Source: Mobula hypostoma (taxonomy: Eukaryota). Taken from it: a stretch of DNA of 64,000 bases. The notes under the pieces are model-generated. The model searched no databases, was not told the origin of the DNA, and saw only the letters and a program-made list of their open reading frames with translations. A program made the translations under genes and the position numbers. Where the stretch lies: the NCBI RefSeq assembly GCF_963921235.1, contig NC_086097.1, positions 174,780,001 to 174,844,000 on the forward strand. The letters run 5' to 3'. Shown here in pieces: positions 1 through 64,000 of this stretch. Position 1 is the stretch's first letter; every line of letters starts with the position of its first letter.

Positions 1-1095
1 ACTTGTGCTCTCTCACCCATGCCCAGCAACCCTTTTAATGTGAATTCCTGCATCCCCAACTCCCTTAATTTATTTCTCATCATCTCTCTCATACTTCCTG
101 CAACACAAAACTACATGTTCTACTGACTCCTCTTCCTGACATTCCTCACACAATCCTGTCTGGTGTTTCTCTATCATTTTCAATGTTTTGTTTAATGCAC
201 AATGCCCCAGCCTTAACCTAGTCCACACAATTTCCTCTCTTCTGTTTCCATTACCTACCCTAGTAACTGCAACACTCTTTTGTATTTGATATAAATGCCT
301 CCCTTTCCCCTCCCTGTCCCATCTTTCTTGCCACATTCGGTTGACTTTTTCCCAGATTACACACTTAACCTCTGCTTTACTGATACTAATGTGCATTTCC
401 ACATTTTCTTTCTTTAACGCCCTCTTTGCCAACTCATCCACCCTCTCATTCCCCTTCACCCCTACATGTGCTGGAACCCATAGAAATTTTACCTGACCTC
501 CCTGATTTGCAATTCTTGTAACTAACTGAAGGACTTCGTAAAGTACATCTTGCAGACTGTTTGTGTGAAAAGACCTTAAACTTGCTAGAACTGAGGACGA
601 ATCTGAACATATCAATGCTTTGGCTTGTCTGGCTTTCTGCACCCATTGCAACGCAACCAACACTGCCAGCATCTCCACTGTAAACACCCCTAACTTATTA
701 GATGTTCTTCTGCTGATTCCAATTTCTTTTGCTGGTATTACCACCCCAAACCCTGTCACTCCTGTTTCAGGTTCCTTCGCACCATCCATATAAATGTGAG
801 TATAATCACTATACTTTTCCATCACATGACAGTTAAATGCATTTACCAAATCTGTTTTATATCTTTCTTTCCTTTTTACCTCTAACAAATGCCAGTCTAT
901 GTCAGGCCATACAAGCTTCCATGGAGCTACAACTGGATAAACTACTGAAGGACTTATCCTCAGATCAAACACTCCACATTCTTTCGCGATATCATTCCCT
1001 ACCCGACTAAAGGTATCCCTCTGAAACCTCCCATTTTCCCAGCACTGCTGCAACACTCCTTTAGTAGGGTGAGAATCATTGTGCCCCTGCAAGAA
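1..1095 (-). mobile_element. I-group (Nimb-like) LINE, 3' fragment: RNase H plus C-terminal CCHC knuckle (ORF 70-1092)
   Basis: ORF has RNase H motifs YMDGAK, EMLAV, CSDS, WVPAHVGVKGNERVDELAK, then RLRLGH and CEECQEEESVEHVVLCC. This order is typical of I/Nimb ORF2 ends. Confidence 0.85.
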
Positions 1096-1099
1096 TCCC

Positions 1100-1980
1100 G
1101 GCGATGATCTTTACGTGCCTGAGTACTCGAGCTGTTCACTTAGGAGTGATTGAGTTCATGGATGCATTTAGCTGCACTAATGCACTGAGAAGACTCTTTG
1201 TCTGTGGTCCCTTTACAAGGCTATACTCTGACTGTGGTATGAATTTTGTTGGTACTTGCCATGAACCTGAGATCCAGAAAGTGATGGAAGACTCTAAGGT
1301 GCAGAGGTATATTAACACCCCAGGCTCCACTAGGGACTTTAATCCACCACACTCCTCACACATGGGCAGGGCATGGGAGCACATGATCGAGGTGTCGTGG
1401 AGAATCTTGGACTTTCTGCTGATGTACATATGATTTTCCAGCTTGAGTCCTGAGGTCTGTGCACTCTCATGGCAGAAGTAATGACTATTATCAACTGGGG
1501 GCCATTGGTTCCAGTCTCTGCAGATGCAGACTCACCTTTGATTCTCACTCCTGCAATGCCTCTCATACAGAAGCACAGTGCACCCATCCCCAAATAGAAA
1601 CTTTAAAGAAAGGGACCTCTATACACAGCACTGGCATTGAGTGCAGAATTTACTGATCAATTCTGGAGGCAATAGAAACAAGAACATCTGTAGACACTGC
1701 ATGTTCACCACAAATGGCAAGAGTCATGATCTAACGTTGAAGGTGATGTCATGCTTCTGAAAGACAGCAGTGGAACCCAAAATGACTGGCCCATGGCATT
1801 AGTAACATGCACCTTTCCAAGTGAAGATGGAAGAGTTTGCAAAGTAGACAAGGCAGAGGTCAAGCAAGAAGCTCTTCAGGCCTATGTCGGAGATTGTTCT
1901 CCCTCTGAAAAAGTAGGACTGAACTTTGTAACTTGTTCCATTAACTGTTTGTAGTATCTTTATAGATGTCAGGTGGGGAG
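1100..1980 (+). mobile_element. BEL/Pao LTR retrotransposon, decayed integrase region
   Basis: IFTCLSTRAVHL, LYSDCGMNFVG, FNPPHSSHMGRAWE and WPMALVT.TFPSEDGRV are BEL/Pao integrase motifs; interrupted by stops. Polypurine tract (aggtggggag) ends at 1980. Confidence 0.85.
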
Positions 1981-2591
1981 TGTTCAAGCTTACTTGTTAA
2001 CTAATAATACTGTGGATTTTATTTTGAAATTCCATTGGACCACAACAGGAAGGTAGCCATTTTTGTTTATAGTAGTGTTTTTCAGTCGACTGAAGCACAC
2101 GTACTCAAATCGGTGCTGCCTTTCTTTTGTCTGTGCCCTCGAAATCATCATCTGCAGGTGTTGTTTTAGTTCATAAACGAAAACACCATCTGAGCAATAT
2201 GTTGTATTAAAATTACATAAAAGTTTATTCCTGATTGTTAGCATAGTGTTTGACCAGCCTTGGTAACTTAAAGAAATGTTTACATGATATTAATCTCCTT
2301 GCATACTTTAAAACTTTCTTTATTCACATTGCATATAATTCTTGGATATTTTACATTAGTTTAGCTTCATATATTCCTAATTTCTTCGGAATGTGTGCTT
2401 AATTGTCATAAGTTTGCTGCATTAAGTGCCCATGGTACTTTTCTGTTTCTCATTCAGTTTTACTCCTATTCAATTGTATATGTAAGTACTGCCCAATAAA
2501 GCACATGGAGCTTGGAGCAATATCCTGACTCCTGTATTCAACTGAGTAGAGTTTGGCTTGCTGCTGAATTGTGTACTTCCTACTTCACACA
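1981..2591 (+). mobile_element. 3' LTR of the BEL/Pao element
   Basis: Begins TGTT immediately after the PPT, contains AATAAA (~2495) and ends near ...cacaca. The 3' end is uncertain by a few bases. Confidence 0.6.
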
Positions 2592-4574
2592 CAAAGAGAG
2601 CAGTACAGTTCCACTTTAAATCTTTCCCCTCTCAACTTAAACCAATGCTCTCTAGTTTTAGACTCCCCTACTTTGGGGAAAAAAGTTTGTGTCCACCTAC
2701 CCAGCTATGCTGCTCATTATTTTATAAACTTATAAATAGAGCTCTCTGCCCTAATGAAGGGAATAAACGTCGACTGCTTATTTCCTTCCGTAGACAGTGC
2801 CTTACCTGTTGATTTACTGCACCCATTTTGTGTGTGTGCTCTGGATTTCCAGCATTTGCAGAATCTCCTTGTGTTTCTAATTGTTAGCATTCTGTTATTG
2901 CTTTCTCCTCTTGCATTACCTCAATATACTTGCGTATGGAATGATGTATCTGGATAGTGCTCAAAAAGAGAACTTTTCACCGCATCTTGGTGCATGTGAC
3001 AATAATATCATCATGATCTGAGTTTACAATAGACCATGGCTGATCTGACTGTAACCTCAACTCCATGTTTTAATTTATGCTGGTAACCTTTCACACTCCT
3101 TGCTAAAGAAAATCTAAACCTTACAGACTTTAAGGATCTCAACTGGTCCCTTTTTAACATGAACAATAAAAAATACACAGCACTACTTCAAATTACAGCA
3201 CAAACATAGGTGGTTTGGTGGGACTAATGATCTACTGTGGCCTTGATCTATCCTTCCCCAGCGAACTCTCCTGGCAAACTTGCTCTTTTCTTTGTTCTCA
3301 CACATGCTCCATTTTCTTCCTAAATACTTCTATGCTCTTCTTTCCAGTCTACTGTTGCGAGATTTTAGCTTCGGTGGTAGATCTGGGAAGCTGCTCTGCT
3401 TGGAGTAAAGGGGTCAAAAATGGACAGTGGAAATGGACAAGATCATGATTAGTTTAGACAGGGTTTAGGAAGCCATCCTCATTAGAGTCATAGTTATAGT
3501 CACAGAGCACCACAGAATCAGGCCCTTCTGCCCATCCAGTCCACACCAACCTGGTTTTCTGCCAAGTCCCATCTACCTGCACCCAGACCATAGCCCTTCA
3601 TATCTCTTCCATCTATGTACTTATCCAAACGTCTCTTAGATGTTGCAAACAAACCCATATCCATCACTTCTAGTGGAAGCTTGTTCCATACTCACACCAA
3701 CCTCTGAGAGAAGAAGTCTCTCCTCAGGTTCCTCTTAAGTATTTCACCTTTCATCCTGAACCTATGACATCTAGTTCATACAGTTTGAGAGAAAAGAGCC
3801 TGTGTGTATTTAAGCATCTATATACCCCTCATAATACTGTATCCTTCTATAAGATCTCCCCACGTTCTCCTGTGCTCCAGGGAAGCAAGTCCCAACCTAT
3901 TCAACAACTTCCTATAACTCAAGTCCTCAATTCCTGGCAAAATCCTTATAAATGTTCTCTATGCTCTGTTGAGTTTGGTAGATGGATTATGGACCAGGAC
4001 ATGGATTTAACCATTTGGACAAAAGAAAGAAGAGGAATGTGAGAAAAAAAAACTTCTGTTTAGACTTCATCATTCCAAACTTTCCAAATCACTGCTTGTG
4101 ATGGAAACCAAATCCACTTGGGCTTTTGAAAGGAAATCCAACATGCACTTAATATATAAAAAATCGTAGGGGAAGGGCAGGGATTGGCACAGAAAGATTT
4201 TGATGGACTAAATTTTTTCTTCTGTACAAATTTTGATACTCCCACAAATGGAGACAGTCAGAGAGAGAAATTGATGCTTGGTTGAAAAGGCAGTCATCTG
4301 TACTCCCCAACGTATTGGAGTCCTTTTGGATCAGAATGTGTGGGGTAAGTTAGTCCACAACAAATACCTGAGCACATGTTTAGCACCAGAAGCCAGAAAA
4401 TCAAAACATTTTCTACACTCAGTACGAGCAGTACCTCAACATTGGAAGCTGCAAGAGGTCACATGACTGCTCAAGTGATCCAGAGAAATGGCTCATCAAA
4501 AGGAATAGGAACAAGTTACACAATAAAAGCTGGGAAATTGAAATTTACTTAACTAGACTTGGGTCTATTGTTGA

Positions 4575-5085
4575 TTTTTAAATTCATTCACGGGATGTAA
4601 ATAAATCTAAGATATTCATTGTCCATTTCCCACAGCCTTTGTGGGGCCATTTCTGGGTCAACCATTTGGTGGGTCTAGAGTCACGTAAAAGCCAAAGTTT
4701 TCTTGATAGACATGGTTTAACTAATTACATGAATATTTACCCCCTTCTACCCTGGTTGAGTTTGAACTCTCATCCTTGAGCGAGCATGCAAACATGAAGA
4801 TATGTCAAGTAACTTAACCATTCAGGGAATGTATTCTGACAAAGGGTGTGAAATGTTAACTCTTATTTCTCTTCCCAGAGATGCTAACTGACTTGCTGAG
4901 TTTTTCTGTCATTTTCTATTTGTCTAACATGAAAACCTATCAGATTTACCAGCTGAAACAAAAGCTGCCATCCTTACCCAATCTGGTCCATATGTGACAA
5001 CATACAGCAATGTGTTTGAGACTCAAGAGCAGTTAGAATTGTGCAGTTAATGGTGATTTTGCCATATCTGTAGAGGAATAAAAAA
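4575..5085. mobile_element. Old Deu-domain SINE-like (SacSINE1-like) remnants in both orientations
   Basis: 4575-4790 (minus) and 4940-5085 (plus; gctgccatccttacccaatctggtccatatgtgac) resemble the shark DeuSINE core and tail as recalled; heavily diverged. Confidence 0.4.
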
Positions 5086-5574
5086 TATCTACTTGAGAAG
5101 ATGGGGAGTCAGTTTGCCTTTTAGTTATTAAACTTTTCAAACTAATTTCTACCAGGACCACATTGCACATTAATGTTCTATGGATCTTCTTCAGTAAAGC
5201 TAGTGCCTTGTACAGTAATATAATTTAAGAATGGGTCAATTAGTTTAATGTTCCACTGTTGAAGTATTATTCAATACTGGGTCCAGTTAAACCATTCATA
5301 AGGATAAAGAATGAGATTGCCTTATAGGTCAGACTGAGGGGGAGAGATTCCTCAGGGATGCCCACAATTAAACCCACAATTATAAATTACTATGTTTGCA
5401 CATTTAGATGGAGATGTAATGTAAAGATTTTTACTCCTCGTGTATATGAGGAATGTAAGAAATAAAGTTAATTCAATTCAATTAGCTTACTGAAAAATTT
5501 ATGGTGGCCTTAATTTTCCTTCATTCACTTGTTTCTCTGGAGAGGAATAATCAAATAAACTTTAGAACAAAAAA

Positions 5575-5825
5575 AGGTTTACAAGGATGTTGCCAGGCCT
5601 TGAGCAACTGGGTTAAAGAGAAAGGTTTGGACAGGCTAGGACCTTATCTCTTGGAGCATAGGGGAATGACAGGTGATCTTAGAGAGGTGTATAAAATCAT
5701 GAGGGGCATAGATAACGTGAATGCACACAGTTTTTCCCCCAGGGTTGGGAAAATTAAGAACTATATGGCATAAGTTTAAAGTGAAAGGGGAGAGATTTAG
5801 TAAGAAGAAGAGGAGCAATTCTATC
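5575..5825 (+). mobile_element. CR1 LINE 3' fragment
   Basis: LGPYLLEHRGMTGDLREVYKIMRGID is the CR1 ORF2 C-terminal motif. Confidence 0.8.
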
Positions 5826-6089
5826 TGCCGGGGAGGGGCAAGGATAGATATTGGATAGGTAAAGTGACATACTTGTTCAACACAATCAAAATGCTAGAGG
5901 ACCTCAGTAGGTCAGGCAGCATCTATGGATTAAGGATTAAAGATTACTTCTATTTGTTACATGTACTGTACATCAAAATATTGAAAGGTATAGTGAAATA
6001 TACGTGTGTGTCAACAACCAACACATTCCGAGGATGTGCTGGTTGCAGCCACAAGTGTTACCATGCACCCTGCACCAAAATGACATGTC

Positions 6090-6256
6090 CACAACTTACT
6101 AACCCTCACCCATGTCTTTGGAACATGGGAGGAAACCAGAGCACTCGGAGGAAATCCACAGGGTCATGGGGAGAACCCACAAGTTCCTTACAGACAGCGG
6201 TAGAAACTGAACCCTGGTCACTGCCTCTGAAAAGCATTATGCTCACTGCTGCATTT
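6090..6256 (-). mobile_element. V-SINE (HE1-like) remnant
   Basis: gggaggaaaccagagcactcggaggaaatccaca...ggggagaacccacaagttcctta is the reverse complement of the V-SINE central domain. Related copies at ~16570-16760, 34935-35130 and 48880-49050. Confidence 0.6.
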
Positions 6257-6257
6257 T

Positions 6258-6640
6258 AGTGACGTTCAGGGGAATAAACAAGTGACGCTTTGAGCCGAGA
6301 CCCTTCACCGGGACTGGAAAGGAAGAAGTCAGAATAAGAAGGTGGGGGGAGGGGAAGGTGGGGAACACAAGCTGGCAGGTGAGAACAAGTGAGAGGGAAG
6401 GTGGGTGGGTGGGGGAGGAGGATGGTGTGAGAAGCTGTGAGGTGATAGATGGATGAGGTGGTAGGCTGAGGAAGGAGGAATCTGATAGGAGAGCACAGTG
6501 GAGTGAAGGGAAGGAAATGGGGAACTGGAGGGAGGTGAAAGGCAACATGCACAAAATGCTGGAGAAACTCAGCAAGGCAGGCACTATCAATGGCAGGGAA
6601 TAAATAGTCAACATTTTGGTCCGAGACCCATCATCAACAA
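6258..6640 (-). mobile_element. Penelope-like terminal-repeat fragments with two degenerate hammerhead motifs
   Basis: Two copies of the conserved pLTR segment (aatgctggagaaactcagca...ccgagaccc) around a purine-rich spacer. Confidence 0.7.
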
Positions 6641-6889
6641 CCACAGCTACAGAATTGCTTGCATTTATGAGGGTGATGGGCAGGTCATGGGACGGACGAG
6701 AAGAGTAGGGGTGAAAGGGTCACAAGCAGGAAAAACACAAAGAGGGTGGGGAGAAAGCAGGGTGATATCCTGTACTGACTGCCTATTTCCTTTACCTCCC
6801 CGATGGGCACCAAGCTACCTGCATCCTGCTACTTAGGTTTGACTGCTTCCCTGTAACACCTGTAATTGTACTCTCATCTATGCTGCTTT

Positions 6890-7310
6890 CTCCTCCAAGA
6901 GGACCACAACCCTGTCAAGGTTTGGAGGCTTGTGTGACTCAACGACCCAGAGAGCTCTGCTGGCTGGAGTCAGGGCTTTATGCTTTGGCTCTTGATAGGG
7001 TCACCAATGCCAAACAGGTCAAAGGGTAGAGGACAGACTAAGAATGGTCCACCGGTCTCCCAGGTTCAGGGTTCAGCTCAGGGTTAACAACCCTGACCGG
7101 TAAAACAAAATGGTTACGGAAACAGCAATGAAGAATCCTTCCACATCTGAGTTTGATGGTATTCCTGCGTCTCCACCCAGGACTTGAATGACTGACAGTA
7201 GTAGTGAAAAACCGAGGGGAACCTACTGACATGATGAAGGAAGCCGTGAACACTGCCAGAGATGGAGGACTCTAATTGCTGCCCTAAACTCCAGTGCTGT
7301 AAGAGGCATT
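6890..7310 (+). mobile_element. RTE-clade bipartite non-autonomous element (5' UTR joined to the ORF 3' end)
   Basis: The 5' part resembles RTE/Expander leaders (ggaccacaaccctgtc...gatagggtcacc...cagactaagaatggtcc...ttaacaaccctgaccggtaaaa). The 3' part encodes RWRTLIAALN, like RTE ORF ends. Confidence 0.55.
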
Positions 7311-7316
7311 ACTTAC

Positions 7317-7466
7317 TGACTGTGCTGTTTTCTACTTTGATGTAACAGCACTCTGTAAAACCATTTCTTCACCAGTTGGCACTCTGTTACTGATTCATTA
7401 GCAAATGCGACCAATATGTCAGTACTCTTAACTAAGAAAACTCCCATCATCTTTACATATGTACAT
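7317..7466 (-). CDS. Candidate internal coding exon of an unidentified minus-strand gene (CTYVKMMGVFLVKSTDILVAFANESVTECQLVKKWFYRVLLHQSRKQHS)
   Basis: Non-repeat sequence with acceptor ...ccaaacag and donor gtaagt; 150 bp (frame-preserving) and open in only one frame. No homolog recognised. Confidence 0.35.
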
Positions 7467-7784
7467 CTGTTTGGATAAATATGGAGAAACCAAATGCTTT
7501 GTTTCAGCAATAAACAACATGCTTTCTTTATTATCAGTGAAGTAAAATCTAAATTTAGCTCTTTAACGTGTAGTTTACAACACAGAAGGGTTATTTCACG
7601 GATATAGAGGCACTGTGTTGAGACATACATCTCAGCAATTTCTAAAAACAGGAAATTTTCAGATGCTGGAAATCGTGAGCAACACACACAAAATGCTGGG
7701 GGAAACCAGCTTATCAGGTAGCATCAACGGAGGGAAATAAACAGTCATAGTTTTGGGCCAAGACTCTTCATCAGGACTGGAAAG

Positions 7785-8414
7785 CGGACATCCCACCCTG
7801 CAAAAACTCATTTCAGGGAAGAAGCACCCCTACCCCCCACAACCCCATATTCCCCCTCCACCGGTTGACCTCCAAGGGTGTATGTAATACATTGTTGAGT
7901 GATTTTGTCTAATCTGTAAACCAAGTTGGGTATATGCAGAAAATGTGACATTAAAATATGTACTTATGTTATATTATATTATCATGTTTATTCTATTACA
8001 ACTTTAAGCAAATCTACAGGGAGTTTGGCCTCATCACGTAGGACATCAATTGAGTAGCTCCTTAGCAGCCAGCCAGCTAGTTTAAATAACGTTGGCTATG
8101 CTAATGAACAAATGACACCTGTTAAACTCACCTCAACATGTCTTTTACATTTTAACCCACCGTGGGCAATAGAAAAGTCACTGCTGCAAACAGTGCAGCG
8201 AGCAACACTGTTATTATTTTTGAGGTCGACTGTAAAGCCCGCCCACAGAGAAAACTGATAGGTCTACTTAGCACGAAGAGAGACCAATCAGGATGCTTGC
8301 TCTCCCTCTCAAAAAAATCGATTTCCGGGATATTGTATATAATTTCCGGGCATCAGGGAGCCACTATCAATATGCGGGAGACTCCCGGAACTTCTGGGAG
8401 AGGTGGGATGTCTG
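7785..8414 (-). mobile_element. Non-autonomous hAT-type DNA transposon with 6-bp TSD (copy 1)
   Basis: TIRs cggacatcccacc / ggtgggatgtctg; GGAAAG duplicated at 7779-7784 and 8415-8420; internal remnant NNSVARCTVCSSDFSIAHGGLKCKRHVE (minus strand). Confidence 0.85.
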
Positions 8415-9290
8415 GGAAAGGAAGGGAGCAGAAGCCAGAGTATGAAGCTGGGGATAGTGGGAGGAGTACAAGCTGGCAGGTAATAGGTGAAACCAGAAGA
8501 GGGGGGAGAAGTGTATGGGTGGGGAGGGGGGGAGAAGTAAGAAGCTGGGAGGTGATAGGTGGAAGTCGCAAAGGGCTGAAGGAGGAGGAACCTGTTGGGA
8601 GAGTACAGCGGACTGTCCAGCTGGGAGATTTGAGCTGGGCCATCGAGCCGGTCCTTAGGCCGCAGGAGAAGCCAGATTGGGTTCAGAAGAGCTGACCTGG
8701 GCGGAGTCCATGCTGCCGCCTGTTACCTGGGGGCATGAAAGTGGTGTGAAACCATCTTGGATGTTCCTTTTGCGATCACCAGACCCTGTTGGACGCTGAT
8801 TGCCGCAGGCCTGCTTCCCTTGCTTGGTGGGAAGGCGGGCGGCAAGGCAGCAGTGTTGCCTCAGTTGTAGATAGGACTAGGCCTCAGTCCTCCGGCTTGC
8901 AGTGTAGCGTGGGATCAAGGATTGGTTGTGGGTGCCTCTCCCATCGACGCTGCCCTCCAGTAGTGGATCAGTAGAATTACAGGCTCTTCTGCAGGGAACC
9001 ATCACTTTGCAGGACTTGTTGCTCAGGAACTTGGCCTAATTTCTTACATGACTATGTTCTTTTTTTCCTTTCTCATTGCTTTGAATGCATGTGTATGTTT
9101 TTGCACCTTGGCCCAGAGGAATGCTGCCTCTCTCGGCTGTATCCATGTCCGGTTTGAATGACAATTAAACTTCATTTGATTTGATTTGAAATGGAAGGAG
9201 GTGTGGCACCAGCAAGTGAGAAGAAGAGAAGGGGTGAGAGGGGAAGTGCGAAAAATTACTGCAAGTTACTGTAGAGAAATTAATGTTCAT

Positions 9291-11709
9291 ATAACCATAT
9301 AACGATTACAGCACGGAAACAGGCCATCTCGGCCCTTCTAGCCCGTGCCGAACTCTTACTCTCACCTAGTCCCACTGACCTGCACTCAGCCCATAACCCT
9401 CCATTCCTTTCCTGTCCATATATCTATCCAATTTAACTTTAAATGGCAACATCAAACCTGCCTCAACCACTTCTGCTGGAAGCTCGTTCCACACAGCCAC
9501 CACTCTCTGAGTAAAGAAGTTCATCCTCATGTTACCCCTAAACTTTTGTCCTTTAACTCTCAACTCATGTCTTCATGTTTCAATCTTCCCCACTCTCAAT
9601 GGAAAAAGCCTATCCACTTCAACTCTATCAATCCCCTTCATAATTTTAAATACCTCTATCAAGTCCCCCCTCAACCTTCTACGTACCAAAGAATAAAGAC
9701 CTAACTTGTTCAACTTTTCTCTGTAACTTAGGAGATGAAACCCAGGCAACATTTCAGTAAATCTCCTCTGTACGCTCTCAATTTTATTGACATCTTTCAT
9801 ATAATTCGGTGACTAGACCTGTACACAATACTCCAGATTTGGCCTTACCAATGCCCTATACAATTTCAACATTACATCCTAACTCCTATACTCAATGCTC
9901 TGATTTATAAAGGCCAGCATACCAAAAGCTTTCTTCACCACCCTATCCACATGAGATTCCATCTTCAGGGAACTATGCACCATTATTCCTAGATCCCTCT
10001 GTTCTACTGCATTCTTCAATGCTCCACCATTTACCATGTATGTCCTATTTTGATTAGTCCTACCAAAATGTAGCACCTCACATTTTTCAGCATTAAACGC
10101 CATCTTTTAGTGCGCATGCGCCGGTCGTGCATGCAGCCTGTTACAGCCGCTCCGACTGGTTTTCTTATTTTTTTAACTTATGTTATTTGTTGTATTTTTT
10201 TTCCGCGGTAACACGTTGAAGCTGCACCCTCTCTAACATGCTGGTGGAGAGAGTTTTATTTGGGTTTTTAGTGCTGGAAATAGTTATATTCGGACACGTC
10301 TCATTAGCGGGGCAGAAGCATGGTTGCATTGTTTATTCCAGGGACCAGCTGTTTGCGCTTATGCCGGCCGGTTTAGCCAACGGAGTGGCGGACACCCCGG
10401 CTGAAATCTGGAGGAAAACACACAGAGGATGCAGAGGGGTGTCAAAAAGGCGAGGAAAGAGGACCGGGTCCAGACAACAAAGACTTATGGAGAAGAGGAG
10501 TTATAAGCCATGTCTTCCCTCTCTCATTATGGGCAATGTGAGATCGCTGGGTAATAAAATGGACGAGTTGATGGTGCTAGCCAGGAGTCAGAGAACATTT
10601 CAGGAGTGCAGTGCTATGTGTTCTACTGAAACGTGGCTGCACGAGGACATACCCGACCAAAATGTTTCCACAGAGGGCTTCCAGACTGTTTGGGCTGACC
10701 GGAAGTGCACTGAGAGCGGTATGCGTAAAGGAGAGGGGCTTGCTGTCCTGGTTAACAACAGAAGGTGCAATCCTGGTCAGATTATGATCAAGGAACGTGT
10801 TTGTAGCCCGGATATTGACCTTTTTGCTGTTGGACTCCTGCTATATTCCACCGAGATACAACACTGGGCATCACGGGAGGTTGTTCCTGCCTGTGGCCAT
10901 CGAACTTTGCAGCTCGTCCCGTGGAGGGTCAGACACCCTGAGCCAATAGGCTGGTCCTGGATTTATTTCCATCTGGCATAGTTTGCATATTGTTGTTTGA
11001 TTGTTTGTGGTTTTGTATTGCTATATTTATGCTCTATTCTTGGTTGGTGCAGCTGTAACGAAACCCAATTTCCCTCGGGATCAATAAAGTATATCTATCT
11101 ATCTATCATCTGCCATCTTTCAGCCCACTCTTCTAACTGGCCTAAATCTCTCTGCAAGCTTTGAAAACCTACTTCATTATCCACAACGCCACCTATCTTA
11201 GTATCATCTGCATACTTACTCATCCAATTTACCAACCCATGATCCAGATCATTAATATATATGACAAACAACATTGGACCCAGTACAGATCCCTGAGGCA
11301 CACCACTACACAACTGTCCTCTAATCTGACACACAGTTATCCACCACTACTCTCTGGCGTCTCCCATCCAGCCACTGCTGAATCTATTTTACTACTTCGA
11401 TATTAATGCATAACAATTGAACCTTCCTAACTAACCTTCCGTGTGGAACCTTGTCAAAGGCCTTACTGAAGTCCATATAGACAACGTCCATCGCTTTACC
11501 CTCATCAACTTTCCTAGTAACCTCATTAAAAAATTCAATAAGATTTGTCAAACATGACCTTCCACGTGCAAATCCATGTTGACTGTTCCTAATCAGACTC
11601 TGTCTCTCCAGATAATTATATATACCATCTCTAAGAATACTTTCCATCAATTTACCCACCACTGACGTCAAACTCACAGGCCGATAATTGCTAGATTTAC
11701 TCTTAGAAC
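9291..11709 (-). mobile_element. CR1 LINE, 5'-truncated RT/3' end, interrupted by a Rex1 insertion
   Basis: [40 protein letters not shown] and RRRLRGDLIEVFKI; 3' tail (ataaccat)n at 9291. Confidence 0.9.
10106..11106 (+). mobile_element. Rex1/Babar-like LINE: 5' end (APE N-terminus) fused to 3' end, RT missing
   Basis: ORF 10238-10981 has YSRDQL, LPSLIMGNVRSL.NKMDEL and TETWL. It then switches (~10845) to a 3' end matching the Rex-type fragment at 57715-58100, ending in aataaag(tatc)n. CATCT is duplicated at 10101-10105 and 11107-11111. Confidence 0.8.
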
Positions 11710-11893
11710 CAGGTTCATGTCATCAGGTTGGAGACTACCTAGTTAGAATATGAGGTATTGTTCCACCAACCTGATCGGTCTCATCGTTTCAGTAGAGGAG
11801 GTTATAACCAAAATCTTGGAATGGGAATGGGAAGTTGAATTGAAATGGGTGGCCACCAGAAAATCCCACCTTGTGTGGTGAACAGAGCAAATA

Positions 11894-12187
11894 CAGTTGA
11901 AGTCAGAAGTTTACATACACCTTAGCCAAATACATTTAAACTCAGTTTTTCACAATTCCTGACATTTAATCCTAGAAAACATTCCCTGTCTTAGGTCAGT
12001 TAGGATCACTACTTTATTTTAAGTCTGTGAAATGTCAGAATAATAGTAGAGAGAATGATTTATTTCAGCTTTTATTTCTTTCCCAGTGGGTCAGAAGTTT
12101 ACATACACTTTGTTAGTATTTGGTAGCATTGACTTTAAATTGTTTAACTTGGGTCAAACTTTTTGGATAGCCTTCCACAAGCTTCTC
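11894..12187 (-). mobile_element. Tc1/mariner right end (IR/DR plus transposase C-terminus), Sleeping Beauty/salmonid-subfamily-like
   Basis: TA then cagttgaagtcagaagtttacatacaccttagccaaatac (outer DR); inner DR cagtgggtcagaagtttacatacact at 12084-12109; minus-strand EKLVEGYPKSLTQVKQFKVNATKY* at 12187-12113. Confidence 0.9.
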
Positions 12188-12751
12188 TCTTTTGCCGAAC
12201 CAAGTTTCCAATATCCCTTGAAAACCATGGCTCTCTCAAACTTTTAACCTTTCCTTTCAACCTAACAGGAACATAAAGATTCTGTACCCTCAAAATTTCA
12301 CCTTTAAATGACCTCCATTTTTCTATTACATCCTTCCCATAAAACAAATTGTCCCAATCCACTCCTTCTAAATCCTTTCGCATCTCCACAAAGTTAGCCT
12401 TTCTCCAATCAAACCTCTCAACCCTGGGTCAATCTATCCTTCTCCATAATTATATTGAAACTAATGGCATTGCGATCACTGGACCCGAAGTGCTCCCCAA
12501 CACTAACCTCTGTCACCTGACCTATCTCATTCCCTAACAGGAGATCCAACACTGCCCCTTCTCTAGTTGGTACCACTATGTATTGCTGCAAAAACAAACT
12601 ATCCTGCACACATTTTACAAATTCCAAACCATCCAGCCCTTTTACAGTACGGGCTTCCCAGTCTATGTGTGGAAAATTAAAATCTCCCACAATCACAACC
12701 TTGTGCTTACTACAAATATCTGCTATCTCCTTACAAATCTGCTCCTCCAAT
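12188..12751 (-). mobile_element. CR1 LINE endonuclease fragment
   Basis: VVIVGDFNFPHIDW, PTREGAVLDLLLGNE, GSSDRNAISF. Confidence 0.85.
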
Positions 12752-12942
12752 TCGACAAAATAAATATTAGAGCCCAAAATCTTGATCAGGGATATTATTC
12801 CTTGTGATAAAGGATAGCGACATTATAATGATGAGAAATGAAAAAATTTACAGAGTGTGGGCAGAAAATCAGAATCAATTGCATATAAACTCTAAAGTTT
12901 AATGAGTTTGAAAGGAATACAGTACTCAAAAGCCTCTCTCAC

Positions 12943-13076
12943 AATGTACACTAATCTAACATTGCTGACTGGATCACTGCACTGCTTTTCCCAAATTACA
13001 TTGAGTTCATTTCTTGCAGGATACAGTGTGCGGAATAAACTGCATAATACAACCTTGTTCATTATTGATGGTCTTC
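12943..13076 (-). CDS. Candidate coding exon (RPSIMNKVVLCSLFRTLYPARNELNVIWEKQCSDPVSNVRLVYI)
   Basis: Unique sequence with acceptor ...ttgttgtcag and donor gtgaga; one open frame. Phase is not directly compatible with the neighbouring candidates. Confidence 0.25.
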
Positions 13077-13359
13077 CTGACAACAAATGGGTAGCAATGT
13101 TTTACCCTAACACCACTTCATCATTACAACCCATGCAACCAGGCTATGACCAGAACATTCAAAGCTGACTGCCTACAGGTGGAATGAGACATTTCATTTC
13201 AAAATCAAGCAATAAAAAAACTCACCAGACAGATGGCTAAGATTATCATGATAACTATAGGTTACATCAGTCCTGAGATCACCTAACCCATGCGACAACG
13301 AGTAGTATTTGAAGAAGAGTACGACCAACATTGGTGCACAACTCCCTTGAGTTTACACA

Positions 13360-13520
13360 CCTGAAAGGATGTTGTCAAGTTGTCAGATGAAGCTGGGTTT
13401 GTTGAAATAGTGGAAAAGTTAACAGAATTTCATGACAGATAGCTGACAAATGCCGATCACTTACAGCTACATAGAAACACCACACCACACTGAACAACCA
13501 TTACCCATTTTCAAAGACAA
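13360..13520 (+). mobile_element. pogo/Tigger-like transposase C-terminal remnant
   Basis: DVVKLSDEAGFVEIVEKLTEFHDR*LTNADHLQL resembles the Tigger LA..GF..V...L..H..ELT..DL..L segment. Confidence 0.45.
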
Positions 13521-13529
13521 TGATGTTAG

Positions 13530-13853
13530 ACCACAAGACATACGGTAAGACATAGGAGCAGAATCAGGCCATTTGGCCCATTGAGTCTGCACTGCCTTTC
13601 GATCATGGCCGACTTAATTTCCCTCTCAACCAGATTCTTCTACCTTCTACGTGTAACATTTGACACCTTTACTTGTTGAGTATTTATCAACATCCACTTT
13701 AAATATACCCAATGACTTGGTCTCCACAGGCATCTGTGACAGTGAATTCCACAGATCCAGCACCCTCTGGCTGAAGAAATTCCTCCTCATTTCTGTACTA
13801 AAGGGTCGTCCTTCTATTCTGAGGCTGTGCCCTCTGATCTGAGGCTCTCCCAC
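13530..13853 (-). mobile_element. CR1 LINE 3' end
   Basis: RGHSLRIEGRPFSTEMRRNFFSQRVLDLWNSL plus the 3' UTR/tail. Confidence 0.85.
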
Positions 13854-15479
13854 TTTATTTAAATAAATAGTGCAGCATTAAATGTGAACACAGGATTTTT
13901 ATTGATGCACCATAGAAAGGATTCTATCCGGGTGCATTATAACTTGGCATGGCAACTACTCTGCACGTGATTGCATGTAACTGCAGAGTGGTGTAGACAT
14001 CAAGAAAACCAGCCTCTGCTCCTTGGACTCTGTCTGTACTTCTCACTGCCTCAGTAAAGCAGCCAGCATAATCAGACACCCCATCCACCCCAGACATTCT
14101 CTCTTTTCCCTTCTTTCATCTGCCAGAGAATACAAAAACCTGAAAGCAGGCCGATTTGGATTCAGGTGCAGGCTGAAATGTGGTGGCTAGGTCCAGGCCC
14201 AGAGTGAATCAAAGCGACAGGGCACGGTTCCCAGAGCAAAGAACGACCTGATGTTTGGACGATTTAAATGCCTGACCAGATTGAAAAGACAGGGCGTTGG
14301 GAACAGAGGTGAGGGTTAAGCTGGTTCTCCTAGTTGTTCCTTGATGTTTACTCAGCTCTGCACTGAACTGAGGCTGAAGCTGTGGCCTGCTCCAGGCTTT
14401 GTGTCTCTGAACACGATGTTTTACAGTCTTTTTTTAAAAAATGGGTATTTTTCGGCTTCTTTGTTTTGTGACTGCCTGCAAGGATACGAATCTCAAGGTT
14501 GTATAATGTATATATGCTTCGATAATAAACGGATTTTGAACTTTGAAATTGTCTTTGAGCCTAGTGGTACATGCTTTCAGACTGTTGTATCTTCTGCCCA
14601 GTGGGAGAGTGGAGAAGATTACAGATTGGCATGGTTGATTTTTAAGACTATTATAGTCCTACACTCTGATAGGACTACTTAATAGTATGCTAATACAGCC
14701 TCTACCTCGTTATGATCTTGACACTGGAAAACATGGATTCTTTCCCAAAACATGGATCTTTTCGGAGCCATCTCTCAGCAAAAGCTTTTATAGAGTTTTA
14801 CAGCATGGAAGCATGCCCTTTGGCCAGTCTGAACCATGCTAATCTGTATCTTCTCCCCTCTCCCATTGGGCCAAAAATATAAAAGCCTGAAAGCTTTGTT
14901 ATAAGACTATTAAATGGTTCCGTAATGTAATAAAATTGACTCTTGACCTTGCAGCCTACATTGTTACGATGTTGCACATTACTGTCTACTTGTATTGCAA
15001 TTTCGCTGCATTCTGTTATTGTTTTACCTTGTTTTAGCTCAATGCACTGTGTAATGATTTGATGTGTATGAACATTATGCAAAACAAAGCTTTTACTCCC
15101 TTAACCTAATTATGCATGGCATGATTTGTTTGGATGACATGCAAAACAAAAGCTTTTCACTGTACTCACTCCAAGGTACAGTGAAAAGCATTTACTCCTG
15201 ATGATAATAATAAACCAATACTAACGTTTTTTTTCCTCAGTAGTTACATCTTTTCAAAATAAATTCATAAGCTTTTACATTGAAGTACCACTTAAGAATT
15301 CTCATTTAAATCAACATTTTCTGAGGACGCATCCCTTTAATAAATGAAGAAATGACTGAATGGATCATTCATAGAGTCATTGATTTATACATTTGTGGAA
15401 ATGGTTTCTTTTTGTGCAGTGAATTCCTTGTAACTTGTCCAACACTGATGACATTTCAGAGCAGCAGAGCTATCCTTAC

Positions 15480-15730
15480 CTGTTTCATGGGTACTGACAA
15501 GCCCAAGCTCAAATGCTCCCTTGGTGGTGCAACATGAGTAACACAATCAAACCTGTCTTTGTTCAACAAGACAAGGAACAAAGCAGAATGAGTCGGACCT
15601 CCTGCTTCCCAAAGCCATAGTGCACATCAATTTATCAGTACATTTCCAGGTCCCTTTGGATTGTAAAATAGAGAACCAAACCTTCTCCTGTGAATAGTCT
15701 TATTTCACTGGAGGTGTTCTTTATTGATTC
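15480..15730 (-). CDS. Candidate pair of small exons (15730-15682 and 15556-15480): ESIKNTSSEIRLFTGE/DRFDCVTHVAPPREHLSLGLSVPMKQ
   Basis: Pyrimidine-rich acceptor ...ttattctag, donors gtttgg and gtaagg; phases join in frame across a 125-bp intron. No homolog recognised. Confidence 0.25.
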
Positions 15731-16957
15731 CTAGAATAATTGAATAAGAAAGCACAGGAGATAATTCATGATGGAACTCTTCTGATACTCCCTGTTTTCC
15801 TTGTAATCCCTCTTTCCCCTTGAAAAACTTAACGCTTCACTGCACATGCTTCACTTGAGACTCTTTTGCCAATTACCATAAATTTACTACTTTGCTTCTG
15901 GAAGCATTTCTTGATTAATTATACCATTAAAACTCCTGTGCAACTTACGAATTAAATCTCCTTTAGTTTCTTTTTTGTCAGCTTTTTCAATCTCCCCATG
16001 CAAAGCGAGGTTTGTCATCCATAGAACCAGTCCACATCCTCCCCAAGACCTTTAGTTCTTCCTAAAGAGCCCAAAGTTGAACTCAATCCTCAAACTGGGG
16101 TGCAGTCAACATTTGATAAAGATTTGGGCCAGTTACAAAATCCATTCCTTTTACATGACTAGGATATTCCAACTAAACATGCGATACTTCAACCAGTAAG
16201 AATGAACAACTGTGAAACCCCAAACTCCTGACTTGGAAAACCTTAAAAAAGAGGTTTTCACAGGGTCCAAATCTTTAAACTTCTTATTTGGCAGTGCCCT
16301 TGTGTGAACCATAATCTGAAGATCTGTGGCATATCAGGTGTTTAGTTTATCACTGCCTTCTCAAAGGTGATTAACTCTCCATTTGAAGTTAAGCACAGTC
16401 GTGGAGAGATAAAGCTCTGTAATAGACTTTTTCACTCTCTAAATCGCTGCCAACCATTTACTGTCTATTTTTACATTAACCCTATCCTAACCCACTCTAT
16501 TCTCCCCAATTTCACATTAACTGCCTTCACATCTACTCCCTACTGCCCATCCCTCAGATTCTACCATTCACCTACATAAAGGGGCAAGTTACAGTGGCCA
16601 ATTATCCCACTAACCCACAGGCCTTTGGGATGTCGGTGGAAACCAGAAACCTGAAGGAAATCCTCACAGTCACAGGAGAACATGCAAACTCCACTCAGAC
16701 AACACTGATAGAACCGGAGTGCCTGGAGACTGGGGCAATAGCTCCAACTCTTGGCACTGTCCTGTTATACTCAGCCGAGTCACAGGAGAATGAACAGCTC
16801 TTCCATCCTGGCAGACTGATCAAATACACAAACAGCTGGCAGGAGTATATGGCTTAGCCCCTCCTAGCAACATCTCTGAACAACCTCGGCCTCTCCAATA
16901 CAGCCTTGCAGCCCAAATCCTTCATCTTTGGAACCAGTCTTGGAAATTTTATTATAC

Positions 16958-17056
16958 CGTCATTCATCCTAAGATGGGGTGACACAATATCCCAAGGTTC
17001 TTTATGTTTTACAAAATTCTTCACTACGTTCACTCCCTCTTGACCAAATATGTTTG
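16958..17056 (-). CDS. Candidate coding exon (NIFGQEGVNVVKNFVKHKEPWDIVSPHLRMND)
   Basis: Acceptor ...ccttgcattttatag, weak donor gtataa; 99 bp frame-preserving; unique sequence. Confidence 0.25.
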
Positions 17057-17714
17057 CTATAAAATGCAAGGATTGGAACCAGCACCAGCTATCATGTGAG
17101 ATGTAGACACAGAGACTTTCTCATTCTTGGTCCTGCCACCAATGTGTGCAGATTGACCTATCAACTTTGGAGAGTTGTACGCAGTTCAGGTCACCAAAAG
17201 AAGACATGGAGGAACAGGAGAGGGTGCAGTGAAAGTTTACAAGGACGAACACCAGAAATGCAAAGACATACATATCAAGGAAAGTAAACAGACTGGGTGG
17301 CCTATTTACATTCTGAAGAAAAGGAGAGGTAGGGATGACCAAAAGTCTTTAACACTTTGGATACTGCTGTGGGGGGGAAAGACCTAGCAGAGGATAGTCA
17401 CAACATAGCAGTCAGGTCTCTGGCAATGAGTCTGCCTCTGTGACTCAGAAGGTAAGAGGGAGAAGAGACAAGCTCTGGTGTCAGGGAATTCATTAGTTAG
17501 GGGAACAGAAAGGAGGTTCTGTGGACAACAATAAGATTCCTGGATAGTACGTTGCCTCCCGGGTACCAAGGTCCAGAACACCTCCAACTGAGTACTCAGC
17601 GTTCTTAAGTGGGAGGGTGAGCAGCCAGAAGTCAAGGTCCAAGTAGGTACCAATGACAAGGATGGGAAGAGGGACGAGGTTCTGCAAAGTGAGTTCAGGA
17701 TGTTAGGTCCAATC

Positions 17715-17900
17715 ACAAGCGAAAATCTGCAGATACCGGAAATCCAAGCAACACACACAAAATATTGGAGCAACACAGCAGGCCAGGCAACATCTATGGG
17801 AAAGAGGACAGTCAACGTCTCGGCCTGGAATGTTGATTGTACTCTTTCCCATAGATACTGGCTGGCCTGCTGAGTTCCTCCAGCATTTTGTTTGTGTTGT
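17715..17900. repeat. Fold-back (inverted) pair of Penelope terminal repeats
   Basis: ~68-bp arms (17749-17817 vs 17831-17899) are imperfect reverse complements around the spacer tctcggcctggaa. Confidence 0.75.
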
Positions 17901-18322
17901 CAAGTGTTAGGTGTTAAGGACAGAACCTCCAGAGATGTGATCTCAAGACTGTGATAACAGGTGATTTTAACTTTACACATATTGGCTGGGACTCCTATAC
18001 TGTAAAAGCACAAGATGGGATAGAGTTTGTCAAATGTGCTCAGGAAAGTTTCCTTAATCAGTATGTAGAAGTCCCAATGAGAGCCTGTGCGATACTTGAA
18101 TTGCTTATAGGAAATGAGATAGGGCAAGTGCCAGAAGTTTGTGTAGGTGGACACTTTGCACGTAGCGATCATAATGCCATTAGTTTCAATGTAGATATGG
18201 AAATGGATAGGTCTGGTCCACAGGTTGAGATTTTTAGTTGGAGAAAGGTCAATTTTGATGGAACACACATAAAAGTTGCTGGTGAACGCAGCAGGCCAGG
18301 CAGCATCTCTAGGAAGAGGTGC

Positions 18323-18358
18323 AGTCGACGTTTCAGGCCGAGACCCTTCGTCAGGACT
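18323..18358 (-). ncRNA. Minimal type I hammerhead ribozyme (Penelope-associated)
   Basis: AGUC-CUGACGA-AGG(GUCUCGG)CCU-GAAA-CGUC/GACU: intact core, helix I AGUC/GACU, palindromic ACGU helix III. Confidence 0.85.
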
Positions 18359-19965
18359 GAGACAATGGCCTGGTGCTCGTTAGTGGGGTCACGATCGAGG
18401 GGTAAATAAGAGGAGGTATCCGTGAGTTGTCGCTGTGCCTCGGCAAGGTAGAGGTCAGTATGCCAGACTACAACAGCACCCCCCTTATCGGCGGGTTTAA
18501 TAATAAGGTTAGGATTAGTGCGGAGGGAGTGGAGAGCAGAGCATTCCGAAGGAGTGAGGTTGGAATGGGGACAAGGTGCGGTGAAGTTGAGACAGTTGAT
18601 GTCCCATCGGCAGTTAGCGATAAAGAGATCCAGAGCAGGCAGAAGACCAGAGCGGGGTGTCCATGAAGAAGAGGAGGGTTGAAGACGGGAGAAGGGGTCA
18701 TCGGTGGGGGTGGAAGAGTCCTTGCCGAAGAAGTAGGCTCGGAGACGGATACGGCGGAAGAAAAGTTCCGCATCATGGCGAACACGGAACTCGCTGAGGT
18801 GTGGGCGAAGGGGGACAAAGGTGAGGCCCTTACCGAGGACAGAGCGTTCTGCCTCCGACAGTTGAAGGTCAGAGGGGATGGTAAATACCTGGTATGGATG
18901 AGAGCTGGGATCAGAGAGGGGAGGGGGGAGGCTGGGGGTGTCAATGGAGAGGGGAGGGTTGGGGTGAGAGGAAGATGGAGCCTCTGAGGACCCAGGAGCT
19001 GACGATGGGATCTGAAGGAGACGGGATTGCAGAGTATTGGTGGGGGAAGGGGAGACGGGAGTCACAATAGCAGCACATAAAGACCCAGCCTGGAGTTCAA
19101 GGCTGGAATCTTGAGAGCTGGGATCAGAGGCGGGAGGGGGGAGGCTGGGGGTGTCAGTGGAGAGCGGATGGTTGGGGTGAGAGGAAGATGGAGCCTCCGA
19201 GTACCCAGGAGCTGACGGTTGGATCTGAGGGAGACGGAGTTGCAGAGTGGTGGTGGGGGAAGGGGAGACGGGAGTTACAATAGCAGCACATAAAGACCCG
19301 GCCTGGAGTTCAAGGCTGGAGTCGCAGTTGGTGGTTGTGCAATCACTTTGAATGTCTCCATGGTCGTTGCTGGAGTCCGGGTTTTGAATATGCCCTGGAG
19401 TGTTGGAGCCGGTGAGATCAATGGCAGAGGCCGCAATCTGAAGTTCATGCCTGCTAGTTTTAGTGCCAGCAGGCTCTGGAGTCCGTAGATGTAGGATCTT
19501 GCGATCTTTGCCTAACATGACAAAGTCAAAAAAATGGCGATTGCAGGCGTGAATCCGACGGAGGATGAAATAACGGGTAGGACCATTACAGACGGCGAAG
19601 AAAATGTCCCGAAGGTGTGGAAGGGTCTGGGATAGGGACACCAAGTACCTCCTCATGGCGGAGAGAGTCGCCTTCAGAGCTTGACGGGAGAAGCGGTGAG
19701 AGGCAGAGTCAATAAAATGTGAGTACCTGGGATCCTCAGAAGGTCCAAATTGAGAGGCTCGAAAACGAATCCTGAAGCCAACTGGAGTAAGTTGGCGGCG
19801 GAGGCACGTTCCAAGAAAGGATATATGGCTGTGATAGCGAGTCTGAGTCAAAGTGTGGTCGAAAAGTTGAAGAGCCGAAGAAATTACAGATGGGGAGCAG
19901 TGAGAGATGGTTTCACTGAACTCCCGTTGAAGAGAGGATCTAAACTTCTTCGGTGTAGGCATCAC
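18359..19965 (-). CDS. Penelope-like ORF N-terminal part (uninterrupted), ending shortly after the IKPADKG motif
   Basis: HISFLGTC, SVLGKGLTFVP, FFRRIRLRAYF, NLTPSE, IIKPADKGGAVVVW and YLAEAQRQL are PLE pre-RT motifs. The annotated ORF continues to 18169 only by read-through into the terminal repeat and flank. Confidence 0.85.
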
Positions 19966-21116
19966 CGGAAGAGGCTTCGCAGTAGTGAATTTAAAAACGC
20001 AAACAACAGGAATTCTGCAGATGCTGGAAATTCAAGCAACACACATAAAAGTTGCTGGTGAACGCAGCAGGCCAGGCAGCATCTCTAGGAAGAGGTGCAG
20101 TCGACGTTTCAGGCCGAGACCCTTCATCAATTTTGATGGTGTGGATTTGGACAGGTTGTTTACTGGCAAAGGTGTACTTGGTAAATGGGGAGTCTCCAAA
20201 AGTGAAATTTTGCGAGTACAAATCTTGTATGTGCCTGCCAGAATAAAAGGTAAAGATAACAGGTTTAGGGAACCTTGGTTTTCAAAAGATATTAAGGCCC
20301 TGGTTAAGCAAAAAAAAGGTTGGTGTATAGGGATACAATAGGGTCTTTTAAGAGCCTCTTAGATAGGTACATGGAGCTTTGAAAAAGAGAGGACTATGAA
20401 CTAGGGAAGTTCTAGGCAGTCTCTAGAGCAGGTTACATGGTTCAGCCAACATTGTGGGCCCAAGGGCCTGTAATGTGCTGCAAATTTCTATGTTTGATGT
20501 TCTAAAAGGTGGAGGAGAATCCCAAGGGATTCTACAGATTTATTAAGAGCATAAGAATTGCAAGGGACATAATTGGTCCTCTGGAAGATCAGAATGGTAA
20601 CCTATATTTGCAGCCAAAAGAGATGGGGAAGATCTTAAATGGATTTTTGGCAGCTGTATTTATTTGGGAGACAGACACAGAGTCTATAGAAGTGAGGCAA
20701 AGCAGCAATGAGGTTATGGACCCTACACAGATTATAGAGGAGGAGGTGTTTGGTGCCTTGACGCAAATCAGGGTGGATAAACCCCAAGGGCCTATTAAAG
20801 TGTTCCCTTGGGCCCTGTGGCAGGAAAAGGCAGAAGTTGCACAGATAGTTAAATCATCCTTAGCGACAATTGAAGTTACCAGAGGCTTGAAGGATAGCCA
20901 ATATTGTTCTGTTGTTTAAGATAGGCTCTAAAAATAAGCCAGGAAATTATGGGCCTGAAAAGCGTGACATCAGTAGTGGGAAAGTTATTGGAAGGTATTC
21001 TAACTGACCGGATATATGAATATTTGGATATACATGGACTGATTGGGGATAGTCAGCTTGGCTTCGTGCGTGGTAGGTCATATCTAACCAATTTTGTAAA
21101 TTTCTTAAGACCATAA

Positions 21117-21680
21117 CAGACATGCCACCTCTCCCGGAAGTTCCAGGAGTCTCCTGCATATTAATAGTGGCTCTCTGATGCCCGCAAATTATATGCAATA
21201 TACCAGAAATCAATCTTTTTGAGAGCGAGAGAGCGACCACAAGAGAGAGAGAGTGAGAGAGCAAGCACGAGAGCGACTACGAGAGAGAGAGAGAGCACGA
21301 GAGAGAGCGACAGCGAGAGAGCGTGCCATGGCAGAGTGTTACAAAAAAAGAAAATGTAAAACGTACGTCACCCCAGACTACTCTAAAGTGTACCCCTGCC
21401 TAATAGGGGTCAAAAATAATGACAGTGTTGCTCGCTGCACTGTTTGCAACAGTGACTTTTCTATTGCCTATGGTGGGTTAAGACTGTAAAAGACATGTTG
21501 AGGTGAGTTTAACAGGTGTCATTTGTTTATTAGCATAGCTAACGTTATTTAAACTAGCTGGCTAGCTGCTAAGGAACTACTCTATTGCAGACATCCCACC
21601 TCTCCTGGAAGTTCCAGGAGTCTCCTGCAAATTGATGGTGCTACCTCCCTGAAATGAGTTTTTGCAGGGTGGGATGTTTG
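21117..21680 (+). mobile_element. Non-autonomous hAT-type DNA transposon with 6-bp TSD (copy 2)
   Basis: TIRs cagacatgccacc / ggtgggatgtttg; CCATAA duplicated at 21111-21116 and 21681-21686; BED-like remnant ARCTVCNSDFSIAYGG followed by a gtgagt donor. Confidence 0.85.
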
Positions 21681-23530
21681 CCATAAGACCATAAGATATA
21701 GGAGCAGAAGTAGGCCATTTGCCCATGGAGTCTGCTCTGCCATTCAATCATGTGCTGATCCAACTCTTCCAGTCGTCCCCACTCCCCTGCCTTCTCCCCA
21801 TACCCTTTGATGGCCTGGCTAATCAAGAACCTATCTATCTCTGCCTTAAATGCACCTAATAACTTGGCTTCCACAGCCACTCATGGCAACAGATTTACCA
21901 CCCTCTGACTAAAGTAATTTCTCCACATCTCTGTTTTAAATGGACATCCTTCAATCTTAAGTCATGTCCTCTTGTCCTAGACTCCTCTACCATGGGAAAT
22001 AACTTTGCCATATCTAATCTGTTCAGACCTTTCTAAAATAAGGAGCCCAAAACTGCACACAATACTCCAAGTGTGGTCTCACGAGTGCCTTATAGAGCCT
22101 CAATATCACATCCCTGCTCTTGTATTCTATACCTCTAGAAATCAATGCCAACATTGTATTTGCCTTCTTCACCACCGACTCAACCTGGAGGTTAACCTTT
22201 AGGGTATCCTGCACACGGATTCCCAAATCCCTTTGCATCTCTGCATTTTGAATTCTCTCCCCATCTAAATAATAGTCTGCATGTTTATTTCTTCCACCAA
22301 AGTGCATGCTCATACACTTTCCAACATTGAATTTCATTTGCCACTTCTTTGCCCATTCCCCTCAACTATCTAAATCTCTCTGCAGGCTCTCTGTTTCCTC
22401 AACACTACCCACTCCTGCACCTATCTTTGTATCATCAGCAAATTTAGCTACAAATCCAAATCATTGACATACATCGTAAAAAGCAGCGGTCCCAAAACCA
22501 ACCCCTATGGAACTCTACTGGTAACCGGCTGTCAGCCAGAATAGGATCCCTTTATTCCCACCCTCTGTTTTCTGCCAATCAGCCAATGTTCCACCCATGC
22601 TAGTAACTCTCTTGTAATTCTATGGGCTCTTATCTTGCTAAGCAGCCTCATTTGCAGCACCTTGTCAAAGGCCTTCTGAAAATCCAAGTACACCACATCT
22701 ACTGTATCTCCTTTGTCTACCCTGCTTGTAATTTCCTCAAAGAATTGCAGTAGGTTAGTCAGGCAGGATTTTCCTTTAAGGGAACCATGCTGGCTTTGGC
22801 CTATCTTGTCATGTGCCTCCAGGTACTCCGTAATCTCATCCCTAACAATTGATTCCAATAACTTTCCAACCACTGACGTCAGGCTAACAGGTCTATAGTT
22901 TCCTTTCTGCTGCCTCCGACCCTTCTTAAATAGCGCAGTAACATTTGCAATTTTCCAGTTACCCGGTACAATGCCAGAATCTATCAATTCTTGAAATGTC
23001 ATTGTTAGTGCCTCCGCAATCTCTCCAGCTACTTCCTTCAGAACCCAAGGGTGCATTCCATCAGATCCTGGAGATTTATCCACCCTCAGACAATTAAGCT
23101 TCCTGAGCACCTTCTCAGTTGTAATTTTCATTACACATACTTCACTTCCCTGACACTCTTGAATATCCAGTATACTACAGATGTCTTCCACTGTGAAGAC
23201 CGATGCAAAATATGCATTCAGTTCCTCTGCCATCTCTGCGTCTCTCATTACAGTATCTCCAGCATCATTTTCTATTGGTCGTATATCTACCCTCAAATCT
23301 CTTTTCCCCTTTATGTACTTAAAAAAGCTTTTAGTATCTCTTCTTTGATATTAGTCATCAGCTTCCTTTCATAATTCATCTTTTCCTTCCTAATGACCTT
23401 CATAGTTTCCTTCTGCAAGTTTTTAAAAAGATTCCCAATCCTCTATCTCCCCACTAGCTTTGCCTCCCTTGTATGCCCTCTCTTTTGCTTTTACTTTGTC
23501 GCTGACAAGTGAAATCAGAAAAGTAAAAGC
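21681..23530 (-). mobile_element. CR1 LINE ORF2 (RT) and 3' end
   Basis: KSPGSDGMHP, NYRPVSLTSVVGKLLE, DFQKAFDKV, LYKALVRPHLEYCVQFW; (ccataaga)n tail. Confidence 0.9.
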
Positions 23531-23569
23531 AAAAGAGAGAGCATACAAGGAAGGTACCAAGAAAGCTGA

Positions 23570-25290
23570 CGAAGACAAGGCAGTGTCTACATGGACTTTA
23601 GAAAGGCATCTGACATGATCCCGCATGGGAGGTTGGTCAGGAAAATGCAGTCGCTTGGCATTCAGGATGAGGTAGTAAATTGGATTAGATACTGGCTTTG
23701 CAGGAGAACCCAGAGTGTGGTAGTAAAGGGTTGCCTCCCTAACAGGCGGCCTGTGACTTATTGAATGCAACTGGGATTGGTGTTGGGTCCATTGTTGTTT
23801 GTCATCTATATCAACGACTTGAATGATAAGTGGTTAACTGGATCAGAAAATTCGTGGATGACACCAAGATTGGGGTTGTAGTGATCATCGAGGAAGACTA
23901 TCAGACGTGGCAATATGATCTAGACCAGCTAGAATAATGGGTTGAAAAATGCCAGATAGAATTTAATGCAGACAAGTGCGAATTGTTGCACTTCAGTAGG
24001 ACCAACTAGGGTAGGTCTTACACAGTGAACACTAGGGCTCTGAGGATTGTGGTAGAACAAAGGGATCTGGGAATACAGGTACACAATTCAATGAAAGTGG
24101 CATCACAGGTGAAAAGGGTTGGAAAGAAATCTCTTGGCACATTAGCCTTCATAAAACAAAATATTGAGTGCAGGAGATGGGATGTTATGTTGAGGTTCAA
24201 TGTCATTGCGATCACAGTCTGAATATCATTGTACACTCTGGGCAATAATTACAATGGCATTTTACTTCAAATGGCATGTTCTCATTTCTTAGAAGCATTG
24301 TGTATGCCTTACTACATTTCAGGTCTTGACCTAATGTAGCATGAATGTTACTTGCCATTATCAGCCCATGACTGAATGTTGTCTAGGTCTAGTACATGCA
24401 AGGGTGGGCTGCTTTATTTGTTAAGGAGTAGTGATTGGAACTGAAATTACACAAGATCTCTGCTTACAATCTAATGAAAAAAAGGCGGCCATCGATGAAG
24501 CAACTGAAGATGAATGGGTCTAGAACTCAGTCCTAAGAAGTTGCTATTAAAGGGTTGAGATAATTGATCTATAACAATCTTACGTAAGGCATAATTCCAA
24601 TTAAATATTTTTACTCTGATGTCAAAGTGCCTTTATGCCGCACTTGCTCAATGTTGTCTTGATGTTAGAGGCGGTCACTTCCACTTTTCACTCCAGGACT
24701 CTGTTCTTTGGTCTACATGCGCAGGAGATGGAATGTTATGTAGAAGTTGTGTGAACCATTGGTGAGGCCTAATTTGGAGTATTGTGCGCAGTTTTGGTTA
24801 TCTACCTACAGGAAATATGTAAATAAGGTTGAAAGAATACAGAGAAAATTTATGAGGACGTTGCCAGGACTGGAGGACCCTGAGTTTAGGGAAAACTGCA
24901 TATGTTAGGACTTTATTCCTTGGAACGTAGAAAATTGAGAGGAGATTTGACAGAGGTATACAAAATTATGAGCGGTGTAGATAGGGTAAATGCAAGCAGG
25001 CTTTTTCCGCTGTGATTGGGTAGGACTACAAATGGAGATTAAAGGTGAAAGGTGAAAAGTTTAAGGGGAACATGAGGGGAACCTTCTTCACGCAGAGGAT
25101 CATGAGAGTGTGGAACAAGCTGCCAGCGCAAGGGGTAATGTGAGCTTTTTGTCAATTTTTAAAGAGAAGTTTGGATAGTAGGGATATGGATGGCTATCAA
25201 TGGAACTAGTTAGTTTAAATGGCTCAGCACAGACCAGATGGGCTGAAAGGCCTGTTTCTGTGCTGCACTTTTCTATGATTCTTTGACTCT
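23570..25290 (+). mobile_element. Decayed CR1 LINE RT/3' end with an unrelated ~520-bp insert (24198-24719)
   Basis: RT-region nucleotide similarity to the other CR1 copies; EQRDLGIQVHNSMKV; 3' UTR ending at ~25290. Confidence 0.8.
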
Positions 25291-25655
25291 ACAACTCAAT
25301 AGCAAAATTTTTCTATAAAGAGGATATTGAGAGAAGTTTTCTTCCTGTTGGGAAAACAATCAGCAGCCTACAATATAAGGGACTCACCAAGAAATCCTGT
25401 TGGTGTTCAGAAGAAACTTTTTTTTTAATTTAAAGACCCAAAATGTGCCTAAACAAATGTGGAATGAGCACTCACATGGAGTGATTCAGGTGTATTTGAG
25501 GGAGATTGGACAAGCAGAAGGGGAAAGAAGCAAATAGAGGGTTGTGCTGATAGCTTTAAATGACAAAGAAATGGAAGCAAACAAAATTGGGTATAAATGC
25601 CAGCATGCAGAGTTCAGACCAAATGGTCTACTTCTGTTCTGTATGTTCCACTTAC

Positions 25656-25884
25656 AAACGTCCTTTGAACCAGAGATTGCTCCACAAAATGAATGCCTAT
25701 TGAATGTGGAGTAACCCAGGGAACGCGACTGAGCTCCATCCCACATCTCACACAACAGTATTCTTTATGGATTGTTGGCAACAGATTCCTCCCTCTGAGC
25801 TCAGACCACGGAGCTTGTTCCCATAGAGAAAAAATGTACTTATGAATGTTGCTGCTTGCAACGTTCACCACTTATTCGTGCCCA
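25656..25884 (-). other. Candidate spliced exon of the minus-strand transcript (probably partly 5' UTR); a second candidate lies at ~25990-26097
   Basis: Acceptor ...aacattttcag and donor gtaagt in unique sequence. All three frames have a stop near the 5' end, so it could be coding only from an internal ATG. Confidence 0.25.
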
Positions 25885-26184
25885 CTGAAAATGTTAATAT
25901 GTAAAATCAAATTAAAATATGTAAAATACCATTAATCAGGAAGACTTCGTTAAATATTCAAATTCCCTGATATAAAAGCACATACTTACTCAAATAAACC
26001 ATGGCCACACCTAGAAATTCAACAGCTGGCGAGATTCCAAGTTTACAGGCCTTCCCATTTACTTCTTTATGTCAGAGAAACACTTGGACTCAAGAGACTG
26101 ACAGATATTGCAAACATAAAAACACAAGTGAACCAGTTAAAGACATCAAAATAGGTCAGCACTGAGATACACTGGCCAATATCA

Positions 26185-27538
26185 TATAACCATAACAGCA
26201 CGGAAACAGACCATCTCGGCCCTTCTAGTCCGTGCCGAACTCTTACTCTCACCTAGTCCAACCGACCTGCACTCAGCCCATAACCCTCCATATCTTTCCT
26301 GTCCATACCTTTCCTGTCCATATATCTATCCAATTTAACTTTAAACAACAACATAGAACCTGCCTCAACCACTTCTGCTGGAAGCTCGTTCCACACAGCT
26401 ACCACTCTCTAAGTAAAGAAGTTCCCCCTCATGTTACCCCTAAACTTTTGTCCTTTAACTCTCAACTCATGTCCTCTTGTTTCAATCTTCCCCACTCTCA
26501 ATGGAAAAAGCCTATCCACTTCAACTCTATCAATCCCCTTCATAATTTTAAACACCTCTCTCAAGTCCCCCCTCAACCTTCTACGCTCCAAAGAATAAAG
26601 ACCTAACTTGTTCAACTTTTCTCTGTAACTTAGGAGATGAAACCCAGGCAACATTTCAGTAAACCTCCTCTGTACTCTCTCAATTTTATTGACATCTTTC
26701 CTATAATTCGGTGACCAGACCTGTACACAATATTCCAAATTTGGCCTTAGCAATGCCCTATACAATTTCAACATTACATCCTAACTCCTATACTTAATGC
26801 TTTGATTAATAAAGGCCAGCATACCAAAAGCTTTCTTCACCATCCTATCCACATGAGATTCCACCTTTAGGGAACTATGCACCATTATTCCTGTGCACCA
26901 TAGATCCCTCTGTTCTACAGCATTCTTCAATGCCCTACCATTTACCATGTATGTCCTATTTTGATTAGTCCTACCAAAATGTAGCACCTCACATTTTTCA
27001 GCATTAAACTCCATCTGCCATCTTTCAACCTACTCTTCTAACTGTCCTAAATCTCTCTGCAAGCTTCGAAAACCTACCTCATCATCCACAACACCACCTA
27101 TCTTAGTATCATCTGCATACTTACCAATCCAATTTACCATCCCATCATCCAGATCATTAATATATATCACAAACAACATTGGACCCAGTACAGATCCCTG
27201 AGGCACACCGCTACACACTGTCCTCCAATCTGACACACAGTTATCCACCACTACTCTCTGGCGTCTCCCATCTAGCCTAACGCAGTCTCTTAGGAGCTGC
27301 ATCTGGACGCACCTGGCGCAGATGTGGATATCCGGGAGGCTGGGAGACTCCACTACCTCCCACATCTGGTACTGAGAACAACAAGCCGCCCTCACACTCA
27401 TACCTCTCTTCAAATAACGGGAAAAAAATGAAAAATCAAACCCTCTTCGCCTCGCCTGTTTCTGCCTAAGCCCAATTAGCCAAAGCCCTTAAGCCTTCAC
27501 TCTGCTCCCGGCTCACTCCGCAACCCGCAAACTACGCA
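26185..27538 (-). mobile_element. CR1 LINE with 5' UTR/ORF1 zinc finger fused to the RT 3' half
   Basis: ORF 27030-27413 reads CCSQYQMWE...HICARCVQMQLLRDCVR (ORF1 finger) straight into [10 protein letters not shown]...[10 protein letters not shown]...YADDTK; AATATC flanks both ends. Confidence 0.85.
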
Positions 27539-28189
27539 AATATCTTCTCCTTCTTGATGGACTTAATTTTGGGATAGTAAACTAGACTTCAAATCCCAGC
27601 TGGGAATTTTAAATTCAGTTTATTAAGTAAGTCAGATAGTTTTTAAAAGACAGTTCTGACAACGGTGACCACAAAACCACAGGATAATCATTCTGACTGG
27701 TTACATCACAGCCTGGTAAGGAGGTTCCATTGCACAGGATCGGATCACAGGGCTCCCCACCATCAAGGACATCTTCAGGAGATGGTACCTCAAGAACACA
27801 GCATCCATCACTAAGGACCTCACTATCTGGGACATGTCTTTTTCTCATTGATTCTGCTGTCCTTAACCAGTCTGGCTTTTATGTTCAATATGTGCCCAAA
27901 ACCGTCCCCTGAAATGGCCCAGCAAACTGGGTATATCTGCAAATAAGCAGCGGAACTGCCACAGCAGTTGAAGGAACTTCCTACTGCCTTCACGAGGGCA
28001 ATTAGGGACGGGTACACCCTCACCCCCCTGGGAGTTAGGGATGTAAATGTGACTACATCACATGGGACGGATGGGCATTGCTGGTGTGATCACGTTCCAA
28101 GAGAATTTGAAGAGTAGAAGAGAATGGAAATAAGTGATTCAGTCCAACTGGTCCATACTGACTAATGTGCTCATCTAAATTAGACCCAT

Positions 28190-28822
28190 TTCTCTGTCCG
28201 CCAAAGAAAGCAAGATCTCCCAGTGGCCACACATTTTAATTCCACATCCCATTCCCATTCTGATATGTCTATCCATGGCCTCCTCTACTGTAAATATGAA
28301 GCCACACTCAGGTTGGAGGAACAACACCTTATATTCCATCTGGGTAGCCTCCAATCTGATGGCATGAACATTGACCTCAAACTTCTACTAATGCCCCACC
28401 TCCCCCTCGTACCCCGTCTGTTATTTATTTATATACAAACATTCTGTTTCTCTCTCTCCTTTTTCTCCCTCTGTCCCTCTGACTATACCCCTTGCCCATC
28501 CTCTGGGCTTCCCCCTCCCTCTTTTCTTTCTCCCTGGGCCTCCTGTCCCATGATCCTCTCATATCCATTTTGCCAATCAACTGTCCAGCTCTTGGCTCCA
28601 TTTTTCCTCCTCCTGTCTTCTCCTATCATTTTGGATCTCCCCCCCCCCCCGCCACTTTCAAATCTCTTACTAGCTCTTCTTTCAGTTAGTCCTGACGAAG
28701 GGTCTTGGCCTGAAACGTCGACTGTACCTCTTCCTATAGATGCTGCTTGGCCTGCTGCGTCCACCAGCAACTTTTATGTGTGTTGCTTGAAATTCCAGCA
28801 TCTGCAGATTTCCTCGTGTTTC
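28190..28822 (+). mobile_element. Penelope-like 3' fragment (GIY-YIG tail, pyrimidine-rich spacer, terminal repeat)
   Basis: VATHFNSTSHSHSDMSIHGL...RLEEQHLIFHLGSLQSDGMNID is the PLE endonuclease C-terminus. Confidence 0.9.
28688..28723 (+). ncRNA. Minimal type I hammerhead ribozyme
   Basis: AGUC-CUGACGA-AGG(GUCUUGG)CCU-GAAA-CGUC/GACU; predicted cleavage after C28719. Confidence 0.85.
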
Positions 28823-28849
28823 CATTTATCTGTGTTTGTCCTACATCCT

Positions 28850-31725
28850 AGTGGGAAGGTTTGCGAATGCTGCACAGGGGTGTTTAAACCAGAGTTGCAA
28901 GGAGATTGTTATTAGAGCACCAGAACAGATAGTGGAGTGATTATTGAGAAAGATGGTGTTAAGCCTACATACAAGGCCAGGAATCAAAAGGTTGAGCATG
29001 CTGAGACCAATGTTCAAACCTGTGCATATTTCAATGCAAGAAGAATCGCAGGAAAGTCAGATGAGCTTAGGGCATGGATTAGCAAGTGGAATTATGACAT
29101 TGTAGCCATTAGTGAGACTTGGTTGCAGGACTGGCTGTTCAGTGTTCTGTGTTTCTGTTGTTTTAGTTATGACAGAACGGGAGGGATTAAAGGAGGAGGG
29201 TGGCGTCACTAGTTATGGAAAATGTCACGGCAGTGTTCAGTCAGGACAGACTGCAGAGCCTGGCTAGTGAGGCTTTATAGGTAGAAGAGAGGAATAAGAA
29301 TAACAATCCGTGGGATTTGGAGGAGCAGATTTGTAGAGAGATCGCAGACTGTTACAAGAAACATAAGGGTGTGATAGTAGGTGATTTTAACTTTCCACAT
29401 ATTGACTGGAACTCCCATACTGTAAAAGGCCTGGATGGGAGTTTGTCAAATGTGTTCAGGAACATTTCCTTGATCGGTACATAGAAGTGCCAATGAGCGA
29501 GAATGCGATACTAGATGTGCTATTCCAGAATGAGAAAGACCGGGAGACAGAAGTTTGTGTAGGGGAACACTTTGCATCAGCTGATTATAATGATATTAGT
29601 TTCAAAGTAATTATGGAAAAGGATAGATCTGTTGCTTGGGTTGAGATTCTAAGATTGGAGAAAAGCCAATTTTGATGGTATCAGAATGGATCTGGCAAGT
29701 GTGGAATGGGACAGTTTGTTTTCTGGCAAAGATGTTTTTAGTAAATGGGAGGCCTTCAAAAGTGAAGTTTTGCGAGTAAAGTGTCTGTATGTCTCTGTCA
29801 GAATAAAAGGCAAGGTTTTCAAGAGCTATTGAGGCTGGAGTTGAGAAAAAGAAGGAGATGCATAGCAGGTAGAGGCAGGCAGGAACAAACAGGGCACCTG
29901 AGGAGTACAAGAAATATGAAAACACTGAAGGAAATCGTGGGCTGAAGGAAGACACAGTTGTTCTAGCAGACAAGGTGAAGGAGAATCCCGAGGAGTTATA
30001 CAGATATATTAAGAGCAAAAGGATAGCAAGAGACAATATCGGTTCTCTGGATGATCAGAGTGGTAATCCACGCATGGAGCCAAGAGAGATGGGGGAGATC
30101 TTAAACTGATTTTTTTGCATCTGTATTCACTCAGAAGACAGACAGAGTCCGTAGATATGAGGCAATGCAGCAGTGAGGTCATGGACCCTCTGCAGAGGAG
30201 GAAGTGTTTGCTGTCTTGAAGCAAAATAGGGTGGATAAATCTCAGGACCTGACAAGGTGTTCCCTCGAACCCTGTATGAGGCCAGTGCAGAAATTGCAGG
30301 GGCCCTAACAGAGATATTTAAAACCTCCTTAGCCACCAGTGAGGTGCTGGAGGATTGGAGGATAGCGAATATTGTTCTGTAGTTTAAGAACAGCTCTAAG
30401 AATAAGCCAGGAAATTATAGGCCGGTGCGTCTGACATCAGTTGTGGGAAAGCTATTGGAAGGTATTCTAAGAAACCAGATATGTAACTATTTGGATAGAC
30501 ACGGACTGATTAGGGATAGTCAACATGGCTTTGTGCATGGTATTTCATGCCTAACTAATCTTGTAGAGTTTTTGGAGGAAATTAGCAGGAAAGCTGACAA
30601 AGGCAAAGCAGTGAAGATTATCTACGTGGACTCCAGCAAAGTCTTTGTCAAGGTCCGGCGTGGGAAGCTGGTCAAGAAGGTTCAGTCGCTTGGCATTCAA
30701 GATGAGGCTGTGCCAGAAGGATCATTGCTTGGTGCTGAGTTCATTATCATTTGTCATCCATATCAATGATCTGGATGATAATGTACTAAACTGGTTCAGC
30801 AAATTTGCAGATGGCATCAAGATTAGGGCTGTAGTGGATAGTGAGGAAAACTATCAAAGCTTGCAGTGGGATTTGAACTAGCTGGAAAAGTGGGCTAAAA
30901 AATGGCAGATGGAATTTAATACAGAAATGTGAGGTGTTGCACTTTGCGAAGTCCAACCAGGGTAGGTCTTACACAGTGAGTGGTAGGGCACTGGAAAGTG
31001 CAGTAGAACAGAGGGATCAGGGAATACAGGTCCATAATTCCTTGAAAGTAACATCACAGGTAGGTAGGGTCAGAAAGAAAGCTTTTGGCACATTGGCCTT
31101 TATAAATTAATCTATTGGGTACATGAGTTGCAATGTTATGTTGAAATTGTACTGTATTTTTGTGAGGCCAAATTTAGAGTATTGCGTGCAATTCTGGTCA
31201 CCTACTTAGAGGAAAGATGTAAATAAGATTGAAAGGGTGCAGAGAAAATTTACAAGGATGTTGCCCAGACTTTAGGACCCGAGTTATGGAGAAAGGTTGA
31301 ATAAGTTAGGATTTTGTTCCCTAGAACATAGAAGATCGAAGGGAGATTTGACAGAGGTATACAAAATTATGAGGGGCATAAATAGGGTAAATGCAAACAG
31401 GCTTTTTCCACTGAGGTTGAGTGAAACTACAATTAGATATCATGTTTTAAGGGAAGGGTGAAAGTTGAAAAGTTTAAAAGGAACATGAGGGGGAATTTCT
31501 TCACTCAGAAGGTGGTGAGAGTGTTGAATGAGCTGCCTGTGCAAGTGATGGATGCAGGGTTGATTTCAACATTTAAGAGAGATTTGTACAGGTACATGGA
31601 TGGGAGAGGTATGCAGGGCAATGGTCCGGGTGCCTGATGGGACCGGGCAGATTAATGGTTCAGCACAGACTAAAGGGGCTGAAGGACCTACTTCAGTGCT
31701 GTAGTGTTGGATGATTTTATGACTT
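28850..31725 (+). mobile_element. Near-complete but decayed CR1 ORF2 (EN+RT) with 3' UTR
   Basis: YFNARRI, DIVAISETWL, LTSVVGKLLEGIL, SKFADGIK; many stops and frameshifts. Confidence 0.9.
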
Positions 31726-32719
31726 CTATTTGTCTAAACCTTTCCTGTCATTGTACCTGTCTGTCTACTGTATGTTTTATCATCATCAGTGTCCCTACTT
31801 CAATCACTGATTATTCCATATGCAGATCATTCCGTATAGATTCTATATGGACCACCTCCAGAGGAAAAGCTTGCCCCTCAGGCTCCTATTAAATCTCTCC
31901 CCTTATTGACTAAACCTATGCCCTCTAGTTCCTGATTCCCCACCCCTGGGCAAAAGATTCTGCACATTCTACACCCCTCATCATTTTGGGCATGTGTTCG
32001 ACAGGAATCTGCAAAAAGCATCAAGACTGATGAATATTGGGAATTACCTGCAGTCAGTCACATGGTGGAGTGACGGCTCGGTTAAGGGTCAGAAGCAGCA
32101 AGATTGTCACCCACTTCTTTCCCGCTTTGGCAACAACACATGTTCTTCCTGTGATGTAGGTGTGTTTGATGTATTATAAACCTCCCCTCTCACCCCCTCC
32201 CAAGGGCAACTTCTGAAGCTTATCCACCACTTGTTCCGAAACAGAAGGGTCACCAAAATGCATGAAAGTGGGGGAGGAAGTGGGATGATTACAGATGAAG
32301 AGCTCACCACTTTAGCACCAGTTAAAAATTAGACACTACTGTAGTAAGTAAAAGCAGACCACACCAACACACTGCAGGTCGGGCAGCATCTATGAAGAGG
32401 GAAACAGCTATCGTTTAAGGTCAATGACCACAACCACCCCTCCCATCCCCTCCCCTCATCAGCATCAGGGACTTGAGATGCTATTTCCCTGGGTGTGACA
32501 CAGCTGGTGTCTGCCTCGGTGTCTTCCCAGTTCACTGTGCTGAACGACATTAAAATGAAAAATATCTGCACCATACAGTTCCACACGAGACTCCTAAATT
32601 TGCTACAAATTAACAAATATTGTCATTTGCAAGGAATCATTTACAACGCCTGTTACCATGTGAGGTGCTGCAAGGCTTTGCAGACAGAGCAGCACACTAT
32701 TTAATTGAAAAACACATCC

Positions 32720-33150
32720 CACTCACCGGCACGGAGCAGAGGTGTTGGGGTTTAGCGGAGGGCAGCGGTCTTTTCCCTGTGGTCGGCGACGATTTGTCTG
32801 CAGATGCCCGACAGCCGCACCTCATCCATCCCCCGGCTGAGCCGTGCGGGAAGTATCAGGAAGTTTCAGCGGCGGCGGCGGGGCGGTGCGTTGCTGCCTC
32901 GGTCTGTGCGGGAAGTGGAGGTTGAACGGGCATCAGCCCTGCCCACGTTAAAGAGAGAGAGAGAGAGCGCGGATGGCGAGTGCCAGCTCCGGGATCACGC
33001 TCCGGCCGTTTAGCAATGCCACCCAGCTACAGCTTGCCAAAAGCACTGTGCCTCCAACCTGGAGTGGCTTGCACCTTTACCAGGTGAGAGGGCTCCCTCT
33101 TTGCGCGGGTTTTCAACGGGGGAGGGCAGGGATGTATCCTTCTCCGTAGT
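32720..33150. promoter_or_regulatory. CpG-rich promoter, possibly bidirectional
   Basis: The only CpG-dense non-repeat segment. Contains a GC box (ggggcgg ~32880), GTGCGGGAAGT twice (32844-32854, 32906-32916) and caggaagt (ETS-like), with outward-facing donors at ~32820 (minus) and 33084 (plus). Confidence 0.7.
32973..33083 (+). CDS. Probable first coding exon of an unidentified host gene (MASASSGITLRPFSNATQLQLAKSTVPPTWSGLHLYQ)
   Basis: cggATGG start within the CpG island; 37 open codons ending at a strong CAG|gtgaga donor. Could be a uORF. Confidence 0.55.
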
Positions 33151-34934
33151 GGGATTGCTACAGTTCGGTTGTGACTCTTAATGGGAAGCGTGGGTGGCAA
33201 AGACTTGCCCCCCCCCCCCCGGTTTTCTCTGTTTCATCATTGGGATGTGTTTTAAAGTCAGTCTTTAGTTTGGGAGGAGAGGTGGGGCCTCAGATGTTTC
33301 TAGTGTAACGAGGTACCCCAACCACCATGGGGTCTGTCCCCGAAGAGGTTACCACCCTGATAGATGGTGGGGTCTAACGTGTTAAAGTGCCCCCCCAACC
33401 CTTCCACAGAGCGGTAGGGCGTTGCCTCTCTGTTGGTGATGAATCAGCTGGTAACCGGAGCAAACAAAATGTCCTGCTAGGGCTGATTATGTCCTGCTTT
33501 GGGAACCTGGGTTGTTTTTCTCTCTGCATCTGTGTCTCAAATCTTTTGTGGGTTGAGGCTTACTTTGAAAGTGAATTCGTGCGTGATTTTTTTCCCCCCC
33601 AGAGATTTTGCTTCTGGTGGTAAAGGTAAAGGTGGTTAGGGGAAAGGGTGGGCTATTTTGTCAGAATCTGGGACCTGGGTGGTGACAGAAATATTCAGGG
33701 GTTCTCAGCAGAAGTCACTTGGTGCTGTTGAACTCTTGGAGGAGGGTTGATGAGGGAGAATATTGGATGTAGATCTTTAGCAAGGGCGTCCCATGTGGCA
33801 GGTGGATTGAGATAAAGCTCTTGGCATTCAAGGAATTAAAATTTGGCTCAGCGTTAAAAAGCAGTGGTTAATGGGGATGGCCATATTGGTGACAGGAGGG
33901 CTGTGTGTGGTGAGGTTTTTGCGGGGTCAGTATTGGGGCCCCTTGCTTTCTGTGGTTTAACTGAATGGTTTGGATTTAAATACAATAGCCAAGGAGTTGA
34001 ATGGCATAGAAATAGGCCCTTCAGCCCATCTCATGCATGCTGTCCAACTCGGCTACCTGAGCCAGTACCATTTGCCTGCTTCGGGTCCATATCACTCTCA
34101 ACCATTCCTATCCAAACATCTTTTAAGTGTTGTAATTGTATCCATCTCTAGCACTTCCTCTATCAGCTCGATCCATGTACCAACCACCCTCTTTGTGGAA
34201 AATGTTGTCCCATAGGTCCTCTTTCAATCGATCGCTCCTCACTTCAAGTAGAACATAGCACAGCAACAGGGCCTTCAGCTAACAACGTCTGTGCTGAATA
34301 TGATACCAAATTAAAATAATTTGCTTCTGTCTGTACAGTATCCCTAGCCCTCCATTCCCTCCATATCCGTGTGTCTGCCTAACAGCCTCTTAAACACCTC
34401 TATTGTATTAGTTTTCAACACCACCGCTGACAGCATGTTCTGGGTACCCAGGACTCTGTGTGAATAAACATTTACCTGTACCCAGGACTCTGTTTGAATA
34501 AACATTTACCTGTACTTTCTCCTCTGAGCTTTCCCCCTTTCAACTTAAGTGCAGCTGCTCTCGGCTTTGACTTTTCTACCTTGGGAAAAAGATTCTGTTT
34601 ACCCTATTTATGTCTGTCATAATTTTATAAACTTCTCTCAGGTCTCCCCTCAGCCGCTGAAGATCTGTAACACAGTCCTGTCTTGCTGTGTTACGTCCTG
34701 ACCAGTTGACTTTGCAATGGTGCCAGTTTACAGTTGTCTGGGAGGCTCTTTTCTCCTCTGGCTCCCAGTCCACCCTCTGTAGGAAGATGCTTGTCACTCT
34801 GATGGTCTCCCTGCCCCTTGGCTGAGATCTGTCAGGGGTAGGCTGTCAGCTCTTGCAGGACTTGCAAATCTCCAGCTGCTTGTTTTGAAGATGGTACAGT
34901 CGGGAGAGTCACTCCCAGCGGCAGAGACGAAAGT

Positions 34935-35130
34935 TTAGTCCTGACCTCGGATGGGGTTTGCAGACTCCCCCCGTGACTGTGTGAGTTTCCTCCCATATCC
35001 CAAAGTCATGCAGAGCGGGAGGTTAGTTGGCTGCTGTAAATTGTCACTAGTGTGTAGCTGAGTGTTAGGATCTGGGGGAGTTGTTGGGAATATGGGGAAA
35101 ATCAAAAATGGATTTGGTGTAAATTGTAAA
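34935..35130 (+). mobile_element. V-SINE (HE1-like) remnant
   Basis: gtttgcagactccccccgtgactgtgtgagtttcctcccatatcccaaag...taaattgtcactagtgtgt. Confidence 0.65.
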
Positions 35131-35930
35131 TAAGTGTAAATAAGTAGTTGAGTGGGGAGGAAATATAGGAGCCCGAAAATCCACACTCAACATTTTAAGA
35201 ACAGCATTTTCCCCTCTGCCATCAGGTTTCTGAACGGTCTATGATACTACCTTATTATTGGTCTTTTGCACTATTCGTTTATTTTTGTAATTTAAAAATA
35301 AATTTTAAATTTTTTTGTAGAAAATGTTTATAATACAGAACACCACTTGCTGCTGGTTTATTATTGTTGTCACGAGTATGGAGATAAAATGCACCCAGAC
35401 AGATCATTCCATACAGATGTACATTGAGGTAGTTAAAAGAAAACAATGCAGAATAGAGTGTTGCAGCCACAGAGAAAGTGAAATGCAGGTAGACAAATAA
35501 AGTGCAAGGGCCACAACGGAGTACACTGAGAGATCAAAGGTGATCTTTATCGGATGAGAGGTCCATACAGAAGTCTTTTATCAGCGGGATAAAAGCTATC
35601 CTTGAGCCTGGGTGTATGAGTTCTCAAAATTGTGTATCTTCTGTGTATGGGAGTGGGGGAAACTGAGGATGGTCAGGGTGCGAGGGGTCCTTGATTATTT
35701 TGGCTGCCTTCCTGAGGCAGTGGGAAGTGTAGGTTCAGTGGAGCACAGGCTGATTTGTATGATGGACTGGAACCATTTGGCCCATTGTGTTAGTGTTTGT
35801 CAAAGTTGAGTTAGCCCTCCCATCTTCCAGACCCAAGTCTATTCCCTTGCAAGGACTGTTATCTCAGGCACACATCCAAGCGCTGTTTAAATGAGTTCAT
35901 TTATTGCCTCTGACACATCTCTCCTATGTT

Positions 35931-36070
35931 CTTTCACACCAGTCAACATCCTGCCATTTATTATGGAGTTTGCTGACTTGTTAAACCCTCCTGGATGTGT
36001 GATCATATGATAGTTGCCAACTAAATGTGATTGAGATTTTTCAGGTGGAAGTACATCTTGTGTTGGCTTT
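35931..36070. repeat. Copy 1 of a diverged ~140-bp duplicated sequence (copy 2 at 43121-43259)
   Basis: Colinear alignment by eye, including an exact shared core tggatgtgtgatcat. Confidence 0.7.
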
Positions 36071-36429
36071 TCTCTATCTGATCTCCTCGACATTAATTAA
36101 CTCAGTGATCCTCTCCCTCGTACAGCAAGCTTTCACTCTGTGACAGCCGCCTTGCTTTTGTGCCTTCACTCCGAGCTTTCCCTGATCTCTCTCTCCCTCT
36201 CAAAAACCATCATCTTATCTGACCATTCTCATACCAGAGCTCATTTTTAAAACCTTACAACCATCAGCCCCTCAACCTATCAGTGTAAATTCCCTTGAAA
36301 AGCTTTTCATATCATGGAAATTAAGAAAAATGAATGACTGCTTTAACAAGTTGCAGTCTATCACTCAGCATGAATTCTAACGCATTGACATATTACACTT
36401 AACATCCTGACCTTATGATTCCTGCACCT

Positions 36430-37720
36430 TGGAATATGACGGGACTCAAAATAGAGAGATCTTGGGATGGAGGCCAGTAGCTCCCTAAAAGTCGTGCACA
36501 AGTCATAGTTTGGTTTTTTTAAAAAGCATATTTATCTTTATTAGTTGAGGCACTGAGTTCAAGAGTCAATAAGTTATGTTGTAGCTGTATAAAGCTCTAG
36601 TTAGGCCACATCTGGAGTAGGGCTTTTGGCCTGGAGGGATGTGTGGGCTTTGAAGAGTGTGTGTAGGAGGTTCATTGGGATCAGAGGGCATTTGCTATAA
36701 AGTGAAGTTAGACAAACCTGGTTATTGTTTTCTGTAGAGAAGGAGAGGCTGCGGGGACACCTGACAGAGGTTTATAAAATTATGAGAAGCATTGACAGAA
36801 CAGGCAGCCTGTATCTTTTTCCCAGTGTTGAAATGTCTGATATGAGAGGACATCAGTTTAAGAGGAGGGGGAATAAGTTCAGAGGAAATGTGTGTGGCAA
36901 GTTTTTGACACAGGGTGGTGGGTACCCAGAATGTGCTGCTGGGAATGCTTGGTGGAGGCAGACACAATTAACTTGTTTAAGAAACTCTTTGATAAACAAA
37001 TGAATACGCAGGGATGAGAGGTGTTACACTCTGGTTCCGTGGGCTGTGTAAGTCTCGGCAAGACACCCTGCAGCCCCGCCAAACGTGGGAGATTGTAATG
37101 CAAGCCCCCCAAATCCTGCTGTTTGTGTAGATGCTGCGTGATTTGTTACCCTTTTACAAATCAGTACCACAAAATAACAGACAGTGCAGCACATACAATT
37201 AAATGATTTAGCTTTATAATTCTTAATTTGACTAAAGGGTTAGTAAAGAAAAAGCAAAAAAGAGAAAAGGCCCCATTTTAAATGAAGCAGTCTACCGTGC
37301 ACAAGTTGGAGCTCACGGTTTCCCCTTCGCCAATCCTCCTTCGATCTCCCCAGGCTTCATCGAATCACAGCTCCACTCCGCGTCGAGTCCTCCAACTTCA
37401 TCTCTCCAGCGTCTTCTCTCTTCTCCCCTCTCAAATGCCCCAAGCCCAACCTTAGTGTCCCTCACCAGAGAAACCTCCCCTGAATCCGTTCATCCCCATT
37501 GGATGGTGCACATTTCTCCTCACTCTTATCGTCAACAGTAACCCAAGCAAGCAGCTTACACAGAGAAGAGAAAAGCGTAACAGAGAAAAAGTATGAACCA
37601 TGTGAGCCAGGGCATTACAGAGGCATAGGGTCTGTGCTGGCAGAAGAAATCAGATTTAATTAGGGGAAACACTATAGGCCAAAGGGCCTGTTCCTGTTCT
37701 CTACTGTTCTATATATTCTA
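36430..37720 (+). mobile_element. CR1 3' fragment interrupted by a solo LTR
   Basis: FSVEKERLRGHLTEVYKIMRSIDR; the 3' UTR resumes after 37620. Confidence 0.8.
37022..37619. mobile_element. Solo LTR (598 bp)
   Basis: TGTTAC...ATTACA termini with GAGG duplicated at 37018-37021 and 37620-37623. Confidence 0.8.
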
Positions 37721-38142
37721 TTCAACATCCACTCTGTCTCTTTACCTGTATCTTGAAATATTCCAGTCAACATCAGGACTAGTAAGTTTCCGATAGACCA
37801 AGTGCATCTTTCACTAGGTCGATAATCTTCTGTGGTATTTGATATCTGTGTGAGTCCCTGGAACAGCCCAAGAGCTCACAGTCCTGTGTTACACAACTAA
37901 TCAGAGTGAACCTTAACTAAAGCGACCACACCTCTTTCTGGATCTCCCTTCTCCAAAGTATATTCGAGGACCTTCTTGTTGTTGTGTCCCCAGCAAGACC
38001 ATCTTGAAGGACTTCTGATGAGAGAACCCTTCCATCATCACCCAAGCAAGGTCTTGGTGCTTGCTTGTAAATTCTGGTAAAGAGGGTTTCTGCCAAGTGA
38101 CTTTGTCTGCCTGACAAGGGCCACTAGCTCCCTGCATCATAG

Positions 38143-41100
38143 TGTTGTGTATTTAATATTTCAGTAATATTTGAGTAATGTTGTAAATATATTGTGAAGC
38201 ATTCTTTGTTCATTTAAATAATTCATTACTGGTTATATGTAAAAGTATGTGAATGGCATACGTCATCATGCTACCATGTCATACGTGCACACCTTAAAGT
38301 AAAAAACAAAACTAAGACGTGCATTCTCGGCTCTGTGCTTCCTATCAATTAATTTTATGTTTTGGTGTTACAAAGCATAACAGTGCTGATGAGGAAGTTT
38401 TAAATGAACCCGAGATGACTACTTACCTGTTGAAGAACAGTGAGATGTTTTGAGTTTTTTAAAAAAAAAGCACAATGAGAAATGATTGAGTAAAAAAAAC
38501 AGTGCAGCACCTGATTCCTTTGGAAAAGGAGACAGTCAAGTAAAAAAGGCAGAAAATGGACTAAATTCACACATTCATAAACAGTAAGTATCAGGTGATG
38601 AGCATAAATAAAAAGATAAAGCTGAAAAGGCTGGCTGCATCGGAAAGATGGGTATGTTTGATTACACAAGAGGTAATAGGAAAACCTACACTGAATGAAT
38701 TGAATGATATTTTGAAGCAAATGAAATATTCAATGAGAAGTGAGTGCTAGCTTTGTTGAGTGCATTGTGTGGAAGAGCATAGAGTTTACTTAGAAGTTTA
38801 ACTGCTCTAACCAAACCAACTGAAATGAGCTTTGCTGATGTCATGAAAGTAATGCAGGAATATTTAGAACCAAAACCGTTGTTGACTGCAGAATGCTTTA
38901 GGTTTTATAAGTGGAATCAAAAGGAAGAGGAGTCCATTTCAGCATACGTGGCTGAATTGAAGAAATTGTCTGAGTGTTGTCAGTTCTTTGATGAGCTTAG
39001 TGATCTTTTACTTTATGGAATCTTACATGAAAGTATTCAAAAACGGCTCCTAACTGAAGCACGGTTTACATTTAAAAGAGCAGTTGAAATTGCTGTACCA
39101 ATGGAAATAGCAGACAGAGGTGCAATTGAGTTGCAGTTAGGAATGAAAGTGAGCACAAACAAAATTGTAACATCTAAGCAGAAAGTGGAAGGGCAGAGCA
39201 AATTGTGTTACCATTGTGGCAGTGGCTCACATTCAGCAGGCCAATGCAGGTTTAAAGGTGAAATCTGCAGAAAATGCAACAAAGTCAGATACATAAATAA
39301 GTAAATGGACTGCACAGGGAAAAAGATAACAACATCAAGTTCCAGTTTTAGAAAGAGATCTAACCTGCATGCTGTTGATTTAAAAACTTTGATAATGATG
39401 AGAGTGACTCAAGATTTGGTAGTCTTGAGCTTTATAATGTGAAAACTAACAATAGATGAGCAGTATAGCTTACACCAAAAGAGAATGGCATATTAATTTA
39501 AGTGGAATTGGACACTGTCTCGGCTCTCTCAGTCATTCCATAAAAAGAGTTTGAACAGCATTTCAAAGATACCGAACTGAAGCCTGCAGATATCCAACTA
39601 AGAACTTATACTGGCAAGAAAGATAACTCCTGTGGGAATGACATTCGTAATAGTGAAATACAACCACCAACAAGCCGCAATAGGAGTGCCAGCTTTGTGG
39701 GGGTGCAGTTGGTTGAGACATCTACGACTTGAGTGGAGATCCGTCCACCATTTTCATGCTACATCCTCTGCAGTAGAGTCAACAACGCGAATCAAGAAGG
39801 GTACTGGATAATGCCACAGCACTGGAAAACTCAAACATATCAGGGGTAAAGTCGTGTTAAATGAAACGGCCACACCCAAATTTTATAAAGCCTTGTACCA
39901 TCGATGATAAAGTAGCTAGTGAGCTAGATTGCATGAAGGCTGAAGGAATTCTTTCTGAGGTTGAGTGGAGCTAAAGGGTAATGTCAGTAGTCCCAGTATG
40001 CAAGAAGAATGCGTCTGTCAGGATCTGTGGTGATTTTAAGGTCACCATCAGCCCAATGCTGAAAGTAGATCAATACTCTCTGCCCAGGACAGAGGACGTC
40101 TTTGCAAACCGCTATGTATGGAAACACTTCAGCAAAGTGGACATTGCTGAGGCTTACCTACAGATGGAGATGGAAGAAGAGTCCAAAGTGTTTCTCACCA
40201 TAAGTGCCCACAAATAGCTTTATGACTGTCATGGGCTTATTTTTTGACTAGCATCTGCACCCGTACTCTGGCAGAAAGCGACAGATCAGTTGTTGCCAAG
40301 TACTCAGTGTTACCCGGATGACATCATTATTACTGGTAAGGATGTCAAGGAACATCTCCAAAATCTCAAGAGAGTATTAAAAAGATTAGAAGAGTATGGT
40401 GCATCAAGTGCAAATTCTTTACTGTGAATTCTTCACTGACTGTGAAACACCATCAATGCACAAGGGTTACACAACTGTGCTGAGAAAATTCTAGTAGTGG
40501 TGGATTCTCCAAGGCCAAAGGACATTTCACAGTTGTTATTCTTTTTAGCATTTGTCAACTACTGTAATAGATTCCTGCCAAACCTGGCTACTGTGCTCCA
40601 CCCCTTGAATTCATTACTATGGACCAGGAAGAAATGGCACTGGACAAGGCAATGTCAGGTTGCTTTCCAAAAGACGAAGGAAATGCTGACATCAGACACT
40701 GTATTCACACATTATGATCCACTGGTAAAACTAGTGGACCTTGCTTGTAAAATCCTGCCTTTTGGTTCAGGTGCAGTCATGTCACAGGTTATGAGTGATA
40801 GAAATGAACGCCCCATAGCCTTTGCATCGTGTTCCCTTGCCTCAGAGAAAAATTATGCACAGATTGAAAGAGAGGTCTTGAGTCTGGTTTGGGGTGTAAA
40901 ACATTTCAACCAGTACTTGCGTGGGAGAGAAATTACTCTCATTACTGTTCATCAACCACTAGTGTCCATTTTCAATCCACTAAAAGCAGCAGCACGAGTG
41001 CAGAGATGGGCTTTGTTTCTTGGAGGACACAATTACTAGATCAGAGTCAAGAGGACAACTAATTGTGGAAATGTTGATGGATTGTCCCTTTTACCTTTGG

Positions 41101-42087
41101 AAAAGGAAATAACTGAAAATTTACAAAAGAGGGCATTCCTCTTGGCGGATTCTCCCTAATGCAAATCAGAGATCTCCCTTTTATGGCAGAGATGATCTAA
41201 AGGGAAATCGGAAAAGAACCTCACTATCCAGCTCTTCATGCCATCTCAAAATGGCTGGAATGTGCAGCAGGAACTCTTGTTCCCTCCCCACTTTTTTTTT
41301 AACCAATGCAGGGATGAACTTACCTTTGAAAGAAGTTGCCTTATGTGGGGATTGAGAGTTGTTGTACCATCGAAGCTGGGAGTTATAGTGTTGGAGGAGC
41401 TAGATGCTGGTCATCTAGGTGTGGTCCAAGTGAAAGTGTTGGCTTAAAGCTTTGTCTGGAGGCCTGAGATAGATCAGCAGATCGAGCAGCTTGTCATGAA
41501 CTGTTCGAGATGCCAACACGTCCAGAAGAAAGGTGTCCAGAGCTGTCAGAACCACTTCCTGCAGTCCCAGAGTCAACTCCTACAACCATCACAGAGGAGG
41601 CCCCAGAACTTGAGATTGTTTCACAGCCACAAGTCTCACCTGCCAAAAAGAGTAACCCTCCTTGTCAGAAAAGATATTATCCCACAAAAGTAAGAAATCC
41701 TCCGCAGCGATTAAATCTATAGGTCTGAATGGAACAATCTAAAATTTACTCTGCTATTGATGTCTATATACGTAGTAGTTGTATTATATAGTATACTGTG
41801 TGTGTATAAAATAGTTGAGATGGATTCTATATTGAGGGAGTTCATAGCTAAGCAGGGAGGAGTGTCGTGTATTTAATACTTAAGTAATATTTGAGTAATA
41901 TTGTAAATGTATTGTTTGGTTATGCATTCTTTACGGGTTATATGTAAATGTACATGACTGACATACAATATCATGCCACCATGTAATCTGTGCATGTCTC
42001 GCTAAAGTAAAAACAAAACTAAGACGCGCATTCCTGGCTGTGTTTCCTTTCAGATGCTTTTATGTTTCAGAGTTACAAATCATAACA
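38143..42087 (+). mobile_element. Gypsy (Mag-like) LTR retrotransposon with both LTRs; decayed gag-pol, integrase core deleted
   Basis: LTRs 38143-38382 and 41863-42087 (TG..CA); PPT aagcagggaggag; TSD catag/cacag; gag CYHCGSGSHSAGQC; protease ELDTVSA; RT RICGDFK and YPDDIII; RNase H EKNYAQIERE. Confidence 0.92.
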
Positions 42088-42109
42088 CACAGGGACTCAC
42101 TGAGTACCC

Positions 42110-43093
42110 GTGTTAGGCAACCCTTACCTTACAATTTCTGTTTGCCCCATTACGGAAGGGTGTGGAGGCTTTGGAGAGTGTGCAGATGCAGGCTATCTGG
42201 ATTGTGCTGTATTATCTTTTAAAAGAGAATGGGCAAACTTGGATTGTTCCTCTGGAGCATCAGAGGCTGAAAGGTGACCTGATAGAATGATATAAAATTA
42301 TAAGAATCTTTTTAATTCCTGGGATAGAAATGTCAAGCACTAATGATGTGCAATTAAGGTGAAGGAGGGCAATTTTTTTATTCCTCAGAAAGTGGTGGGT
42401 GCCTGTAATGGGCTGCCAGGAGTGGTAATGAAAGCAAATATGACAGTGGCACTTAAGAGTCTGGCAGATACATGAACGTGCAGAGGATGGAGGGATATGG
42501 ATCATGTATTGGCAGAAGTGCTTCAGTTTAATTCAGCATTGTGGCTAGCACAACATCGAGGACTGAATGGCCTGATCTTGTGCTGTACTGTTGTGTATTT
42601 GATGTGTTATGAGACTGATCCTGGAAATGCAAAGGTTGACATATGAGGAGCATTTGATGGCTTTTGGCCTTTACTTGCTAGAGTTTAGAAGAATGAGGGA
42701 AATCCCATTGAAACCTACCGAATACTGAAAGGCCTAGATAGACTAGACGTGGAGAGAATGTTTCCAGTAGTGGGGGAGTCTAGGAGCAGAGGGCTCAGCC
42801 TCAGAATAGAAGGATAACCCTTTAGAAGAGAGATGAGAAGGAATTTCTTTAGCCAAGGGTGGTGGATCTGTAAAATTTATTGACACAGATAGCTGTGGAG
42901 GTCAAGTCATTTGGTATATTTACAATGGAAGTTGATGGGTACTTAATTAGTAAGGATGTGAAAGGTTATAAATAGAAGGCAAGAGAATGGGGTTGAAAGT
43001 GTTAATAAATCACCCATGATTGAATGGTGGAGTAGACTCCATGAGTGAACGGCCTAATTCTGCTCCTATGTTTGTCCTATGGTCTTATGGTCT
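42110..43093 (+). mobile_element. Two consecutive CR1 3' fragments
   Basis: Typical CR1 C-terminal coding and 3' UTR segments; ends in (tatggtct)n. Confidence 0.75.
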
Positions 43094-43120
43094 TTTACAA
43101 CGGTTAATTTTCCACCTCTT

Positions 43121-43259
43121 CTTCCACACCAATCAAATCCTGTCATTTATGAGGGAGTTCTGTGCTTTGTTGAACCTCCTTGGATGTGTGATCATGTGAC
43201 ATTTGCTAAGTAAACCTGGTTCAGATGTTTGTAGTTGAAGCACAGCTTGCGCAAGTTTT
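43121..43259. repeat. Copy 2 of the diverged ~140-bp duplicated sequence
   Basis: Aligns colinearly with 35931-36070. Confidence 0.7.
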
Positions 43260-43329
43260 CGGGTTGCTGTTTCTGGAAGTGTATCTCAGATGCTATTGTA
43301 CCTCAGATATTTCAAAGTAGCTCACTGAG

Positions 43330-44005
43330 AGCAAAAAAATCAGCCAAGCTGGAGGAACTCAGCTGGCCAGGCACCATCTGTGGAGAGAAATGGGCAATGG
43401 ATTGACCCCTTTACCTGTATTGAAAGACAAAGGGGAGGTGGCCAGCATAAAGAGTAGAGGGAGAAGTTATGGAGCTAGAGGTGGCAAGCTGATAGGTGGA
43501 TCTAGGTGAGAAGGGGTGATAGGCAGATGGAGAAAAGGAGAATGAGAATAGTGACGGAGGCTGGGAGGTGATAGGTGGAGGTGACAAAGCTGCAGATGGT
43601 GGAATCTGATGGGAGAGGAAGGTGCATCTCCCTTAAGTAAGGGAGATGGGAAGGGCAGATGGGAATGGTAGGGGAGTGGATACTGCATGATGGGCAGATA
43701 GGGTGGGGAAAGGAGGGCAAAAGATCAGTGATAAGTGGCTGGGGGTGGGCTGGTGCAAAAGGGAAAGAGAAAAGGGTCAGGGGGCACAGGTCACCTCAAT
43801 CTGAGAAATTCAATGTTGATGCAGTTGGGTTATAGCCTATCCAGGTGGAAGACAAGGTGCTGTTCCTCTCATTTGTGTCTGGCTTCACCCTGGCGGTGGA
43901 GGAGGCCAAATACAGATAGGTTGGTGTGGGAACGGAGAGTGAAATTACAATGGCAGGCAACAGGAGCTTTATTCAGCTGCGGTGGATAGAACAGTGATAC
44001 TCAGA
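43330..44005 (-). mobile_element. Old Penelope-like 3' fragment
   Basis: pLTR motif gctggaggaactcagc, purine-rich spacer, reverse complement of the GIY-YIG tail. Confidence 0.7.
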
Positions 44006-44057
44006 AGCTCACTGAGAAGCAGGTGAAAATGTTCCTCACAGGTGCCGTGGATGTTAC

Positions 44058-44553
44058 ATGGGTCACCTTATTAAGTTCAGGAATGGAACCCAGTATGATT
44101 TTCTGTAGCTGAGCCACTTCATCTATTTATCGTGTTGTATGTTCAGAGATGTTCTTTTGCACACCGCTTTGATAACACGTGATTATTTGAGTTACTGTCA
44201 ACTTCTTGTCAGCTTGAACCAGTCTGGTCATTCTCCTCTGACCCCTCTGACCTCCCTCAGTAAAAAGGGCTTTCTGCCCACAGGACTGGATTTTTTTTTT
44301 GTTCTTTACACCATTCTCTTTAAACCCTGGAGTCTGTTATGCATGCAAATCCCAGGAGATCAGCAGTTTCTGAGGTATTCAAACCACCCAATTTGCACCA
44401 ATAATCATTCCATGGTCAAAGTCACTTAGATCACATTTCTTCCCTATTCTAATGTTTGGTCTGAACACCAAACGGCAGTTGCTGCTACATGATTGGCTGA
44501 TTAGATACTTGCATTAACAAGCAGGTGTACCTAATAAAATGACCACTGAGTGT
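44058..44553. mobile_element. Tc1-like non-autonomous element
   Basis: Right end gtgtacctaataaaatgaccactgagtg|ta; degenerate left end gtcaccttattaag; interior resembles fish Tc1 MITEs. Confidence 0.65.
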
Positions 44554-44739
44554 ATATGTCTTCCAATGTGTAAAGTTCGAATCAGATTCCAGATCATTTC
44601 TGGAGTATACATTCTCTGTGTGCTTCGTGTAAATCATCATATCATTGGCAATTACTGAGTAGAGAATAGAAATTGAAAGTGCTCTTTTCCATTCCATTGG
44701 TGGGACACCCATATCCCTGACAAGGCCAGACAATTAATA

Positions 44740-45035
44740 CTTGTCTTCAGTTTTCCTTGAACTGAGCTGCTCATTAGGTCTGGGTTGTGGGTGTAGAGTC
44801 ACATATAGTCCCAACTGGGTAATGGTGGCAGATTCTTGTGACAAAATGTGTTCGTTAAACAGGTTTTATCTTTGAGGTAACCTCTCATTGTTTACTGGTC
44901 CACCATTAATGACACTGCTGTTCCTCATGTGTTTTAATTAATCAAATTTAAATTCCTAAACTGCCTTGGTGGTGTTTGAGCTTGTGACTCTGTGTCTTTA
45001 GCCAGTGTTCTGGAATGGTGGCCTTGTGATTTAAT
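44740..45035 (-). mobile_element. Deu-domain SINE-like remnant
   Basis: gtgggtgtagagtcacatatagtcccaactgggtaatggtggcagatt resembles the reverse complement of the shark DeuSINE core. Confidence 0.45.
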
Positions 45036-45639
45036 ATTGGTTAATTTAATCTGAAGATCTGCCTCCCTTCAAACCATTCTAGGTCAGGTAATTGGTAACT
45101 GGGTTATTGCATGTATTAAGGTACAGTGGAAGACTTTATTTTTCATGCTATCCATATAGATCCAATAGAAGCTCTTTTCCCATTACTATTGTTAAGGAAT
45201 GGTACAGGAGCCTGAAGACACACACTCAAATGTTTTAGGAACAGTTTCCTCCCCTCTGCCATCAGATTCCTGAACTGTCCAGCTCATTGTTCCTCTGTAG
45301 CTATTAGCAATGTTTATGTCTTGCACTGTATTGCTGCCACAAAACAACACATTTCAGAACATATGTAAGGGATAATAAACTTAATTCTGATTCATTTCAT
45401 GGCATACAGTGCAAATTACAAACTATAAAAAATGCAAATGAAGTTTAATAGTTACATAGGAATTGCAGTGCAACCAGACAATCAGGTGCAAGTGTCAGGA
45501 TGAGGTAGGTGGTGAGGTCAGAAATTGATCTTTATTGTACAAGAGGACTATTCAGTAAAACAGTGAGTGGAAGCTGCCCTTGAGCCAGTCAGTGCATGGT
45601 TTCAAGTTTTTGTATCGTCTGACTAATGGGGGAAATAAT

Positions 45640-46605
45640 TAAAAGTAAATTTTAATTTCAAAGTACATGTATGTCACCATGCACAACCCTGAGGGCATTC
45701 TCAATGAATTTATAGAACAGTAACTATAACAGGATCAGTGAATGACTTCCCAACTAGGGCACTCAACCAGAGTACAGAAGACAACAAGCTGCGCAAATGG
45801 AAATATAAATAAAAAGCAATAAATTACGCAAACATGAGGTGAAAAGTCCTTGACTGTGAGTCTTTTAGTTGTGGGAACATTTCAATGATGGGGAAGTGAA
45901 GTTAACCCCTTTTGTTCAAGAGCCTGATGGTTGAGGGGAAGTAACTGTTCTTAGTAGTGCAAGCCCTGAGGCTCTTGTACCTTCTACCTGAAGGCAGCAG
46001 CGAGAAGAGAGCATGACCTGTGTGGTGAGGATCTTTGATGATGGATGCTGCTTTCCTATGACATCATTTCATACAGATGTGCTCAACGGTTGGGAGGGCT
46101 TTACCCATGATGTACTGGGCCAAATCTAATACTTCTTGTAGAATTTTCCATTCAGGGGCATTGGTACTTCCATACCTGGCTGTGATGCAGCCAGTCAATA
46201 TATTCTCCACCACACATCTACAAAAGATTGTCAAAGTTTCAAATGTCATACCAAATCACCGCAAACACCGAGGGAAGTTGAGGCACTGCCATGCTTCCTT
46301 TGCAGTTGCACATACAGGTCCTCTCAGACAGTAACACATTGGAATGGAAAGTTGCTAACCCTCTTCATCTCTGATCCTCTGATGAGGACTGGCTCATGGG
46401 CCTCCGGTTTCTCTCTCCTGAAGTCTATAACCAGCTCCTTGGTCTTGCTGACATTGAGTAAAAGGTTGTTGTGACACCACTCAGGTTTTCAATCTCCCTC
46501 CCACATGCTGATTCATCACCATCTTTTACTCGGCCAATGACAGTGGTGTCATCAGCAAACTTGAATATGGCATTGGAGGTGTGCTTAGCCGCACAGTGTA
46601 AAGCA
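45640..46605 (-). mobile_element. Rex1/Babar-like LINE 3' fragment (RT end)
   Basis: FCRCVVENILTGCITARYGS and the reverse complement of KFADDTTV. Confidence 0.75.
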
Positions 46606-49600
46606 GGAATGGGAAGGGGAGAAGTGAGAATGACTGGAGTGCATGGGTCCTTGATTATCTTGGTGGTTTCCTGATGCAGCAGGAAGTACAGACAGGGTTA
46701 AAGGGAGGGAGGCTGGTTTCGGTAATGGATTGAGTTGTGTCCACAACTAATAATTTCTTGTGGACGGAGTAGTTACTGTAGCAAGCTGTAATGCATCTGG
46801 ATAGATGCTTTCTATGTTGCACTTGTAAAAATTGGTGAGGGTTAATGGTGATACGGTGAATTTCCTCGTGTACGGCTCTGCCTTTAATAAGGAGAAAATG
46901 TTGCCCCTCTGTTCCCTTGGCATCAGTGGAGAGATAAATGGATTTAATACTTAGAGCATTTAAGCTGCAAGGATGATAAGTGGTTTGGGAAGGAAATGAG
47001 GAACTAATATTGAGGACAACATCAGATCACCCATAATCCAGTTGAATGGCGGAGGAGGTTGGAGCAATCCACTATTGTTCCTTCATCTTGTATAACTTGG
47101 GAGAATGAGCATGCTTTAAACTGCAGGGAATGGGGAGCGGTGTAGGACTGGTGATGAGGTGGCAACTGCGAGAGACTGAATGGTATGATTAATGGTGATG
47201 CTGGCTGAGAGAGAGGAGAGTCTTGTTCATTTCAGATGAATTACAATTGGAATATAACTTAAAAGCTATTTGAAGGGGTACATGGATAGCAATGGTTTGG
47301 CGAGAGATGGGCAAAATGCAGACAAATGGGACTAGCTTGGATTAACAACTTGGTCACAGGGAGAAGTTGGGCTGAAGGTCCTGTTTTTGTGCTGTTATCC
47401 TCTGTGACTTGATGACCTGATGGGAGGAGATGTAAGTAGAAGAGATAATTGAGGATAAGAGAGAGAGATTTAAACACAAAATGTGCTAGAACTGACATAT
47501 GAAGTAGAGTAGTTGTTGGGGGTAAAAGCCTGCTGGAAAAGTAGGAGCTAGAAGACCAGGTGATGCATCTCCTGTTGTTGAACTTAAGGCTTGGTGTTGA
47601 GGATCGTGGTTTGCACAGATGGAATATACAGTGCTGCTCCTCAAGCTTACATTGGACCAATGTACGGTAGGTGGGCAAAGACAGAGTGAAGTGGAGAATT
47701 AAAGTAACAGGTGACTGGAAGTGCAGGATCTCTCTCAGGAACTGAACTGGTAATTAGTGCTGGTTTATTATGAGTGCCAGTTGGACACATCGTAACTGCA
47801 CCAAGGCAGTACAAAAGGAAAACAAAAGTTAATGCAAAATATACTGTTAGAGTTATAGACAAAGTGCAGTGCAGATGGACAATAAGGAGCAAGGGCCCCA
47901 ATGAGGTAGACTGAGAGGTCAAGAGATAATTTTAAGAGGTCCATTCAAGTGTCTTATAACGGTGAGATAGAAACCGCCCTTAAGCTGGGTCGTGTGTGTT
48001 CTCGAGGTTTTGTATCATCTGCCCAATAGAAAGTGGAAGGAAAGAGAATGTCCTGGGTGGGAGAGGTCTGTGATTATGTTGACTGATGTCCTGAGGCAGC
48101 AGGAAGTGTAGACAGAGTCCATGGAGGGAAGGCTGGTTTATATAATGTACTGAGCTGTGTCCACAGCTCTCTGCAATTTCTTACCATCTTTGGCAGAGAA
48201 ATTGTCCTATCAAACTGTGATGCATCTAGGTAGGTTGCTTTCTGTGATACGTCTAGAAATTCAGCGAGGTCAGCAGGGGCATACTAACTTCCTTTGGCTT
48301 CCTGAGGAAGTAGAGGTTAGTGCCTGTACTGGCACACTAAACATGGGAGCAGTCTCCACAATGCCTTGCACGTTATTGTTTACCTGCATCACATTTTCAT
48401 TGTAAATGTAACACTATATTCTGCATGCTGTTATTGCTTTACCTTGTACTTGATCTATATGGATGGCATGCCAAAAACAAGTTTTTAATTTTACCTCAGT
48501 ACGTGTGACAAAAATAAACCGATTACCAGTTGCAAGGCACTGATCTCCATGTAGCTCAACTCTCACCTAGCAGCACTCCTAACTCTGAAACAGATTGGGA
48601 ATCAGATGCATCGGACAGTTGGAAACACCCTTTCAGTCCACGGAGTTCGTGCATCAGACACTTATTCACGCAAGTCCACCAATTACCTACTGATTCCGTC
48701 TCCCCTCTCCACCCTCGAGCCTGATACGGGGTTTTGACCTGAAACATTGGAAGTTCCTTTCCCCCGTTACAGATGTTGCTCCATCAGATTCTTTGTTGCT
48801 TTCCTATTCACACTATTTCGATTTATTCTCCCCACATTTCCATCAACCCACCCCCCCTTCCCAGATTCCGGCACTCACCCACACAATTCATTGTGGCTGA
48901 TTAATCTACCAATCTGCACTTCTGCATGACATGGAGTGATGGAGTGTCTGGGGGGAACCCACACAGTCACAGAAAGGGCATGCAGCTTGCACACAGACAA
49001 TAAGGAGGTCAGGATAGAACTTGGGTCCACAGAACTGTGGGTGTCTTCCCCTTCGGGTTCCCACTGAAGCCTCTTCACCTGAGACCCCTTCCTCCCAACT
49101 CATCCAGTGGTCTTGTTTACCACTTATCCGTGGCATATGTTGTGACAGATCGTTGCATAAAAAGATTATCAGCGATTTAAGCAGTGACTTTCTCACACAC
49201 TGATTAAAGCAAACTGCAATTTCTAAGCTGCAGTCTCTTAAAGCACAGAGAAAATATAATAAATACAGATAAGATCGTTTTTAAACAGTCTTCTGCATGA
49301 CTCACAATGCACACCTTCTTCACATTGACAAGTGCAAACACTTCCACTGTCAAAACCTAACACCATCAATGATTTAATTAAACTAGAACAGCTGGAACTC
49401 AGATTTTCATTCACTGTTTTAAACCAGAGGAATTTTTAACAACCCCAAAGCACAGCACTTAAAAGAGAATTAATCAAGTATTTAAGCAGAAATAGTATTT
49501 TATTAAAAATTAGGAAGAACCAGAGGAAAGATGAAATTCTATGTTGTTCACATAGTGCATTGCTGTGATTTGGGATCTGCTGCCAGGAAGGATAATGGAT

Positions 49601-50314
49601 GTAAATTCAACAGGAAATTTCAAAGACATGATTGGAAAAGGGTTTTAAAAAAACGAGATGCTACATTGCCATGGAGACACAACAGACTGCAGATGCTGGA
49701 ATCTGGAGCAACAAACAAAATGTTTGAGGAACTCGGCAGGTCAGGCAGCATCTGTGGGGAGAATATGGAAATTTAACATTTCTGGTTAAGACCTTCCTTG
49801 AGACCTCACTCTGAAGAGGTTTCCCTCTACTGCAAACTCAGTGAGTTTCATGAGACCCTTTCTCACTACAGTCCCTCTCTAATTTACACCTATCACTTGC
49901 CAGGCCTCGTTCTCTCTTCCCTCTCATCTTCGAATACTTTGGTTTGCGTGGAATAATGGGCCTTGGGGCATATTTTGTAATCTGTATGACTGTTTCAAAA
50001 AAAACGGGTGGTCAGAAACTAGTGAAACAGAGGTTTAAAGTGATTGGAGGATAGATTAGAGAGGGGTAATAAAATTATTTTCACCATAGGGTGGTGGGGA
50101 TCTGGAACCCTCTGCTTGCAGGAGTGGAAGATGCAGAAACCCCTCACCACAATTGCCAAGTGCCTGGAGGACTGCAGTGAAAGTTGCTGATGTTAAGCAG
50201 GGTAGGCAGAATAAGTTGAATAGCCTCTGACATCTCAGTTTCTGTTTTCCTATGAGAGGGCGTAGATGGCTTAATGATCTTCTGTGCCCTGTCATCTTAA
50301 AACCACAGAGGTGG

Positions 50315-50380
50315 TGGACTGGTGGTGTAGTGGCATCAGTACTGGACTTTGAAGTGAGTGGTCGTGGGTTCGAATCCTGT
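50315..50380 (+). mobile_element. tRNA-derived SINE head (Pol III A/B boxes)
   Basis: A box TGGTGTAGTGG at 50323-50333; B box GGTTCGAATCC at 50367-50377; no acceptor stem. Confidence 0.6.
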
Positions 50381-51181
50381 TCCTTTCACCTTTCCAGCAT
50401 GATGTGTGTGTTGAGGTGGTGGAAGATGGTGATTATGTATTGGATATACAGCGAGTCATACAGCATATTACCAAGCCCTTCGGCCCAACTGTTCCACGCC
50501 CACCAACATGCCCCATCCAAACCATTTGCCTACATTTGGCCCAGATCCCCTTGAACCGTTCCTAACTAAGTATATGACAAGTGCTTTTTAAATGTTGTTA
50601 ATGTACCACCTTCAGCTACTTCCTCCGACAGCTCATTCCATATACAGACTGCACTCTGGATGAAAAAGTTGCCCCTCAATCCTACTCCTATTCAATCTCT
50701 CCCCTCTCACCTCAAACCCATGCCCCCGCGTTCTTCATTCCCCAATCCTGGGAACAAGACTGAGTGCATTCACCCGATCGACACCCCTCATGATTCTACT
50801 CTCAGCAGTAATTATTTTTCACAGAAGAGCTTTGAATATTAATAACCAACATTATACTTTGTAAAGCTGTTAAGCTGTTAGAGTAGATTGCTCCAACGTG
50901 TAAAGGTGTAGAATTTCATTAATTACAGATTTTGACAAGCATTTTATATTAAACACTGAAATAAAATCCTTCTGAAAATATTACATTACAATTCAGAATA
51001 AAGTATTGTAGGACATTACTGACCTGGAATTGTTGACGGGTTTGGGAACTTCTGGGAGATGTGATTCCCCCACCTCTCACCACTCTGACCAATTACACAG
51101 CCTCTTAATCTTCAGTATTTTAAACTGAGAAATGTAAGTGTTCAAGGAACAATTTCATTTTAATTATTCTTTTTCTCCCAG

Positions 51182-51225
51182 GAATTCAATGAGGTTAATC
51201 TTGCCTCCAAGCCTGTTCAGGGATA
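51182..51225 (+). CDS. Candidate downstream exon of the plus-strand gene (EFNEVNLASKPVQG)
   Basis: Very strong acceptor (ttttaattattctttttctcccag); in frame with the 32973-33083 exon; ends either at a gtcagt donor or at an overlapping TAG. Confidence 0.35.
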
Positions 51226-51356
51226 GTCAGTATCCCCATTCCCTCGCTGGTCTCTAATGCTCCAAGAAATGTAGAATCCAGTGTGGTTGTTTGGTGTGGT
51301 ACATCATTTTTAATGATATTGAAAGGAAAAAAAGTTCAAGGTAAATTTATTATCAA

Positions 51357-51406
51357 TATACATATATATATGTGTGTGTGTTTGTGTATGTGTGTGTATA
51401 TATATT

Positions 51407-51440
<34 letters not shown>

Positions 51441-51547
51441 GTATGTGTGTGTATGTGTATATGTATGTATATATATGTGTGTGTATATATACACACACAG
51501 GTATATGTATGTATATATATGTGTGTGTATATATACACACACACACA
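51357..51547. repeat. Compound (TA)/(TG)/(CA) microsatellite
   Basis: Directly visible. Confidence 0.95.
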
Positions 51548-52959
51548 ACCCTGAGATTTATTTTCTTGCGGGCGTTCAGAGTAAATACAAAGAAACATAA
51601 TAGAATTAATGAAAAACCACACATAAAAAGATGGACGTAAGTGACCATTTCAGCCAGTTGATCAGCACAGGTCTTCTGTACTCAACCAGGTACCCTGTCT
51701 GGGCCAGGTGCTTTCCTGGTTTCCTAGTTCACCCTCCTGAAGGATCCTCTCACGTCATCCTCAGAGTTAAATCACAAGGTCGCTGGGGGCTGTGGGAGTT
51801 TAGGAATGTTCTTCCATGTTTTGCTCCATGTTTAAAAAAAACTTAGATAACGGATCTTGATATATCATCACCGAAATTTAAACAAAAACAGGGTTTTATT
51901 TTAATTCATCAACAAAGGCAGATAGGTGACATTTTAGGTTAAAAATTAATCCATTTTTGAATAGCAAAGCAAAATCGAGGACTGTGTTAACTGTGGCAGG
52001 GAGCTAGTTCAATAGTTCCACTTTACCTGGTGTTTACGGGTATTGTAGATCAGAACCAGAAGAAAACTAAAAGATAATCTGTTTCCTCCCTTTATCTGAG
52101 AATTTGAAAGATTCACTACCTTCTGAAAAAAGACATTTCTTCACATATGGTTCTAAATGACTAACCTCTACTTTTGGACTTTGACTCTTGTTTCTAGACT
52201 CCAAAGCAAAAGTAAATATTATCTCTGTCATGCACAGTAAAAATTTGTATTCTCCAATGAGATCATCTCCCTTTCCAAAGTAAATGGGCCCAGCCTACTT
52301 ACTTTCTCTAAGTGTGTTCTTCCTGTGGTAGACACACCAGATATGTACACAATGTTCTGGCATCTTAGCAGCATTCAGTATAGTTACCCTGAGATGAAGT
52401 TCAAGTTTATTGTCATTCAACCAATCAGAATCAGGTTTAACTACCACCAGCATATGTTGTGAAATTTGTTAACATTGTGGCAGCAGTACAATGTAAAATA
52501 TGGTAAACATAGAAAAAGAGTAAATAAGCCAATCAATTACAGTAAGTATGTGTATATATAAATATATATATATTAGTTAAAATAGTTCAAAAACAGAAAA
52601 TATAAAATTGAGGTAGTATTTGTGGGTTCAATGTCCATTTAGGAATCAGATGGCGGAGGGGAAGCAGCTGTTCCTGAATCGTTGAGTGTGTGACTTCAGG
52701 CTTCTGTACCTCCTACCTTATGGTAACAGTGAGAAAAAGGGCATGTCCTGTATACAGTTAAACAAAATAATTTTCCTCGGGACCAAGGTCCAAAGCACAA
52801 TACATATCACATAGAGCGTATCAAATAATACTAACACAGTAATATTAACATATATTTTAAAAAGCATTCTGTAGATGTACAAGTGAGATTAAGTGCATAT
52901 ACGGCATATAGATAAGTATACAAACGATATATAGCAGTTGTCTTGTACTGAGAGCTTGT

Positions 52960-53830
52960 ATTTGACCATGAGATATCGGAGCAGAATTAGCCTCTTCAGT
53001 CCATTGAGTCTGCTCCACCATCTCAACATGGCTGATTTACCATCCCTCTCAACCCCAATCTCCTTTTAAACTACTGAATGACTTTGCCTCCATAGGCATC
53101 TGCAGAAGTGAATTCCAACTCATTCTAATGCTTCTCTGTTCTAAGTGGATGTCCCTCTATTCTGAGGCTGTGCCCTCTGGCCCTAGACTCCCTCACTATA
53201 GGAAATATCCTCTCTGTCTAGGCCTTTTAATATTCGATAAGCTTCAATGTGATCCCCCCTCATTCTTCTAAACTCCAGCAAGTACAGGCACAGAGCCATT
53301 GAATACTCCTCATTCATTAACCCTCTCATTCCCGGAGTCATTCATGTGAACCTCCTCTGGACCTTCTCCAATGCTAACACATCTTTTCTCAGATAAAGAG
53401 CCCAAAACTGTTCACGATACTCCTACTGTGATCTGACCGTTGCCATATAAAGCCTCAGCACTACATCCTTGCTTTTCTATTTTAGTCCTCTCAAAATAAA
53501 TGTTCACTTTGCATTTGCCTTCCTCACCACTGACTCAATATATAAGCTAACCTGTAGGGAATCCTGCGTGAGGACTCCTAAGCCCCTTTGTATTTTTGTT
53601 CCTGTATAGAAAATAGCCTACACATTTATTGACATATAACATGAAAAGAATCAGTTCCAACAACAACCCCTGCGGAACGCCAACATCTTTCCAACCACTA
53701 AAGTCAGTCTAACTGGCCTTTTAATTTCCTTTCTTCTGCCTCCCTCCCTTTTTAAAGTGTGGACTGACATTTGCAATTTTCCAGTCCTCCAGAACCCATT
53801 TCAGAATATAGTGATTCTTGAAAGATAATT
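52960..53830 (-). mobile_element. Decayed CR1 3' fragment with internal deletions
   Basis: Similar to the CR1 at 21681-23530. Confidence 0.75.
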
Positions 53831-53935
53831 ATTAGTGAGATTACACCTGAACCTGGGGGGGACCAACGTCCTTCTGGGCAGGTTTGCTAGAGCTGTTTGG
53901 GGGCAGGGTGGAGTTAAACCGATAACCTGTACCTC

Positions 53936-55682
53936 AAACAAGAGAAAACCTGCAGATGTTGGAAATCCAAGCAACACACACGCAATGCTGGAGGAGCTCA
54001 GCAGGCCAGGCAGCATCCATGGAAAAAGCTATCGTCGATGTTTTGGGCTGAGACCCTTCGGCAGGACTGGAGGGAAAAAAGATGAGTCAGAGTTAGAAGG
54101 TGGGGGGAAGGGAGCACAAGGTGGTAGGTGAAACTGGGAGAGGCAGAGGGGGTGAAGTAAAGAGTGGGGAAGTTGATTAGTGAAAGAGATGCAGGGCTGG
54201 AGAAGTGGGAGGCTGAAAGAAGAGGACACAAGGCTGTGGAAGAAAGAAAAGGGGGAAGAGTACTAGAAGGATGTGATGAGCTGGTAAGGAGATAGGTGAG
54301 AGAGGGAAAAGGGAATGGGGAATGGTAAGGGAGTTGTGGGGGGGTGCTTTACTGGAGGTTCAAGAAATCAATGTTCATGACATCAGATTGGAGGCTACCT
54401 GGATGGAATATAAGCTGTCACTCCTCCAACCTGAGTGTGGACTCACTCTGCCAACCTGTTACTTGTATTATACCTTTTCCGACCCTCTTACTTGTAAAAA
54501 CGCTGTCCCCTTCTCTCAATTCCTCCATCTCCACTGCATCTGTTCTCAGGATGAGGTTTTTCATTCCAGAATGAAGGGATGTCCTCGTCCTTCAAAGAAA
54601 AGGGTTTCCTTCCTCCACCATCAACGCAGCCCTTAACTCCATCTCTTACAGTTCACGCACGTCTGCCCTCACCCCATCCTCTCACCATCCCACCATGGAT
54701 AGGGTTCCTCCTGTCCTTACCTACCACCCTACTAGACTCCGCACCTAGCACATAATTCTCCATAAATTCTGCTATCTCCTATGGGATTCCACCACCAAGC
54801 ACATCTCCCTCCCCCCGCCAAACATTCTGCTCACCGCAGGGATCGCTCCCTTCTCGACTCCCTTGTCCGTTTGTCCCTCCCTACTGGTGCCTCTGGCACT
54901 TATCCTTGCAAGCAGAACACGTGCTACACCTCCTCCCTCACTACTATTCAGGGCCCCAAACAGTCCTTCCAGATGAAGCAACACTTCACCTGTGAGTCTA
55001 TTGGGGTTATCTACTATATCCGGTGCTGCCAGTGTGACCTCCTGTATATTCGTGAGACCTAATGTAGATTGGGAGACCGTTTCGCCAAGCACCTAAGCTC
55101 CGTCCACCAAAAAAAGCTGTATCTCCCAGTAGCCACCCATTTTAATTCCACTTCCCATTCCCATTCCAACATGTCAGTCCATGGTGTCTTCTACTGTTGT
55201 GATGAGGCCACACTCAGGTTGGAAAAGCAACACCTTATATTCTGTCTAGTAATCTGCAACCTGACAGCATGACCATTGTTTTCTCGAACTTCCAGTAATG
55301 CTTTCCACTCTCCATCAGCATCCCCCATTTCCTTTTCCCTCTCTCACCTTATCTCCTTACCTGCACATCACCTCCCTCAGTGCTCCTCCCCCTTTCCTTT
55401 CTTCCATGGCCTTCTGTCCTCTCTTATCAGATTCCTCCTTCTCCAGCCCTTTATCTCTTTCGTCAGTCAACTGCCCGGCTCTTCACTTCACCTCTTCCCC
55501 TTCCTCCTGTTTCACCTACCACCTTGTGTTTTTCCCTCCCTTCCCGCCCACCTTCTAACTCTGACTCCTCATCTCTTTTTCTCCAGGCCTGATGAAGGGT
55601 CTCGGCCCGAAACATCGACTATACTCTTCTCTATAGATGCTGCTGCCCTGCTGCGTTCCTCCAGCCTTTTGTGTGTGTTGCT
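53936..55682. mobile_element. Penelope-like insertion with inverted structure (minus arm ~53936-54446, plus arm ~54447-55682)
   Basis: Plus arm has PFSQFL, FTCESIGVIYYIRCCQCDLLYIRET and ATHFNSTSH (GIY-YIG). Both arms end outward in a terminal repeat with a hammerhead-like motif. Sits inside a CR1 ORF1 end. Confidence 0.85.
55585..55620 (+). ncRNA. Minimal hammerhead motif, partly degenerate
   Basis: AGGC-CUGAUGA-AGGGUCUCGGCCC-GAAA-CAUC/GACU; core intact, helix I and the helix III palindrome mutated. Confidence 0.65.
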
Positions 55683-55699
55683 CTTCTGTCTGATCTCTC

Positions 55700-57300
55700 C
55701 ATTACACTAGCACAGGTCTTTTGGCAAGGGGATGGCAACTGGAGTGATAGGGTGATGGTGTGCAAGTTGCTTCAGTGTGTATTGAAACTTTGAGGAAGGA
55801 TAGGTGACGAGATGGGGCAAAATTACTGTCAATGTGATGAGTTAAAGTGTAACATGAGAGCAAAATCAAAAAGGATGATGAATACAGGACTGAAGGTGTT
55901 ATATTGGAATGCACTCAGTACACAGAATAAGGTAGCTGATCTTTTGGTGCAGTTAGAGATTGGCAGGTATGGCATTTTGGGCATCATTGAGCGTGACTGA
56001 AGGAAGATCATATTTGGGAGATTAACATCCAAAGTTACACATTGTATTGAAAGGACAGGCAGGTAAGCAGAGTGACTGGAGTGGTGCTGTTGGCAAAAAA
56101 TCAAATCAAATCCTTAGAAAGAGGTGACATTGGGTTAGAAGATGCCAAATCATCATGAGTAGAGCTAAGAAACTACAAGGGTAGAAAGACCCTGGTGGGA
56201 GTTATAAACAGGGCACTGAATGGTAGCCAGGATATTGAATATAAACCTCAACAGGAAATAGAAAAGGAATGTGATAAGGGCAATATTACAATAGTCATGG
56301 GGTTTCAAATAAGCAGGAAGAGTGGGAATATCTGGTTGGTTCTGGATTTAAAAAGAGGGAATTTGTAGGATGCTGAAGAGATGGCTTTTTAGAGCAGCTT
56401 GTGTTTGAACCCACTAGAGGAAAGGCCAATATGGACTGGATGTTGTGTAATGAACCACTTTTGATTAGGGAGCTTAAGGCAAAGGTACCCTTGGGAGGCA
56501 GTGATCATAATCTGATAGAATTCAGTTTGAGAGGGAGAAGATAAAGTCTCATGTATCAGTATAACAGCAATGCAAAATGAATTGCAGAGGCAGGAGCTAG
56601 CCAAAGATGATTAGAAAGGGACGCTAACCGGGTTGATAGTAGAACAGGAATGGCTGTAGTTTACGGGGGCAGTTTAAAGGCATAGGTTAGATACTTATAT
56701 TATTGTCACCAAACAATTGATACTAGAGTGTACAATCATCACAGCAATATTTGATTCTGCGCTTCCTGCTCCCTGGAGTACAAACCGATAGTAAATATTA
56801 AAAATTTAAATTATAAATCATAAACAGTAAAGAGAAAATTGAAAGTAAGGTAGTGCAAAAAAAAACGAGAGGCAGGTCCAGATATTTGGAGGGTACGTCC
56901 CAGATCCGGGTCAGGATCCGTTCAGCAGTTGGAAAGAAGCTGTTCCCAAATCTGGCCGTATGAGTCTTCAAGCTCCTGAGCCTTCTCCCGGAGGGAAGAG
57001 GGACAAAAAGTGTGTTGGCTGGTACATCCCAAAGATCAAAGAGTATTTTAGAGTGAGGAAGAGGCAAACATGGCTGATGAGAGGTCAGAGAAAGCATAAA
57101 AGCAAAAGAGAGGGCATATGATATGGCAAAAATTAGTGGGAAATTAGAGGATTGGGATGCTTTTTAAGGAGAGAAAAAGATGAAATATGAGGATAAACTG
57201 GACAGTAATATCAAAGAGGATACCAAATTTTTTTTCAGGTATAGTACTGTGCAAAAAACTTGGGCATCCTGGATATTGGGCCTCCAGAAAATGATGCTGG
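55700..57300 (+). mobile_element. Decayed CR1 (endonuclease region) with a Rex-type 3' insertion at ~56690-57020
   Basis: LKVLYWNALSTQNKVADL; insert encodes LPSGRRLRSLKTHTARFGNSFFP on the minus strand. Confidence 0.75.
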
Positions 57301-57714
57301 AGAGACCATTCGATATAGGAGCCACAGTTGGTCATTTGGCCCATCGAGTCTGCTCCACCATTTCATCATGGCTGATCCATTTCCTTTTCAGCCCCGAACT
57401 CCTGCCTTCTCCCTGTAATCCTTCATGCCTTGAGTAATCAAGAATCTATAAACCTCTGTCTTAAATATACCCCATGACTTGACCTCCATAGCAGCCTGTG
57501 GCAATGAATTCCACAAATTCACTACATTCTAGCTAAAGAAATTCCTGCTCATTGCTGTTCTAAATGGACGTCCCTCTATTATGAGGCTGCATCCTGTGGT
57601 CTTAGACTCCCCCACCACAGTAAGCATCCTCTTTACATCCACTCTATTGCAGTCTTTCAACGTTCGATCGGTTTCAATGAGAACCCCACCCTCCCTTTCT
57701 TCTGAATTCCAGAG

Positions 57715-58100
57715 AGTAGTAGTAGTAGTCATACTTTATTGATCCCGGGGGAAATTGGTTTTCGTTACAGTTGCACCATAAATAATAAATAGTAATAAAA
57801 CAATAAATAGTTAAATAGTAATATGTAAATTATGCCAGGAAATAAGTCCAGGACCAGCCTATTGGCTCAGGGTGTCTGACCCTCCAAGGGAGGAGTTGTA
57901 AAGTTTGATGGCCACAGGCAGGAATGACTTCCTATGACGCTCTGTGGTTGCATCTCGGTGGAATGAGTCTCTGCTGTGCCCAACCAGTATGTTATGTAGT
58001 GGATGGGAGACATTATCCAAGATGGCATGCAACTTGGACAGCATCCTCTTTTCAGACACCACCGTCAGAGAGTCCAGTTCCATCCCCACAACATCACTGG
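57715..58100 (-). mobile_element. Rex1/Babar-like 3' fragment
   Basis: ILDNVSHPLHN...TERHRKSFLPVAIKLYN, aataaag and a (tac)n tail. Confidence 0.8.
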
Positions 58101-58104
58101 CCTT

Positions 58105-60370
58105 GCTCTTTATATATTTGAAGAAACTTTTGGTATCCTCTTTAATATTATTGTTTGCTTATCTTCATATTCGATCTTTTCCTTCTGATGACTTTTCAGT
58201 TGCCTTCTGGTGGCTTTTAAAACTTCCCACTAATGTTTTCCTATTATATGCCCTCTCTTTGACTTCCCTTGTCAGCCACGATTGTGTCATCCTGACTTCA
58301 GAATATTTATTCTTCTTCTAGGTGGACATATATGTATCTATATGCTCCAGCCATTGCTGCTCTACCATCATCCCTTCTAGTGTGTTCTTCCAATCAACTT
58401 CGGCCAATTTCTCTCTCATGCCTCTGTAATTTCCTTTACTCCACTTTAATACTGACGCATCTGACTTTAGCTTCTCCCTTTCAAACTGCAAGGTGAATTC
58501 TATTATATTAAGATCACTGCTTCCTCAGGGTTCCTTTACCTTAAGCTCCCTAATCAAATCTGCTTCATTACACAACACCTAGTCCAAAATTGCCTTTTGC
58601 CGATTGAGTCAACCGCAAGCTGCACTAAAAAAATCATTTTGTAGGGATTCTACAAATTCTCTTCGCTTGGAATCCCGCACCAACCTGATTTTCCCAATCT
58701 ACCTGCATTTTGAAATCCCGCATGACTATCATAACATTGCCCTTTTTACATGTCTTTTCTATCTCCTCTTGTAATTTGTACCCCACATCTTGACTACTGT
58801 TGGGGTCCTGTATATTCCTTCCATCAGGGTCTTTTTACCTTTGCATATTCTTAACTCTACCCACAATGATTTGGCATCTTCTGATCCAATGTCACCTCTT
58901 TCTAAGGATTTGATTTGATATTTTGCCAACAGAGCCACTCCAATCCCTCAGCTTACCTGCTTGCCTTTTCAATACAATGTGTTTCCTTGGATGTTGAGCT
59001 CTCAGCCATGATCTTCTTTCAGCCACGGCTCGGTGATGCCCACACATTCTACCTGCCAATCTCTAACTGTGCTACAAGATTGTCTACCTTATTCCATTTA
59101 CTCCTTGCACCTTCATCACCCTTTTCAATTTTGCTGCATTGTTAACTTCAACTCCTCCTGCAGACTGCAATTTTGTTTAGTAATTAGCCTGTCGTTCTGC
59201 ACAGTCTAACTGCTCACGACATCTAATTGTACACCTAACTGCCCCAACCTCCGTACTATCACTCTGGTTCCCATCCCCCGCCAAATTAGTTTATACCCTC
59301 CCAACAGCTCTAGCAAACCTGCCTACAAGGATATTGGTCTCCCTCGGTTTCAGGTGTAACTCGTCCTTTTTGTACATGTCGTACCTTCCCCTGAAGAGAT
59401 CCCAATGATCCAAAAATATGAAACCCTGCTCCCTGTACCTGTTCCTCAGCCACATACTCATCTGCCAAATCCTCCTATTCTCACCCTCACCGACATATGG
59501 AACAGGCAGCAATCCAGAGATTATTACCCTGGAGTTCCTGCCTTTTACTTTCTACCTAGCCCTCTATATTCTCCCATCAGGAAATCCTCCCTTTTCCTGC
59601 CTGTGTTATTGATACCAATATGTACTACAACTTCCAGCTGCTCACTCTCCCCCATTGGAATTCTGTGGATCCAATCTGAGACATCCCTGACCCTGACACT
59701 GGGAGATAACATAGCATCTGGGAGTCTCTTTCACATCCACAGGATCTCCTCTCTGCTCCTCTAACCATGGAATCCCCTATCACTACTGCACTTCCCCCTC
59801 CACAATTGTGTTCAAAGTGATATACCTGTCATTGAGGGGAACAGCCACAGGGTACTCTGCACTGGCTGCTTATTGCTTTTTCCCCCTCTTGATGGTCACC
59901 CAGTTATCTGTGTCCTGCACCTTAGGTGTAACTACCTCCCTATATGTCCTGTTGACCAACCCCTTAGCCTCCCAAATGAGCCAGAGTTCATCCAGTTCCA
60001 CTTCCAGTTCCTTAATGTGGTCTGAAAGAAGCTGCAGATGGATGCACTTGCAGGTATAGTCATCAGGGACACTGGAAGTCTCCCTGCCTTCCTACATCCT
60101 GAAAGAAGAGCATTCCACTATCCTATCTGACATACACTTAACTATGCAATAAGAAGAAAAGAAAGAAAAATTAAACAAAACATCTAACTACAACCTTCAC
60201 CTCTCCTAAGCTTCAATGAGCCAAAACCTGAACTCTCCACTCTAACACTGGCCCACTCACACAATGAGTGCTCCTACAATGGTCACTTAAACCAAGTCTT
60301 TTTTTAATTGGCCCTTGCCAAGTGCCTGAACGTGCACAATCCAAATTCTCCTTGGGAACCCTGGTGTGCA
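58105..60370 (-). mobile_element. Decayed CR1 5' half (5' UTR, ORF1 finger/SGNH esterase, endonuclease)
   Basis: QGFIFLDHWDLFRGRYDMYKKDELHLKPRETNILVGRF (SGNH-type ORF1 end), followed by EN remnants. Confidence 0.8.
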
Positions 60371-61344
60371 GAAAGTCCCAACTTCCTCCAGTCACTTCTT
60401 TTGAACTCTCTCTTCTACTATGGAATCCAACATCTCCTCTGGAACTGTGGCACGCACTGAGGACTAATGGAATGGTATGGAGGACATGTATTATGAGGAA
60501 AGGTTGGTCAAGCTGGGGCTGCTTTATAGGCTGCTGAAGGGAGATTTGATAGAAATTTAGAAAATTATGCAAGGGTTCAATAAAATAGACAGCCAGTATC
60601 TTTTTCCCAGGATTAAATGTTTAGTTGTGGGGGGTTTGTAATTAAAATGAGGTGGGGGGAAGTACAAAGGATATGTGTGACTCTAGTATTTTACACAGAG
60701 AGTGGTGTTGCAATGCCAGGGTTGGTGGTGGAAGCAGGTGCAATAGAAATATTCAAGAATCTCCTGTACCAGCACATTTGTGTATCAAAAGGGGAGGAAT
60801 GTAGTCAATGTGTGGGGAAGAGGGGTTAGATTAATTAGGAGTCATTGGTTTAATTAGTTTGGCGCAATGCCATAGATTGCAGGGCCTGCTTTCTGCTATA
60901 ATGTTCTATGTTCTGTGTATGGTTTGCCTTCCAATTTATGGCTGTACCTGCCTGTTAACTTCCTATTATTTTCCTAGAAACACGTTCGGTTCCTCCTGAA
61001 CACTAACAGCTTTTAGTTTCCTACCGTTTAAAAGATATTTCACTTTTCTATTTTTCCTACAAAAGTGTGTGACAAAACACTTCTCCACATTATTTTCTAT
61101 TGGCCTGTCTGTGCCCATTCACTTAACCTATCTATATCCCCCTACAGCTCCTCTGTCTCCTCCACACAGCTCACACTGCCAGCTTCGTATTATCATTCCA
61201 CCTGGGTGTATGACCCTTGGTTCTCTTCCTCTGACTGATGGGCAAAGGATGAAAGCAATCCCTACCTCACAGTGTCCGTGCTCAAAAATAAGCTGATTAT
61301 TCACACTCTCGGATTCCTGACCATTAACCAATCCTCCGTCTGTG

Positions 61345-61875
61345 TCAACACACACACGAAATGCTGGAGGAACTCAGCTGGACAGGCAACACCCGGGGAG
61401 GAGAATAAACAATCAATGTTTTGGGCCAAAACCCTTCATTGGGTCTGGAAGGGAAGAGAACAGAAGCCAGAATAGAAAGGTTGGGGGAGGGGAGGAGTAT
61501 AAGCGGACAGGTGATAGGTGAGACCAGGTGGGGTGGAGGGGATAAACGGGAATGATGTGAAATGCTGGGAGGTGGGCGGTGGATGAGAAGAGGCAAAGGG
61601 CTAAAGAAGATAATTGTGATTGGAGAGGACAGTGGATCATGGACAAAAGGGAAAGAGGGGAACCAGGAGGCGATTAGCAGACTGTGCAAATGGGTAGGGG
61701 AAAGGGAGAGGGATCCGTGCATGGGAATGGAGGAAAACAAAGGCGTAGGGGAATAGAAAACAGAGAGGAGGAATCAATGTTGATACCACCAAGTTGGAGA
61801 TTACCCAGATGGAAAATGAGGCATTGTTCCTCTAAACATCAATGTGGCGTAGAGGAGGTCACAGGAAGAACGTGC
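61345..61875 (-). mobile_element. Penelope-like 3' fragment with degenerate hammerhead
   Basis: pLTR motif, agacccaatgaagggttttggcccaaaacattgat (minus strand), purine-rich spacer, GIY-YIG tail. Confidence 0.75.
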
Positions 61876-64000
61876 AAACAAACACCCAAAGGCAGGAAGG
61901 AACCCACGTGGCTGGAGTATGAGGGAGTGCTGTGTTGCTGTTTGTTTAAATTACTAGATTAGTTGTCCGCAGTATATGAATTCACAGCTCTGGGATTCAA
62001 ACTTCGGCAAGGTCGGTCACTCGAGGGCGTGGATCGAAGTGGGGGGGTTGGAGGGGACCTGAGTGGGAGAGGTCTGAAGCTCGCAGCCTGAGAGGCTGGT
62101 TGAGGGAGAAACCCTCACTATATTTAAAAAGTGCCTGGAGGTGTCCTTGATGTGCTGTGACTTACAGGGTCCAGTGCCAAGAGCTGGGAAATGAGAATAT
62201 GCTAAAACACCTCTGTTACCAAAGACTCCAGCTATGCATGAATTTCTCTGATTATCTGTTTAGTATATGCGGAATGACCCGCAGATTATTTTTAAAATGC
62301 ACAACAGTACAATACAAGATCAAGCCCTTCTGCCCACATTATTATGCCGGATTACTTAATGACGTACTAGTTAAATAAATCCCTTCTGCCGTATCTCTCC
62401 ATTCTCTGCATATGCATGTGCCTATCTAAGAGCTCTTAGGTGCCTTGTAATTGCCTCCACCACCGCCTCTGGCAGTGTATTTCAGGCACCAACTGCTCTG
62501 CGTGTAAAAGAAAAACTTGCCTTGCACATCTCCTTTAAATTTTCCCTCTCACCTTAAACACATACCCTCTAGTGTTAGACAGTTAGACTCGGGGAAACAG
62601 ATATCTACTGTTTATTCAAACTATGCCGCTCATAATTTTATAAAATTCTGGCAGGTATCCCCTTAGCTTCCACCCCTGCGGCACATTTTTGGCACCTAAT
62701 TAAAGAAATCCCTATACCGCTGCCGTAACACAACAAAATTTCCAGTCATATGCCAATGATAACAAATCTGTTTCTGATATCCATATCTCTCTGTTCTCTA
62801 TAACCTCAGCAGGAGTTCCATCACCTACCTCTTCTGATTGCTATGTGTGTAACTGTAAATTGAACGTAAAAACTGACTGTGGCTCCTACCATTTTACTGG
62901 TGTTGCATTCATCAGGAATGTGATCGAGTCATCACTCAAATCACACTCAGCTTACTCCAGATACTCTCCATTTACTGCTCCCTGGATTGTGTGAGAGTTG
63001 AGACGTAATCAGCGCCACTCAGTAGGAAATGGAGCCTGCTAATAGATGCTGACGGCAGAAACTGTGCTAATAGTGTTGCAGGTATCTGTAGCAAGGAAAA
63101 TTATTAGGCAGGCATTCCAGGTAGTTACAGCTCGGGTTTCACTGTTGGGATTTGCAGAAACATGCAATAACTGCCCTGAGCAATTCATCCCTGGTCAACC
63201 GCTTCCACTTCAACTACCAGAGCTCAAGACGCTGTGTTTTAAAAAAAAATCTCTTCTCACCACCACCCTCCCCCCACTGGTTTTTCCAACCGTTATTGTC
63301 AATCTGTGCCCTCTGAGAGTTACTGACCTTCCTGGGAAAACACGCAAAAAGATGGGAGCAGGAGTACTGAAAAGTTGATTTTATTGTTGGATGCACAAGT
63401 GCAATGAAAAACTTATCGCAGCAGCTTCAGATTCAGATTTACTTCCACTGACTTAGATGATTTGTTGTTTTGTGCAGCTGCACAGTGCAAAGACATAAAG
63501 TTACTACAAATTACAAAAATTAAATAGTGCCAAATAAAGGAATTACATGGAGCCATCACAGGTACGTAGATATAGAGGCACAACATTCACATGAAAAACA
63601 TAATTTAAAGATATACAAAATTATACAAGGTACGGCACAACATCGTGGGCTGAATGGCCTGTACTAAAGAACACAATTAGAAAAATAAATAAAGTCCATT
63701 TAGTGCCGTTGCGGTACTGAGGCAGTGATTAATGTTGTGCTGGTTGGTTCAAGGATCGAATAGTTGAAGGGAAATAGCTGTTCTTGAACCTGGGCAGGTG
63801 GGATTTCAGGTTTTTGTTCCTCCTGTCTGATGGTGCCTACATCTTGGGAGTAAGTTAAATGAACAACTACCCATCAACATTGCTCTTCAGCAACAGATAA
63901 GCATTTTTGTCATTGGTTGTAAAGTTTTAGAAGGTGCCAAGATAAGATCCAAAAAGGAAATTGTCAGATATTGGAAAGGTAAAAGTGGGTTTAGCATTGA

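Follow-up and report, generated by a model that had tools for sequence, protein, structure and literature searches.

The DNA analysed here, a window of 64,000 nt, carries at 11894–12187, on the minus strand, the right end of a Tc1 element of the Sleeping Beauty (SB) clade, as identified by alignment and by inspection of its repeats. The end is set among retroelement sequences; in the list below, DNA identities of the transposon refer to L001, a metagenome contig described further on, and the protein identity to SB100X.

11107–11714, continuing to 9296–10105 past another insertion, minus strand: reverse-transcriptase part of a CR1-like LINE (Pfam RVT_1, E 8e-13)
11715–11891, minus strand: decayed 3' piece of a Penelope-like element, 177 nt, 72–75% identical to copies at 28189–28369 and 55097–55280
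11892–11893: TA dinucleotide abutting the element end; half of a target-site duplication, the other half being absent
11894–11925, minus strand: outer direct repeat of the right IR/DR (31/32)
11926–12081, minus strand: non-coding spacer of the right IR/DR (151/156), with a 9-nt deletion at its inner edge (about 12079/12080)
about 12082–12113, minus strand: inner direct repeat of the right IR/DR, 3 bases altered at its inner edge
12113–12187, minus strand: C-terminus of an SB-clade transposase, last 24 codons and stop (70/75 nt; 21/23 aa)
12187/12188: break from SB similarity to CR1, with losses of about 1,340 nt (element) and about 0.5 kb (CR1)
12188–12753, minus strand: endonuclease part of a CR1-like LINE (Pfam Exo_endo_phos_2, E 2e-7), 72–75% identical to other copies in the window
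12754–13500: single-copy flank outside the element, the control for depth and divergence

A one-ended transposon among nested repeats

The outer and inner direct repeats claimed by the original prediction are real, their cores (11902–11923 and 12090–12111) being identical at 21 of 22 positions. The outer repeat is the site at which the transposase binds and cleaves. Inward of the repeats, the minus strand from 12187 to 12116 encodes EKLVEGYPKSLTQVKQFKVNATKY, closed by a stop codon at 12115–12113. Together, 11894–12113 amount to 220 nt plus the 9-nt deletion, with two direct repeats, the layout of the SB-type inverted repeat of ~230 bp with two direct repeats of ~30 bp (PMC5224488). The prediction had spoken of a TA-flanked IR/DR: the TA is present at 11892–11893, where one side of the insertion survives, but with only one end a single TA is visible and the duplication lacks its second half. 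The same TA-adjoining terminus recurs with different flanks in contigs of three of the organisms whose reads are treated below (A, B, and C), the pattern that independent insertions would leave. BLASTN and TBLASTN of L001 against the 64-kb window match 11894–12187 only, and no other part of the SB element or its protein was found there. The copy thus has no left IR/DR, left-end enhancer, catalytic or DNA-binding domain, nor most of the 340-aa ORF; lacking these, it is a dead remnant that shows no sign of function and cannot move alone. For SB substrates with a single end, the integration rate in cell culture is about 0.54% (PMC5224488).

Both CR1 arms have the same orientation and are collinear around the SB end. 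Compared with the CR1 copy at 29.3–30.7 kb, about 0.5 kb of CR1 is absent between them, and read-derived contig pieces show loose ends at position 12187. We infer that the ~1,340 nt of the element and the ~0.5 kb of CR1 were lost in a single deletion. An end-mediated, transposase-driven deletion was considered and set aside, as the break lies inside the element and not at a TA; microhomology at 12187/12188 amounts to at most 1–3 nt by eye and is not claimed. The piece at 11715–11891, which from its peptide motif we take to be a Penelope/GIY-YIG 3' end, is the likely target of the SB insertion. Such an insertion is favoured, though short of proof, because the Penelope copy at 55097 continues past the end of similarity and has a TA just beyond it (one base on, against three in the window). 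Similarity in the 28189 copy ends near this position too, which would suit a piece ending naturally at 11891; that reading is disfavoured, since the 55097 copy runs on. The order of nesting would then be CR1, Penelope into CR1, and SB at a TA within Penelope. A later single deletion, reaching from the transposase gene into CR1, would have taken the left end, most of the transposase and the rest of Penelope, leaving a remnant that may have decayed neutrally ever since. The transposon end of the original prediction thus holds as an SB right end, refined to the one-ended remnant of a nested insertion and a deletion.

Other repeats crowd the window, in which Rfam found 0 matches. The same CR1 is interrupted at 10106–11106 (plus strand) by a 1-kb insertion with a 5-nt target duplication (10101–10105/11107–11111) and a short tandem tail, presumably Rex1/Babar-like. 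Its ORF at 10220–10978 is endonuclease-like, with no Pfam hit and with Atlas neighbours that include an Exo_endo_phos cluster. Depth over the 5' part of this insertion is 40–500x higher in organisms A and B than in C and E, which suggests a lineage-specific burst of young age and makes the insertion a second transfer candidate. A single-copy stretch at 12896–13400 (plus strand), common to A, B, C, and E, has no Pfam hit; we take a motif in its translation to be that of pogo/Tigger-type DDE transposases. Nested inverted arms of a short repeat occupy 14573–14636 and 14832–14894, with another copy at 14102–14148. An ORF of 346 codons on the minus strand at 73–1110 contains an RNase H domain, which we assume to be of non-LTR type, and a decayed Gypsy-like LTR retroelement with reverse transcriptase, RNase H and integrase pieces lies at 38783–41690 (plus strand).

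Relationship to Sleeping Beauty

Aligned with SB100X (PDB 5CR4), the last 23 residues of the peptide are identical at 21 (E 4e-8), the sole match among 177,635 PDB sequences; the value given in the original prediction is correct. At the DNA level our references were not a pT/pT2 vector record but two metagenome contigs found by a terminal-motif scan, L001 (the same contig as L002) and L003. Each carries a complete 1,639-nt element with inverted ends, and the two are identical at 1,626 of 1,638 positions (12 differences, 0.7% apart). Unbroken over 340 aa, the L001 transposase corresponds to the SB domains of solved structure and agrees with the pT2/Gene-Trap vector transposase (AFR53956.1) at 336/340 residues. 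It falls in 90% clusters with proteins named from Oncorhynchus, Salmo, and Hucho; judging by these protein clusters, L001 and L003 would be salmonid-type elements. Besides the SB-type element (1613–3251), L001 holds at 1–1612 another, distinct Tc1 element, whose ORF of 350 codons (220–1272, minus strand) is unbroken; the two abut head to head at one shared TA.

The SB end in the window matches the right end of either reference at 280 of 294 positions (95.2%), with one 9-nt deletion, so that the low identity to SB which the prediction had named as its refutation was not seen on real alignment. Differences from L001 comprise 7 transitions and 7 transversions (K2P 0.049), and the local alignment scores 505, against a maximum of 29 across 200 shuffles. 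By part, identity is 212/219 in non-coding sequence, 151/156 in the spacer and 70/75 in coding sequence; the close match to the SB right IR/DR, spacer included, is therefore upheld, as measured on L001 rather than pT/pT2. The left end of L001 aligns at 79% with 40 gap columns, against 95% for the right.

When the peptide was ranked against 205 homologs, the 14 closest scored 21–22 identities and included the vector protein, one Oncorhynchus protein and 7 more that are at least 97% identical to L001. The characiform/sparid sister group scored 18–20 and clusters at 66–71% scored 12–14. Over its 24 residues, then, the peptide is nearest to SB and not to SB-like or other Tc1 transposases. The terminal 27 nt are, by eye, one base off the SB primer in PMC5224488, and the terminal motif, likewise compared by eye, matches the SB primers printed there and in PMC6446368; between SB and SB-like elements, TIR identity is given as 33% (PMC9777934). 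A search of a plasmid collection with the element end returned no match, and the terminal motif had 0 matches in GTDB genomes and viral contigs, a result uninformative on vectors.

Sleeping Beauty was reportedly rebuilt from natural salmonid-type Tc1 elements. The window end resembles it (SB10/SB100X), and the salmonid-type elements of its origin, in its IR/DR, its TA and its terminal motif, in direct repeats about 190 nt apart and in matching a complete copy of natural type at 95% of DNA positions. It differs in having one end, a 9-nt deletion, a likely ray host and E for G. By peptide and end sequence it belongs to the SB clade of DD34E/Tc1 described by Jia et al. (2022, PMC9777934).

The host genome and the abundance of the family

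The repeats around the end have a cartilaginous-fish character. The CR1 reverse transcriptase adjoining the SB end is 67–71% identical to proteins of named sharks, versus 56% for a crane and 59% for a turtle. These values come from 10 of 120 listed matches that were looked up, which gave 3 clusters with a named member; the top match is a cluster in which Heptranchias perlo is the sole named source, and Rhincodon typus accounts for two of the EukProt matches. Chondrichthyan CR1s are described as monophyletic, forming their own clade, and the available text of the same source reports no clear evidence of young canonical CR1 in non-Elopocephalai teleosts (PMC13343379). Six kilobases from the SB end, a Penelope ORF (18343–19962) has its best matches in Hypanus sabinus and Hemitrygon akajei, with Mobula hypostoma the most identical over a short stretch. 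In shared windows, rays reach 82–88% (at least 56 residues covered), bar one at 76%, against 63–75% for a bamboo shark and 46–54% for a sea cucumber. The surrounding 620-codon Penelope-like frame (18172–20031, minus strand) contains a ~212-nt tandem duplication (18899–19110/19112–19323, 92%). A ray host accounts for flanking CR1 and Penelope proteins that match those of sharks and, best, those of stingrays and the devil ray. On these repeat proteins, the host is very likely a myliobatiform ray, and the elasmobranch genome and host-type repeats of the original prediction are supported, the proteins on either count being closest to those of sharks and rays. Penelope elements can themselves undergo transfer.

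Pfam domains that passed cut-offs in 321 scanned ORF entries were all of retroelements, and no host gene was identified among these entries (some repeated; the window has 573 non-repeat ORFs of at least 38 aa). Thiamin pyrophosphokinase was tried as a host marker at 63831–63998 and rejected, its E of 0.002 falling below the cut-off. A ray-finned host in which the SB element is an ordinary resident could appeal to this lack of an identified host gene in the scanned ORFs. Two unrelated retroelement families, one of them directly flanking the SB end, nevertheless point to cartilaginous fishes, and no teleost-named protein appears among the 120 CR1 or 34 Penelope matches listed, most of which are nameless. 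We attach almost no probability to a ray-finned host.

Part of 10500–13500 is contained in 20 runs from 10 studies. Depth was analysed in 4 of 23 listed runs, from four studies, one for each of organisms A, B, C, and E. The single-copy flank has a depth of 16 in A, 52 in B, about 20 in C and 8 in E; in the element bin 11914–12014 the corresponding depths are 218,000, 659,000, 32,000, and 68,000. The ratios of element to flank are thus about 13,400, 12,700, 1,600, and 8,400, where summed contig depth is not copy number. With respect to the criterion of PMC7070016 that guards against contamination (five or more copies per clade), three contigs with other flanks and these depth ratios would point to many copies. 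Contamination, against which the original prediction had argued, becomes very unlikely because depth is 1,600–13,400x single copy in 4/4 runs from four studies, and the SB end reads as that of a native family, apparently of high copy number.

Teleost or vector DNA stitched in at the SB end during assembly is likewise very improbable, even if several observations could be read in its favour. Neither junction (11891/11894 or 12187/12188) is bridged by reads in any of the 32 pieces listed (from a set with 174,610 further pieces), and SB-type DNA does occur as a passenger in unrelated assemblies, such as the metagenome contigs L001 and L003 and the 222-nt contig that encodes a 73-aa SB-type protein labelled Edwardsiella. 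Such an artefact would have to coexist with the depth in all four runs and with the same end on other flanks. It would also have to explain 14 private changes and the 9-nt deletion, while L001 and L003 differ from each other by 12 in 1,638, and CR1 arms that are collinear on both sides of the end. Were two native repeats misjoined locally, the nesting history would change but the presence of the family would not. As for the Edwardsiella tarda protein (P0400, 73 aa, 222-nt contig), it clusters with SB-type transposases and is probably fish DNA in a bacterial assembly.

Probable transfer between fish classes and its direction

How far the element has diverged can be set beside the DNA that adjoins it. 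The single-copy flank differs from the window by 0/777 in A, 5/586 in B, 41/747 in E and 45/552 in C, that is, by 5.5–8.2% among close relatives of the host (E, C). The element differs from L001, spacer included, by 4.8% (95% interval 2.6–7.9%). With 24 codons in the copy, this comparison is a proxy only for the Ks criterion, by which an element must fall below the low tail of core-gene Ks over at least 100 codons (PMC7070016). The split between bony and cartilaginous fishes is placed at about 381 Ma (PMC10787021) or before 421 Ma (PMC3692497). Since DNA transposons evolve neutrally within their hosts (PMC7070016), 95% identity should not survive some 400 My of vertical descent. The argument of the original prediction from non-coding identity is thereby strengthened (151/156 in the spacer; 4.8% in the element, below the up to 8.2% of the flank). 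We therefore have little doubt that the SB family was transferred horizontally, in one direction or the other.

Inheritance from the jawed-vertebrate ancestor would demand slow evolution or selection on binding sites. Cartilaginous fishes do offer a precedent for the former, as their HoxA evolves at least 2.4 times slower than that of tetrapods (PMC3692497), and the direct repeats would be constrained for as long as the element was active. Yet the spacer, which lies outside the binding sites, is equally conserved (151/156), and adjoining single-copy DNA is already 5.5–8.2% apart between the host's close relatives. The teleost branch by itself would be expected to exceed 5%, and the flanking CR1 protein is just about 70% identical even to shark copies. 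The chance of vertical inheritance is accordingly close to nil.

Under horizontal transfer, the family likely entered the ray lineage, from ray-finned fishes or from a carrier shared with them, a direction that the data support weakly. An ancestral ray would have acquired an active SB-lineage element in its germ line, and cut-and-paste by SB transposase, with TA sites as targets, may then have raised the number of copies to thousands. The reverse or an indirect course is improbable; in it, the SB stem element would first have resided in rays, or in a third lineage outside the sampling, and would have passed to salmonids and other teleosts later. Some features of the copies would suit such a course. 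Four example copies from ray-like organisms stand about 8–12% from the window copy (picked examples, not a sample); set against the 0.7% between L001 and L003, this suggests that the burst in rays is the older and that of the L001 type the younger. In addition, the first residue kept in the window peptide is E (before KLVEG), as in the characiform/sparid group and protein P0126, with G in L001 and SB100X. Further along, the peptide shares K and A with SB proper, a stem-like combination in which the E rests on one base at the break. Against a ray origin, the named sister lineages (81–86% to L001) are all in teleosts, no named chondrichthyan transposase occurs among the 120 listed of 439 matches or the cluster members listed, and the SB clade spans 33 ray-finned orders, with no detection reported for Chondrichthyes in the available text of PMC9777934. 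With entry into rays retained as the favoured direction, the donor was not necessarily a salmonid. If the copy decayed as fast as its flank, it would date from about the time when the host and organism C diverged, within the ray radiation, an estimate drawn from one copy and one flank.

Comparable cases are known. The SB clade has been recorded in 107 Actinopterygii of 33 orders and in one mollusc, with horizontal transfer in 71 of 108 SB-bearing species; in the text of that survey, its species Table S1 excluded, no SB is given for Chondrichthyes, whose sole record there is a ZB-like element labelled Calmil, which we read as Callorhinchus milii (PMC9777934). DTSsa1-type Tc1 elements shared by lampreys and teleosts (Kuraku et al. 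2012, PMC3516227) are similarly of salmonid type, cross classes and reach thousands of copies in a non-teleost, with about 92–98% identity across vertebrate classes. By the available text, PCR did not amplify them from cartilaginous fish, thornback ray included; we take them to be a different Tc1 family from the SB end in the window. Lampreys offer a parasite route for such transfer, whereas rays have no obvious one. TcMar elements make up 2.3–3.3% of ray and skate genomes, 0.14% in sharks and 0.33% in sawfish, with at least one burst in rays, a contrast that would favour entry from fishes into rays. The source in its available text leaves families unresolved, does not use the word horizontal and ties the burst to body shape (PMC12361510; preprint 10.1101/2024.05.27.594570). 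At least 975 transfer events have been counted in 307 vertebrate genomes, 93.7% of them involving ray-finned fishes (PMC7070016). Sharks and cartilaginous fishes go unmentioned in the available text of that study and of a 247-genome animal survey, as do Tc1, TcMar and horizontal in that of 10.1101/2025.06.08.657570 and PMC10787021. Salmon shark gave PCR bands for other salmonid-like Tc1 elements, without a sequence tie to SB (PMC12441823). In the literature searched (without subscription papers, Dfam or Repbase), we found no report of an SB-clade element in rays. Most ray assemblies probably postdate the 2022 SB survey, and the automatic repeat libraries of ray genomes probably contain this family already, nameless.

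Transfer of Tc1 elements among fishes is already well known; what is new here is the class of the host. The finding adds, at an apparently very high copy number, a class without SB in the dedicated survey. The family would also provide a concrete and datable origin, foreign and recent, for some of the surplus TcMar in rays, and a burst that postdated the origin of batoids would weaken the link between TcMar and body shape. Rays fertilise internally, and many bear live young, so that their case tests a role for external fertilisation. The latter has been proposed to explain the transfer hotspot in teleosts (10.1101/2024.12.18.629015). One further scenario, which we hold to be doubtful but not far-fetched, is an SB invasion of rays, live-bearing and internally fertilising, during their radiation and ahead of the salmonid-type burst; that invasion would have fed much of the Tc1/mariner expansion that sets rays apart from sharks. 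External fertilisation would then be unnecessary for massive transfer into the germ line of fishes, and rays would be an old, slowly decaying archive, perhaps even the source, of the SB stem, in which near-intact natural SB copies might be retained. In any event, slowly evolving ray copies may help to establish the age and the root of the lineage behind a gene-transfer tool in wide use.
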